NCBI GenBank assembly: GCA_964057225.1
Contig: OZ059898.1
Span: forward strand, 16,430,001-16,494,000
Length of the DNA stretch: 64,000 nt
From: Auanema rhodensis
Taxonomy: Eukaryota > Animalia > Nematoda
Direction: 5' to 3'
Position numbers and translations under genes: made by a program. The notes beneath the pieces were generated by a model. The model was not told where the DNA came from. It saw only the letters and a list, made by a program, of their open reading frames with translations, and made no database searches. This document shows, one piece after another, positions 1 to 64,000 of this stretch (position 1 is the stretch's first letter; each line of letters opens with the position of its first letter).

Positions 1-431
1 AAATTATCAAAAAAATTAATTTCTGATCTATAAAAAAATTTGAATAAAAACATACAACACATATAAACCTTCAAATATTAAAATGATAAAGAGTATTTGT
101 TTAAATATTGAAATGAAGAGAGGGAAACTAAACGCGATGTTTTCAAATGAAGGTAAATACATATCATGTGAGATGTTAGATTGAAGAGAAGAAAAGGTTT
201 TACTGACAATGCTTGGTATGAGATAGACCAGATGTCACTTGTAATAAGTGATTGCAGTTTAATTGACTTTAAACATCAACGGTAAAGCCGTATTATTCCA
301 AACAACTTGTGCAAAAGACTTTAAGTATATATGAGGGATTAGAAAGATATTCATAAAGAAATAAGAAAATGAACTTAGAAATAAAAGTTCTTTATAGCTT
401 TATCAATTACTAAATATTTTTAGGCGAACAA

Positions 432-956
432 ATGACTATGCACATGACTATCAACCATGGCCACCCTCCACCTGAATCTACAACATCTTCAGATGGTGGA
501 AAAACTAGTGAAACAGAACATATGGATGAATCAAATTGGGCTCAGTCAGAGTTAACAGCTATAAGAAATTCTCTGACCGAAATAAAATCATTTAATTCAT
601 CAGCAAATAAACTCGAACAAGTAAGTTCTTTTTTCAATTTCGATGGCATTCTATTTAGAAATCATTAGAAGTTTTTTTATTTACAAAATTTATAGCTAAT
701 TGTGGCACTTGATGGACGTGTTGGCCGATTAGAAAAGCAAGTGGAAATGGCTCTGAACTCTATATATACTCTCGTTCAACTTCAAACGGGTATGAATAGT
801 AGTGTAACCAGGTAAGCTTAATTACTAAATATTTGTATACTACATAGGAACTTATTTAAATGAAATTTTGTTTTTAGATTCAGGGAAGATGCTTGTGAAC
901 AGTTAAAAAGCATGCGAACACTACTTCAGGAATCTGCCGAAACTGCTAACTCATGA
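432..956 (+). CDS. Small 3-exon protein of unknown function with a predicted coiled-coil C-terminal half
   Basis: TTTTAG acceptor just before ATG 432. Exons 432-620, 696-811 and 878-956 join through GT-AG introns into one open frame (...KLEQ|LIVALDGRVGRLEKQVEMALNSIYTLVQLQ...SAETANS*). Confidence 0.7.
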
Positions 957-1993
957 TATCTTCCAAGCAATTAATCAACCTTTCTTCTTAATCAAAATGC
1001 CTCAAATTCATAATCATTTGCCATTCCTATGAATGAATACATCAGATGGCTTCTGATCCTCTTTCTCCTTATCTCTCCCCCTCTCTCTTTCCTTATTATC
1101 TTTTCTTGTTCAAACTCTTTCCTATCTCTATATTTATCTATCCTATCTATCTCTCCCTGTATCTCTCATATTTTGAACATATTATCTTTTACTCACGTAG
1201 GTGTATACGAAAAAATCTGAAATATATTTACCTATGTGAAATGAAATCAAACTTAAAACAGTTCGCATATTACGGAGTTATAACTATTGTGTTAAATATG
1301 TGACTTAAGAAAACCAAGTTCAATCATTAGAAGTGATTATAGATGACATTCAACCCAATACTTTGTAAATTCGATTTTCATATTCATTGCCTGTCCAATA
1401 AGAAATCATTATTTATTATTAATATTATTATTATTATTGTATACAAACTCGTTGTTTCAAATATTATGTTTCAAGTCTACAAAGAATCTAGTCCACCATG
1501 GACATGTGAAAATTTCATGTCCTTCTATTGTTTTATTATTATTTTTTATTTCTTTCACTGTTCTCATGACATACTAGGCAAATTTACAACATTTAATCTT
1601 GTTTTCGTTTATTTTTTTAACCAAATCTTCTGCACTTTTTCATGAACACGTCACCTATAGGCAACATCTTTGTTCTTGCCATTGTGGTACTAAGTAATCA
1701 AGTCAAGTCAATTTGAAATCTCATGCCTTGCCTATAAAACGTATGATCTCTAGTCAAACTACTCCCTGGTTTAAAATTTATTAACAAGTGTGTGTGAACT
1801 TCTATATTACATATAATAAAACAATTTATTCGTAATTTTATTAACCTGAGACCTAATAATGAGACTAGCATTTCAACACATAATTTAATCGGCAAAATAA
1901 ATACAAAAATCTTCAAAAACCACGATAAAAAACAAAAAAGAATTAAAGCTTATAGCATTGTGTTTATATTATACTGAAATAATTATGCACATT

Positions 1994-3239
1994 TCATTCC
2001 GGACCTAACAATACATCAACAGCTTGTTTCAAGTTATCGGCGATCATAAAGGGTTGTACTGTTTCATGATTTTCCCAAGACGGTCTAAATAGAGAAGCAT
2101 CAGAACAATATTTTCCTATGGCCAAAACAATGAGAGAAGGCTATATGAGAGTTTAACACAAGAAACCTTTGTTAAAATGATAGAAACAATCAATTCAATT
2201 TAACTGTTCAAGGATTACGCAGCAAAAGTTGGAAATAATGTTTCATGAATGCAAAGCAAAATGATGTAAAATATTAAATAATGAAAGTCTTTACCTCCAT
2301 TTTCCCGTTCTTACTTGAATACCACGTATTCCAAAAGACAATGCTCCGCCTACATCCGAAACAATATCATCTCCAATCATTACCACCCAAAATTATTGAA
2401 AAATTGTGTAAAAACTAAACGCAACAAACTTCATCCTTTGTCATTCCCAAACTGTCCAGCCCTGATTGGAAATATTCTGGAGTTGGCTTTCCTATGATGA
2501 TATGTTTGCAGTTAGTTGAAAATTTTATAGCAGCAGCAAAAGCTCCTACATCAATACAGGGGCCATCTATTCGTTGATAAAATCTTCTACAAAAAGCTTG
2601 TACATGTATAAATATAGTATTTATCAATGCATACCCGTTGCCCAAACTTATCAGCAAAGGATCTGTCATAGCCATTAAAGAACGAAAAACTTGGTTCATA
2701 TTATGATATGTAAATTCGTGTTCAGCATCTCCCATAACCACACATGTTGGATTGTTTTTTTCGAAACTGTCGAAATAAGATGATACGCCTTAATTTACAA
2801 TCATAATCAATACATCATATTAAAGCTAATGGTAACCTGGATAAACAAGAGTATGAGGTCTTAAATTGTTATCTCTGACAAATTTCGCCGCAACTGGTGC
2901 TGGGGTTATGACATCTTTTGTTTGTATGCTGAACAATTCAGATGAAAATTTTTAAAACACACAATTATATTACTCAAATCCCAACCGTCCTAGTTTGGCA
3001 ACTACATATTCTGTAGTGTTAGTACTTTCATTGCTTAAAAATCGTACATGCGCTTCTTTGTAAAGCCTGAAATTAATAACGTAAATATTAAGAGATATTT
3101 ATAAAAACCTTTTCACGGCTTCAACAGAGCCGGGGATGACAATGCCATCCGTACCAGCACAACTATTATATAATACTCCAGTAATATCCAGAAGAAATCC
3201 CCGAGCTGGGCGAACAACATGAGCCATCTCGGCCACCAT
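1994..3239 (-). CDS. LHPP: HAD-superfamily class IIA phosphatase, LHPP/HDHD2-like
   Basis: Spliced frame contains FLLDITGVLY (motif I), FLSNES, IGKPTPEYF, MIGDDIVSDVGGA and QVRTGKWR. One intron is non-canonical (see findings). Confidence 0.85.
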
Positions 3240-3951
3240 TACTAATGAATAAAGACCTTAAAAGTTTATAAAATATTCAAAATTAAAACACAATATTAGA
3301 CAATGAAGATCTTATGATGTTAAGTATAGTGTAGCCTGCAAATTTATTAACCAACACATATCGTCGTAAAAGCAAACGACAAAACTTTAACAATATTTTG
3401 AGCATTCAAAAATAATTTAATTTGTATATCGAATGTAAATCGAAATGAGTAAAATATTTCTAAGCAAGCTTCAAAAATCAAACAAATTTTATATTGTCTA
3501 TCGGATAATATGCCAGTATAATAACATTTACATAAGACATTCGCATTTCCCAGTTTCATATATTAATATTTTAACATTCAAATAATATTATTTACTGTTT
3601 CTGTAGAACTGAATTAAAATTTGTTATAAGATCAATAAAAATTAGACTTTTTGAGCTAGCAAATATCTACGGAGCTGAGTTGCCGATAAAAACAACGACA
3701 ACGGCTGCGACGAATGGTTATCGTGCTCTAAAGCTAATAGCCCTTTTGGAATATTACTCAGCGAAAGACCTGTGTTTAAACGTACATTGCGAAATATTGA
3801 CGGCTCGAACATCACTTTTTTTGGATTTTTCACGTTAAAATAATATATATTCATATATTCCATACATTGATCATATACTAAACAGTTTACTCTTTCTAAA
3901 GCCCAGTCAAATCTTTAAAAATTCCACATTTAGGCTTGCAACGGATGTATT

Positions 3952-6900
3952 ATGAATGACTCGATTCATTGTATTCTTTTAAATCATTCTGCCGGGTCGA
4001 ATCCGGAGCAAGAAATTGTTGATAAGTTTGTTGTCATGTGATTTGTGTCATTATGGTGCGGATTTCAGGCTTAAAGAGATTCTAGATGAACGTAACACTA
4101 AGGGTATCCAAATATCGCGTGCTTTACAAGATCTTGGAATAGGTAATGTAAGCGATTGTGTAATTGGTCCTAATCATATAGCAATATTATGCGAGGTTTT
4201 AATCATTTCTCAATTTATAACTTCTGAATTGTATATAGGATGGTGGAGTTAGAAGGATTGGTTTTCAATCAAAAGTTCAACAAGTTCCAACTTCTTCTAA
4301 TACGAACAGTACTGCGACTAATATTAGCCAAAGTACATCTGCTGCTCAAGTTTCAGCAGCAGCTTGTTCTCTTAGAAATGCAGCCAAATTTAGGCGAGTG
4401 ATGCTCTCAGGGTCCGTTCCCAAAGATGCTAACTTCATGATTCTTCTAATTTCAGCTTGCGCAGAGGAGAGCGCACAGGAGTTATTATAGATCGTGGTAG
4501 GCCATTAATTCCAGCATCTTCCGTGCCTGAAGACCTTATTGCACAAGCTCAGGTTTTATAGTAGATATCACTATGTTTTATTAATTAATTGTAGGTTGTT
4601 CTACAAGGAAAATCACGAGAGGTCATTATAAGAGAGCTCCAAAGAACTAATTTGAACGTTAATGAAGCTGTTAACAATTTGTTAAGTAGAGATGATGATG
4701 ATGGTAATTATTCTTCAGAGTTGTGGATTTTTTATTCTTTATTAAGCTGATGGGGAGGAAAGCGCTGGAGAAGTAGTTCTGCCGGAAGAGCTGCTCTCTT
4801 TATTAGATCCATCTAGTCATAATTTGCTTGAAGCTTCTGATCTGTATTCCGAGTTTGACTATGTTCATTTACGAGAAGCTTCACGAAAACAAAGAGGTTT
4901 ATAAGTCTTAGTGATTATTATGTAGAACTTTGTTTTCAGAGAAAGACCGTAAAACGAAGGATGGAGCTACTCTATCGACCCCTACTACTATTAACCGTGA
5001 GGAGCTAAATGCTACTATTCAACCCTGGCGACAAGATGGTGAAGCAACGCCTAAAAATGTTTTAAAGTTGGGATTCATCGCTATGTTTTATTCAATTTTC
5101 CTTTTTAGATTCATTAAAATTGCTGCAACGAAGAAAGAAGTTGTTTGTTTGACATCATGTGGAAAAATTTATTCTTGGGAATGGAGTTCACGATATGGAG
5201 ATGATGCGCCTAATTGCATAGCTTCTAGATTATTGGATGGTTATAAATTCTTTTTTATAAAATTGCCTAAATAAAAAATTTCAGAGAAAGACTTTGTTAC
5301 AGATATAGCTTCTTCTGTTCTTAGAATAGCCGCGGTTACTAAAGATGGTAAAGTGTGCACTTGGTTGACACACACAGCAGTAGGACATCGTGCATGTCGG
5401 GCTACAGAGGTAAATCTTGAACCAGTTAAAAAAAATATTTGTAATTTTTAAGGTTAAAAATGTTCGTATACCCATGCCGGAGGAGGAAGACATTTTAGAA
5501 TTATGTGTTAGTGATTTACTTGTTGTACTTCGAACCACTTCTGGATTTTTCTGGTGGTTAGTAAATATTATTGTTAAATTTTTAAGTATATTTTTCTTAG
5601 TGGTTTGTATCCTTTCAATGACCGACCTAAGATTTGGGAAAAGGAGCGTGCTAAATCCAGAAAGCATGTAACTTTTGACACCACAACATCAGAAATTAAG
5701 GAAGGCTGTGAAGTTCGAACTAAGTCTTGTCCTATTTATGCCGCTGGTAGCGTAGCATTGAATATCAATGGAGATAAAGCATCAGTATGTTGTTTTATTT
5801 TGTATTTACTGTTTGTTTATTTTTAGATTGGAGTTTTGATGGAGTCTGTTTGGACTTTAACGGAAATTTGTCGCTTCCGCGTGTTCGAACCTTCTTATTA
5901 TGATGCTGATATTCCTGATGGGTCTAAAGTAGAAACCACTCCTCCACCTCTTCCGGGGCCAGGTAATAGTTTTAGTTATTCAGAATATACAAATTGTTAA
6001 TAAAGGAGAAAGTCGGAAGCGCAGAGCAAGTTCTGAATTGTTCGCTAATAATCCAGCACCTCGCGAAGAGCCTTGGAGTGTAAGTGATGTAATTTGGATT
6101 CATGAGCAAAGTGCCAACGATTGTGCCATTGTTAAAATAACTGATGGAGCATACTGTGGTATTGAATATAGCCCACCAGCTGGTGAATCCGCCTTTGCTT
6201 CAAATCTTAGTGGTTCTCTCAATTCTAAAGAACAAACTGAAAAATTGGTAAGTATTGATAAGTGTTTTTCTATCTAATTTCTACACTAGCCTGGTAAAAT
6301 TCGTCTATTGCGCAAGGATGATTTATGTATTGTAACACCTAAGATGAAAAGTGCTCATAGTCCCCGAAACATGCAAAAAGAACCTCTTAGATTTTCAATT
6401 TCAAGTACTACTAACCGCCGAGTTATATCAGCTGTTGCTGACACTACGGGTATGTAAAAATCATTGAACTATTTGTTCCGATAAATTGATAATCATTTTA
6501 TTTGGTTATTATTAGGAGTTCGATGCTTAGTTGAGAAGCGAGGAAAATTGTATATTACCAGAGTATCTATAACAGGAAAGATTTTATCAGAACATTTTTT
6601 ACCTATTCATCTCCAATCACTCTACGGAGTAGATGGAAAATCACCGAAACTTTTCAATTATGGAGTTGTAAGATATAGATTTAAAAAAACTTACTAAATA
6701 TATTTTGTTACAGGACTTCCTTCTATTTCTAAGAGATGGAAACGGATCCATTGTACCTCTCGTGAGAGACGCTGCAAGGGGTTTCAAAGAGCCAGCTATA
6801 TTGAATACACCTCCTATCAAAATGTCATCATTGAATGTAAATCTAACCGATATGACTGTGGGAGTTGGTATTTCGAAGGTAGACACCAATGTTTCAAACA

Positions 6901-9900
6901 TCTTCATAGTTTTCATTTAGTCATGGTCTAAAAGAGTTTCATTAGTAATGTTTTCTGGTCCTACAAATGAAGCAGTTGCTGAAAATATTCCGTCTTTAAT
7001 GCAGACTATTCTGTACTGTGATGCCAATGGTCTTCAGAGACTTTTGAACAAAATAGCGGAAATTAACAGTAGCATTTTCCCATATTCTGCTTATACTACT
7101 ATATTTTTAGATCCTGATTTAATCATGTCGGAGATTGTTAATAGTCGTTGCGATGGAGGTTCGAATGTTCTACATGCAGCTTTGAGGTTGACTATTGCCA
7201 AAAAAAACAAAGATGATGTCGATGGCGGAACTGTTCATGGAATTCGATTACGAGATGACGGTTAGCTCCGTATTTACGATGTATTGATATATATTGATTT
7301 AAGAAACTAGAATGGCTCGGGAAGAAGCGAAAGACTTGGATCAAAAGTGGCAGCGTCTTATCAGACAAAATCGAGTTGAGGCTGCTCAAAGAGAAAATGA
7401 GTCTGTTATTCAAGCTGTTTTAAACGAAGGTAGTTACACATACGAGACCATCTCTTATCCGAAATTTACAGGAAGTGCGGAGGCTGCCGAAGTCCCTGGA
7501 GATGTAGTAATGACTGAACCAGGTTTCATTTTTTTCACATTATTTGGTACTCACTCTAAACATTAAGCCCCGTCCCACGACTTTGGAACTGCTCTCAATG
7601 GAACTAAAGAGCGACAGAAAGGTGCTCTGGATGTTGTAAAAGTTCTTCTTGAGCATTCTGTTATCAAACCTATTTTACATCAACTATTGACTCATCGTGA
7701 TTACCACGGTTTAACTCCTTTCCAAGCTGCTCTTAACTCTCGAGCTTTCGGTGCTGCTGCGATTATCTGGACTGTGATAGATGGGGTATTCATATAACGC
7801 AGTTTTTATCATTATACGTTGTGGGTTATTGTAGCTTGAAAAGGATGAAGCTTTACTAACCAAGATGATAAATCCTCCAGGAAGCAGACCAGACGATTCT
7901 CCTTTGTTCTTATTGTGTTACAATGACACATGCTCATTTTCATGGACAGGTGAAGAACATATCAATCAGGTAGTTTCTCATTTTATCTGTTAATCTTCTT
8001 TTCTTTATTTAAGGATATTTTTGAGTGCAGAACTTGCGGTTTAACCGGATCTCTATGCTGTTGTACTGAATGTGCTTTTACATGCCATAGGAATCATGAC
8101 TGTAAATTGAAAAAAACATCACCTACGGCATACTGTGATTGTTGGGAGAAATGTGCTTGTAAAGCTTTGGTTGCGGGAAATCAGGAGAAAAGAGAATTTC
8201 TTCTTCGTGAACTTTTGAAAAAAACACGACTGCATGAGTCTACTAATAATCGAGGAGAGCATGTGCTACTTTTCTTAGCTAGGACTTACGGTCGGCAACA
8301 GAACGAACAGTCTCATTTCACCCGAAGGAAGCCTCATCCTGTTTCTCAAGGTAGACTTTATTTTCGTCAATACATAGTATTTTCGTTTTGAAGGCGATAA
8401 CAGTGCTACTCCTGAGCACGATCTTGATCCTCCCCGCTTTGCAAGGTTTGCTTTGGATGTATGCCTTAATGAATGGAACGTGGTTAAAAGCTTGGTGAAT
8501 ATTGGAATTAGAAATATGCCCAGGTAAAATTTCAATTTCTATATCTTATTTTCTTTTTTAAAGTGATAATGTTCTGGAAGATGCTATAAGTCTCAATTCT
8601 CAACACGGTTCAACACATCTAGACAAATTTGTATTTGTTCTTTTTTCCCGTTGTTCTGAACAAGTAAATGACTTTCTTAGTGTGCTAGCAATATAGATAA
8701 TTCTAGGCTGGAGTGCAACTTATTGATTCCATGATCATGGCATCGAATGTCAGTGATAAGTCGCGTGAACCAGGTGTTGATCAGGTAAGAATACTCTTTG
8801 TATTCTCTTAATCATAATTTTGTTTAGGTCATTTCTCGTTTTGCTAGAAGTCTTATCCGCCTGTTCACTCTATGTGTTCTTATATCACCTACTGCTGCTT
8901 CAGTTGCAGTTCGCGGATTACTTGATCCAGGTATTACTTAAGCATTATGTTACTTGTACCTATATGAGTTCAGCTCCTCTCCAAACTGAAAAGCGCACAA
9001 ATGCAAACGTTCAATCTTTAAGTCTTAGCGGATTCTTTTCTTTAGTTCGAAATGATTTGAAAGCTCAAGAACCTAAGGGTCAAGCGTATGTTCCACCATC
9101 ACCCATCTTTTTCTTAAATGCTTGTATTTTTAGTGTCACTACTTTCATTTTCCGAATTAGGTCTGCTTTAATTCGCTTGGGTCCTTACTCTATTACTGAA
9201 GCTGCTTACTCTGCCGATGCTATTCTCACCCCAGCTAGGTTAGGTATCCTAAAGCCGTCAACCTTAGCTGGACTTTCTTCGAATCAAGACTGTATGGAAG
9301 TAATTGAAAAGTTTCTTAACAGCGAGAGTGATTTAACTTCTCATCTTTCTCGTCCTGACGATAGCAGAGATAGACCTTCGAAAAAGAAAAAGGTAATTTA
9401 AATCTTTTTTAGTTGCAAAATAGTTTTCATAGAATAATAAAAAGGAGAACGATAAGTCTAATAGTACGGGTGAAAATAGAAAGGACGATAGTGAAGGTGA
9501 CAGTGATAGCGATGAAGATGGACAGTCTTCTCGACGTCACAATAGTCAAAGTGGAATGGAAGAATCTGTAATTGATGTTTCTGTTGGTACATCTGGTTTG
9601 TTTTTCTTAATAAATTGCCAGAATATTTTTTTTTGTAGAGCCTAGCGCTCCAAGACGTAAAATTGGAATAGCCGAAGTGTTAAATGAAGTAGAGACTGAT
9701 GAAACTTCTTCAGACTCAGAGTCTGATGAAGATGAGGTGATTCAGAGGCAAATACTTTTTGTCATTGATTTGTTATTTTAGGTTGGTCATGTCCTGATAG
9801 ATATAGACGACAATATTGATGATGAAGAAACTGATGAAGCTGGAGGTTTTTTTTGGATTTATTTCATCAATAATGTATTTATTTTATAGAACAAGCCTAT

Positions 9901-12900
9901 GAACCTTCTTCTCCAAGAAACGAGCAAGATGCAAATGCAACATTTTCCATCAGGGAAGAAGGCGATGGTAAATTTATTTTACTCAATAGAAGAATGTTCC
10001 TTTATTTTAGTATTTATGAACGACCCCGAAAACGAAGAAGAGAATACTGGTGATGGCGAAGATGCAAATCGAACAATTGATAGCAGTAATGCTGAGAACG
10101 CTCCAAACGTTCCAGAACCTCCAGAGTCAGCTGAGGAACAACAAGAAGAGGTTCATTTTCTTTGTTTCTTTAACAAACAATTTCAATTTTAAGCAAGAAA
10201 ATACGCGTGATGCAGTGCTATCCGAGGCCTCATCTGTGGACCAACCGGATGCCAGAGAAGATTGTAAATTGTCCAATACATTAATAGTACAAATATTTTT
10301 TCCAGCAACTGCACGCTCAAGAAGATATAGGATGAGTGCTGGTGGTCGGAATTCAATTTTCAGAAGACACAATCAGGTGACAAATAATACTACAGGTAAG
10401 CAGTGTAGTTTGTGATATATAATTGGTTTGTGCTGCAGCTTCTGGCTTAGAGTGGACTCGACGTACATTCCCTAACGATGAAGAGTTTGATACATCTATT
10501 CGTTCTAGAGTAATATTCAAAATTATTTTCAAATCTATTCAATTCATTGTAGATTTCTAAATCAACAGATCGAATAAAGAAGAAAAACGGAGATCCTCTT
10601 CCCAGTTCTATCCAGACTGGAGTTGAACTCGCAACTAGCTTTTCCTTTTTAGTTAGATTAATAGATGATCTGATTATTTCTATGTGTGACCCTGCTTTGG
10701 AGAGAAGTAACATTAATTTGAATTTGCGTAAAGAATATCTCAAAGATATCATGGTTGTATAAACTAAATTATTATTTTAAAGATACATATGTTCTTAGGA
10801 TGTTGTCATAAGGAAATTAGAGCCTTCATGGTCTTGGCTTTCGGTTGCGATGGACAGAATGGAATCTCAATTACTGTTTGGAAATGCTATCATTCAAAAC
10901 ACATCTGGTGAAATTAAGCCGAAACAAAATAAAAAGAAAGACCCAGCTAAGAAAGAAAAAGGTATATCATTCTGGGTGTAATATTAAATACACTTATACG
11001 CTCAGTATCAGAGGATCCCAGTACTGCTGCTTTGAGAAGGGAGTCATTGTCGTATATTATCGGTACCATGCGAGCTCAGTCTAGGGAAGCAGGAGATGAT
11101 TTCCCATGCATTGAAACAGAAGTATATTCTAAATAAGCAACAAAGTGTTATCAATTTCTTTAGAATGTGCGTATGCTAGTTTTTGTATTTGATGCATATC
11201 TGATGTACCATGATACTTTGGAGAAGATTAAGAATATGTCTCAGAGAAATCTGCAACCATCCGAAGAAGATCCTGCTACTAGTGCACTTACTGTTCAACG
11301 ATTTTTCAAGGTTTCTTTAGTTTCATCTTCTTCCTTATGTTTTAATTATTCAGAGATCTGATTCTTTATGTTTCCCAGGTGCTTTAAGCTCTGGTGCTTG
11401 GGATACATTAGACAATAAAACCACTCATATTCCTCTGGCTGAAAAGCCTTATTTACTGATCCCCGAAGCTGAGAGAGATGCGTTGTTCGCACCACATCGT
11501 GAGCCTTTCAATTTTACCCAGTATAAACAAGTAAGTTATCTTCAAATATGCTGGAATTTATATTTTCCTCTCTTTTAGAATTTTTTGGCACTTGGAACCG
11601 CTAATATTTTGAGCATGAGCTTATCAGATCCACATCCTGATTGGGACATGTTTAATCAAGCAGATATGGACATTAGCTCCGAGGATTTAAAACAAACATT
11701 TGATATGCAAAGCTACCATAATTTAAAGTATTCGCTAAGAGGAGCCATGTCAACTCCGTTAAATAAGTCGTTGTCTCGCTGGAAAAATGTTGTTCAGTAT
11801 ATGGCTAAGGTATGAATTAGCCAAAAATATTGTCTCATTAATTTTTCTAGGAATGCTATCAGACCTTACTTGATACTTACGGTGGTGATCCAGGAGATAG
11901 TCCAATTCTTTTACATATTGCTAGTTTCTCTGTGAAACAAAAGATGTTCCGCTCTGCTCTAGAACGGGTGAAATGTACTCAAACGAAGGATATTGTTTTA
12001 GATGTGATTTTTTTTGTCGAAATTGTATCACATCAACGTTCTTTCAGGTTCATCGAGATCCTCAGCAACTTATTCGTGGTACTGTTTTCCAATTAAACAA
12101 AGCATATGTCCGTCGATTGAATGTACCGAAAACAAAGGATAGTCCACAAACTGTGATGGGATTCGCTAGGGTTTATATCAAATTATTTTATCCTACATAA
12201 GAAAATTGATTCAGGTAAAAGTTCGATTTCATGATGAACCAGGCGAAGGATCTGGAGTTGCTCGTAGTTATTATACCGCATTAGCTGAAGCTCTTCAAAA
12301 CTTGAAAGTATTTCCATTTGATGACTACGGCTGGGAGGGTGAAGATTTTATTTTCGGAGGCTCAGATTGCAGTGCTAGTCAACAAAGTAATAGCAGCCTA
12401 TGTAAGAATTAAGCTTTCCTCTTTTACAATACTTGATATTTTTAGCAAATCGAGAGCGTGTTCCTATGAACCGATTAGCCTTAATGAGAGAACGTAGTGC
12501 CAATACTATTCTTAGTCGAAGGAAGGGAGCCAAGTAGTAATTTCTGGTTGTTCTTAATTTTTGAATTAATTTAGACGTTATCCCTTAAATGTCAACTCTG
12601 CTCCATATATCGTAGAGGATATTGCTGCTGCTGAATCCCGTGTTGCTTCTGTTGTTATACGTAATGAAAGTAGAAATAATGAAGAAGCTGCTCGGGATCG
12701 CCCTGCTCTGGCTGAAGCTATTTTTTGCCGGTATAAGTTTATTAATTTTTTTTAAATAGTATGTTTTCACAGAGTGAGAAGCATGAAGCCTGTTGCCGCT
12801 GCTAGAATTACTGGTATGATTGTGGATATACCTACTGCGGGTATTTTCCATCTTGTTAATAATTTTGATATTTTGCGGTAATTTCTTTACGGAATTCTCC

Positions 12901-14189
12901 TTTTAAACTGTTTTTTATAGCCATTACGTGGATGATGCTGTTAATCTCATGCTTCAAACAGGTTTGCCTAGTGATCTCGCTCTTTTAAACGCCACGGATG
13001 AAAAAATCGGTAATTAAATCTGTACACTTCGTTTATTCGGTAATACATTGTAGATCCTCAACCCGTGGAACATCCTGACACTGACGATTTCCCTCTCTTT
13101 GCAAAATCATGTCGTGGAGGAAATTTTGTTGTACCTTTGGCTGGCAATCTTTCTCCAATGAGATTAAATACTTTCCGTAACGTTGGAAGAATTATTGGAT
13201 TGTGCTTGGCTCAAGGGGAGCTATTTCCACTGAAGTTATGCCGTCATGTCTTCAAGTATATACTGGAACGACCAATCGGATGGCTAGATGTACAATTCTA
13301 CGATCTCCAAGTACATTCTAAAACATATTTTGTTTTTTTATTAAAATTTTAGCTGTTCAATGGTTTGCGTCACATCATTTCTTCGAATGATGAAGATTTC
13401 GAAACTTTGGCTTTACGTTTCTTGGATGATCTTTCCGAACCTGGTTCATATGAGGTATCATTTTTTTGGATACCATTCCTCAGAATTCAAATTCTTGTAG
13501 AACTCAGCATTAAAACCTAATGGTGAAAACATTCCGGTGACTAAAGAAAATGTGATAGAATACGTCTATAGACTGGTTCATGCAAAACTTCTAGGACCAC
13601 GAAATACCAAATGTCTTCAGGTAACTTTGAACTATAATGAATATTATATATTGAGTGTATTTAGGCTATAAAACAAGGAGTTCATGATGTTTTACCGGCG
13701 GAAACACTTAAGTTAATGAATGCTGAAGATCTACGTCTTGTTCTTTGTGGAACAGAAACAGTATGTTTGATGTAAGTCCTATCATAAATTCTGTGTTGTC
13801 TTTCAGATATGTATGACTACATTGCAATCTCGTACGTCTTTCTCAGATGAGTCTCATTCGTCAGTAGACACTATTGATAAATTCAAAGAATGGTTCTGGT
13901 CAGTGTTCGAATCATTATCCAACCAGGAAAAACAGGTAAGCTAATTTTTATGCTGGCTCTTTCATTTATACCTCTTCAGGATTTGCTATTTTTCTGGACT
14001 GGAGCTCCTTCTTTACCCCCTTCGTCTTATCCATATCCAACAGTAATGGTTCGTCCACCCGATGATATTTATCTGCCCACTGCTAACACATGTATATCTC
14101 GTCTTTATGTGCCTTTGTACTCAACTAAGAAAATTCTCAAGAATAAGCTACTTCTAGCTATCAAAGCCAAAAACTTCGGATTTGTCTAA
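3952..14189 (+). CDS. ubr-5: E3 ubiquitin ligase UBR5/EDD/hyd (UBA, UBR-box, MLLE/PABC and HECT domains), about 55 short introns
   Basis: [33 protein letters not shown] (UBA); [43 protein letters not shown] (UBR box); [10 protein letters not shown] (MLLE); [11 protein letters not shown] and the C-terminal [17 protein letters not shown]...KNFGFV (HECT). Every intron I traced was GT-AG. Confidence 0.95.
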
Positions 14190-14426
14190 ATGTCTAGGCT
14201 TTTCCAATTGCTTTAATAGATAAACACGATTATCGTTTTCCGTTTCGTAATTTGTTTTCTACTACTAAGTAGTTTTTGTTATGTACCATCAAATTAAAAC
14301 TTTTCTACAATATGGTCTGTGCTTTCATGTTTTATTTTTTTAAACTTTTGTTAAACACATAAGAAACTTTAAAAATCACTTTATAATCTTTACAAAATTA
14401 GAAGGGAAAGATTATTAATATGCTTA

Positions 14427-14918
14427 TTAAAATTGTTTTTTGCGGAGTTTTGACCATAATCCTTGATTTTTGTTAGATCTGGTTTCTTCAACAGAGTTTG
14501 CATCGAAATTGTCATATTTTTGTATATCTGAATTGAATTATGTAAGCAACGGATTTTGTCTTACCTTTAACATGTGTAGCCAGGTAACGCAAATTATTAA
14601 GAAAAATTCGGAAAACTTCAGGATCACGATCCAAGAAAAACTAAATACAATAGCTACGATTGTTATAAAATCTGTCTTACTGCTCCTTCATTATCACGGA
14701 GAGGCAATTGTTTTCCCTCAGCTTTGTCATCGAGTAGAACAGAGAAAGAATCAAATATCTCATTTGATCTGTCGATGAGCAATGTTCGAAGTGTCGTGGC
14801 GAATCTATACGATAAAATATGCTCAAAATAAAACAATAGCTTTTAACTTGACTCCTCCAACATTAAGGTGAATTATATCATTTAGTTTATAAGTGGTTTT
14901 CATATTCGTATCCTCCAT
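14427..14918 (-). CDS. Small stand-alone BTB/T1 (KCTD-type tetramerisation domain) protein, 4 exons; absent from the ORF track
   Basis: Spliced frame MEDTNMKTTYKLNDIIHLNVGGVK|FATTLRTLL...RDNEGA|FFLDRDPEVFRIFLNNLRYL...KLRKKQF*. LNVGG and FLDRDP..F..L..LR are BTB_2 hallmarks. Confidence 0.85.
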
Positions 14919-15247
14919 GAAGTTTAATGATATGCGCGTACAATCAACTAGACAAAAACAGTTGAAGAAAAAAAGATAAAGCTTAATGTAAAATATTTAT
15001 TACAACATAAATATTCGATTTTGGTATAGAATATAGTAATTCAAATGATATAAGAAGCCAATTCCAAAGTATAAATTCTCTACTGAATCTGTACTTGAGA
15101 TCGTGACACTTTTAAATTATAAGTGGAGTTTACATTGTGACTCACCTTGAGGCCAAAATGTTTTTTCCAGCTAATTGTTCATTCAAAATATTTAAAATTT
15201 TTGATTGTAAAAGTTTATTTCGATGAAAACAACAATTAAATACATTT

Positions 15248-16142
15248 TTATACCCTCTCTGGGCATGGACAATAACCAGCATCTGGTCCTGGCTTGCCGT
15301 CAGGTCCTTTAGATCCATTAAGGCCTGGCTCTCCTCTCTTTCCTGGTTGTCCTGGATGGCCTGGATAACCTGGGCGTCCCTGCTCTCCGTCCAGTCCGTT
15401 TTCTCCATCTTTTCCTGGCTCTCCAACTGGTCCCCTCTCTCCAGATGGTCCTTGACGTCCTGGGAGTCCGTCTTTGTATTGAACACCAACTTCTCCAGCA
15501 GCTCCTTTTGGCCCTTCACGTCCTGGATTTCCGGCTGGTCCTTCGTCTCCAACCTCACCGGGTTCTCCTCGTGAACCAAGATTTCCTGGGGGTCCCTTGT
15601 TTCCTGGATGACCGATTCCTCCGACTGGTCCTGCTGGTCCTGGAAGTCCACGTGGGCCAGGTGGTCCTGCTGGACATTTGATACAAGCTCCATTAAATTC
15701 ATGATCAACAAGGACAGCATTTCCAGAAAGTCCTGGTGCACCATCTTCTCCGTCTGGTCCTGGTGATCCATTTTTACCAGGAGCACCTTGTGGTCCTGCA
15801 GGACCAGCTGGACAGCCACGAGCTCTAGCCTCACAGTTGCATTGATCAGAATTTCTCTTGTTACGGCCAACCAAAGCATTGAAAGAGCTTGCCACCTTCT
15901 TTGGTTCGGATAGTGGGTTCGCACGAACTTCCATTATATTAATCCAGGTTTCTTCAGTGACGACCTGAATTTAAAAAATGCAATACATTTATTGAACAAG
16001 AGTTTACCTTAAATTCTTCCATTCCTACAGTGATACCATTCTGCAATTCATTAATATCAGTAATAATAATTCCAACGGTAAACAGGGCGGTAAAAGTAGC
16101 AACAAGTGCTAATCCAGAAGACGCACCAACAACCAATGACAT
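15248..16142 (-). CDS. Nematode cuticle collagen
   Basis: N-terminal hydrophobic col_cuticle_N region, RNKR furin site, CNC...CPAGPAGPQG, Gly-X-Y repeats, and C-terminal DAGYCPCPERV. One coding intron. Confidence 0.95.
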
Positions 16143-16245
16143 CTAGATGAACAGCATTGAAATAAATAAATATAATTTGAAAAACTCACGTTGATTATGC
16201 GGCTAAGGCTGAAGCTGTTCAGAATAGATTTCTCGCCTTATATAG
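16143..16245 (-). promoter_or_regulatory. Collagen TATA box (CTATATAA, 16238-16245) and 5'UTR intron (16143-16189) ending immediately before the ATG
   Basis: Minus strand reads CTATATAAG ... C|GTGAGT...CTAG|ATG. Confidence 0.6.
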
Positions 16246-16765
16246 GAACATTATTAGAGGATCGTAATTAAAAAAATCAAATCCGGTCTATATTGATAAA
16301 GCAAATGGAATGAAAACTCGATTACAAACAGCAATTTGTTAAAAAACACTTGTATCTTCCTTAGATAGCTGAGAGCGATATGCATATAAAAACATAGACC
16401 TGATTTTTCAAGCTTCAATATTGTTTTGGAATTCGACAGACTTACCTGCATATCCTTAAATGCCAGTTCATGAGTTCATATTTCGCTGAGAGAACACAGT
16501 AAATGTTAAAGATTCATAAATAAAATGTTACTACAGTCACAACATAGTTACAGCATTATATATAAACATTCGATGCTATGGATTAATTTGCTTTCATTTT
16601 GATAATATCTTTCAAATCATATACAAATCGATTCAAATGTATTGAATAGAACAGCTTGTAATTTATTTGAACAATTATTTGTAAACTGATTCTCATGTAA
16701 TAATGTGTTAATCCTGTTAATGTCTGTTCTATTACTAACTGTTAATCAATTGTTTATATCCGATA

Positions 16766-18482
16766 AAGTGTTGACGCACCTTTTTGCCCAAAAGCGATTT
16801 TCTGCATTTTTCAGCCATTTTCATGCTTTCGCAAAGCAAAAATATGTCTTAGCTAACGGAAAACTCGTCCTTTTTGAAAATCCTCAATTTTGAACTCTTT
16901 TCACAGGTCTGGGAAAACTGGGCAAAAATCTGCGTCAGGGTATTTCTCACAATTCCACAATTTTTGATATTTCAATCTTTTCAATATTTTTGAAGTTATT
17001 AAATGATCACACTTAGTCTCCAAAAAGACCTGAAATCTCTGAACAATATTGACCTTCTGAGTAGTATCTTTATCACAATTATAAATATGTCTCGCCTGCA
17101 CTTATGGTTCGAGTGCGGGCCACAGGTCCGAGTACGTTCTGCTTTTTTTAAATTGTCTGCTCGGTAATAACTTTTGCTCATTAGATAACGTACAAATAAT
17201 TTACAAAGCTCTATGTTTAAAAGAACAAATTTAGGACATAAATTCCCTCGTGCCGACTTCGAATTCGGTGGCCCGAAGGCTATGTCGTCTAAGTGTTGAC
17301 AAGGCCAAATGTCAGTTGGCAACGGAAACTGCGAACGATATTCTCGAAGAATTGACGAACTAGAGGTATCCTCAAAACCCCCCGGAATCATCCAAGCGCC
17401 TCACTTGTGGGCATCTATTGTTCCTCTGCCTAGACACGTAAGTTCATTTGTTTCTCTAGTTAGAGATGACGAAGTGATCGCTTCCGCAGGAGAGAAGGTG
17501 CTGCTGCTTTCTAGCGCAGTCTTGTTGATCTTAGTAGTAGTAGTAGCGTTACCTAAGCGAGTGCTGATATACTCTGAAATTATGAATTTATATACGTATA
17601 CAACAAACAGTATAAGAAGATTTGAGAGGGAATATGAACAATTTTATAATAGTTGCCTCTAATATAAGAATATAATATGTGTGGTTATTACGAAACAGCC
17701 ACCAGATTGAATTAAAAAAGCGAAGAGTTCTTTCACACAAACCGATCCAATTCTAGAGGGAAAGTGAATGTCTCCTCTTGACACTCTGTTCACAGGTACA
17801 TAGAGAGACGACAAGAATATTTCTAATTATCATTATTTTATTTTAAAAATGATTCATTTGTTTATTCTAATGATAAGCATTGCTCATGAAAATAATGAGA
17901 TTGAAACTAATATTCATTAAAAATTAAACCAAAGAGAATGCAACTTTTTGAAAATCACAAGTTTCAAGCATTTTCAAAACTAGAAGACAGTATTAACCAC
18001 AATTATGCGTACCAAACTCTTGTATTTGAAATGTGGAACATTCAATTATATTATCTTCTTCACCCTTATTTTTGATATAATTTATAATTTCTCCAGGTAG
18101 ATCTAACCCAAAAGAATCGAAGAAATAACTTTTTTCATGTTTCTTTTTCACCTCGGAAGTCTTTAATTTTCAACTTTTTCACGAGCTCTTCGAGCTCAAT
18201 ATTGTTCAGAGATTTCAGGTCTTTTTGGAGACTAAGTGTGATCATTTAATAACTTCAAAAATATTGAAAAGATTGAAATATCAAAAATTGTGGAATTGTG
18301 GGAAATACCCTGACGCAGATTTTTGCCCAGTTTTCCCAGACCTGTGAAAAGAGTTCAAAATTGAGGATTTTCAAAAAGGACGAGTTTTCCGTTAGCTAAG
18401 ACATATTTTTGCTTTGCGAAAGCATGAAAATGGCTGAAAAATGCAGAAAATCGCTTTTGGGCAAAAAGGTGCGTCAACACTT
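16766..18482. mobile_element. Non-autonomous DNA transposon (Tc1/mariner-like TA target) with ~290-bp terminal inverted repeats
   Basis: 16763-17052 is the reverse complement of 18196-18485 with one visible mismatch. Ends read TA|AAGTGTTGACGCACC...GGTGCGTCAACACTT|TA. No transposase motif recognised inside. Confidence 0.9.
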
Positions 18483-19459
18483 TATATAATACTTTTCTAG
18501 ATATATTAGTGATTACTTAGATCAAATCTTGGTTTGAAATAAGAATCAACTTCAAGGCCCCAAAATAAAACTTTAATGATACTGAAAATTCTATTGCTGA
18601 ATGAATCAATAATTATTATTTCATATTAGTTTGATGATTTAGTTCCGATTGATTCATGCACTTAACCACGTGACTAGGCATAAAGTGTATGTTGCTACAA
18701 TTCTTCATTGTTTTTTGTTCTGCGTGATAACCTTTCATGTTTTTTATATATCAGATAAGTTCAAATTTCTATGTACGTGCTCTATTTCCCCTATTTCATA
18801 TTTTATATCTCAAATATCTCCGCCTCAAGATGGTCAACAATCAAAGTCTTTTTCAACTTATAGCTTCTTTGGTCATCACTTGACGCAGCAGCATAGCAAA
18901 GAACATTTTTCTATACATTTGACAAGATTTACGTGAAGACTTTTGTGGCCTTCTATTATTTTTTCAACTCAGAACATGCTGACAGGAAATATTCAATTGC
19001 AACATTTTCCCGTTCATTTTCAGGGTATAACAACAATTACATTTGACACTTTGGAGCTACCAACGTTTCGGTTTCAAGCAAATAAATGCACTCTACAAAT
19101 CTTTTATAGAATATCACAAAGATTTCCATTTCGAAACCGTCCAATAAAATCCCTCTTAGTTCTCCCTGTCCCGACTTGCTCGTCCATTTTTGGACAATCG
19201 CCTATTGTGAAGATTCGTCTTCTGTTAGCACACTTCTTCCCACCATTAGGTCATGTCTATATAAACATCAGTAAATGCATTTGGTCTTCACATCTCGTCT
19301 ATACAAAGACTACGTCTACTGACAGTTCGTCACTTTAACTTAGTCTCTGTGAAATAACATTATGTTTCCGCTACCATTCTTTTAAACATATTTTCCCACT
19401 AATTTCAGACCTACCTATTTAAATCTAAATAAATCAAAAATAAAGTCAGATCAGATAAG

Positions 19460-20041
19460 ATGCGTTTCATGGTTTTTGCCTTGTTAGCCTTATCAGTTGG
19501 TTCGTATGCCAGACCACCTTCAGTTAGAGAAGTATTTTTCAATGCTTTTGACCACAATACAACTTCAACAGAATCCCCACCCGGTGTTCCTGATATGTTT
19601 GAAACTAAAGTGACTTCTGAATCCTAGGCAATTATTATCAATAAATTCATAGATAAACGAAGTAGCTGGACTTAGCTGTGATGTGTGTTTAAATGCAGTA
19701 TATGGCCTTAACTATAACGTAATCAAACTTAAGGTAAGCATTCCTGATTTGAATAAGTGCAAAATTAGTTTTATTAGAATACTGCTGAAGAAATGATCAA
19801 GCTAGATTGCGAAGCCCTCTTCCATGGACAATCAGAAGATATCGCTCAATGCATCAGAATCATGGTTGAAAAGATTGAACATTATTATGACAAGGTAAAA
19901 TACTTTTTGAGAGTTGTTTGTAGTATTATATTTAAGGTCGAGTCTATGATTGAAACGCGCAAATTATGCGTCAAATTGAAAATGTGTGCTGAAGAAGATG
20001 CAGCGTCTGTTCAAAGCAAATCAAATTTCATTACTTTTTAA
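19460..20041 (+). CDS. Secreted saposin-B-like protein (SAPLIP/spp family), 4 exons
   Basis: Signal peptide MRFMVFALLALSVGSYA; six-cysteine pattern CDVC...C...C...C...C. Confidence 0.85.
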
Positions 20042-20365
20042 TCAAATTATTTTGTACTAAGATATTATTTATGATTTTCTTGATTTTTCTAACTGTTACG
20101 CTCAATAAATTAATTTTAAAAAATTGTGAAAGGTTTCCAACAATTAGAAGTAATTTGAAATACATGAAATTTACTATGGATAAGTTTATACTTCTCCATA
20201 GAATGGTACTCACGAGAAAGGCGCCAGTATTACTCGTTGTCTAGAGAGCCATGGTTTTCAAAATATTTTAATGAAATTTCTTTGAAGTTCGAGTTCCTGT
20301 TTTCAATTGTTATAAAGATATGTTACATCGGATAATGAATACTAGCATTTTCTTTAGAATCTATT

Positions 20366-21312
20366 ATGGGTAGACGATCGCCTGATTACAGAGACAGAAG
20401 TCCGGGAAGGTAAACGTATTTTATTACACAAGTGTTAGTAGTAATCGAGAATATTCTAATATACTGAAAGTGATAATTGATATATGGAAATTTTTAAATA
20501 CAATATTGGATTATTAATATTTATTTTATTTTATTTTCTTCCTTGTTCGCTTTTTCTAATTTAGTTTTTAAGAAGACGTCACGGACACGATTACTACAAG
20601 GATGAAAGGACAAAGTTTTTTTTTTTCTAGTAGCGTTGACATTTTTGTTCTTTAGAGAGTATGGTCGTCAAGAGTCGCACAAGGTATTGAGCTAATATTT
20701 CTATTCCAAATCTAGGAATTACTAGGTGGAAGATCTGAAAAAACACATGAGAGAACAGCTAAATTCAATAACGCCTAGTTCAAGTCGTAACATAACTAAC
20801 AATCACGGTTTTTCATTTTGGCAATTCTTATATGGCAATTATATTTTAGAACTCGAGGAGGATTTAACTCCTGCACAAAGGCAAGTGCGAATGCGTCAAA
20901 TGGAGTTGATCGAAGATGGCGCATTCAAACAACAAAAATTTAACTCTACATTTGGTAGTAAGAATAGCAAAAAAGTATTATTGTAATTTTATTTTCTTTA
21001 TAATGTCTCTATTCAGAAATATCAAATGAGTCGTAGTGAGAAGTTAACAGCTTTCGAAGATAAACGCGATCAATTGTTGTTTGGGCCTACCACCAAGCCG
21101 CAAGAGGGCACTAAAATGGAAAAAGTTGAACAAATAACAGTGCCTACTTTAACGTGTTTACCTAAAGAAGCTTCGATATTAGTGCACCCAAATGTAATTG
21201 CAGTTCTCGTCTTTTGTTTCATCTATAGTTTCAGTTTTTGACCGATGTGGAAATCAAACAGAAGGATTGGAAAGAACTATGGGAGAACCAACGTCGAACT
21301 CTAGGATTTTAA
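20366..21312 (+). CDS. RSRC1/SRrp53-like small Arg/Ser-rich nuclear protein
   Basis: Arg-rich N-terminus (MGRRSPDYRDRSPGRRR). C-terminal IEDGAFKQQKF...LVHPN|F...W...W resembles the RSRC1 C-terminal motifs as I recall them. Six exons joined by GT-AG. Confidence 0.6.
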
Positions 21313-21562
21313 CTACTATTTCTATACTTATGTAACTTATTTAACTATGCTGTATTTTGTATAACTATCAACCAATCTTCAATGAATTGTTATGCATATT
21401 TATAAAACGTCATGGAAAATTATAATAAGAGAACAAAAAATAAATGTACTAGAATCAGCCGAATCAGCTTTCGACATGACGCGCGATGAAGTAAGCAAGG
21501 GTTAAAAAGATTAGAAAAGTTAATACTTTACAATTCATGATTAGGTGAGTGGGAATGAGCAA

Positions 21563-23554
21563 TTACTTCTTGAACTTTTTTGCTGCTTTTGCTAAAAGTC
21601 TAGCTTTTTCATCATTTAGATTTCGGATCTCAGTTTCCAGATGTTGTAATTCATACTTACAGTGATCCTCTATTTCACGTGTTCTTACGTTTAACTGAAA
21701 TAGTTTTAAGATAATATTATTCTGGCATTTAATGAAACAAACCGCTTCCTCCTTTTGCCTTAATTCTGCTTCCTTTGTATCCAACTTCTTTTGATATTCA
21801 TCACGAAGTTTTTGTTCCCTTTTAGCGATATCATCATTGTATTCTTTCTGTTTCTAAAATAAAATTGCTACATGATACTTGTATAGAAAATTTACTGCTG
21901 TAAAAGCTTCTATTATCTTAGGCCCAGAGTCCGCATCACCCATTCGCATAGATCGCAACCTGTCCCTTCGATAATTTTCGTACAAAATCTTTAAAATTTT
22001 AAAATAGTATAATATTACAAAAATATAAAATACATTATGTGTACGCTCCCGCATAGCATCAACGTTCGTTCTAAGCAAAGCTTCCCTCAGCTTTACAAAG
22101 TCACAATGTTGCTCATTCTCAACTAAAAATCAAGTGTATTATAAGAATATAAGAAGGAATTACCTTCAACAATTCCCCATGGATATTTTCTTGCACGTAC
22201 CATTAGCCCATTCTCCTTCTTTATAAAATCTCCACTACCCACAACAGCAAAAGGTAGAGCTGTGTTCATTAATGTATTAACTTGACTTACCTATAAAAAT
22301 GTAATAAAAAAATATATTATAGATTTAAACTAACTGTTTCGTCGTCTGTCGGAAACTGATAGATTTCAATTTTATGATTTCGGAGCTCACTCATGATCTA
22401 TCAGACATATATATATATTTCCAATCATTTTTCTATACAAACCTTCTGTTTGAAACGCATCAATTCATCCTTGCAAGTAGTATCTGATTTAGCTATTACA
22501 GGGATTACATTGACTCGCTTAGCGAGCTCACGAAGAGTCACCAAGTCTAGAGCTTTTAAGCTGCAAACAAATAGGGTTAAAATGAAAATATTAACAAATC
22601 TAAAGAATTTATCTAACACATTCAACAGCACCATTGTGCTAGATGAAAAAAATGGGTTGAGGCCAAAGGTAGTAGGCGTATACGGAGATGAACTCTCGAT
22701 AAAGATCATGAGAAGTTAAGGAATGTCGAGGAATAAAGATATAACATCTACGCCCGCATATAAATACAGAAATGCAACCAAGACTTACCCATGTCCCGTA
22801 GGGGAAATAAAATAGAGGCAAGCATGAATACGAGAATCATCGAAGAATCTGAACAAGTTACGGCGAACCTATCAATAAGAATTTGTTCAATAACGTATCA
22901 GTTTGTAAACAAACTTTTAACTCTTCCTGAAGATATTTTTCAAATTGCAATTCTAAATAGTCAACAATGACCTTAGCGCTGTAAAAAAATAATTTAGGGC
23001 AATTATAAGGAATATACCTCTTTTCTTTATCCAATTGGTCTCCGAAGCCAGCAGTCTCAACAAGTCTCAATTTGACTCTTATGCCCCCTTCCGAAACATC
23101 TGAATAAGAAAAATATATAATAATAATTTTTCATATTGAGCATCATACCATAAGTCTTGGTTCGTAATTCAACTGTTTTGAGTTCGTGGTTGCAAGGCTC
23201 AAAATCTAATTTCATATTGAAAAGAGACTCAATCAATGTAGTTTTCCCCATGCCAGTCTCTCCCACACACATCAAATTAAATTGGAAACTTAAGAAAAAC
23301 AGAATATGCGAGAAATCTGGAGTCAAATTACCCAGCTTCAACAGACTTTTTCACTAGTTGATGAGGAAGTGAATCAAAACCAACATGCCCATTTAATTCA
23401 AGAGTTCTACCTAGTTTTTCTTCCTTTTTATTCGGAATTGGCGACCGCAAACCAGCAGGAACTGGAGGAGGGGCCTACAACAGTATGATATTTACTCGCG
23501 CAAACTGAATGGTTTATTTACAGTATGAGGCTTTCTTGTTTCTACTTCTGTCAT
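21563..23554 (-). CDS. unc-61: Septin, SEPT6/11 group
   Basis: [30 protein letters not shown] (P-loop), [27 protein letters not shown], and a C-terminal coiled coil. Confidence 0.92.
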
Positions 23555-26500
23555 TTTAAAGTTAATTTCTTCCTGAGTAACTGAAAAAAATTTAGTAATT
23601 ACTTCAAATTACAAAACATATATCTATAATTTATTAAAAAACTATAATTAAAATACTAACTCTTGTAGTCAAGATATATGGTTTGAAATAAATATATTGG
23701 CGCCTGAATTATAATTGGAGCGCGTATACACTAATATACCAAATGTATGGCATATATTTTAAATGTATTGTGACAGCTTCATTCCGATGTTAAAATAGTG
23801 TTTTCTTTATCGATAATACTCTACAAATAAGATATGACAACCATTTTTCAACATATTAAGAATTATTCCAGTTTAATATTTAAATTAAAATTTAAAACTT
23901 TTATGCATTCTGTGGCTTGAAGTTACGGTAGTAATGTCCATTGCTTTCAAATATTTTCGTGCTGACAACATCGTATGCTCTGAGTTAAAAGTTGTGTTTC
24001 TTTGGTTAACAAATATAATTTTGAACAGATATTTAATCGCTTCAAATCAAGTTTTAATTATTCCTTTCGAATATGTTCCTGAGGCGGAAGCGCTGTTCAG
24101 TTGCGTTTTTAAATCATTAATAAATTTTTTGTAATTATGCATAGATATTCATACACATAATCATATATTTTTTTGGAGTTCAACGACAGTCTCTCAAACA
24201 GATTCTATAGTTTCAACGTATTATCAAAATAATGTTTTTGTTACATATAGCGTTACATAAAGCAAGGATAACGTAAATTTAAGCATTAAATTTTTTTTGT
24301 TGTCTAAATATGATTTTGAACAGATTATTCATGACAATTAATGATATTATCAGTTAATCTTAAAACATAAATTTGAACTCTAACTTCCTTAACAAATCAA
24401 ACATGTTAAGGTGTAATATTTAAAAAACAGTTGGAAAAGAATGAATGGGAATGAATATGTTTGTTGGAATTTTCATTATAGTTGTTAATATTGTACACAT
24501 ACAACCTATTGTATATACTCTCTGATATTTATGAAACAGATGTGGTTCCGAAGAGACGGACAATTTGATAACCGGACCAGGATCTCAACCCAGCCCTAAT
24601 ACGTTTTCATGCGAATCAGAAATATGCATGTATGTATATGACTATAAATACGATTGTGCTCTCCGTTTATTCTATTCAAACGGTAAATCTTTAGCTAATT
24701 ATGTGCCAGTTTTATGTTGCAAACTGCAAACAATTAGAAACCTATTGAAGAATTTCTAGCATTATGTCCCACGCAAGTTCGCAATCAAAAGAACGACTTA
24801 ATACGTTATGCATTATATATGGAAATAATTAATAAAATGACACGATGTAAAGGATGTAATGATAGATCTCTTTCAAGATATCAAATACAATTCTGATTTG
24901 CCTTCATTAAGTATATTGAAGTTGTTAAGTGATGTAGAATGCAACAAGAGCGAGAAAGGTGTCACATAATCCATGAATAGAAGAATGATCATGTATGATA
25001 TATATTTATATATATATGTATATATAAATTAGGAAATATAATTGTACATTTTTTGATATTTGATATTTTCTGATATTGAAGAATATTATTCATATAGGAT
25101 ATGTATACGAAATGATGATATAAGAATCTTGTTAAATGACATCTTAGATGAAAAATGATCATGCCGATCCCTAATATAGAATAATATATCCTTCATGTAT
25201 TTATTACTTAATGCTTTAATGAGTAAGATAAGTCAAGCTAAGTAACGAATCAAACAAGCTTATTATATAGAATAAATAGATTGTATACCCTAATCATCTT
25301 GCTTCTCATAATTATTATATGAAAAGTCTTTCTTAAACTTACAACAGTACATGGCAATTAAGAAAGAATTAGGAACTTCATACGGTTAGTGCTATATCTG
25401 ATTCCACTGCTAACTAAACTAACCATAATCCCGCTAACAAGATGGAATATATATACTCAGATTAATATGACCTCCAATCTAGTTAATCATAGAATAGAAT
25501 GAACTAATAATCATAATCCCCTGATTAGTGTTCATTCATTTTTTTATTCATCAAACATGATACATACATGAATTGACAGACGGTTATATACAGCCCCAAT
25601 ATTTTATTATTCAACTGTTATCATCATCTTCTTTATTTCAAACCTTGTCATCGTCGCCGGCTTCTATTTTCAAGATGTTCTCTTGTATCCTCATCATCTT
25701 TTCAGCCTACTGAGAATAATATATTGGATTTATTCTACTGTAGCCAATCAGGCCTACAATAGGGAATTGTAATATGGAAGAATTGATGATAACAGACACG
25801 TTATTTCATGAGCTCAACATGAATATAGTCAACGATTCACAAATTTTAAGCCCAAATTGTATCAAGCTTATGTAATGCATGCATAATTCTCTAGAGAGAT
25901 AATCGACTCTTCTATTCCTTATAATGCTGTCAAGTTGACAGCAATGACAACATTGGGGCAACTTGCTAGCAGCAAATACCGTATTCTTATGTTTATAGCT
26001 TTGTATTTTACGAATTTCTTAACTGTATCCGGAAGGCTTAAAAGTCGTGAAGTAAGGTAACGTCACATTAGGGCATGACCTATGATTGATGCTGTATACT
26101 ATATGAGCGGAGTATAACCACAAGCTATGAAAGAGTGACTCACAGGGATGTGAGAGCTATCGGCTCCTTTTCATTAATTAAAAAAATATTATTCACTTTT
26201 TGATATTTTAAAAAGACCCATGGGCATGACGAAAAGTCAGATTTTCAAAAACGTTTGGTAATGAGTTGTTAATGCGACCAGGAAACGGAAAAGAGAATAT
26301 TATTGAGAATAGAAGAAGAATTTTAAGAATATTGTTCAACATAAAAGAATACGAATTAGTAGTAGTTTTCTACAGAATCCTACTTTAAAATATTAAAGCT
26401 GTTTGTCATTTTGGCTTTTGTTTCCAATTTAGTGGCTTCATTATTTGCAGCTAATTGTTTCGCTGTTCTTTTCTTATGAAAAAGAACAGAGAAAATAGAA

Positions 26501-29479
26501 AAAAAAGAATATTATTATTGTTGTTTGTAAGGATAAATATCTGCATTCCCACCATCTCTGAACGTTCACAGTGCTCGGCACAGTGATTAATCCGGATAAT
26601 TGGTACTATTACCACAAATATCAATTACACTTTTAGGGTCATGCTACCATTTTTTACACTCATTTAATAAGCATATTAGAGTTTCTTAATTAATAATAGT
26701 AGCTAAGTAAATAAAACGATACACGCGTGTTAAAAAAATTAAAATATCTTAATGAACAGTGTGAAGTACTATTATTAATAAACTTGATGTATTAAATTTT
26801 TTGAGCAAATATTACACGTAGAGCATTTTTCGGAGTTATGACCCTTATACTGTGGTAGCTGTATGGTTTAAGATAATATAGTGTGGTAGCTCTTAAGTTT
26901 AAGATACTTTAAACTATAATAATTTACCAGTTCTGGTATGATACGACTAAAGTTAATGAAAATTTAGATCTCAATGTAACCTATGTAATATAAACTGTAA
27001 AATCAAACGCGAAACCGGAACCAAAATGAAGATGACGGAAAACTATTCTTGTAGCTGCGCCCCTCCTTATGGAGCTGTTTAGAGTCCTTTTCCTGAATAG
27101 GCAACAAGCCAGTCTCTCACTTGAACAAAGTGGATTATATGCAGCTGATTGAACGCCAAATTTACGGCAGCAAGTCCCGGAGAGCAGCTCACGCCTCGAT
27201 GATTGGCCTTCTTATTTCAGTCTCTCATAATAATCTCTTAAAGAAGGAATTGATCCACAATGTCATAGAGGCCACTTCTTACTTTTTGGAAGCCTATTAG
27301 AATCTTCGTATCTCGATATTATGATTTTGCTTTAGTTCAGACTAATCTAAGCTTTATCATATTTGATCGGTTTATCAATATTTTTTTGAGCCTTTGTATT
27401 TTCTACCAGCTTCCAACCCAAATAAGGCCTAAAAACAACATTTTCGAAAATACTATTTTGAATACAATAAATTGGAGAATTTTCTTCAATTCAAAGTCAT
27501 ATGTTCAAATTGGCATGCATGTATATTTAAAGTTTTCACATCAAACTAAAAACTGTAGATAAGTTTGAATTTCACTTATGTTCAATTAGAAAAATTTATT
27601 TGATCCTCTTCTTAAACCAGGAATATTAGTTAAATTAATCATATTTTTCAAATAAAGACTTTTTTAACAGAAAAATATTTTTTTAAATCAATCGATTAGT
27701 TCAATAAATAAATGATATTATTTAAGTCTGGAAATATACAGATGTCCAACTATTCAAAGTCTATTGTCCTGCTTTGCTTGGAAAAGTGAAATGATGGCTA
27801 TATCGTCTTGATCAAATAGAAAAATGACTAAGGAAACATCGATACAAAAGATTCGTTGAATCTGTTGCCCTCTCTTTCTTCAATTCTCCCCTCCTTCTCT
27901 CTTTCCCTCTCTCTCTCTCTCTTCTTCAATCTCTCATTCACCCTTATCACTTCTTCATCGTATTTCTTTCGCCATTTTTCAACCTTTCCATTTTTTTCTT
28001 TTCTTTCTGTACCAATATATCATAATCTTTTAAATAACGTTGTTTGACTTGCCACAATTTCTTTTATGTTTTATACGATTCTGTTATTCCTTTTTATCCC
28101 TTTTTGCAACAAATTATGTTCAAGAAATAAGTATTGTCGATCTTTTATTCTCAGAATCTTTTAAAATTTTTATATATTATATGTATAAAAAAGTTCAAAA
28201 TTTCATAATGCTTTTTGAAACAGAGAAGCAATTTTTCAATTTTCTCCACAAAGCTTTCTAAAAATCATTTTAGGATATAATAATTCTATTTTCATTCAAA
28301 ATTCAAGAAGTCTCTAGAGCAAAAGCTTATCAATTAGGATAGACAGAAAACAAACAGACTATAATTTCATTCAGCTTTTTCATAATTTATTTTCAATTTT
28401 TTTAATTTTACATTATAATATCAAGGAAGTAGGCAAGTAAACATTTTGAAAAATTAATTACTTCTTGAACTAATTCAATTTCTTCTATTTCTCTCCTCAT
28501 TTTCAAACATAGTTCAAGCATACTATGACATTTCGCACATATCAACCGTATTCCTGGAAATGTGGTTTTCTGAAAACTGGGATTCTCCCTTACTCTATCA
28601 TTGTTTGTATATGCTCATCAACCAGATATCTACAATTCTAACTTATTACCGTATTCTTGAGCTTTGACTCTCTTTCTTTTCTTGTTCTTTTTTTCATCTC
28701 TAGCTTGCACAAGGACAGCGATGGACGGCAGGCTCCGCCCTTCCAACGTGCCCGCCCATAGCCAGTATCATGTTTGCCAGACCTCCCCCAGTCTTCAAAT
28801 ACACATTGTGATATTCGTTGAAAGACATATACACACTTTTGACTCAAACAAATCCGAGAACGGTTCCTTTTATGGAAATATCTTGATTTCTTACCTTTCA
28901 ATTACTTATTATTCTCATAATATCTCATTTTTCTATCCGTACAACATTTTCTTGAAACTTGATATATAAGTGTTTTTCAACAGCCTAGATCTTACATATA
29001 TCGCCATTTATAATCATTATTAACAGCTCTTATCTCTTAGTTTGCTAAGTTTTGCGGTATTCCATCTTTTGACCATTTCAATTTGAACACTTTAATCATT
29101 TTCTCTGATAAAAACTGACCATCTGTTATCATTCTTTTATTCTATCGCTCCATAAACCATTTGCTCGTTTTTCTTCTAGAAGTATGAGCCGATTTAGAAT
29201 CTTTTGTCTTCGATTTTCTTTTTTTTTTATTTAATCACCATCACTTTTTTCTGTTATTTTGCATTCGCTTTCATGTTCAATCTAATATTTCATTTCTTTT
29301 CCTCGTTCTACATTCGTTGCAGTTTGTTTCGAATTAAAATTAACAATCCTTTTTCATGTTATCACTGATAAACACCTTAATTAGCTATACGACATTTTGC
29401 TTCTCTTGTCTCTTTTTCATTTGTTCCCACTTATAAGACAGTTATTCATTTACAATAGTTAAAAACTTTTTAGAGAACT

Positions 29480-30347
29480 ATGAACGATATCTCAGTTATA
29501 TATCCAACTATTCTTCCTACTGAAACATCTGTCAAGATTCTTGAAGATGATGACACAGCTTCTATATCGTCTGGCATGTCTCCTGCTCATTCACCTCTTG
29601 ACTCAAAATCGCCATCAGATTCCCATGTTAAACGTCCAATGAACGCATTCATGGTTTGGAGTCGTGGTCAGCGAAGAAAAATGGCCCAGGTACTTTTGAA
29701 CTCTTTGCTTAACTTTTCAAAAAGATTAAAAAAAAAACATTTTAAAAAACTTCCTTTTCACTGTAAGGTGACTCATTATAGGATAATCCCAAAATGCACA
29801 ATTCCGAAATTAGTAAGCGGCTGGGAGCTGAATGGAAGCAACTTTCTGAAAAAGACAAACGTCCATTTATTGACGAAGCTAAACGATTGAGACAGTTACA
29901 TATGAAGGTCAGCTTACATTTCTATAAATATTCTCAGTTATACAAAGTACAACGTGAAAAAAAAACATAATATGCTATATCAAAACTTAAAGAAATTGCA
30001 ACACGAATCTAATCAATATAATCTTTTGACTTATTCAGGAGCATCCCGACTACAAATATCGCCCACGACGGAAGCCGAAGCCAGTCGTGAAGCAACAATC
30101 ACGGCTACCACTTGGAATTCCTTTAACTCCATTCGCAACTCCAACCCTTTTCGCCAGCTATTCACATTTGGATCAACTAAAAACTCCTGATCTTTCAAGT
30201 TACTATTCTTCGTTCTTCCCAAACCCAGTGCTTTCGGCAGCAACATACACACCATACAATGTTATGGCAGCTTATGCTCGGCAAGCAGCTGCAGTAGCTG
30301 CTGCCAGTCAAATCACACCTACACCTGCTCCACCACCTAACGTATAG
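29480..30347 (+). CDS. sox-3: SoxB2-type HMG-box transcription factor
   Basis: [22 protein letters not shown]|[21 protein letters not shown]...HMK|[14 protein letters not shown]; 3 exons. Confidence 0.88.
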
Positions 30348-30781
30348 AGAAGTATATAGATCTTAGGTATGTTTCCATTTTATTTAAATAAGCTTAGCCT
30401 ATTCATCAAACTCAACATGCTTCTTGAAATATATTGAAATAAAGAAGCCCACAACTATTCTTTACATGTCATGTGATAATTGCTCTTCCTTCATACTAAA
30501 ACGGCAAACTCATTCACTTGTTATTATCATTCTATTCATAGCCGTTCTTAAGAATAGCTTTGATTTCAATACTTCATAGCAGTTAATTGACTTCAATCAC
30601 GCAATTGCTTTATCATAGAAACAAAATCAGAAGTCATGCCACTCCTTTAAATATCTCATCTTTTTTTCATATAATATGGATAATCAATAAAAGGAAAAGA
30701 ACTTTTTCGTTCTGTTTTTCATATAGATTAACAATGAGAAAACGAGAATAGACTATCCCAGAAAGCAAATACATTTTCTTT

Positions 30782-30845
30782 TCATCATCATCATCATCAT
30801 CTTCATAACCATACTCGCCATCTTCTTCATCATATTCATCATCCT
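30782..30845 (+). repeat. Degenerate (TCA)n microsatellite
   Basis: tcatcatcatcatcatcatcttcat... run downstream of sox-3. Confidence 0.7.
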
Positions 30846-33800
30846 TATAAATACACAAAGACACATCGAAGTAGGCATATGAACACACATATGCACATAT
30901 CTTGTCACGTAGATCAGGATGAAGCCATGTGTGATTCACTTGCTATCATTGTTTAATGTTTATTCAAAGTATTTTAAGCAATATTTCTTACATTTCCTTT
31001 TCTAGTCTGTTCCAGTTTTCATTTTGTCGAGAAAAAATTACCTCCTGGTAAATAACTCGTTTCACTTCTACAATAGCTGAAAGAATTGTTGTTTTTATGC
31101 GATTTGGTTCTTTTACTCTTTTTACTTCAACTTTTCTTTTCGACCATCATCACCATCATCATTGTCGTTGTCATTGTCCTTCGTTTGCTTGCCTTGTACG
31201 TACCGTAATTATGATGCTCTTAAAAGTTTCAACGAGTCTAAAATTCTACCAGCATTCCATCAAACTTTTCTGTTTTTCTTTCTTTGACAAACGCAGTCAC
31301 ATTCATACAGATGAGACTGTAAGTATGAAGGGCTAGACAGCTATCTCTCTTTTCTTTCATATTATTCCACTCCTTTTTCCTCTCTTCTCTTCCTTTGTTC
31401 TTTTCATGCACCTTTCTTACGACAGGTGTTCATAACTGAAACTATTTCATCCGGAAATAGTGTAGAAATTAAGAAGGATGTCCGGCCGACTGCTTTTTGA
31501 TAGCTACATTTCTCCTGTTCTGTACAAACAGCCTTTCAACAGCTCATATTTCTCGCTTCCAATCCACTTTTTACGCTCAGAACCCTTCCTGACAGGCAGA
31601 ATGTTCTATTGTCTCCATGTTTACCTACTACGATCTAGAATTCACAATCTTTTTGTTCCATTTCTCTCAATTCCCACATCTTCCGCAATTCGATTAACAC
31701 AGCTCTAGAAGTCTTGACTCAGGAAATAGCAAATGTCTTTTCTGAGTTTTGTCATTTTCAAGTTTCGGGTTATTAGATTTAATGTGCCCTCAAAAACCGT
31801 GAATAGGTTGCTAAGGGAAAATCGTAAAAGCGGTAACTTTCAATGAATACATCTAATGCAACGTATACATATGTATAAATATGAATACGTCAATATGCAG
31901 GTTAACTATAGATTCTTCTGGTAATCTCTCTAGGTATTCTGATTTACATTCCACATTTATTTTTCTTTGTAGAATATTATCCACAAAAATGTTGATCTTA
32001 TTTCAATATTATTTCTTCCAAACTATTTTTCGTAATCTTATTTTTTCAAAATTAGTCATGAAACCACTAGTAGTACTAATCTTGCTAATTTCAGCTGTCA
32101 TCTATGATGTTCTCCTGTTTCGAAACAGAGGAACAACCTACTACGAGTCCAAATACCAGAATTTTTGTTTCACTTTTTCTCAGCCAGACCATCATCGTGA
32201 AGTCAAATGATCTCTTCCGTAGCCCTAAATTATAAAAGTGTGTATATTTTCATTTGTTAATTAGCTCATAACTACCTTGTGCATTCTTCTAATATTTTTA
32301 TGAAATGTTATCATAAACTAATTGTTATAATTATGTTATTATTATTATTTTATTGTTAATTATAATTGTATAACCTACTCATTCATTCTGCTTGTAAATA
32401 CTATTATTTGCAGTCTTTTCCGGTTTTATAAGGCTTGTTCTTGAGAACAAACTTAATCGGTAAAAGTTTTTACCTTTCCTCTCTTTCTCTCATTATCACC
32501 TCTTTTCATCATCATCATCATTTTATACTTACTGGTGCTTAGTTCACCATCGTTTTTTTTTAATTTTTATCACTGATAGTCATTATTGCCATGCCTTTGA
32601 ACTCATTATTATTCTTTCTTTAAGTTAAGTCAACAGATAAAAAAATCCGAAATTTGAAATTTGCTTCAGAAGCTAATAAAAATATTTTAATTAGACGTTT
32701 TTTAACTAAAGGAACAGAATGGTCATAAAGAATACATTATTGGCAAATTACAAACTTTTCCTTCATACTATAGGTCAATGAATCGACAGGTTTGTCCTCA
32801 TTAGGAGCACCGCTTTGATTTTGTTGACCAAGACTGCACCTATCCAGCTTCTTTCTTTTATTATTATTTAAGTAGAAGCTCCCACTATAAACAAACAAAT
32901 TATTTGATTATTAGAGGATAACATTATGAAACATAATTTAGCGCCTTATTTGATTAGAAGTTCAAAGAAGAACTACGTTTGTTCTACCTGTCGTTCAAAC
33001 AAAACGCTAAAAGACAAAATCAAACTATTGAGAAGCGTCATGTCATTTGAAATTAAGCATGAGACCCGCTTAGCTGCTTATAAGTACTTAATAAGTAGAG
33101 CTTGGACATCAACCATCTGTCAACTAGTTAACTCGATTTTCACTCTTCTCTTTATTGGTTTTGTTCTTATTCCTATTGAGACGAGTCACTATTCAAGGCC
33201 TTCTTTGTCTCCGCTTATACTGCCATCCACAAACACATAATCCACCTATTCAGTCTGTTCAACTATCTTATTGTTCCTCCGTTTACTATCCAACAAAAAC
33301 TACAAATCTCTTAGCCGTCCTGTCTTGTAGAAAAGGGGAAAAAACTAAAGAGGAACAGATGAAAAGATAAAGATGTGATGCCGGGAACTGTTGGGTATTG
33401 CGGATAGGATTCTAAATGGCAAAAAAAAACAAAAAAACTTTAATAGTAACCAAACCTATATTTGAAACATTCTGTTACAATCAATCTTTTGATTTTCTTG
33501 CAATACATATACAACATGAACCAAGTATACGTAAGCATAAAAGCGAACTAGTTTGTGTACACTTTAACAAAATTCTATATATTCCTTGGAAATCGACAAA
33601 GACCTCATTGCTAAAAGAAAAACGAATAAATATGTAGGCATGGAAGTTCAGGACAAAGAGGTGAATGATAGTTCAAACAAAGTTTGATCCGGTACACCAC
33701 TTCCTGACAATCAAAAAGACCGACAATTGCGCCATGTTAGCAAATCGCTATAGGAAGTCATGCTGGATTACGGTAGCAAACTGATCGGGACCTTCTTCGC

Positions 33801-36800
33801 TGTTTTAGTTTAAGCGGTAGCTTTGAGTACTTGTCTAAGATTTTATATAAACAAGAAAAAACATAATATAATTCGTGTCTGTAACTCGAAGGAGTTATAC
33901 AAAAACATATTTCTTTTGTTGCACTGACGGCAAATTGTGTTTATCGGCTTTAGAGCGTTTTCAAGTTAATAAGTCATGGATAGCACCACAGACCAAGAGG
34001 TAACTATTATAAATTTACTCATGCTTAAATTTTTATTCGAAAGCGACTACATAATCATCGGAAATAAGACATTACAGAAGGATTTTACCTGTTGCTGTTT
34101 TACACATAAAGACAGGATAAGCAATTCATTTTCACGCCTTTCAAAAGGCATTCAATCGGACATTACATAGACCTTTTAAAGCAAACAAGAAGCGTTTGAT
34201 GGATATTAATACGCTTCAACGCTTACCCGATAACTAAACTAAAAGACCGTTGTGTCAGCAATAACAATATTATTTTATTTCCTGTCAAATATAATTCTTG
34301 AAAAAAAATTGAATTAATATCAACCGACAACCATTACAAAGATTATTTTAAGAACTAAAAGGTGCGCCCAGTTATAAAAACATTGGTTTATTTGTGTTAT
34401 CATGATATTCATCTAATTATCTTAGTAATCAGACTATATCTGGGATTTTTGCGGTTAAAACATTTAATAGCGGCAATGATAGAAGAGACATCGAGATGGC
34501 GATGATATAGTTATATGGGAACGATGAGCTAAAACATATCATCTTTTTTCGTGTTTTTGTTTTAATAGTTGTGCGAGACTTTTCAATACTGTTTCCTTCG
34601 TTCTGAAACCTAATACTGAAAATGAAAATACTTGTTTTCTAACAAAAGTCAATCTAAAGAACGTGTCGGAGTCGATGAACAGTGAGTGTACGAGTTTGTA
34701 TGTCGACAAAGTTGGTAAAAATAATAGAGAGAAAGGGCGAAAACTTTTCTGACGCACATGCAAAGTGACACAATATAGAGTTGGAGAAGATGATGTCCAT
34801 GATGAGGATGAATGAAAACTTTTTCAAAAAAAAATCGAATAACCTCCAATTCAATTTTTTTATTTTTGTCTATTGTCACGACTTCTTTTCAGCAGGTTGT
34901 ACTCTTTTCAAATAGTAATGATGACCGCTTAGGAGAAGAGTTTAAGTGCTTGATGGTTTACAAATTTTCATGTTCTCTTTGAACACTATTCTGAAAAAAA
35001 ACGCAAAAAGGCAATATGAGTGTCGTGATTTTAAGCTTCATACTTAGTTTCGTTAGTTAGTTTCGAAGAAATGTTTCTATCTCTTCAATATATACGAAAT
35101 GTAAATGACTAGAACAAGAATATCATCATATGAACATTTATAGTACTTGATGATTTGAATTTGTGTGCTTAACTAATGAATTTCTTCATTAAAAGAAAAC
35201 TTAATTAACCCTTGTATAAACTAACACTTAGCCTGCTTTATTTCCTTCTTTTTATCTCTCTCCTACCTCTTGTTGACTCATCTTAATGTAATACCGTAAT
35301 TCTAGAAAATCGTTGTTGTTACTGAGAAAATCCAAAATATATCTATAATTAAAGTTTCGTACATTGTTATGACAAATATCTGAACTTTTTTTTAATGTTA
35401 TCGCTTTCTATTTTGTAAAATCTCTCAATTAAGTGCCTATTCAAATTCTGAAAACCTAGTTCACTTTATAATTCATAAATCAGCTGAATAAAATAATTTG
35501 CATCATAAAATGTGTACCGATGATATGTTAGCACTGATTATTTTTCTTTTTCACATCTTCTTTAACATTGAGTCAGGAACGTTCTAAAGAACTGTTGAAG
35601 TTATAGAATTGATTTCATTATTCGCTAAAGTCGCTTAACAAAAACTATGTTATTATGAATAAAAGTTATTATGAACACAATCTAAGAGCACTATTACCAA
35701 GTAGTTAGTTATATCAACTAAAATCAAAACAAAATAATTAATGAGATAGGAGATGTGTCCTGGAATTAATAAACTTAAAAGTTTATGATGAACTTTTATA
35801 ATGTTACTCAAATTTAAATTATGATATTTACACAAACCTTTCCTACCGTTACACTACTTATAAAGTATTTCTTCTGCTATTTATCTGCTATGCTATCTTC
35901 TACAAGTTGATTTCCACAAACTATGTTTCCGTTTTCTGTCACACAATATAATTCTTATTTCAAAAAACTGTTTTCATCTCTATATCATTCAAGTGTAAGC
36001 ATATGTCTCTTTGGGATTCTTTTATTCTTTGAAAAATGTACAATGATCAAAAGTATTCCCATACCACATTTATATTTATCCTTCAATCACTCATTTCCCA
36101 ATTCATTATACGCATTAATCCAACTATTTCATCAACTGAAAGTTCATCTTTGACATGTACGCTGTTTCATTGGACAGTTGTCGCAACTTACAATGTTGTA
36201 AGTTGCGATTTGTCCAACATCATAAGCAAAAACCTAATATATATATTTAAAACTCTTAACAAAGACACGATTTACCGTTAAAGTTTTCAAAACTTTATGT
36301 GGAACGTAGGGGATAAATGAACAACAAATGAACCATACAGAACAAATTGTAATATGTTTAAAGGTTACATCCCGAAGAATATCATACGAACAAGTTTCGC
36401 TCCAATGAATTTTCATGAAATCCTTTTTGATTCTTTATAACAACAGACATTTGGATTCGCTACATAGAACAATGAACAAAACAATAATGACCAACAATGA
36501 ATCTCGTTTAATATTAATTACAATTATAAATTCAAATAGTGGGCACAAAGATAAGATTTAGTTCAATTTATTTAAGATTTAGTTAAATTTTGCTAAGATT
36601 TGATCAAATTTAGTTGTGTTGTAAGAAAATATATTAACACTGTTTAAATATCAAATTTCAAGTAGATTTATAAAAAATTGTAAATAAGGAAGTTACAAAG
36701 CACTTATCGGTAGTTTCTCACAGTTGCGCCATTCGGGTACTTATTATCCCTTGCGCGCCTGTGTTTCTTTAATTAATGGTTAACTTGTATGCATTCATTG

Positions 36801-37764
36801 CATTCAAGAAGAATTGACTTTATCTACTATTCTTAGATAATTCACAAATAGATTGGCGTTGATGAAACATAGCACTTGACAAGCGGCTACTGTTCACGTA
36901 ATCAAACGAACCGCCAATATACCCATGCATCATACTCGTTTGTTACTGTTCAATGAAAAGGCGATAATATCTTATTCCTATTAGTACTTATTGGACAAGA
37001 AGAAACATCATTTTTATTCTATACATTATATATTTGCAACAAAATCATTGATACAACTTGAACAAATAATAATAAATGATGTTTCGTACCAAATATTGGG
37101 TAAAAAGCAGCTGCTGTATAAATATGAATATTTTAAAAAATAGATATCAGCAACAATGTATGAAGGAAGTAAATTGTTCTTATTCATAAAGAGAACAAAA
37201 ACTAATAAAAGATCAACTATGAAATAATAATTATAATAACTTTCAGTAGGAATAGAAAATAGTTCTGGTTAATTCAAAAAAATGAAATGTCACTCCAGGG
37301 ACAATGATATTTCTAATTGACTTAAGTAAGTAAGCATAAAGTAAAATTATCAACTTGGTAAGAAAATATATTTTCACAGAAGCTTTTCAATTTTTACATT
37401 GTTTATTTGCTACACGTCCAGTTGCTCGTACGAGGGAATCTGCTTTGAATAATAAAATTCGAAAAGGTTCATTTATTGAGCAAAACCAGTGAAACAAGGA
37501 AATGACATTTGACAGAATATGAAAATTTGATTGGCGAATCCTGTTAAAACAGAAAATACGTTGAAATTCATTTCCAATAAAAATAAGAAAGAAAAGTTCT
37601 AAATATAAGCTTACAAAAGTGAAAGGGAAAAGAAGCCAAAAAATTGAATAATCAACACCCCTCAAACAGTACAGTTTCATTGTAACAAAAATCAATTAAT
37701 AAATATAATTTATTAACATATTGATGAGAAACGCTAGTACTACACATAAATAATACGAAATAAC

Positions 37765-38090
37765 CTATACGTCTCCTTTTCTACCTCTGAATCTCGATCG
37801 CATATCAACCATTGATTTTTTACAATCCGTAAAGTTTTGAAGCAACTGGAAACATTTTTCTGGAACAGAACCGTCATGAAGATTGATACAGTCTTTTGCA
37901 GATCTATAATATAAACACTTGTAGGAAAACTAACGCGTTGTTACTTTGCGTAATTTTGGACACATTCGGATTCTTTTATGCATTTCTTTAAGGCTTGACG
38001 TAATCGATCACAGGCAATCCCTGTGGATTTCATGTGATTTAGCTCTTCATCATCATAAGAATAGGTTGCTGAATGCCCCACTGATCCCAT
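37765..38090 (-). CDS. COA5: Cytochrome c oxidase assembly factor COA5/Pet191, 2 exons; absent from the ORF track
   Basis: CDRLRQALKKCIKESECVQ...KDC...VPEKCFQLLQNFTDCKKSMVDMRSRFRGRKG matches the Pet191 cysteine pattern and RSRFRG tail. Confidence 0.9.
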
Positions 38091-38164
38091 GAAAAACTTC
38101 AAAAATACAAATTAATATAACGAAAAACTATTACAATACTTATTCACAGAATATTATAAAAACA

Positions 38165-38244
38165 AAGAAAAGCTTAAGGCTTAAAGCTTCAACAGCAAGA
38201 AAAGCTTGAGGCTTAAAGCTTCAACAGCAAGAAAAGCTTAAAGC
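38165..38244. repeat. 32-bp tandem repeat, 2.5 copies
   Basis: aagaaaagctt(a/g)aggcttaaagcttcaacagc twice, plus a partial third copy. Confidence 0.9.
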
Positions 38245-38426
38245 ATCAGCAGATTCCAACATTATATGCGAATATTCAAGTAGCATTATCGCTATTGAAC
38301 ATAATTAATAAGGACAGTTTGAAATTAACATAAACATATTAAGCAATACTAAAAGCAACTTTGCGTATTACGTAGTAGCCGCGTACACAAAAAAGTGTTA
38401 TTTGGACAGACAATGAAATTTTTACT

Positions 38427-39360
38427 TTAACACATTCAGGACGGCGTGACCCAGCATTGGGTCACGGTCGGTAAATTACGTACAAAAAATTTAAAAATTT
38501 AAAAAATAGATTTTACTTGTTAATTTCAATATTATGTAAATAAACAACACGGAAATGATCTAAAAAAGGGAAATGATACAAAACTAAGATAAAATGATAA
38601 AAAAAAACTGTCAAATTTTCTATCAATTTTTGTTCAATTTTGAACGTACGGCATACTTTAAACTTGATCTATTTATGCTTAAGAACTTACTGTGATTAGA
38701 TACAGTCATGTGCGATGAAAGTCGGACACCTACTAGAATCCCTTATAACTTCTCAGATAAACTACAATAAATTCAGAAAAAATCTTAGAGATTTTAAAAA
38801 ATCATGTTTAAAAGTAATTTCTGAAGTCTCCGAAATTTTCATAAACTGCTTGAAGTCTTCTTTCGTGAATTTCAGAAGTTTTATCAAGATTTCAGAAATA
38901 ATTTTTTTATAGGAGTACACTAAACGTCTATTTTTCTTTTAAACGGGAGAATTTGGTTGTACGTTAGCCAAGTTCTCTTCATAGATATTCAGTAAGATTC
39001 AGTTGCTGAAGCTTATTTGTTTGAAGCTATGCTATAGGAAAAACTTAATTATTGATCGAGCTTTGTGTTTAGAATCATTTTAAAATATTTTTAATGAAAT
39101 AACTTCTTCCTAATTTCAAATTTTGTTATATTAAGAAGGATTATTCAAAATAGTCAAAAAAAAAACTTCTACCTCGATTCTGAGAATTCTGATTGGGACG
39201 ACGACAACGAGGAGAACGACGGAAATCTGTCTGGAGGTGTGTCCTGCGATGAGGACGAAATGGAAGAGGATGTACTGGAGAATGTCTTGAATTTGGAAAA
39301 CGATTGGAAACAAGATGTTTCAAAACGATTTCTGTCTGTTTCTATAAATAGGTTGTAATT
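38427..39360 (+). mobile_element. Possible piggyBac-like relic (left end plus acidic ORF fragment)
   Basis: TTAA|CACATTCAGGACGG followed by the perfect hairpin CGTGACCCA-gcat-TGGGTCACG. Acidic open frame at ~39125-39358 (LDSENSDWDDDNEENDG...DEDEMEEDVLE...DW) with no upstream ATG. No clean right end found. Confidence 0.4.
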
Positions 39361-39782
39361 CATATCGAGATCAAGTGTAAGGTGATAAATATGACGGGAC
39401 ACTCTCAGTATGTAACTCCAAACTATAAACGATAGCTCATAAGCTATATTTCATTCCTATTATTAACTATTAGAAAACACGTTATTCCTATTTATTCATT
39501 AGGATGTGTAAGCTATTTGCTTTCAAATTGTAAATCAGAGATATAATAAAATCGATATTACATGAATTATAACGCCTAGAATGTGGTCATCCTGCCCCGG
39601 GCAAAAATTGTAAAGGAAAACAATTGCTCCCCATTAGTGCGGTATCTCACTTTTGGGACAAACCTAATGAAAACTATAAATGTCTGTCTCACATTTTTCC
39701 GGAAATTTCTTTTCTTAGTATTAAACGTTCACAATTAAAAAATAGAAAACATTCATTATATTAATATATTACAAGATTTTTC

Positions 39783-40453
39783 TTAAACAAAGGAATATTT
39801 ACAATGCTTGTGAATAATTTTGTAGCAAGCAGCTGCTGGGTCCTGTTCGGTTTCTTCGATAGCTTCCTGCAACAAAACGTTTTAGGTAACGCGAGGGTAG
39901 ATAGAAAGTTAGTTATCTATCAACAGAAAGCGTTCACATCATGAATGAACAGATGAGGTAATCAAGTTCTTGGGGTTATATTTTTTCATGTTAATTCATT
40001 GGAATGTGCAACTTACATGAGCGATTTTGTCAACCATACTACGACAAGCTCTCTTCTCTACAGGATTTCTAGAGTATTTCTTATCACATGTGCTTTCCAT
40101 CTTATGTTCTTCCTCTGCCTAATTTAATCAAAAAGAAAGAAGATTAAAAATATAATTTTTCTCTTACTTCTCCACATTCAGCATAGGTTTCCGAGATTAG
40201 AACTAGATCCAAACACATCTCGCATTCAAAGTCAGTTGAAGCTAAACGTCAGAAATTATTCAAAGACCTAGATAAGGTATAAAAACCTTGGCCATCTGTG
40301 ATCAATTTAAACGATCTTACTGTTTTCTTCGCACCACAGTTATCAGCTTGGCTAATGTCTGCCGGCATAGCCAAGGTTGCAACAACAAAGCAAGCTAAAT
40401 TAACTTTAAAATGATATTTTCATTTATAACTCACCAAGAATGAACAGTTTCAT
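39783..40453 (-). CDS. Secreted saposin-like protein, 5 exons; absent from the ORF track
   Basis: MKLFILACFVVATLA signal peptide; CEMCLDLV...C...C...DPAAACYKIIHKHC saposin cysteine pattern. Confidence 0.85.
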
Positions 40454-40502
40454 TTTCAGAAATGCCGTTATCACAACTATCCATCATCATTTATTCTTTT
40501 TG

Positions 40503-40512
40503 TCTTATCAGT
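40503..40512 (-). promoter_or_regulatory. Extended GATA site ACTGATAAGA (ELT-2-type intestinal element) about 50 bp upstream of the saposin ATG
   Basis: Plus-strand tcttatcagt. The motif is established for C. elegans gut genes; its function here is inferred. Confidence 0.5.
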
Positions 40513-40676
40513 AAACGGTACTGATTATTGAACTCACATTATCAGACTCGTTAATGCACGTGCTCTATTTCTTATGATTGCTCGGGAATAATTTGAAAAG
40601 ACAAGAATCTATTTATTAAATAATATTGATATGCTTGAATAATTTGAAGGATAATAAATACACGAGTATTTGACTA

Positions 40677-42877
40677 CTAAAGTGAAATGCAACAAAGACA
40701 TAAAACAAATACAATTAAATCCAAATAGAAATGCGTGATCCAGCTAATTTGAACTCCTTTTATTTTGTACTGTGGAGATGATTTAGATGTCAAACGAATG
40801 GCTCGTTCAACGTAAAACAGTGCTCTCTCAAGTTCATCCATTGGTTGGTCCAAATATAAACTGTAATCATGCTCAACTTGCGCTTTGAACGAGGGGTTGT
40901 AAGCAACCTGAAACGAATTTTATGATAAAAAATACAATTTGGAAAAACTAAAATACCTCTTTAATACGAGATTTTATTCTCTCAACGGTTAGTTCATTTT
41001 TATTTAATGGTACAGCAAATTTCCTTTCAACACCCATACGACAATTATATGCTTGTTCAGCAAAGATTGGCAATATCACCATTGGAACTTTAGCGCAGAG
41101 AGATTCACGAAAACTTAAATTGAATTCCTTACAATAACTAGTTCCCTTTTTTAGTAAAAAAAACCTTTTAAGACCTCCATGAGATACAAAAGTAGCAGTA
41201 AGTTTGTGTTTTAACAAAGCACCTTGGTTTACCCATTTCACTGTTTTGACATGAGATTGGAAATTAAAGTCATCTGCTGAATATACAAAAACAATTCTAA
41301 AAAACTTAGTTTTGAAAACTGTTCCAGTGAAATACCACACTTAAATTCATCTAGCTCATTAAGAGCATTAAATAGAGCTTCTTTTTTCTCATCTGGTGCT
41401 GTTCTCCAATCTACTATTGAACCAAAAGCGACATATATGAGTTCTTAAAATTAAAGCGAGTTTTAATTAAAATCGTAAAAATAAAACTTCTCGAATCTTG
41501 GTTTATAAACTTCAGTAAATCATCATCAATTTCGTTATTTGTTCTCTGTAAACAGTGAGCTCCCATGGATATAATTGAACTTGAACCTATTAATAGATTA
41601 AGATTTTTTTTTTTCAAATTAAGAACCTGGTGAAGGAAAACCAAATTCATCAATATTATCTGTTAAAATATATGCACTATCGTGATTATGCTCTTCGAAA
41701 GAAAATGGCTTGCCAATCAACTTCTTATACAAATTTAAATGTGATGGTACTGAAATCGTTAAATAAATATTTAACTTGAAATGTGAAGAAGAAAAAATAC
41801 AGCGAATAAGAAAATTAATTGTTTCCAATGCTTCATCCCAAATCTGATCTATTCGTTCAAAAATGTTGGTCGGATCATAAGGCTTGTAATCATGGTGAGG
41901 AAGCGAAGGAAACATAGCTGTTCTTGCAGTTGGATTAGCACCTACAAAAAATGTAGAATAAAAACATAAGTTTTCCCAAACCTAAGCTGATTGATGCAGC
42001 AAGCGAATTAAACATAACACTAGTGTGCGTTATAACATAAGGTATGCCTTTGTCATACAGTGCTTTAGAAATATAATAACCATGATTATTATCCATCACT
42101 AAAAATAACGAAATGTTTTGATGGAAAAATCTATAACAAATTCAAAGTTGCCATGCAACATGAACTCAACTTAAAAATACATTTTCATAAATATCAAGGC
42201 ACAAAAATGTGAAAAAAATATTACTCACTATCTACCACGATCAAATCCCATGAACCTTCTAGTGCCGCTATATACTATATCTTAATTTCAGTAATGAAAA
42301 GCGTATATTTATGTATACCTTTGCATGTTGTTGTTCATAGGATAATTGAAAGGAATCTTCAACATATATAAAAGATGTCCATAAATCATATCCACGCCAT
42401 TGATCTTTCCATTTTTTGGCAAAAAACTGCAATAAAAAGAATCAAACTGTTTTAAATATGTATGCAAACCCTACGTTCGATGACGGTTTTTCTATTTTGG
42501 TATGGTTTACATGAATACATTCTAAAATATAAATATATATATATAACATTATTATGGTATTTTTGACTTATATTCTCAGGATATGTAATGCTTTCTTTTA
42601 TACCGCCATTTAAGTCTAAAAACGTTATTTTATGTCCGGCATTATTGAGTCTGAAAATAATTCTTGTACAGCGAATTAGAAATGTTCAAGTCCTTTTTAC
42701 TTTGGTTACATTATCACTAAATATGACTTTAAATTAGGTTAATCGTTGGCTTTACCTCAAAGCTAATGGCATCAAACTCCAAATATGGCTTGGTGATTCT
42801 CTTTTTGGAATGAATAAAATATTAGAACACGATATCGAATGGATAATACTAAATAATAAAAATGCAAGTAATACCAT
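40677..42877 (-). CDS. UDP-glucuronosyltransferase (ugt family)
   Basis: Signal peptide, SPSHI, WDLIVVD, IYVAFGSI, WVNQGALL..FVSHGGLKS..E....VPMVILPIFAEQ (UGT signature) and a C-terminal TM helix. Confidence 0.92.
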
Positions 42878-43854
42878 CTTCTGAAATGGTAATATTGTAC
42901 TATTTAAATTTGTATGACAGAGACAACATACAAAGAAAAGAAATCACTTAAACAAAACTGATATCCAAAAAGTAACATAATTTAACTTAGTAAGATTTTT
43001 GAGTTATTTTTTTAAATAACACTGTGAAAGCGCCAGCTTGTTCTGAATATATGATTTGTAGTAAAGGATTATTAGAATACAAAACTCATAAGAACAATTT
43101 GAAAATGATATTTAAGTGAACTAATCATTCAGCATATTGAATAATATTTAATTCACTTTTTAAATTTCAAAATTGCTTTTTTGCTGCTCTATTTATTTGT
43201 TTTACAGTTTAGTAATTTTTAATTCATTCACACACTTTTATTTACAGAATATATTTAGAGAACCATTTAATAATAATCATATTCAGGTATCCAAAATAGC
43301 GGTGTTTCGGGGCAGGCAGGAACTAGAAATGAAACTTGTCATCTGTCAGCGTTTGGCTTATCAGTCACCGCCACCTTATTCATGAAATCGGCGCGGACAG
43401 AACAGGGTAGAACTTTGGTTTAATTTACCCTCTCCGTTTCAACTGTCTCTGAAAACACTTCTCACCCCATGTAAATGATCTTTCCTATTATTCATAAAAA
43501 TTAGCGAGTCCTTGAAAAGTGCTTAATTCTAGTGATCATCTCAAAGTCTCATGCTATCTCACTAAATTGAAAGACGCTATCTCTGTATCTTAAAATAATG
43601 GCAAAAATGACATCATCAATATAGTTATTTCGCATTGATCTATTATGGATTATTGATAAAACATTCATTTATTAATATATTTCAATTATTACTATTCTAA
43701 CTAAAGATATTATAAATTATTTTAAAGATAACATCTTATGGGAAAAACGTTTCCTTATGTTACATACTACCATAATTTTATTGATTTTGAAACACATTTC
43801 TTGATATGACTGATTCATTTGATCAATCTGAAGTTATATACTTCCAGGTCACAA

Positions 43855-45634
43855 ATGCCACAGAGACAAAGGATGAAGCCGCCCTGTGCTGTATGCGGAG
43901 AACGAGGTGATGGAGCACATTTCGGAGCGGAAGCCTGTCGGTAGGGCTAAACCTTTACTATTCTTAACTTAACTCGTAACACTTTTATATCTTATCTTTA
44001 TTTTCATTTTACTAGAATTTGGTATCAAATTTTGCTTTTCCTAGAGCATGTGCAGCTTTCTTCCGACGTTCCGTAGCTCTTAGAAAAACTTATGTATGTC
44101 GTACAGCTAGGGTGTGTTCTATATCATCAGGTTCATAACGGGTGTTCAATTATTGTCATACTTTTCAATAATTCAATTTACATTTTTTTAAATTCTCTTT
44201 TAGCTGGTCGATGTATGTGTCGGGCTTGTCGGTTTGAGAAATGTTTAACAGTTGGAATGCAAAAAACAGGTTATCACAGTAATTTTAATTGAAATATTTA
44301 CCAATGCTACAAAAACAGTTAACATACCTTTATTATGTAACCATTATGCTACTTTAAAAATTGCTGTTTAGCTGTACAACGTCATAGGGATATGCTTGGA
44401 AAACGTAATGATGGTTTAATTAATCGAACAGACTTCCACTCTTCTCCGGTAATTATAATTGAAAAAAAAAATTATTTCCTATTTTAAGGAGCCCTCAATT
44501 TTGGGAACAGATCAAAACATGCCTTTACTGAATAGATTTTTTGAGCAATATTCCTTATTGGAACAAAAACGTCAAAAATATCATCATGGAATTTCAGATG
44601 AATATCAGGTATAACAAAAATAAACAAGTACTGTTCAAACTGTTCAAATATAATTATGAAAGATAACATCTAACAATTTTAATGGGAAAACATAAGCACA
44701 AAAGTAAACCATTTTTTCAGAAATCATATTCAAAAGCTTTATCATACAAAGAAGCTAATAGGATAAATGTGAAGGAAATTCCTTGGATAATTGATGTTGT
44801 CGTTAACACGTTTTCAGACTTTGCTTCCTTAGATAGTTCTCAAAAAGTCAGCATATAGCCTGCTTATTTTATTCTAGATATTAAAAGCTTTTTTTAAGAA
44901 ACTATTGTTTGGGGCATTTTATTTACCATTCATGTTGCTTGAAACGGGATATTTCGCCACATTAAAAGGTTATTTGCTATCTGAAATTTAGTAAAACGTT
45001 TTTATAACTATCCAGATAGATCAGACATTTTATACTTACCGTCAGGCGATTTTGTTGATGCTCGACATCCAGAAACATTCTATGTAGATCTCGATGGAAA
45101 ACAACACATGCCTACTGAAGAAGCCGTTAGGTGACAATGATCATTATTTCTTATTGAAATTTGCTTTTATAGATTATTCGCACCTTCCTTTAACATTTAT
45201 CGGCGGAATATTCTTGATCCTATGAGGGAATTAAGGGTAACCAACTTTGAATTTTTGACTCTCTGCTGCTTTAGTTTATGGGACCATGGTAAAAATTAAT
45301 CATTTTGGCGAAGACTATAATTATCTTTCAGGTTTAGAAGGCCAAACAAAAGATTGTGAAATAGTTTCGGATAGAATAAGGAAGCAGATAGTTGATGAAA
45401 TATCATATTATCATAAGCATGTAGTACAATGCGTGGAGCCTACTGCTCGCCTTGCAAGTCTTTTCATTTTGCTTCCTGCTTTACAAGTATCCTGTAAAGT
45501 GATAATGAATATCTAATTGAATAAAGTTTCAGAGAGCTGTTCGTCGATTTCAAGAAGATGTTGAAATCAGTAATGTCTTTAACGCATATTCAGTTGATAA
45601 CGAATTTTACGATATAGTTAACGGAAGACTCTAA
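43855..45634 (+). CDS. Nematode supplementary nuclear hormone receptor (HNF4-derived NHR)
   Basis: [29 protein letters not shown]...CRACRFEKCLTVGM zinc fingers followed by a spliced ligand-binding domain. Upstream exons are possible. Confidence 0.92.
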
Positions 45635-45663
45635 CATATAACAATAAATATTCGACAAATAAA

Positions 45664-46529
45664 CTAAAATGATGTCTTTTGTAAAGATTGTACTCCAAGC
45701 TTAGCATGAAGATCAGGCAAACTGCACTCCCAATGATTTTCCCAATCAAATGCAATAAACAATCGTGATGAATTGGCTTGCTCTATTACCCATGGTAAAT
45801 ATTCAGACAAAAGTTGCTCGCGATTTCTGTAAAAGAACCTTAACTTTTTTTCTGAAAAATTATTGAACAAACTTCTTCTTAAGGCGAGCCCCACCCAATA
45901 TTGCGGCAGAAATACACATTGGAAATCCTAATTGTATAGCCTCAAAATATTTAACAGCTACCTAAATATATATATATATATATGTATAATAAAACAAAAA
46001 AACCTCGCCGATCATATTAGTTTTCATTTGAAGAACAATATGAGTGAAGTCGTGCGTTTCGCGGTACCTTTGCATGACATAAAGATAATCTGGATCATTG
46101 ATGTATTTCACAACAGGTCGAGCATCAGGGGACGTTTTCAAATGTTCAAGAAACCTGCACACAAAAAGCACTGAAGATTAATCAACAATTTAAAAAATTA
46201 ACCTATAATACTCCTTGCCCAAAGTACCATTGGGTAGTGATTGTAGATATTTTCGATCAATTGTAGAATTATTTATTCTGGGCTGTTCTTTAAGAAGTTT
46301 AGCTCCGGTTGCATCTTTTTCCATACGATATCTTTATGTGAAAATTCCGATTGCAAGAAAGTAATATTTACTTGATATTCTTTAGAATGAAAGGGAAAGC
46401 CGTTGCTTCTCCCATTGCTGCTACCATATCTCCTCGTTTTGGATCGCGGATAGCGGCAGCGGCAGATCCAAGTCCAAGTAAAACTCTTGAGGTAAACGAT
46501 AACGGAATATGTGAGTTGTACAGCATCAT
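45664..46529 (-). CDS. coq-4: Ubiquinone biosynthesis protein COQ4
   Basis: LYNSHIPL...[54 protein letters not shown]. Confidence 0.93.
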
Positions 46530-46590
46530 ATTGCAAATATCCTTCAAATAGTAAACTGAACAGTTTAATATGTGAAGTAATTATTTTACC

Positions 46591-47064
46591 TTATTCCACA
46601 GTGGTAGTTCCGTCAGGGGTAAACTGAACTCCTCTTTTAACTTCTTCACCTCTTTCAGCAAGAATTTGTTCAATGTTTTTCCCCTTTAAAAAAAAACAAT
46701 TAATTCAACTACTTTTGAAAAACCATTGAGTCATACCTTGAAATCTTCAAACCACCCCAAATGATCAGCTATAATGTGATGGTTACTACAACCAGTACAA
46801 GTAACAATAACCACACCCTTTTCGTATGATGATCTTGAGAATGTCTTGGGACCCTAAACTTGGTTATATACAAAGTAAAAGAAAAATAAGTACTTGTCTG
46901 GATCCGCAAACTTTGCAAGTATATTGAATAGAGAGTTGAGGAGTTTGTCTTCCAAGTTCTTTTGGATTACAGAGCAATCTAGTTGTTTGAAAATGACGTT
47001 GAAAACTCACAGGTTTAAAATATAAGCTACACAAAACTTTACAAGTCGACAAAGATTTCAGCAT
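46591..47064 (-). CDS. DNLZ: Mitochondrial DNL-type zinc finger protein (DNLZ/Zim17/Hep1)
   Basis: Basic presequence-like N-terminus; [10 protein letters not shown]|[35 protein letters not shown]...[12 protein letters not shown]. Confidence 0.92.
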
Positions 47065-47248
47065 AAAGCTCTAAAATAAAGGGTAGTTATATCTTTGTAC
47101 GTAACATTTTTGGTTTAATATAAGTTGTAGGATTAGTAACCAAGAAATACAGTTTCCAACACACATCGAATTTTTATTGCGTATAAACATTGTAGGGGCG
47201 CATAATACATTGGCATGGAGATCAAGATTACTCAACGAACTGTTAGTA

Positions 47249-50145
<2,897 letters not shown>

Positions 50146-50287
50146 TGTAATATCAGTAACTTTAAAAAATATTTATTAAAATAATATTACAATACAGTTT
50201 AATTTAGGAATATGAAATAAAATCGAACTCTCTTCGGTTAAGTTGAAATAAATAAGTAATTAAGCATTAGCTTTTTTTTGAACAATA

Positions 50288-50333
50288 TCGCGCATTATGC
50301 TTTCCCGCGCAAATCTTGAATAGCGCGCGAAAA
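50288..50333. promoter_or_regulatory. E2F/DP (EFL-1/DPL-1)-type sites in the mcm-7/cdk-2 bidirectional promoter
   Basis: TTTCCCGCGCAAA (50301-50313) and GCGCGCGAAAA (50323-50333) in an otherwise AT-rich ~300-bp spacer. Confidence 0.75.
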
Positions 50334-50451
50334 TTTCTTTATTATTTTCATATTATCGCTAACAACATTGCTAACTGTATATTATAATTCTTTGCTTAGT
50401 AATCATCAATTTTAAATTGTTTGAAGCATTTTTTGAAGTTTTACTTTCGAG

Positions 50452-51725
50452 ATGATGAATGTTGATGAACTTTCGAAGTTTGCCAACTTAGAAAAAATAG
50501 GAGAAGGAACTTATGGGGTTGTCTTCAAAGGTATTCACCGAAAGACTGGAATGAAGGTAGCTTTGAAAAAAATTAAATTAGACGTGTAAGATTACAACTG
50601 CGAAGTATTTAATTATAATCTATGTAAAGTGATGGGGAAGGAGTTCCAAGTACTTGCATTCGCGAAATATCTCTACTAAAAGATCTCAATCATACTAACA
50701 TTGTACGTTTGTATGATGTTATTCATGCTGGTATGGGCTTATTTTTCTAGCGTATAAATTCAAATTTGTATAGAAGATCGTTTGTTCCTTATATTTGAAT
50801 TTGTTGATAGAGATTTGAAAGGGCTTCTTGATTTGCTACCTGAAAAAAAATTGCCAATTGAATATGTCAAGATAAGTTCTCTTGCTTCTTAATATATTAA
50901 GTATTTTTCACAGCTTTGTTTGGCAGTTGTTGCAAGCTATTGCGTATTGCCATACAAGAAGAGTTATTCATCGTGACTTGAAGCCACAAAATCTTCTTGT
51001 TGATTCCAATGGAACCATTAAGCTGGCAGATTTTGGATTAGCCAGGTTTTTCTGTTCTTTTTTCTTATTGTATTTTTTCTCAGAAACTTTTCAATGCCTA
51101 GTAGAGCATATACACATGAAGTAGTAACTTTGTGGTATAGGGCGCCTGAGGTAAGTTTTCTAATTTCATCCGAATTAGAACAAAGTTTTAGGTTTTATTG
51201 GGTGGCAGATATTATTGTACGGGATTAGACATGTGGAGTTTGGGTTGTATTTTTGTGGAAATGGCTACCGGGGATTCCCCTTTCCAAGGGGATTCAGAAA
51301 TAGATCAGCTTTTCAAAATTTTCAGCTTATTAGGCACTCCTACAACTGAGGTTCAGGATGATTTTTGTGTTTCTTAAGAGAATTATGAGTTTTAGATTTG
51401 GCCTGATGTAGATTTACTACCGAATTTCAAGCATGTTTTCCCCAAATGGAAAATAAATGAGGATAATTTAAGAAGAGCTATGGGATCTTTAGATGAAGAC
51501 GGAGTAGCATTAGCACGTGTGCGTTTGTGTATATTTTATAAATTAGATATATATATATTGATTTTATCTGTTCAGGATATGTTAGCTTATCATCCTGAAA
51601 GTAGAATAACAGCGAAAACGGCTCTTGGTCATCGATATTTGAGGAATTTATCACTAGCTCCACCAGAAGTTGGCTCTTTAATTCATAAAAACACTAGGAG
51701 TACTCGGTCAAAATTGCAGCATTAA
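50452..51725 (+). CDS. cdk-2: Cyclin-dependent kinase 2 (PSTCIRE variant)
   Basis: [58 protein letters not shown]. Contains an apparent AT-AC intron. Confidence 0.88.
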
Positions 51726-52050
51726 TAGTTTATCTGTTTGCATACCCCTGATTTTACTTATGTTGCAAGTCATGTTTTATAAGTGATCTAGTTAACGTTT
51801 ATAATATTAATAGTTCCTATTCATAAAAGAAAATTAATATCGAATACGCAATACAACTTGCGTACTTACGTTTTCCATCATGCCATATGCTATACGAGTG
51901 ATGCTATTAATTCTTTGTTATATGTAGTAATTTTCTATTAATATACATATAAACATTTTTTAAATTACAATCCAATATCGAAAACTGTTGTTTTTTTCAA
52001 TTGAAATACTTTCATTTTTAATAAGTTTTTCATTGATATTTGTTTCATAG

Positions 52051-53442
52051 ATGGGGGATTATTACTGTGAAGACGATGAGGATGGTGACTTTAACTATGG
52101 TTTAGCGGATGAAAAAATTTATGATAATCAACGTCCTTCAATTATGATCATGGGGCTAAAAAGGTAGGATTGGATGTCAAAATTAACTGATGTCATTCAA
52201 TTTTAAATAGAAGTGGCAAAACTTCAATTAGGAAGGTGGTTTTCCAAAAAATGTCGCCCAATGAAACATTATTCGTGGAGAGCACAAGCAGAGTAACTTC
52301 AAACGGTATATGATCAGTATAAGGATAGCTATAATTTTGTTTAGCTTACAAGTCCTCATTCATTAAATTCGATACTATTGAGTTTCCCGGACAGTTAGCT
52401 CCTTTCGATCAATCTGCCCAACCAACAGATATTTTCATGCGATGTGGTTTGCATGTGCTTTTTTCATTTTGTAAAATTTTTAAATTAGGAGCTCTATTAT
52501 ACGTAATTGATGCACAAGAAGATCTTTCCGAAGCTTTACGTAAGCTGATTGAATATTTCAAACAAGCATACGAAATCAACAAAAATATAAAGTTTGAAGT
52601 TTTCATTCACAAAGTTGATGGATTAACAGAGGAAAGACGACTCGATTGTCAGTTCGACATTTTCGAAAAGGTAAACATAAATTTATTGAATAAAAAGTTT
52701 CTTATTTAAGGTAAAAGAAACGCTGATTAACATGGGCCTGGAAGATATACAGCCGACATATCATTTGACTTCAATTTATGATCACTCTATATTTGAAGCT
52801 TTCTCAAAAGTTGTTCAAAATTTGGTTACACAGCTGAATACTTTGGAACGACTTCTGGATATTTTTAACCAGGTTAATAGAAATACATATATTTTTGTTA
52901 TTCTCGTGTCTCCAGGGTTCGAATGTTGAAAAATCTTTCCTTTTTGATGTTAATTCTAAAATATATGTAGCTACTGATAGCAATCCAGTAGAAATGGCAG
53001 CATATGAGCTGTGTTGCGATATGATTGATGTAGCAATGGATTTATCAGGGATTTATGGGTAGAAATTAGGTCTAGTGTTACTCTTATTAGTTATAATGTA
53101 GAGGTACCCTTGTACAACATGAAGATGGAAAACAGTATCTGCAGTGCTTTGATGAACATTCATATGCTGTTATTCGACTTAAAACTGAACAGGTATGAAT
53201 ATTTTAAATGCGGTTTATTAATCGGCCTGAATCTTCAGGTTTTATTTTTGAGACAGCTGGATAAATATCTTGCTATGGTTTGCATCATACGTTCCGATAA
53301 TTTTGATAAACAGGGCCTTATTGATTACAACTTTACTTGCTTCAAACAGGTATTTTCGCTTTTTCGTTTCTTTTTTCATATTCTACTGCAGAGTATTGAA
53401 AAGATTTTCAAAGTGCGTAAAATCAAGAAGAGTTCTACTTAA
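52051..53442 (+). CDS. ragc-1: Rag GTPase RagC/D
   Basis: [78 protein letters not shown]. Confidence 0.95.
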
Positions 53443-53698
53443 GAGTCTACAACTACTCTCCTAAGTTTTTTATTTATTCGGTAGGGTAGGAATAGAAATA
53501 AAAATGTTCGAATATGCCAGAATTATAACACCCACATTTAGTATTTTTATAGTTAGTGCCATTCTGAAAAGTGAGTTTCATTAATGTAATAATCCAAGCT
53601 ACTATCGTATATTGTCGATTGTTTTCAGTTTTCTGAATAGTTTTATTTTTATATGAACAATTTAAGTCTATGTTGTACAATATTAGGATAATCAATTT

Positions 53699-55659
53699 TT
53701 ACTCTGGTATGCAGTTCATTGGTATATCGTGCTCATTTTTTCTAAAAAATATTAAGATATCGGTAGTAGTGATGTATGCTGCAAACCTTTCCAAACATTT
53801 CGCTCTTTTCACCATTAACTTCACTATTTCATCTATATTCTTCTCTCTAGTTTCTGGTAGGTAGCGCGTCAAAACAGCAATACAGATTGCACCAGGTATT
53901 GCAAACAGTATCAATAAAATCCAAGACCCTAAATGTCAGTTTCAACACAGAAATACTATACAGATAAGCTACCCATTGATGCATATAATGGTAAAGTGAT
54001 TATGCTCAATACTAAAGCTGTGAGCTGGTTTGTAGACAAAGCAATAGACTGACAAAGTGCTCTGTGGTTTAGCGGCACAAGCTCTGCTGTTAGAAACCAT
54101 GCTATTGGTCCCAAAGCCATACTATAACTCAATTATTTTCAGATCAAGTAATATAGCTTAGCAAACCTATAGCTTGTTCCATGGAAAATAACAGCCAATA
54201 TACAGCCATATTTCATACTTGGTATATATAAACGTCCTTGTTCTGATATGAAGAAAAGTATTAATGCCAGCACATTAATACTAGCTGCTCCTAATAGCAG
54301 TGTTCTTCGAGGAAACTTTTCGACTATGAACATCCCAATTACAGTTGAAACCGTACTGATTGGAAAGCGATTATAACTTCCGCATAAAAATAACGAATAT
54401 ACCTTAAGAGCAGCATCAATGTTGATATAAATTCTGAGGTTTCTGGATCAATATCAGCTCGAATAAGAAATTCAGTTGAAAAAAATAGAATTGGCCAGAT
54501 AGATGCAGTAATTTGGAGTGTTATAATTCCTAAATACAATGATTATAAATTCCCAAATGCGCAATTTACCTAATAGAAGGCCAAAAAGAGTTGTACGACT
54601 CATCGAACCACGACTGTCTGAATACTCATCGAGCCCTTCTGCTTCAATGGAGTGAAGATGCTCTCTTGTTGCTGCTAGATCTAGATGTTTGAAATTTCCA
54701 AGCTAAGCTCAATGAAGTTATGTGCTAAAACCTGTGCTTAGATAAAACTGAATTGATTTCTCAGCAGATTCTTTATCCTTTTTCGTTAACATTAGATATT
54801 TGGGAGACTCGTGGAACCACAAAGCAATAAGAATGGAAAGGAATGTAGGAATACAAGATAATCTAAATATAATTGATAATGTGTTTAGCTTTATGATACC
54901 AAACCCAATTATCCAAGTAATATATTGGCCTAGGACAATTTTCATGCCAGCCACTACACCTACAAGGTTTGTAACAACAAAAGCCATTTCAGCATTGAAC
55001 GACATAATCCCTCTCATGTCGGGAGGACTAGACTCCTAAAATGTCGCTATACTTAAACAGCTAGCGTATTTCTTTGAAATTTTATACTTGTAGAAGAAGA
55101 ATCAAACTGTTCATTGATATAGCAGCACTAAGAGCAAAAAAGATACGACTAATAAAGAAGAGAAAAGGCATATGAACTATGATGGATATAGTTGCCATAA
55201 CTGCTGACAGAAAGTTGCAAGTGTTTCCGATTACGAGACACCCTGAATTTTTGGATTTCTTTAAGATTTTGTGAAATTGATTACATTTCCTTCCAACCCG
55301 ATCAGCAAATGGTACTGCTATCCAACTTCCAATAGCGAAACCTATGAAATATACGTTCAATATAGAAGACCAAGTCCAAGTAAATCTGAAATTCTACTAA
55401 TAACATTATATTCAATACTATTTTCTACTGTTGCTCTGTAAGAGGACTTCCTTGCTCTGCGAAAGACTGGTTCAAAAATTGTCTGAAACCGTCAATAGCA
55501 GTGTTTGGATAAGCATTTGCATATCCCATCTGCAAATTAACAATAATAACATTGGTAAATTATGGTTATAAAGGTATGACTGTAACTTGCCTGAAAGATA
55601 GAAGAAAACGCCAGACATGCTCCCATCAGCAATAGACGTGTACGAGCTTTGCCCTTCAT
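53699..55659 (-). CDS. MFS sugar transporter (SLC2A/GLUT-like)
   Basis: FQ|MGY, ADRVGRK, QESSP..MRG, HESPKYL, VEKFPRR, GPIAWFLTAELVP, LPETR. The first intron is GC-AG. Confidence 0.92.
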
Positions 55660-56380
55660 AGTTTAAATGCTCAACTAGTGCAGGTTGCGATTGCTGAAGT
55701 AAATTGAGATGCACAGATAGTGAATTATTGGAGAACCAAGGCAAATATTTAATTTAGTTATTGCAAAAATTTAGAAACAGTAATGAAACTGATATTGTAT
55801 CGAGTAATAATGATATTATATGAATATTTGATTTCTCAATTTTGGTACGTTTGAGTATGGATACATCTTTAGCTATTACAGCTGCAGTTGCTATAGCCAA
55901 AAGACTATGGCATAGTATAACGGATGGAGAGCTTTTATTGATTAGTTGCGTAAGCCAAAATGAAAGGTCCAACACACGTATTTTTAATTTAAAACAGTGA
56001 AAAATAAATGTTCATAAATTCTAGAAATCATGCAATTAAAGTAAACGAATAAAATGGGGCTGAAGCTATCAAGATTTATAACTGAAGTGATTGCGAAATA
56101 TTTCTTCTACTCTGTGTCCCTTCCCTTTTCTCCGTTTTCAAGCTTGTCTCCGTGTTTTATTTAATATTTCCATTTTAAAATATCGATATTTAAGAGAACA
56201 TGTCGATAACAATGAGAATTAATTATGTTAAATATATATTTGTAGTTATTTCAGGTATTTTTTGTTTAATTGTGTCTTAAGAAAAGCATATTGTAATACT
56301 TTAAAATAATTTTGTGGTTAAAACGCGATTTATATGATTATGTTTACTAAATGATACAATTGTCATAATTCGGCTGAAAG

Positions 56381-57643
56381 TTACTCAACAAAACAGGTTG
56401 AGTGTACACTGACGATCTCGTTGGGTCCCATTTTATCAAGTAAATAACCAACAGTGTCTTCAAGCTTGACGAAACGCATTCTCTGAAAAACGAAAGAGTG
56501 CTTCTTTAAAAATTGATTAGAAAAACATACGGAAACATCAGAGCAGGTATCTTCTGCATTCTCACTAGTTTCACCCTTCTGCAATTATCTCCCTTGATTC
56601 AATAAAAAATTATATTATTACCTCTACAGTAACAAGAGAGTGAAGAAATCCAACCTGCATCCAGATGTCATTCTTAACCTCACACTCTAATGGTAATCCA
56701 ATATCGTCCTGAAATTGAAACGCTCGACATTATAAAGTATCAAGATGTATTCTCAATTAAAAAGTCTCTTTTAAATTATTATGAAATATGAATGAAAAAA
56801 TAATAATGAATGTAACAATGTAACATTCCACTTCATGTTTTAATATTGATCTTACGAACCCAGCAAGCACCACGGCCTTCAACCACATCAGCATAAATCA
56901 TCTCTTCAACGGTAACATTTAGATGAGTGCTCAGCATAATATGTGTGTTGGAGTAATCATTGACTGAAATATAACTTTGCAAAACCATATATAAATGCAT
57001 TATTATACTAGCCACAGTTCTGAATCCTAAAATTCTACATCTTTGATTGCTTACATACTCCCAGTCAATGGTTGTCCAAGAAGGACTCATGAGTGAGGCA
57101 TTGATTGGAATACGTTCTAATCTAGCTGGAATTGGAGCTCTGGGGCATAGCTACAACAAACCCTTTATAAAGCTGAGCATAAACAGTAAACCTCTTTGAA
57201 CATTCTTTTCTTGATGGAAATGATTGCAATATCTCCTTCAATAGATACACCAGTCACTCGTCGGTTTGAAGTAGCTCCATTCAACCTTGGGAGCAATACA
57301 ACAGCATTGACATCACTGAGATTCATGTTATATTTTTATATAATGTGCATTTCTTACTTTTCAGTTACATCTTCAAAACATTTAGAAGAAGTAAGAATTA
57401 AAGATTGGGAAATGACAGTTCCAGTACAAGCAACAGTACTGTTGTTAGGCAACTCAGAAATAATCTGGAAAAAGTTTATGCAGAATCAGTTGAAAATTCA
57501 ATGAAAGTTGTTCGAAACTTTAGCAAATGTTAATAATTTACCTTAACAACATATGAATAGCGAGACCAAGGAAGCTCATCACCATCATTCATAGAATACG
57601 TAGCACCGGTCAAACATAGTAGAGTCAGGAATTGAAGCAACAT
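56381..57643 (-). CDS. Secreted trypsin-fold serine-protease homologue, probably catalytically inactive
   Basis: Signal peptide; CTGTVISQSLILTSSKC, DIAII, ACW|DDIGLPLEC...WMQVG. Catalytic His and Ser positions are replaced. Confidence 0.75.
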
Positions 57644-57914
57644 GATCGTTTAGCTGCCCTGGTATAAACCCGAAGGGATTTTAGTAGAAGACAAAATGAA
57701 ATATATATATATATATAAGAGGTGACAAAGATGAAATGCGGGGGATGATTACACGGTTATGTTATGAGAAAAAAATATTTTAACCGAAAGACAGGGTTTA
57801 CGAAAGATATAATCTCAACTTCCTGGAAAAGCAAAATTCAAGAAAGTTTTGATGATGAAGCAGAAGAAATATAAGATCATGTTTCTGTTACAGTATCTTT
57901 CTTTTTTTTCTTCT

Positions 57915-59902
57915 TCATTTTTCTATATGCCGTTTCCCATCGCAGTTAAACCAAAAATCGGATATTAGTTTTGGATATCCATTAAGGATTTTCATGCTTC
58001 TTAATATATTTGAAATGTTATCCGTTTATGAATTGGCTTTTAGTTACCTGTTTCCAAGACGCCAAAAATATTTACCTGAAAAAATGTAAGTGGCATTTGG
58101 TCCAAGCATTAGACCAGCATCAATTTTTTGTGGTACCTTAAATACCTTCGTCATGAAAATAAACCGTTCAACTGATTGTACCTTTCCACGGAAAAGAGCT
58201 GAAATAGATTTGGGCCATGCAGTTGGCATACCGTAACGGGAATATTTCCAATATTTGTCTTCTAAATTAATTGCTATTTCAATTCAAGCTGCTCTACTAC
58301 ATCAAAACTTTTAAAAAAATAGGGTTGATTATCATAATGCCATATTAATGCAGCATCTATTTGAGTTGGCATGTCTTGAAGACCTTTTTCTATTGATTTC
58401 GGGTACCCATCCATCAAATGACCAACTTTAGAGAAAACATAATAATCAGAGTTTTTGAAAATATAAGTGTTTCCCAGTTGATTCGTCATGACAGCATCAA
58501 CGGGTCCATCTATGTTCCAATAATCATGTATCAACTTAGGAAAACCAGGTTCAGGCCCATCTTCAACAGATAGTTTCCAAAAATATTGACCTAAAGAGCT
58601 AATGCTTTTACATTGAATCTTGATAAAAACCTTGAAAAGCATATAACGATCCGTTAAAAACTTTTGTTATAGCATCTATGTATCCTGTTTTGCATATACT
58701 TGGTGAAGTACTCGTAACCATTTTGTCTTTGTTAGCTGCCCCAGAAGGGCCATAGAGACGACTTATTGCTGTCAAATCGTCTGAAATGCTCAAGAATTGT
58801 TATCAATGTACTAACAATTCTACCGGGGTGAAGATGAAGCTTATCTCCTGAGTATGATTGATAAAATGGAGCCATGATAGCTTTTGATTCATGAGAATGT
58901 TTCAACCCCAATGAATGTCCAATTTCGTGAACAGCGACAGCGTATAAATCAAGTCCTGGCTCTGTATCATGATCAAATCAGACATAGCAAAATTTTAGTT
59001 ATACCATTTTTGTTTATACTCCATAACTCATCATCATCGAAATGTAAATCTCCTCCATATCGTGGAAAAAAAGCGTGAGCCAATATCTTACCTATGTTGT
59101 AACATATAATATAAACGGTCAGGCTGTATCTGTTTGGTAGGTACAGCGGGTATGCTGTTAGAGAAAATACGTTTTACATACCACGGCCATCAAACGGTTC
59201 TCCATCACCATGAGCTCCTGTTGTAAATATAACTTCAATGTGTACTTCACCTTGCTCACGATAAATGAACTTCAGTTCGGAATGCTCTTCCCATGTCTTA
59301 AATTATGTTTCTTAATACAACTAGGCTAATGAACAAATAATATTCACACCATTCATGAACAACGATTTCTATTTTGAATTTTAAAAACATTCAATTGAGT
59401 AAATAAAGGAAATGATATACTAAAATGTAATCAAAAAAATCTGCGCTATTATTTGGTTTTGCGTATAGTAAAAAAAAGTAGAAAATTTTTCTATTAGTAG
59501 TTTGCTTTTTTGATATATTACCTCGAATGCACGACGAAATATGTCTTTGAGTTGCGGCATACTTAAAGATGATGAACCACTGGAAATACGATAGGTTAAG
59601 GTTTTAACACCCCAAAAAGAACCTAAGTAAAGAGAAAAAACATTAATTAGAAAACAAATTAGTCAAACCTTCAATAGCATATCTACGACCCCTAAAACGT
59701 CGATTATCAATGGGAATAAAGCAATACTTAGCAGTACCGATACTGTACTGTTTAGAGACCTGTAAAGGTTATAATGAAAGTCAGAACTTATTGCATTCCA
59801 AACCACATCAGCAAATGTAGCAGCAGTATGAAATAATTCTGTCAAATAGAAAAAAACGGTTAAGAGTTGATGAAGAGCCATTGTTTGGTGAAAAATAAAC
59901 AT
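57915..59902 (-). CDS. Matrix metalloproteinase with hemopexin repeats
   Basis: RGRR|[39 protein letters not shown] zinc motif, AIMAP Met-turn, and hemopexin repeats (IDA...YxF.G..YW, GYPK) ending WFNC. Start is at 59902 or 59881. Confidence 0.93.
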
Positions 59903-61280
59903 TTAGTTCTTCTTGTGTAACTCTTATGACGAATACCAAAATAGGTGAATAGGTATTGAAGAATGGTCTCGAATGAGGCGGAAGGGGGGCCAAGCAGAAG
60001 TGAAAAGAATGAAAAGAGTTGGGAGAAATTAGAGTGAAAGATGGGATGGTGAGATGAATGAATAAAGAGCGGTGATGAAGAGAAACGCTGTATGGAATAA
60101 ATCTGAATATAGATTTTCTATAGAAGGCATTCAGCACAAGCAGATGGTTAATATACCATCAGATATAATAGAAATTGAATTAAGCATTTACGATGCGTTT
60201 TCTTTTCACCAATTGAGTCTGTGTGTCCTATCTTTGGCAACTATTTTGGTTGTTGATGTCATCTCTATAATATAACTTTTATAAGAGTTCGGTAACCGAA
60301 TAAATTTAACATTTTCAATTTTCTAAATGCATGATTCTGTTTATTTTTTCAAACAAATAAATATATTTATAAAGAAGGAAAGGAAACCCAATAAATACAT
60401 CGATATTTTTCCCAAAAACTTGTAAAGATATTTTACCATTTTTTGTCTCTAAACAATTGAAAAGATTCCTCTAGTATAACCAAATGTTTTTAAGACATAT
60501 AAGCTTCAAAAGATTACCATTACGTTAATTCTCCAAATTATTGGCTTATGTTAAAGCTAGAATTAAGAATTTATTTTAAAAAAATAGCTTCTGTATTTTT
60601 ATATTTTCAATATATTTTTTTTGAGTTTTCTTATTATGTGATAGATCTTTACTGAGACATGCTTAGGTGAAGGTCAAAATAAAAAACATTTATAATTTTT
60701 ATTATTTCTCAAAGCGAAGAGAAAAACCATGATATTGCTCTCTTGTATTGACTTTGACACTGCCTTTCTTCTCCAATGTTAGTTGCACTTTGCAAGCGCT
60801 ATGCGAAGTAAATTGCTTATTTGCATATTTTCCATTTCCTATATTGTTTCCAATGTCCAGTTGAGTATTCTACCCTCCAGAGCTTCGTCGCTACTTATAA
60901 TTCATCTCCTCAATCTTCTTAGTCGGACTTTGACTGCAAATGTTGTATAGAAAAAAATCTTGACATACTTATTCGGAAACATCACATTCGTTACCATATT
61001 GCCTTTGTCTTAAGAGGTTTCTGATTCTTTCTCTCTTTTTCTTTTAACGACGATTTCATAAAATAAGTTGGTGTCCACGAGTACATATTTGTTATTCGGA
61101 AACATCACATTTTTCTATGAAAATGCATCGGGAATCCTGTTTTCTAGATTGTTTTTATGCGAAAAGTCTAAATATGTAAAAGGAAGACGGTGTGGCTATT
61201 CTTCTTTGATTTTTTCCCACACCCTGATTCTTTCATCTACGTTATGCTTTTTGGAACATTTTTTGTTTATTTTGTTGCTG

Positions 61281-61308
61281 CTTTCTCTTTCTCTCTCTCT
61301 CTCTCTCT
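61281..61308 (+). repeat. Short (CT)n microsatellite
   Basis: ctttctctttctctctctctctctctct. Confidence 0.85.
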
Positions 61309-61549
61309 AAAAAAACAAGTGCTCTTAGTGCTCAATACATTGTTTTTACCTTTGGCTTTGATTTGAAACTTGAGAAAAATTCTTCAACGTATCATATACA
61401 ATATAATTTCCTTACTAATAATGTTAATGGTGATCATCATCTAGTGTATTCTACCTTATCTTTCAATCTACTTGTTGTTCAATCTTTGCTCACTTCGTTT
61501 GACTTTTTAAAATTTTTATTACCTTTTTCTCACTCTCTCTCAATTTCTT

Positions 61550-61710
<161 letters not shown>

Positions 61711-62432
61711 TTCCTACTTTAATCTAATCCAACCATCAGCTGCATCTACATATGAAAGAGCAGAATAGCACTTCCTAAATAGCCCTTTTCTTACATTTTC
61801 TGCTCGTCTCAATCCTATTACCAATCATACTATTCTACATTAATTCACTAAATATTCAGACATTGTTATAAAACTACATAACGCCTCAAGATGAATCGAA
61901 CCGAGTTTTCGTTTTTAAATTGTTGCTGAGTTTCACTATACAACTTGTTGATAGCAAACTTCTTCTCTGAGATATATCTGTTCTATTTATTTCAAAAATA
62001 TTTTTTTCTACCTTGTTTACCTATGTTGAAGAGTCATTTTTTAGCACCAATGCACGTTATTGCTCAAGTAATATGTTTCTGATTTAATCAACTTATGCTC
62101 CTATCTTTTTTATGTTTTTTTATTTATGTTAAATTAAATATAATATGTGGATTTAATAATAACTTACTAATAGAAACAACATATTTTTTTTAGAAATAAG
62201 TCCAAAACTTTTTATTCCCACAGGTTGAAATTTGATATAGAAATCTTGAAGACTTTGTTGGTGAAACTGTCGGAAAGTATCGGATTTATGTATTGAGCTT
62301 AGATTGAATACTTTCTAACTTGAATGAATTTCTTTGCTTTTCTTCCTCTCAGGTTGATATCGTTGTCGTTTTTGATGTTTTCTTCCAAGTTAAAGCATGT
62401 ATTTTTTTTCAGACCTATTATCGAATTTTGAG

Positions 62433-63336
62433 ATGGGTGGACTGAATCCTCTTGGGCTTTTTTGGGCTCTAATTTCTGCGATTGCAACTATTTTAATAAG
62501 TTATTTTTAATAATCTTTGTAAACTATATATTAATTGTTTCAGTAGGAGGGGTTCTTACCCCCGAATGGCTTATAGGAGAGGTGTCTGCGGATGGAAAAA
62601 CTTTGAAAGCGTTTTTTGGTTCTTATAAACGTTGCAACTACCCAGTTTTAGACAAAGTAGTTATTAAGTTACAATAATTTAAATAGTTTACCTCAATATA
62701 CAAAAATCAAGGAATCAAACCGCATTGCCCTTGCTGCAGCTTGTGGTCGCTATGAATCATTTACTGCAGTTCCCTCATATTATTGGAAACTTGCAATTTT
62801 ATGTGCAGCCTCAGGTAGATAGAAACTAATATTTTTACAGCATAAAAACAATCTTTCAGGTTCATCCCTCTCATTACTTTTGTGTCTCTTGCTACTTCCA
62901 TCAATGTGCATACAAGATATTGTGAGTAGTTCAACAGCTCTAGTGGTGGGATGCTTCCAGATCATAGCATGTAATTGAGCGTTTTTCATCATTGTATTAG
63001 AAGTTTTGTTTAAGCCATATTTTTGTCTGCAGCCCTAGTGTTGTATCCACTTGGTTGGGACAATCCAGAAGTTAAGGATGCATGTGGAGAGACAGCTGAT
63101 CGTTTTGCTTTAGGTTAGTTGGCTTAAAAAAAAAAAATAATTTTAAAATACTGTTATTAGGGCGGTGTGAACTGGGCAGATCATTTATAAGCATGGTTGT
63201 TGGAACTTCGATGCTGATTTTTTGCTCTCTGCTCTCAATATGTGGAGGGAAAAAACGTGAATTAAGACTCGATCTGCATTCAGATGGTATGCTCATTCAA
63301 GGATTCGATAATACACGATTAGATTTTGCCAAATAA
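62433..63336 (+). CDS. LHFPL family tetraspan membrane protein
   Basis: LFWAL...TPEWLIG, FFGSYKRCNYP, CGRYESF..VPS..WK, YPLGWDNPEVKDACG...RFALGRCELG. Probable 5'UTR exons at 62224-62432. Confidence 0.9.
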
Positions 63337-64000
63337 TCTCATACTGTTTTTCATATATTTCTTTTATTTTGTTTTTCAAACGGAATTGTACGGGTCATGC
63401 TCTGTTTTGACTATCAATGCTTAGCATACAACACATTTATGCTTCCATTTGGTTCAAACTTATAAAGATTGAATTGCTTTCGCAGAATTAAAAAAAATAA
63501 ATGAATATTTTTTCCACATGTTGGCTCGTCTTTTAATCTTATCCTTTACTTTTCATCGAATCGATTACTCTCGTGGACCCACTTGCCACTTAATATTTTA
63601 TCGCAAATCTATAATTTTAAGTTGAAATCTTTTTTAATTTTTTTATTCAACAACGTTCTTAATTTGTGAAATTGACACAAAATATTTTATTTTAATAATC
63701 ATTTATTTTGAGTATAATGAAAGTTTTAATGAATATCATCCTGCTTGTTGTTATTAGGCTTGATATTTTTTGCAATATTGAATATACAGTCAAATAACAC
63801 CCTCAAATATATATATTCTTTGTTCGATCGTAAGCTATATTTTAGTAAGAAATTCTTAAGAATCTGATATCCTATATTCTTACTCCTTTAGTACTTTTTT
63901 CTTTTTTTATTGTTGTCATATACAGTCCTCATTGTGTTTTAAATTCACTCTTTTTCTACTTAAAGTACAAATTTTTTTAGCTTTAGTTACTTATCGATGA

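Follow-up and report, generated by a model that had tools for sequence, protein, structure and literature searches.

In the nematode Auanema rhodensis, DNLZ and coq-4 are carried on one spliced RNA, in which the spacer between the two genes has been removed by cis-splicing, the DNLZ stop codon is retained, and the coq-4 AUG follows that TAA by 13 nt in a different reading frame. The anatomy of the gene pair, the spliced form of its RNA, its conservation among nematodes and a depletion of AUGs in its first cistron can all be observed directly. We consider it probable that this RNA is an ancient bicistronic mRNA with a cis-spliced spacer, from which COQ4 would be made by leaky scanning and perhaps by re-initiation as well.

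Three genes follow one another on the minus strand of the window (the whole 64,000-nt stretch analysed, to which all coordinates refer): the 3′ end of an mcm-7-like gene, then DNLZ, then coq-4. For the latter two, exon models were rebuilt by script and domains were assigned with Pfam. The RNA evidence consists of assembled contigs from four runs of a single study (X1–X4), which contain about 64% of the words sampled from the window, roughly its exonic share; they represent cDNA, since the predicted introns with GT..AG ends are all skipped. Coding sequence of the upstream gene ends in an exon listed among the open reading frames at 47249–47461 (stop codon 47251–47249), and the intron before this exon (47463–47508) is skipped in the contigs of all four runs. 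The initial annotation's name for this gene and weak Pfam matches to the MCM C-terminal region tentatively suggest an mcm-7-like identity.

DNLZ exon 1 (46894–47064 in the gene model) begins with an ATG at 47064 in the context cTTTATGc and is connected to exon 2 (46737–46853) by a joint, 46894|46853, present in the contigs of all four runs. Exon 2, itself bounded by contig joints, holds the zf-DNL core (Pfam PF05180, E = 2.8e-18) that places the protein in the zf-DNL (DNLZ/Hep1/Zim17) family, and exon 3 (46591–46683, contig joint 46737|46683) closes with the TAA at 46593–46591. The protein is 126 aa long, and its coding sequence is free of internal ATGs in all three frames. The COQ4 protein of 229 aa is encoded by five exons: exon 1 (46372–46529, ATG at 46529–46527) matches positions 1–47 of the Coq4 profile (E = 1.5e-11) and ends at a contig joint; exons 2 (46203–46331) and 3 (46004–46154, E = 6.9e-19) both match Pfam Coq4 and are bounded by contig joints; exon 4 (45873–45961) also matches Coq4 and agrees with the positions in the contig record, its joint at a TA repeat (45954–45996) being absent from the list of contig joints; and exon 5 (45664–45826), placed by the model, by Pfam Coq4 and by contigs, contains the stop codon at 45666–45664. 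One contig, from X2, ends at 45583, past that stop. Together the five exons span positions 1–219 of the 221 in the Coq4 profile (PF05019).

In the DNA, 61 nt (46590–46530) separate the DNLZ stop from the coq-4 ATG, and inspection of this gap found no AATAAA. One base past the stop stands a donor, AAG|GTAAAA, with its GT at 46589–46588; the matching acceptor, TTTGAAG|, has its AG at 46543–46542. The intercistronic intron that these define (46542–46589, GTAAAA...TTTGAAG) is 48 nt long, within the size range of the adjacent introns (40–53 nt), and is skipped in one contig per run, X1–X4. Each of these contigs spans the RNA from the DNLZ 5′ end through coq-4. The entry for the splice joint is 46540/46589 ("skips 48", CT..AC on the plus strand, cut +1), which is equivalent to 46590|46541, and in the X2 record the positions run on unbroken (…322 | 323–416 | 417…), so nothing lies between its two sides. 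Since the 48-nt segment is missing from contigs of all four runs, it is a used intron rather than a chance GT..AG pair. Across the joint the mature RNA reads …GAATAAG|GATATTTGCAATATG…; of the 13 spacer bases that remain, one is the G at 46590 and the other 12, GATATTTGCAAT, occupy 46530–46541 and put an A at −3 of the coq-4 AUG. The initial annotation had located the stop, the AATAAA-free 61-nt gap, the GT at 46589, the AG at 46542, the 48-nt interval and the resulting 13 nt correctly, and the intron that it proposed as a candidate proves to be a real splice, its exact joint being present in cDNA contigs from four of four runs. The cis-spliced bicistronic form that it had drawn up, TAA-13 nt-ATG, is likewise seen in all four and is matched by the cDNA of six other nematodes.

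How far the contigs can be trusted on this point depends on what an assembly can join. The same contigs also extend from coq-4 into a convergent downstream gene, so their continuity is no proof of a single molecule, and one could suppose that they join two mRNAs through a rare read-through RNA or derive from an unprocessed nuclear precursor. The direct evidence is the splice joint itself: RNA with this joint exists, and its path was kept in four of four assemblies. Genomic read-through would not give an exact GT..AG splice such as this, and other species show equivalent joins in runs and studies unrelated to these. Given the exact splice in four runs and its counterparts in other species and studies, we regard a pure artefact as very improbable.

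The boundary just upstream has a different character. The mcm-7-like gene has an AATAAA of its own at 47173–47178, and its contigs terminate just past it, at 47168–47170 in three runs and at 47127 in X1. An acceptor, TTATTTTAG| (47071–47072), lies six bases 5′ of the DNLZ ATG and is the likely site of spliced-leader addition: DNLZ contigs start at 47072 with 3, 1 and 0 extra unaligned letters (X1, X3 and X4, respectively), the X2 contig continuing past this point to 47097, and the places where the contigs stop make a leader on the ends at 47072 likely. From the mcm-7-like 3′ end to the DNLZ acceptor is about 100 nt, and the contigs break there; a spacing of about 100 nt is the one described for C. 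elegans operons (PMC1657053). This boundary looks like an ordinary operon junction, unlike that between DNLZ and coq-4, which lacks the hallmark of an SL2-type junction, a 3′-end signal and poly(A) site belonging to the upstream gene and placed some 100 nt ahead of the downstream acceptor.

Both ORFs also lie on single cDNA contigs in six other nematodes, with DNLZ (complete or partial) preceding coq-4, as both complete ORFs do on one mature RNA in the window contigs. Five of the six species have DNLZ stops placed −4 to +2 nt relative to the start codon of coq-4. The closest relative (L001, with a COQ4 73% identical to that of A. rhodensis) has the two overlapping as TAATG; Strongyloides-like sequences (L005–L008, 11 contigs from several runs) read TAA-AA-ATG; contigs from SRR3401559 (L010) and from a Pristionchus-like species (L012/L013) have ATGA overlaps; and one from a JGI metatranscriptome (L011) reads TAA-G-ATG. 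The sixth, filaria-like (L009), contains the DNLZ C-terminus followed by TGA, 15 nt and ATG.

Genomic sequences account for how such forms arise. In Brugia pahangi, TGA-G|GTAAC places a donor one base past the stop, as in the A. rhodensis window, and the intron of about 330 nt that follows, which contains several ATGs, ends in the acceptor TTTTCCAG, 16 nt ahead of the coq-4 ATG; the layout is that of the window. Pristionchus entomophagus has a 44-nt GT..AG intron just ahead of the DNLZ stop, and its removal drops an in-frame TGA and yields the form seen in the L012 cDNA (…EIAK stop, ATGA overlap). The boundary in Strongyloides ratti is intron-free, the DNLZ and coq-4 ORFs overlapping by 8 nt. 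Mature stop-to-start gaps are 13 nt in the window and −1, 2, 1, −4, −4, −8, 15 and 17 nt elsewhere; genomes and cDNA taken together, none of the eight other cases has a mature distance outside the range −8 to +17 nt, whereas in DNA the distance varies by hundreds of bases. Stop and restart overlap or stand a few nt apart, the spacing that termination-reinitiation calls for.

The pairing is more widespread still among annotated proteins. Matches of coq-4 exon 1 in a representative library were mostly exon-sized fragments; the useful one, P0024, is a 339-aa protein with zf-DNL followed by Coq4, and it served as the query for a further search. Gene models combining the two domains are found in clade III (Onchocerca, Litomosoides, Dirofilaria, Thelazia, Syphacia, Enterobius and Dracunculus), clade IV (Strongyloides ratti, Aphelenchus, Meloidogyne and Globodera) and clade V (Pristionchus, Heligmosomoides, Haemonchus placei and Strongylus). 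Every Caenorhabditis entry in the P0024 search has Coq4 without zf-DNL. A search with a DNLZ protein found DNLZ and coq-4 under consecutive locus tags in Ancylostoma ceylanicum, on the same contig in Toxocara, and as two products of one locus tag in Nippostrongylus. In the comparison of synteny and domain architecture that the initial annotation had suggested, two-domain models or neighbouring genes are found in clades III, IV and V.

Such models invite the reading that the two proteins are made as one. A GT at 46598–46599 in the window offers an alternative donor ahead of the stop, and splicing from it would fuse DNLZ to COQ4 in frame (...TTT|DICNMM...), DNLZ then giving the fusion a mitochondrial presequence. 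The frames do join as the initial annotation had stated, but the joint itself is in no contig, here or in other species: it was not found in the contigs of the four runs, from which assemblers drop rare variants, and the DNLZ stop is retained in all cDNA contigs from the six other species. The zf-DNL+Coq4 proteins, numerous as they are among nematode annotations, join at a different point from one species to the next, and in S. ratti the join must skip the 8-nt ORF overlap; these "fusion" models look like annotation artefacts. The argument from the presequence, namely that COQ4 begins almost at its conserved core and might borrow the presequence of DNLZ, also fails. Every nematode COQ4 in the match list starts at the LY..H.P core, lacking the N-terminal extension of other animals even where DNLZ is unlinked, and Caenorhabditis COQ-4, which has no DNLZ neighbour, has an equally short N-terminus. 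With the joint absent from cDNA contigs and the models mutually inconsistent, we rejected the fusion, which appears very unlikely.

A more serious contender is an ordinary operon, in which the acceptor at 46542 would mainly take a leader (SL1-type zero-gap or SL2), monocistronic coq-4 mRNA would be the translated form, and the cis-spliced bicistronic RNA would serve DNLZ alone or be a by-product. Several observations are compatible with this: the 5′ end of DNLZ acts like a trans-splice site, judging from contig ends; C. elegans coq-4 is itself a downstream gene, lying after pgk-1 in operon CEOP1124 (PMC3156134); SL1-type operons lacking a spacer exist (PMC9258526); and, because assembly trims short tips and collapses bubbles, a 22-nt leader at 46541 would be invisible in contigs, and a rare fusion or a poly(A) site of minor use would be lost in the same way. 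Yet the gap, free of AATAAA, leaves just 48 nt for a 3′ UTR and a spacer, and none of the contigs in the four runs ends inside it. In S. ratti, L001, L010 and L012 the ORFs overlap or abut and coq-4 has no acceptor region of its own, so the operon reading is inapplicable there. Nor does that reading predict a conserved, AUG-free upstream cistron, and the Haemonchus contortus orthologue is without a recorded leader (PMC3156134). A zero-gap operon of SL1 type as the main route, which the initial annotation had listed as a third possibility, finds no support in the assembled RNA, which is continuous through the cis-splice, although contigs could miss minor separate mRNAs. We judge the operon reading unlikely.

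The upstream cistron itself is almost devoid of AUGs. Over the 400 nt that lead from the 5′ end of the window's mature RNA up to the coq-4 ATG, all three frames together contain a single ATG, the DNLZ start; none stands in the 394 nt between the two start codons, and the coq-4 coding sequence has 16 in 690 nt. Counts between the two starts are 0 in the window, 1 in L001, 0 in each of L007, L011 and L012, and 1 in Brugia, a total of 2; the extra ATG in L001 opens an ORF of 4 codons close to the 5′ end, and that in Brugia, part of an ATGA at the stop, opens a 2-codon ORF. Against these 2, the numbers expected for the six lineages are 13.2 from synonymous shuffling and 24.8 from shuffling of all codons; none of 20,000 shuffles reached 2, and none fell below 5 (synonymous) or 10 (all codons). 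Controls show no such shortage: there are 2 ATGs (2.6 expected) in the Caenorhabditis auriculariae DNLZ, which is unlinked, 10–19 (10–17 expected) in coq-4 coding sequences, 14 (10.8 expected) in the L012 gene that lies upstream, and 9 (9.3 expected) in a non-nematode DNLZ. The last of these sits on a three-ORF contig and is therefore a poor "monocistronic" control; C. auriculariae provides the better one, though a single one. Internal Met is also low in nematode DNLZ proteins, at 0.57 vs 1.34 per 100 aa, which taken by itself is weak evidence.

The contexts of the two starts differ in a corresponding way. The nematode start consensus has A at −3. In the window, the DNLZ AUG has T at −3 and C at +4, and the coq-4 AUG has A at −3, and this order, a weak upstream start followed by a strong downstream one, is true of most of the other species: a pyrimidine stands at −3 of the DNLZ AUG in five of eight sequences (window, L001, L011, L012 and Brugia), and at −3 of the coq-4 AUG there is A in seven of eight and G in the eighth. 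The weak-context rule is not universal, as the DNLZ AUG of Strongyloides and Brugia has a purine or an otherwise acceptable context.

These features bear differently on the two routes by which COQ4 could be initiated. An AUG-free first cistron and a weak context followed by a strong one are predicted by leaky scanning and are unneeded for re-initiation; tight spacing of stop and start is predicted by re-initiation and is unneeded for leaky scanning. Re-initiation after an ORF of 126 codons is normally inefficient, which counts against that route. Leaky scanning is therefore ranked first as the likely route, with re-initiation as a likely contributor. The initial annotation had proposed stop and re-initiation: the closeness of stop and start that it relied on stands, but the AUG-free cistron and the weak DNLZ AUG point first to leaky scanning.

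From these sequence features we infer both that COQ4 is made from the bicistronic RNA and the route by which it is initiated, as follows. The primary transcript probably begins in an operon shared with the mcm-7-like gene upstream, and leader trans-splicing at 47071 would free the 5′ end of the DNLZ–coq-4 RNA. At the DNLZ/coq-4 boundary, polyadenylation and trans-splicing would not take place; the 48-nt spacer would instead be cis-spliced as an ordinary intron. DNLZ would be translated from the first AUG, in its weak context, and subunits that skip this AUG would scan about 390 AUG-free nt to the strong-context AUG of coq-4, at which ribosomes terminating on DNLZ a few bases 5′ may also re-initiate. 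A plausible origin is an old operon in which a donor arising at the end of DNLZ turned an outron into an intron. In the early 1990s, Conrad and colleagues reportedly found that a C. elegans trans-splice acceptor was turned to cis-splicing once a donor had been placed upstream of it, and the step proposed for DNLZ/coq-4 would be the conversion that they produced experimentally. The fuller account towards which we lean is that the bicistronic mRNA predates the split of clades III, IV and V, that its intron is outron-derived, and that leaky scanning through an AUG-free cistron is combined with stop/start coupling.

Nematode polycistronic transcripts are held to be cut into single-gene mRNAs by spliced-leader trans-splicing. 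The DNLZ/coq-4 junction is an exception to this rule, sealed by cis-splicing and retained for a very long time. Bicistronic mRNAs with leaky scanning or re-initiation are already known, as are nematode operons; new are the cis-spliced junction, the depth of its conservation and its presence in a trans-splicing phylum. A non-exhaustive literature search found no prior description of DNLZ/coq-4 as bicistronic, or of nematode bicistronic mRNAs that stay unresolved. If our reading is right, this is the first conserved, translationally coupled nematode pair of its kind to be described, one message supplies both DNLZ, the escort protein of mtHsp70, and COQ4, a protein of CoQ synthesis, and dozens of false fusion gene models are accounted for; the zf-DNL+Coq4 fusion proteins of many parasitic nematodes are probably wrong models. 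Obligate co-expression of DNLZ and COQ4 hints that the mitochondrial Hsp70 system and the assembly of the complex for coenzyme Q synthesis are linked. The translation signature (AUG-free cistron, weak-then-strong contexts, stop/start proximity) is directly testable in Pristionchus or Strongyloides, and nematode transgenes could use the pair as a compact, natural cassette for two proteins.

Several known systems resemble the pair in part. The nearest precedent in the literature for the genes themselves is in H. contortus, where the coq-4 orthologue is co-expressed with the upstream orthologue of F53A3.7 and a leader is recorded on neither (PMC3156134). These genes, hc-bh4e20-11 and hc-bh4e20-10, are the same two genes, the F53A3.7 orthologue again preceding coq-4; a possible new operon was the authors' interpretation, and that paper describes no bicistronic mRNA, intron or translation mechanism for them (PMC3156134). 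A look-up with the H. contortus COQ4 protein found no contig, so for this species the case is the one made in that 2011 paper.

The SL2-type operons of C. elegans consist of co-transcribed same-strand genes with one upstream promoter, CEOP1124 being one example (PMC3156134, PMC1657053), and the mcm-7-like/DNLZ boundary looks just like a junction of this kind. DNLZ/coq-4 differs from them in having neither a 3′-end signal nor a spacer of about 100 nt, and cis-splicing keeps its mature RNA bicistronic. SL1-type operons have no intercistronic region (Williams et al. 1999, cited in PMC9258526) and are like DNLZ/coq-4 in that the cistrons are tightly packed, with the downstream acceptor at the end of the upstream gene; they differ in that SL1 trans-splicing, in competition with 3′-end formation, yields two mRNAs. 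In DNLZ/coq-4 the donor one base past the stop turns the acceptor into a cis acceptor, unlike in SL1-type operons. Among viruses, caliciviruses and influenza B use termination-reinitiation at overlapping UAAUG or AUGA sequences (reviewed in PMC10275272), and the ATGA and TAATG overlaps or 1–2-nt gaps of five other nematode species are of the same form, the window having 13 nt. A difference from that viral mechanism is the AUG-free upstream cistron of the nematode pair, a feature that re-initiation does not need.

The closest mechanistic analogue is provided by the polycistronic mRNAs of green algae, in which the upstream AUG, through its context, governs the ratio of the products obtained by leaky scanning (PMC7896298). 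There, as in the nematodes, two out-of-frame ORFs share one capped mRNA and the pairs are conserved between species (PMC7896298). Unlike the algal examples, the DNLZ/coq-4 pair belongs to a trans-splicing animal, has an intron in its spacer and keeps its stop-to-start distance between −8 and +17 nt.

In the window, the boundary between the mcm-7-like gene and DNLZ (minus strand, 47071-47178) consists of an AATAAA, contig ends at 47168-47170 and a splice acceptor at 47071, with approximately 100 nt between the contig ends and the acceptor. This is a textbook operon junction, and the locus therefore looks like an operon in which the last two cistrons, DNLZ and coq-4, have been left unseparated. 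At the other end of the pair, contigs from three of the RNA runs fuse coq-4 with a convergent plus-strand gene (45331-45826, intron 45487-45532) whose ORF resembles the ligand-binding end of a nuclear receptor; the 3′ ends of these two genes therefore overlap or abut. In L001, the cDNA contig from the closest relative, a convergent minus-strand ORF lies at 1087-1485, 25 nt past the coq-4 stop.

Two Pristionchus-like cDNA contigs from sister runs differ in what precedes DNLZ. In one of these (L012), the upstream region (1-830) begins at its 5′ tip with the end of SL1 (CCAAGTTTGAG) and contains an ATG-rich ORF of 245 aa, 75 nt upstream of DNLZ, for which no Pfam match was found. The other (L013) begins only 6 nt 5′ of the DNLZ ATG. 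The 5′ part of L012 may be an upstream operon gene attached during assembly, or part of a genuine longer RNA. Two non-nematode cDNA contigs carry three ORFs in tandem (Tim10-like (PF02953), zf-DNL and KTI12-like; L015 29-2005, L016 98-1969), with gaps of 21 and 69 nt between ORFs. AUG depletion is absent from these ORFs. The contigs may come from a polycistronic mRNA, or from the precursor RNA of an operon.

Among the COQ4 homologues, the nematode proteins start 3-6 residues ahead of the conserved LY..H.P core, and in other animals the core begins at about residue 45-60. Among these sequences, loss of the N-terminal extension is phylum-wide, Caenorhabditis included. In the annotation of Nippostrongylus brasiliensis, whose entries here are P0153/P0156 and P0228, separate DNLZ and COQ4 products share a single locus tag, Q1695_008360. 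At least one annotation thus already regards DNLZ and COQ4 as two coding regions of a single gene.

In Pristionchus, the DNLZ stop and the coq-4 start overlap as ATGA. Brugia pahangi retains an ATGA at the DNLZ stop (3644-3650 of its genome locus, L004) but places the coq-4 ATG 17 nt beyond it in the spliced RNA. The Brugia ATGA may be a relic of an ancestral, Pristionchus-like stop/start overlap.

Follow-up and report, generated by a model that had tools for sequence, protein, structure and literature searches.

U2-type AT-AC introns were counted at 15 in human, six in mouse, three in fly and none in C. elegans, and make up 0.003-0.008% of the introns of human, mouse and fly (PMC1557818). In the prevailing view, such introns descend from U12-type ones with AT-AC termini and are trapped (PMC2831892). 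Lin et al., who stressed the G at position +5 of U2-type AT-AC introns, considered a change from GT-AG to AT-AC within the U2 class very unlikely, as it needs simultaneous mutations at both termini (PMC2831892). On theoretical grounds hardly any such change is expected, since an intron with only one of the two mutations should be null.

Yeast and mammalian mutants have shown what the terminal bases do: with A at +1 the second catalytic step is blocked, and a terminal C restores splicing (Parker and Siliciano, 1993; Chanfreau, 1994; Scadden and Smith, 1995; all cited in PMC1557818). Splicing is rescued because the first base of the intron and its last base re-form their non-Watson-Crick contact. 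U12-type introns follow the 5' splice-site rule RTATCCTT (PMC2846911), and rhabditid nematodes were reported to have neither U12 snRNAs nor U12 introns (PMC2846911, PMC10639083). The nematode 3' splice-site consensus is TTTTCAGR (PMC1557818). In the literature searched, AT-AC introns were not reported from Auanema or from any other rhabditid.

Here we describe such an intron in a stretch of 64,000 nucleotides from Auanema rhodensis (hereafter the window, to which all positions refer). Positions 50872-50911 are very probably intron 3 of cdk-2 and a derived U2-type AT-AC intron, whose removal would join the exons exactly as ...EYVK/SFVWQ... (slashes mark exon-intron or exon-exon junctions). A first-pass annotation had proposed the core of this reading, a U2-type AT-AC intron with reciprocal changes of the terminal G residues, and it was supported by the orthologues, by the gap-free fit of the flanking exons and by the failure of the 5' splice site to follow the U12 rule.

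Results

Homology searches were run exon by exon, and exons were joined only in local scripts that tested reading frames. Pfam Pkinase matches ran in order along the exons, which contained a CDK-type cyclin-binding helix and the catalytic motifs including APE; the closest solved structures, with the exons searched separately, were CDK1, CDK2, and CDK3. A representative search with exon 4 returned mostly multi-kinase proteins and gave a Trichostrongylus protein with an unusual PSTCIRE helix, and a word search with this protein led to proteins named cdk-2 in many nematodes, C. elegans CDK-2 among them. The PSTCIRE sequence was common to the Auanema, strongylid, and Pristionchus proteins. Compared exon-wise, Auanema had 71% identity with Necator, 65% with P. 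pacificus cdk-2, and 63% with C. elegans CDK-2, and the summed exon scores reached 920-1169 for cdk-2 proteins vs. 795 for Toxocara CDK1. All seven intron sites had the same positions and phases as in Necator, and five to six of them were shared with Caenorhabditis. Judged by identity, summed scores, and gene structure, the kinase gene is a cdk-2 orthologue, nearer to named cdk-2 than to cdk-1. The Auanema product itself was found in the protein collection neither by a word search with the exon 4 frame (candidates of 44-143 aa, the best 78% identical) nor with a full-length strongylid orthologue as query (candidates of 149-474 aa), negatives that say nothing on expression.

The cdk-2 coding sequence (50452-51725, plus strand, as are all its parts) consists of eight exons, whose ends were placed by eye and by script. 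Exon 1 (50452-50585) starts with the ATG, contains the glycine loop GEGTYGVV and matched Pkinase model positions 2-34; it ends in phase 2 at a boundary that was an intron site in nine orthologues aligned exon by exon. Intron 1 (50586-50629, 44 nt, GTAAGA...AAAG) is followed by exon 2 with the PSTCIRE helix (50630-50730, Pfam Pkinase) and by intron 2 (50731-50773, 43 nt, GTATGG...ATAG). Exon 3 (50774-50871) has the C-terminal sequence ...LPIEYVK, its frame ending with GAA TAT GTC AAG. After intron 3 (50872-50911), exon 4 (50912-51045, Pkinase model positions 103-145) opens with AGC TTT GTT TGG CAG at 50912 and encodes SFVWQLLQ..., the catalytic loop HRDLKPQN and the DFG motif. Intron 4 (51046-51083, 38 nt, GTTTTT...TCAG) precedes exon 5 with the T-loop (51084-51150, Pfam Pkinase), and intron 5 (51151-51191, 41 nt, GTAAGT...TTAG) precedes exon 6 (51192-51350, Pfam Pkinase). 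Intron 6 (51351-51395, 45 nt, GTTCAG...TTAG), exon 7 (51396-51518), intron 7 (51519-51575, 57 nt, GTGCGT...TCAG), and exon 8 with the stop codon TAA (51576-51725) complete the gene, exons 7 and 8 being supported by orthologue exon alignment. Six of the seven introns are thus GT-AG introns of 38-57 nt, and intron 3 is the only AT-AC intron.

The surroundings of cdk-2 are compact. An MCM-family gene with an MCM_OB match lies head-to-head on the minus strand (49318-50145) and ends about 300 nt upstream, and a gene of the Gtr1/RagA GTPase family (52051-52929, plus strand) starts about 325 nt downstream.

Intron 3 is 40 nt long, lies in phase 0 and reads AAG/ATAAGT...TTTTTCAC/AGC, with AT at 50872-50873 and AC at 50910-50911. 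The coordinates and letters given for it in the first-pass annotation were exact, and the flanking exons translate to ...LPIEYVK and SFVWQLLQ. Its 5' splice site, AAG/ATAAGT (50869-50877), follows the U2 consensus except at +1 and has the G at +5. Its 3' splice site, TTTTTCAC/AG (50904-50913), is the nematode TTTTCAG with the last G replaced by C, followed by the AG of the Ser codon AGC. Apart from the terminal bases (x), both splice sites are perfect consensus, AAG/xTAAGT and TTTTTCAx. At both ends its non-terminal consensus is better than that of any other cdk-2 intron, as expected if strong signals compensate for the odd termini.

Excision of 50872-50911 joins the exons as ...EYVK/SFVWQLLQ, as had been proposed, and the flanking exons meet without a gap at residues 105/106 of human CDK2. 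Positions 2-30 of exon 3 aligned to human CDK2 residues 75-103, and the exon end extrapolates to K105; in the solved structures of CDK3 and CDK6 the alignment extended directly to the terminal K. Exon 4 aligned to residues 106-150 of CDK2 and 107-151 of CDK1, with neither gap nor overlap with exon 3. If intron 3 were retained, translation would stop after six codons (TAA at 50890-50892), and use of the AT donor with the AG at 50912-50913 would shift the frame and lead to a stop after 20 codons. From frame and orthology we infer exact excision at 50872 and 50911, and from the splice-site type together with the literature on Rhabditida, removal by the major (U1/U2/U4/U6) spliceosome.

All donor and acceptor pairs around the gap that keep the kinase frame open and free of stops were enumerated. 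The earlier statement that no GT-AG or GC-AG pair restores the frame turned out to be inaccurate, as two GT-AG pairs (50866-50926 and 50876-50936) and three GC-AG pairs (50853-50901, 50853-50913, and 50884-50926) do so; the GA-AG pair at 50871-50913 (YVN-F), described in the same annotation as the only alternative, was present as well. The mRNA might use more usual ends. With GA-AG at 50871-50913 the product, ...EYVN/FVWQ..., would lack one residue; among the canonical pairs, 50866-50926 would remove VKSFVWQ. These junctions are in frame and stop-free, their introns all start and end with a G (+1 and -1), and TTTCACAG is a plausible acceptor. However, every alternative pair deletes or replaces two to seven conserved residues of the K-S-F-x-W-Q-L-L helix, in a segment that shows no length variation in any of the orthologues or in CDK1/2/3/5 (K-S-[FY]-x-x-Q-L-L). 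The codons for VK and SFVWQ, which would then be intronic, show coding conservation, and the donors are poor (GATAAG, GTCAAG, GTTCTC, GCCAAT). In the AT-AC register, by contrast, the consensus is perfect and the position is that of the ancestral intron, and among the enumerated junctions only 50872-50911 yields a gap-free kinase. We therefore consider the use of more usual ends improbable.

Aligning the orthologous intron, which the first-pass annotation had proposed as a check, revealed a phase-0 intron with U2-like GT-AG ends at the K/S position in all 11 species compared. For this comparison, annotated proteins were mapped back onto genomic DNA at eleven orthologue loci from four phyla, eight of them from nematodes (Trichostrongylus colubriformis, Necator americanus, Mesorhabditis spiculigera, M. 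belari, Pristionchus pacificus, Caenorhabditis briggsae, C. angaria, and Meloidogyne hapla) and three from other animals (the sea urchin Strongylocentrotus purpuratus, the horseshoe crab Limulus, and the annelid Owenia). The 5' splice sites read GTAGGT, GTATGT, GTAATT, GTTTGA, GTGAGT, GTGAGC, GTGCGT, and GTTTTT in the nematodes, and GTATGG in the sea urchin, GTAATG in Limulus, and GTATGT in Owenia; the three outgroup introns, too, are all GT-AG and U2-like. Upstream the intron is flanked by AAG or AAA (AGA in C. angaria), and downstream by AGC or AGT in 8/11 species, Auanema having AGC. In all nine orthologues that were aligned, exon 3 ended and exon 4 began on the residues flanking the orthologous intron.

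The ancestral junctions are reconstructed as AAG/GTAAGT...TTTCAG/AGC. Compared with these, Auanema shows just two differences, A for G as the first intron base and C for G as the last. Since the orthologous intron is GT-AG and U2-type in all eleven other animals, both terminal bases changed together in the Auanema lineage, and its AT-AC ends represent a derived double change in an ancient bilaterian intron of the major spliceosome.

Two further observations were made in the orthologues. In P. pacificus, the annotated cdk-2 protein was reproduced only with non-canonical TC-TT ends of intron 2 (1361-1544 of the locus), which are probably artefactual, caused either by the gene model or by the mapper's narrow search range. 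In both Mesorhabditis species cdk-2 has 11 introns, compared to seven in Auanema, strongylids, and Caenorhabditis, with the additional introns in the C-terminal half; this points to differences in intron gain or retention among rhabditid lineages.

AT-AC termini are also found in introns of the minor spliceosome, and intron 3 could be a U12-type intron or a relic of one. Besides the termini, this reading can draw on a weak branch-like sequence, TTCTTAAT, with a 6/8 match to TCCTTAAC and its second A (the aligned branch A) 19 nt before the 3' end; such a match is unremarkable in an AT-rich intron of 40 nt. The first-pass annotation had denied a U12 signal at the 5' splice site, and indeed ATAAGTTC mismatches RTATCCTT at +4, +5, and +8 and fits the U2 consensus instead. 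The sea urchin, Limulus, and annelid lineages retain minor splicing. Nevertheless, they carry U2-type introns at this very site, as do all the other orthologues (11/11 GT-AG), and U12 ancestry of intron 3 was excluded on these grounds. The minor spliceosome is, moreover, reported to be absent from rhabditid nematodes (PMC2846911, PMC10639083). An Rfam scan of the 64-kb window gave no match. Taken together, a U12-type intron or relic is the least probable of the readings considered and may almost be dismissed.

The pattern ATAAGT(24-54 nt)TTTCAC occurred four times in the window, vs. 0.89 expected from shuffling. The bare motif proves nothing by itself; what gives it significance in cdk-2 is the exact coincidence with a conserved intron position. 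The match at 12733-12770 was rejected as an AT-AC intron, as it is located inside a canonical phase-2 GT-AG intron, CG/GTATAAGT...TTTTCACAG/A (12731-12772, plus strand), of a UBR5-like gene with an MLLE domain (12774-12881) and a HECT domain (13065-13352). There, ATAAGT...TTTCAC lies one register inside the true ends, a look-alike that can be mistaken for AT-AC. The two overlapping matches at 33080/33091-33143 (plus strand) were taken as chance occurrences, lying within a 104-aa ORF (32926-33240) with no recognised homology. A second AT-AC intron of the ATAAGT...TTTCAC pattern was not present in the window.

Intron 3 might also not be spliced functionally at all, if cdk-2 were a very recent pseudogene with two splice-site changes, or if one or both terminal bases were assembly errors. 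Two random changes would then have to strike exactly the first and the last base of the intron and produce A and C, the one combination known to be compensating, for which we estimate a chance of about 1e-7. In addition, all eight exons are open with intact kinase motifs, and there is no other lesion in the exons or in the six remaining introns. An intact, open frame encoding a protein 71% identical to that of Necator indicates that the gene is under selection downstream of the odd intron. We regard this explanation as slightly less probable still than the use of other junctions; a pseudogene or two assembly errors would account for a very small part of the probability at most.

Discussion

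If intron 3 is indeed spliced at its AT and AC ends, U1 and U6 would recognise AAG/AUAAGU in the normal register, as it agrees with seven of the eight consensus positions including the G at +5, and the pyrimidine tract UUUUUCA would still serve as a consensus nematode 3' site. The first step would cleave before the A at 50872. In the second step, an A-C pair would replace the non-Watson-Crick contact usually formed by the first and last intron G, and the AC at 50910-50911 would be used in preference to the AG that lies two bases further on. The exons would thereby be joined as ...EYVK/SFVWQ..., giving a full-length kinase.

As noted in the first-pass annotation, an AG directly follows the AC of intron 3 (CAC/AG, 50912-50913). 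Judging from the orthologues, 8/11 of which have AGC or AGT here, it is the ancestral Ser codon and no new competitor. U2AF in C. elegans reads the AG of the 3' splice site, and one may speculate that the adjacent AG aids early recognition of the 3' site by U2AF. It is possible, again as speculation, that the AT-AC arrangement limits CDK-2 output. A wider scenario, in which Auanema repeatedly converted GT-AG to AT-AC introns, the AG of AC/AG may provide a site for U2AF35 with the AC serving in catalysis, and the inefficient step could tune kinase dosage, seems rather doubtful to us. Repeated switching, if true, would imply a spliceosome unusually tolerant of A at +1 or of C at the last base.

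While the class of U2-type AT-AC introns was already known, cdk-2 intron 3 adds a clean GT-AG to AT-AC polarity within the major class. It would show that the supposedly forbidden route has been taken in nature, and in a core gene of the cell cycle, because the intron has a GT-AG U2 ancestry across 11 species of four phyla and occurs in a lineage believed to be without the minor spliceosome. For annotation, this means that gene predictors limited to GT-AG and GC-AG introns will mis-model cdk-2 in the Auanema genome. The intron also offers a natural substrate for tests of first-last nucleotide pairing in a nematode.

With U12-type AT-AC introns, intron 3 shares the terminal dinucleotides. Unlike these, it lacks a 5' splice site of the form ATATCCTT, a proper branch site at 10-15 nt and a U12 ancestry, and it belongs to a lineage reported to have no minor splicing. 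The 'type II' introns of vertebrate voltage-gated sodium-channel genes come closer, having AT and AC ends and a U2 5' splice site with G at +5 (PMC1557818, PMC2831892). Like Auanema intron 3, they are without U12 5' or branch signals, and they belong to a very rare class. However, while a U12-type descent has been argued for the sodium-channel introns (PMC2831892), the ancestor of Auanema intron 3 was, as the orthologues show, a U2 GT-AG intron; intron 3 also differs from them in its length of only 40 nt, in its nematode-style 3' splice site and in its occurrence in a lineage that, according to the literature, is without minor splicing. The engineered yeast and mammalian double mutants of the first and last intron nucleotides, as far as they are described in PMC1557818, contain the same reciprocal pair, A at +1 and a terminal C. 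While those are laboratory constructs, the allele in Auanema would be natural and apparently fixed, in a cell-cycle gene of the essential type.
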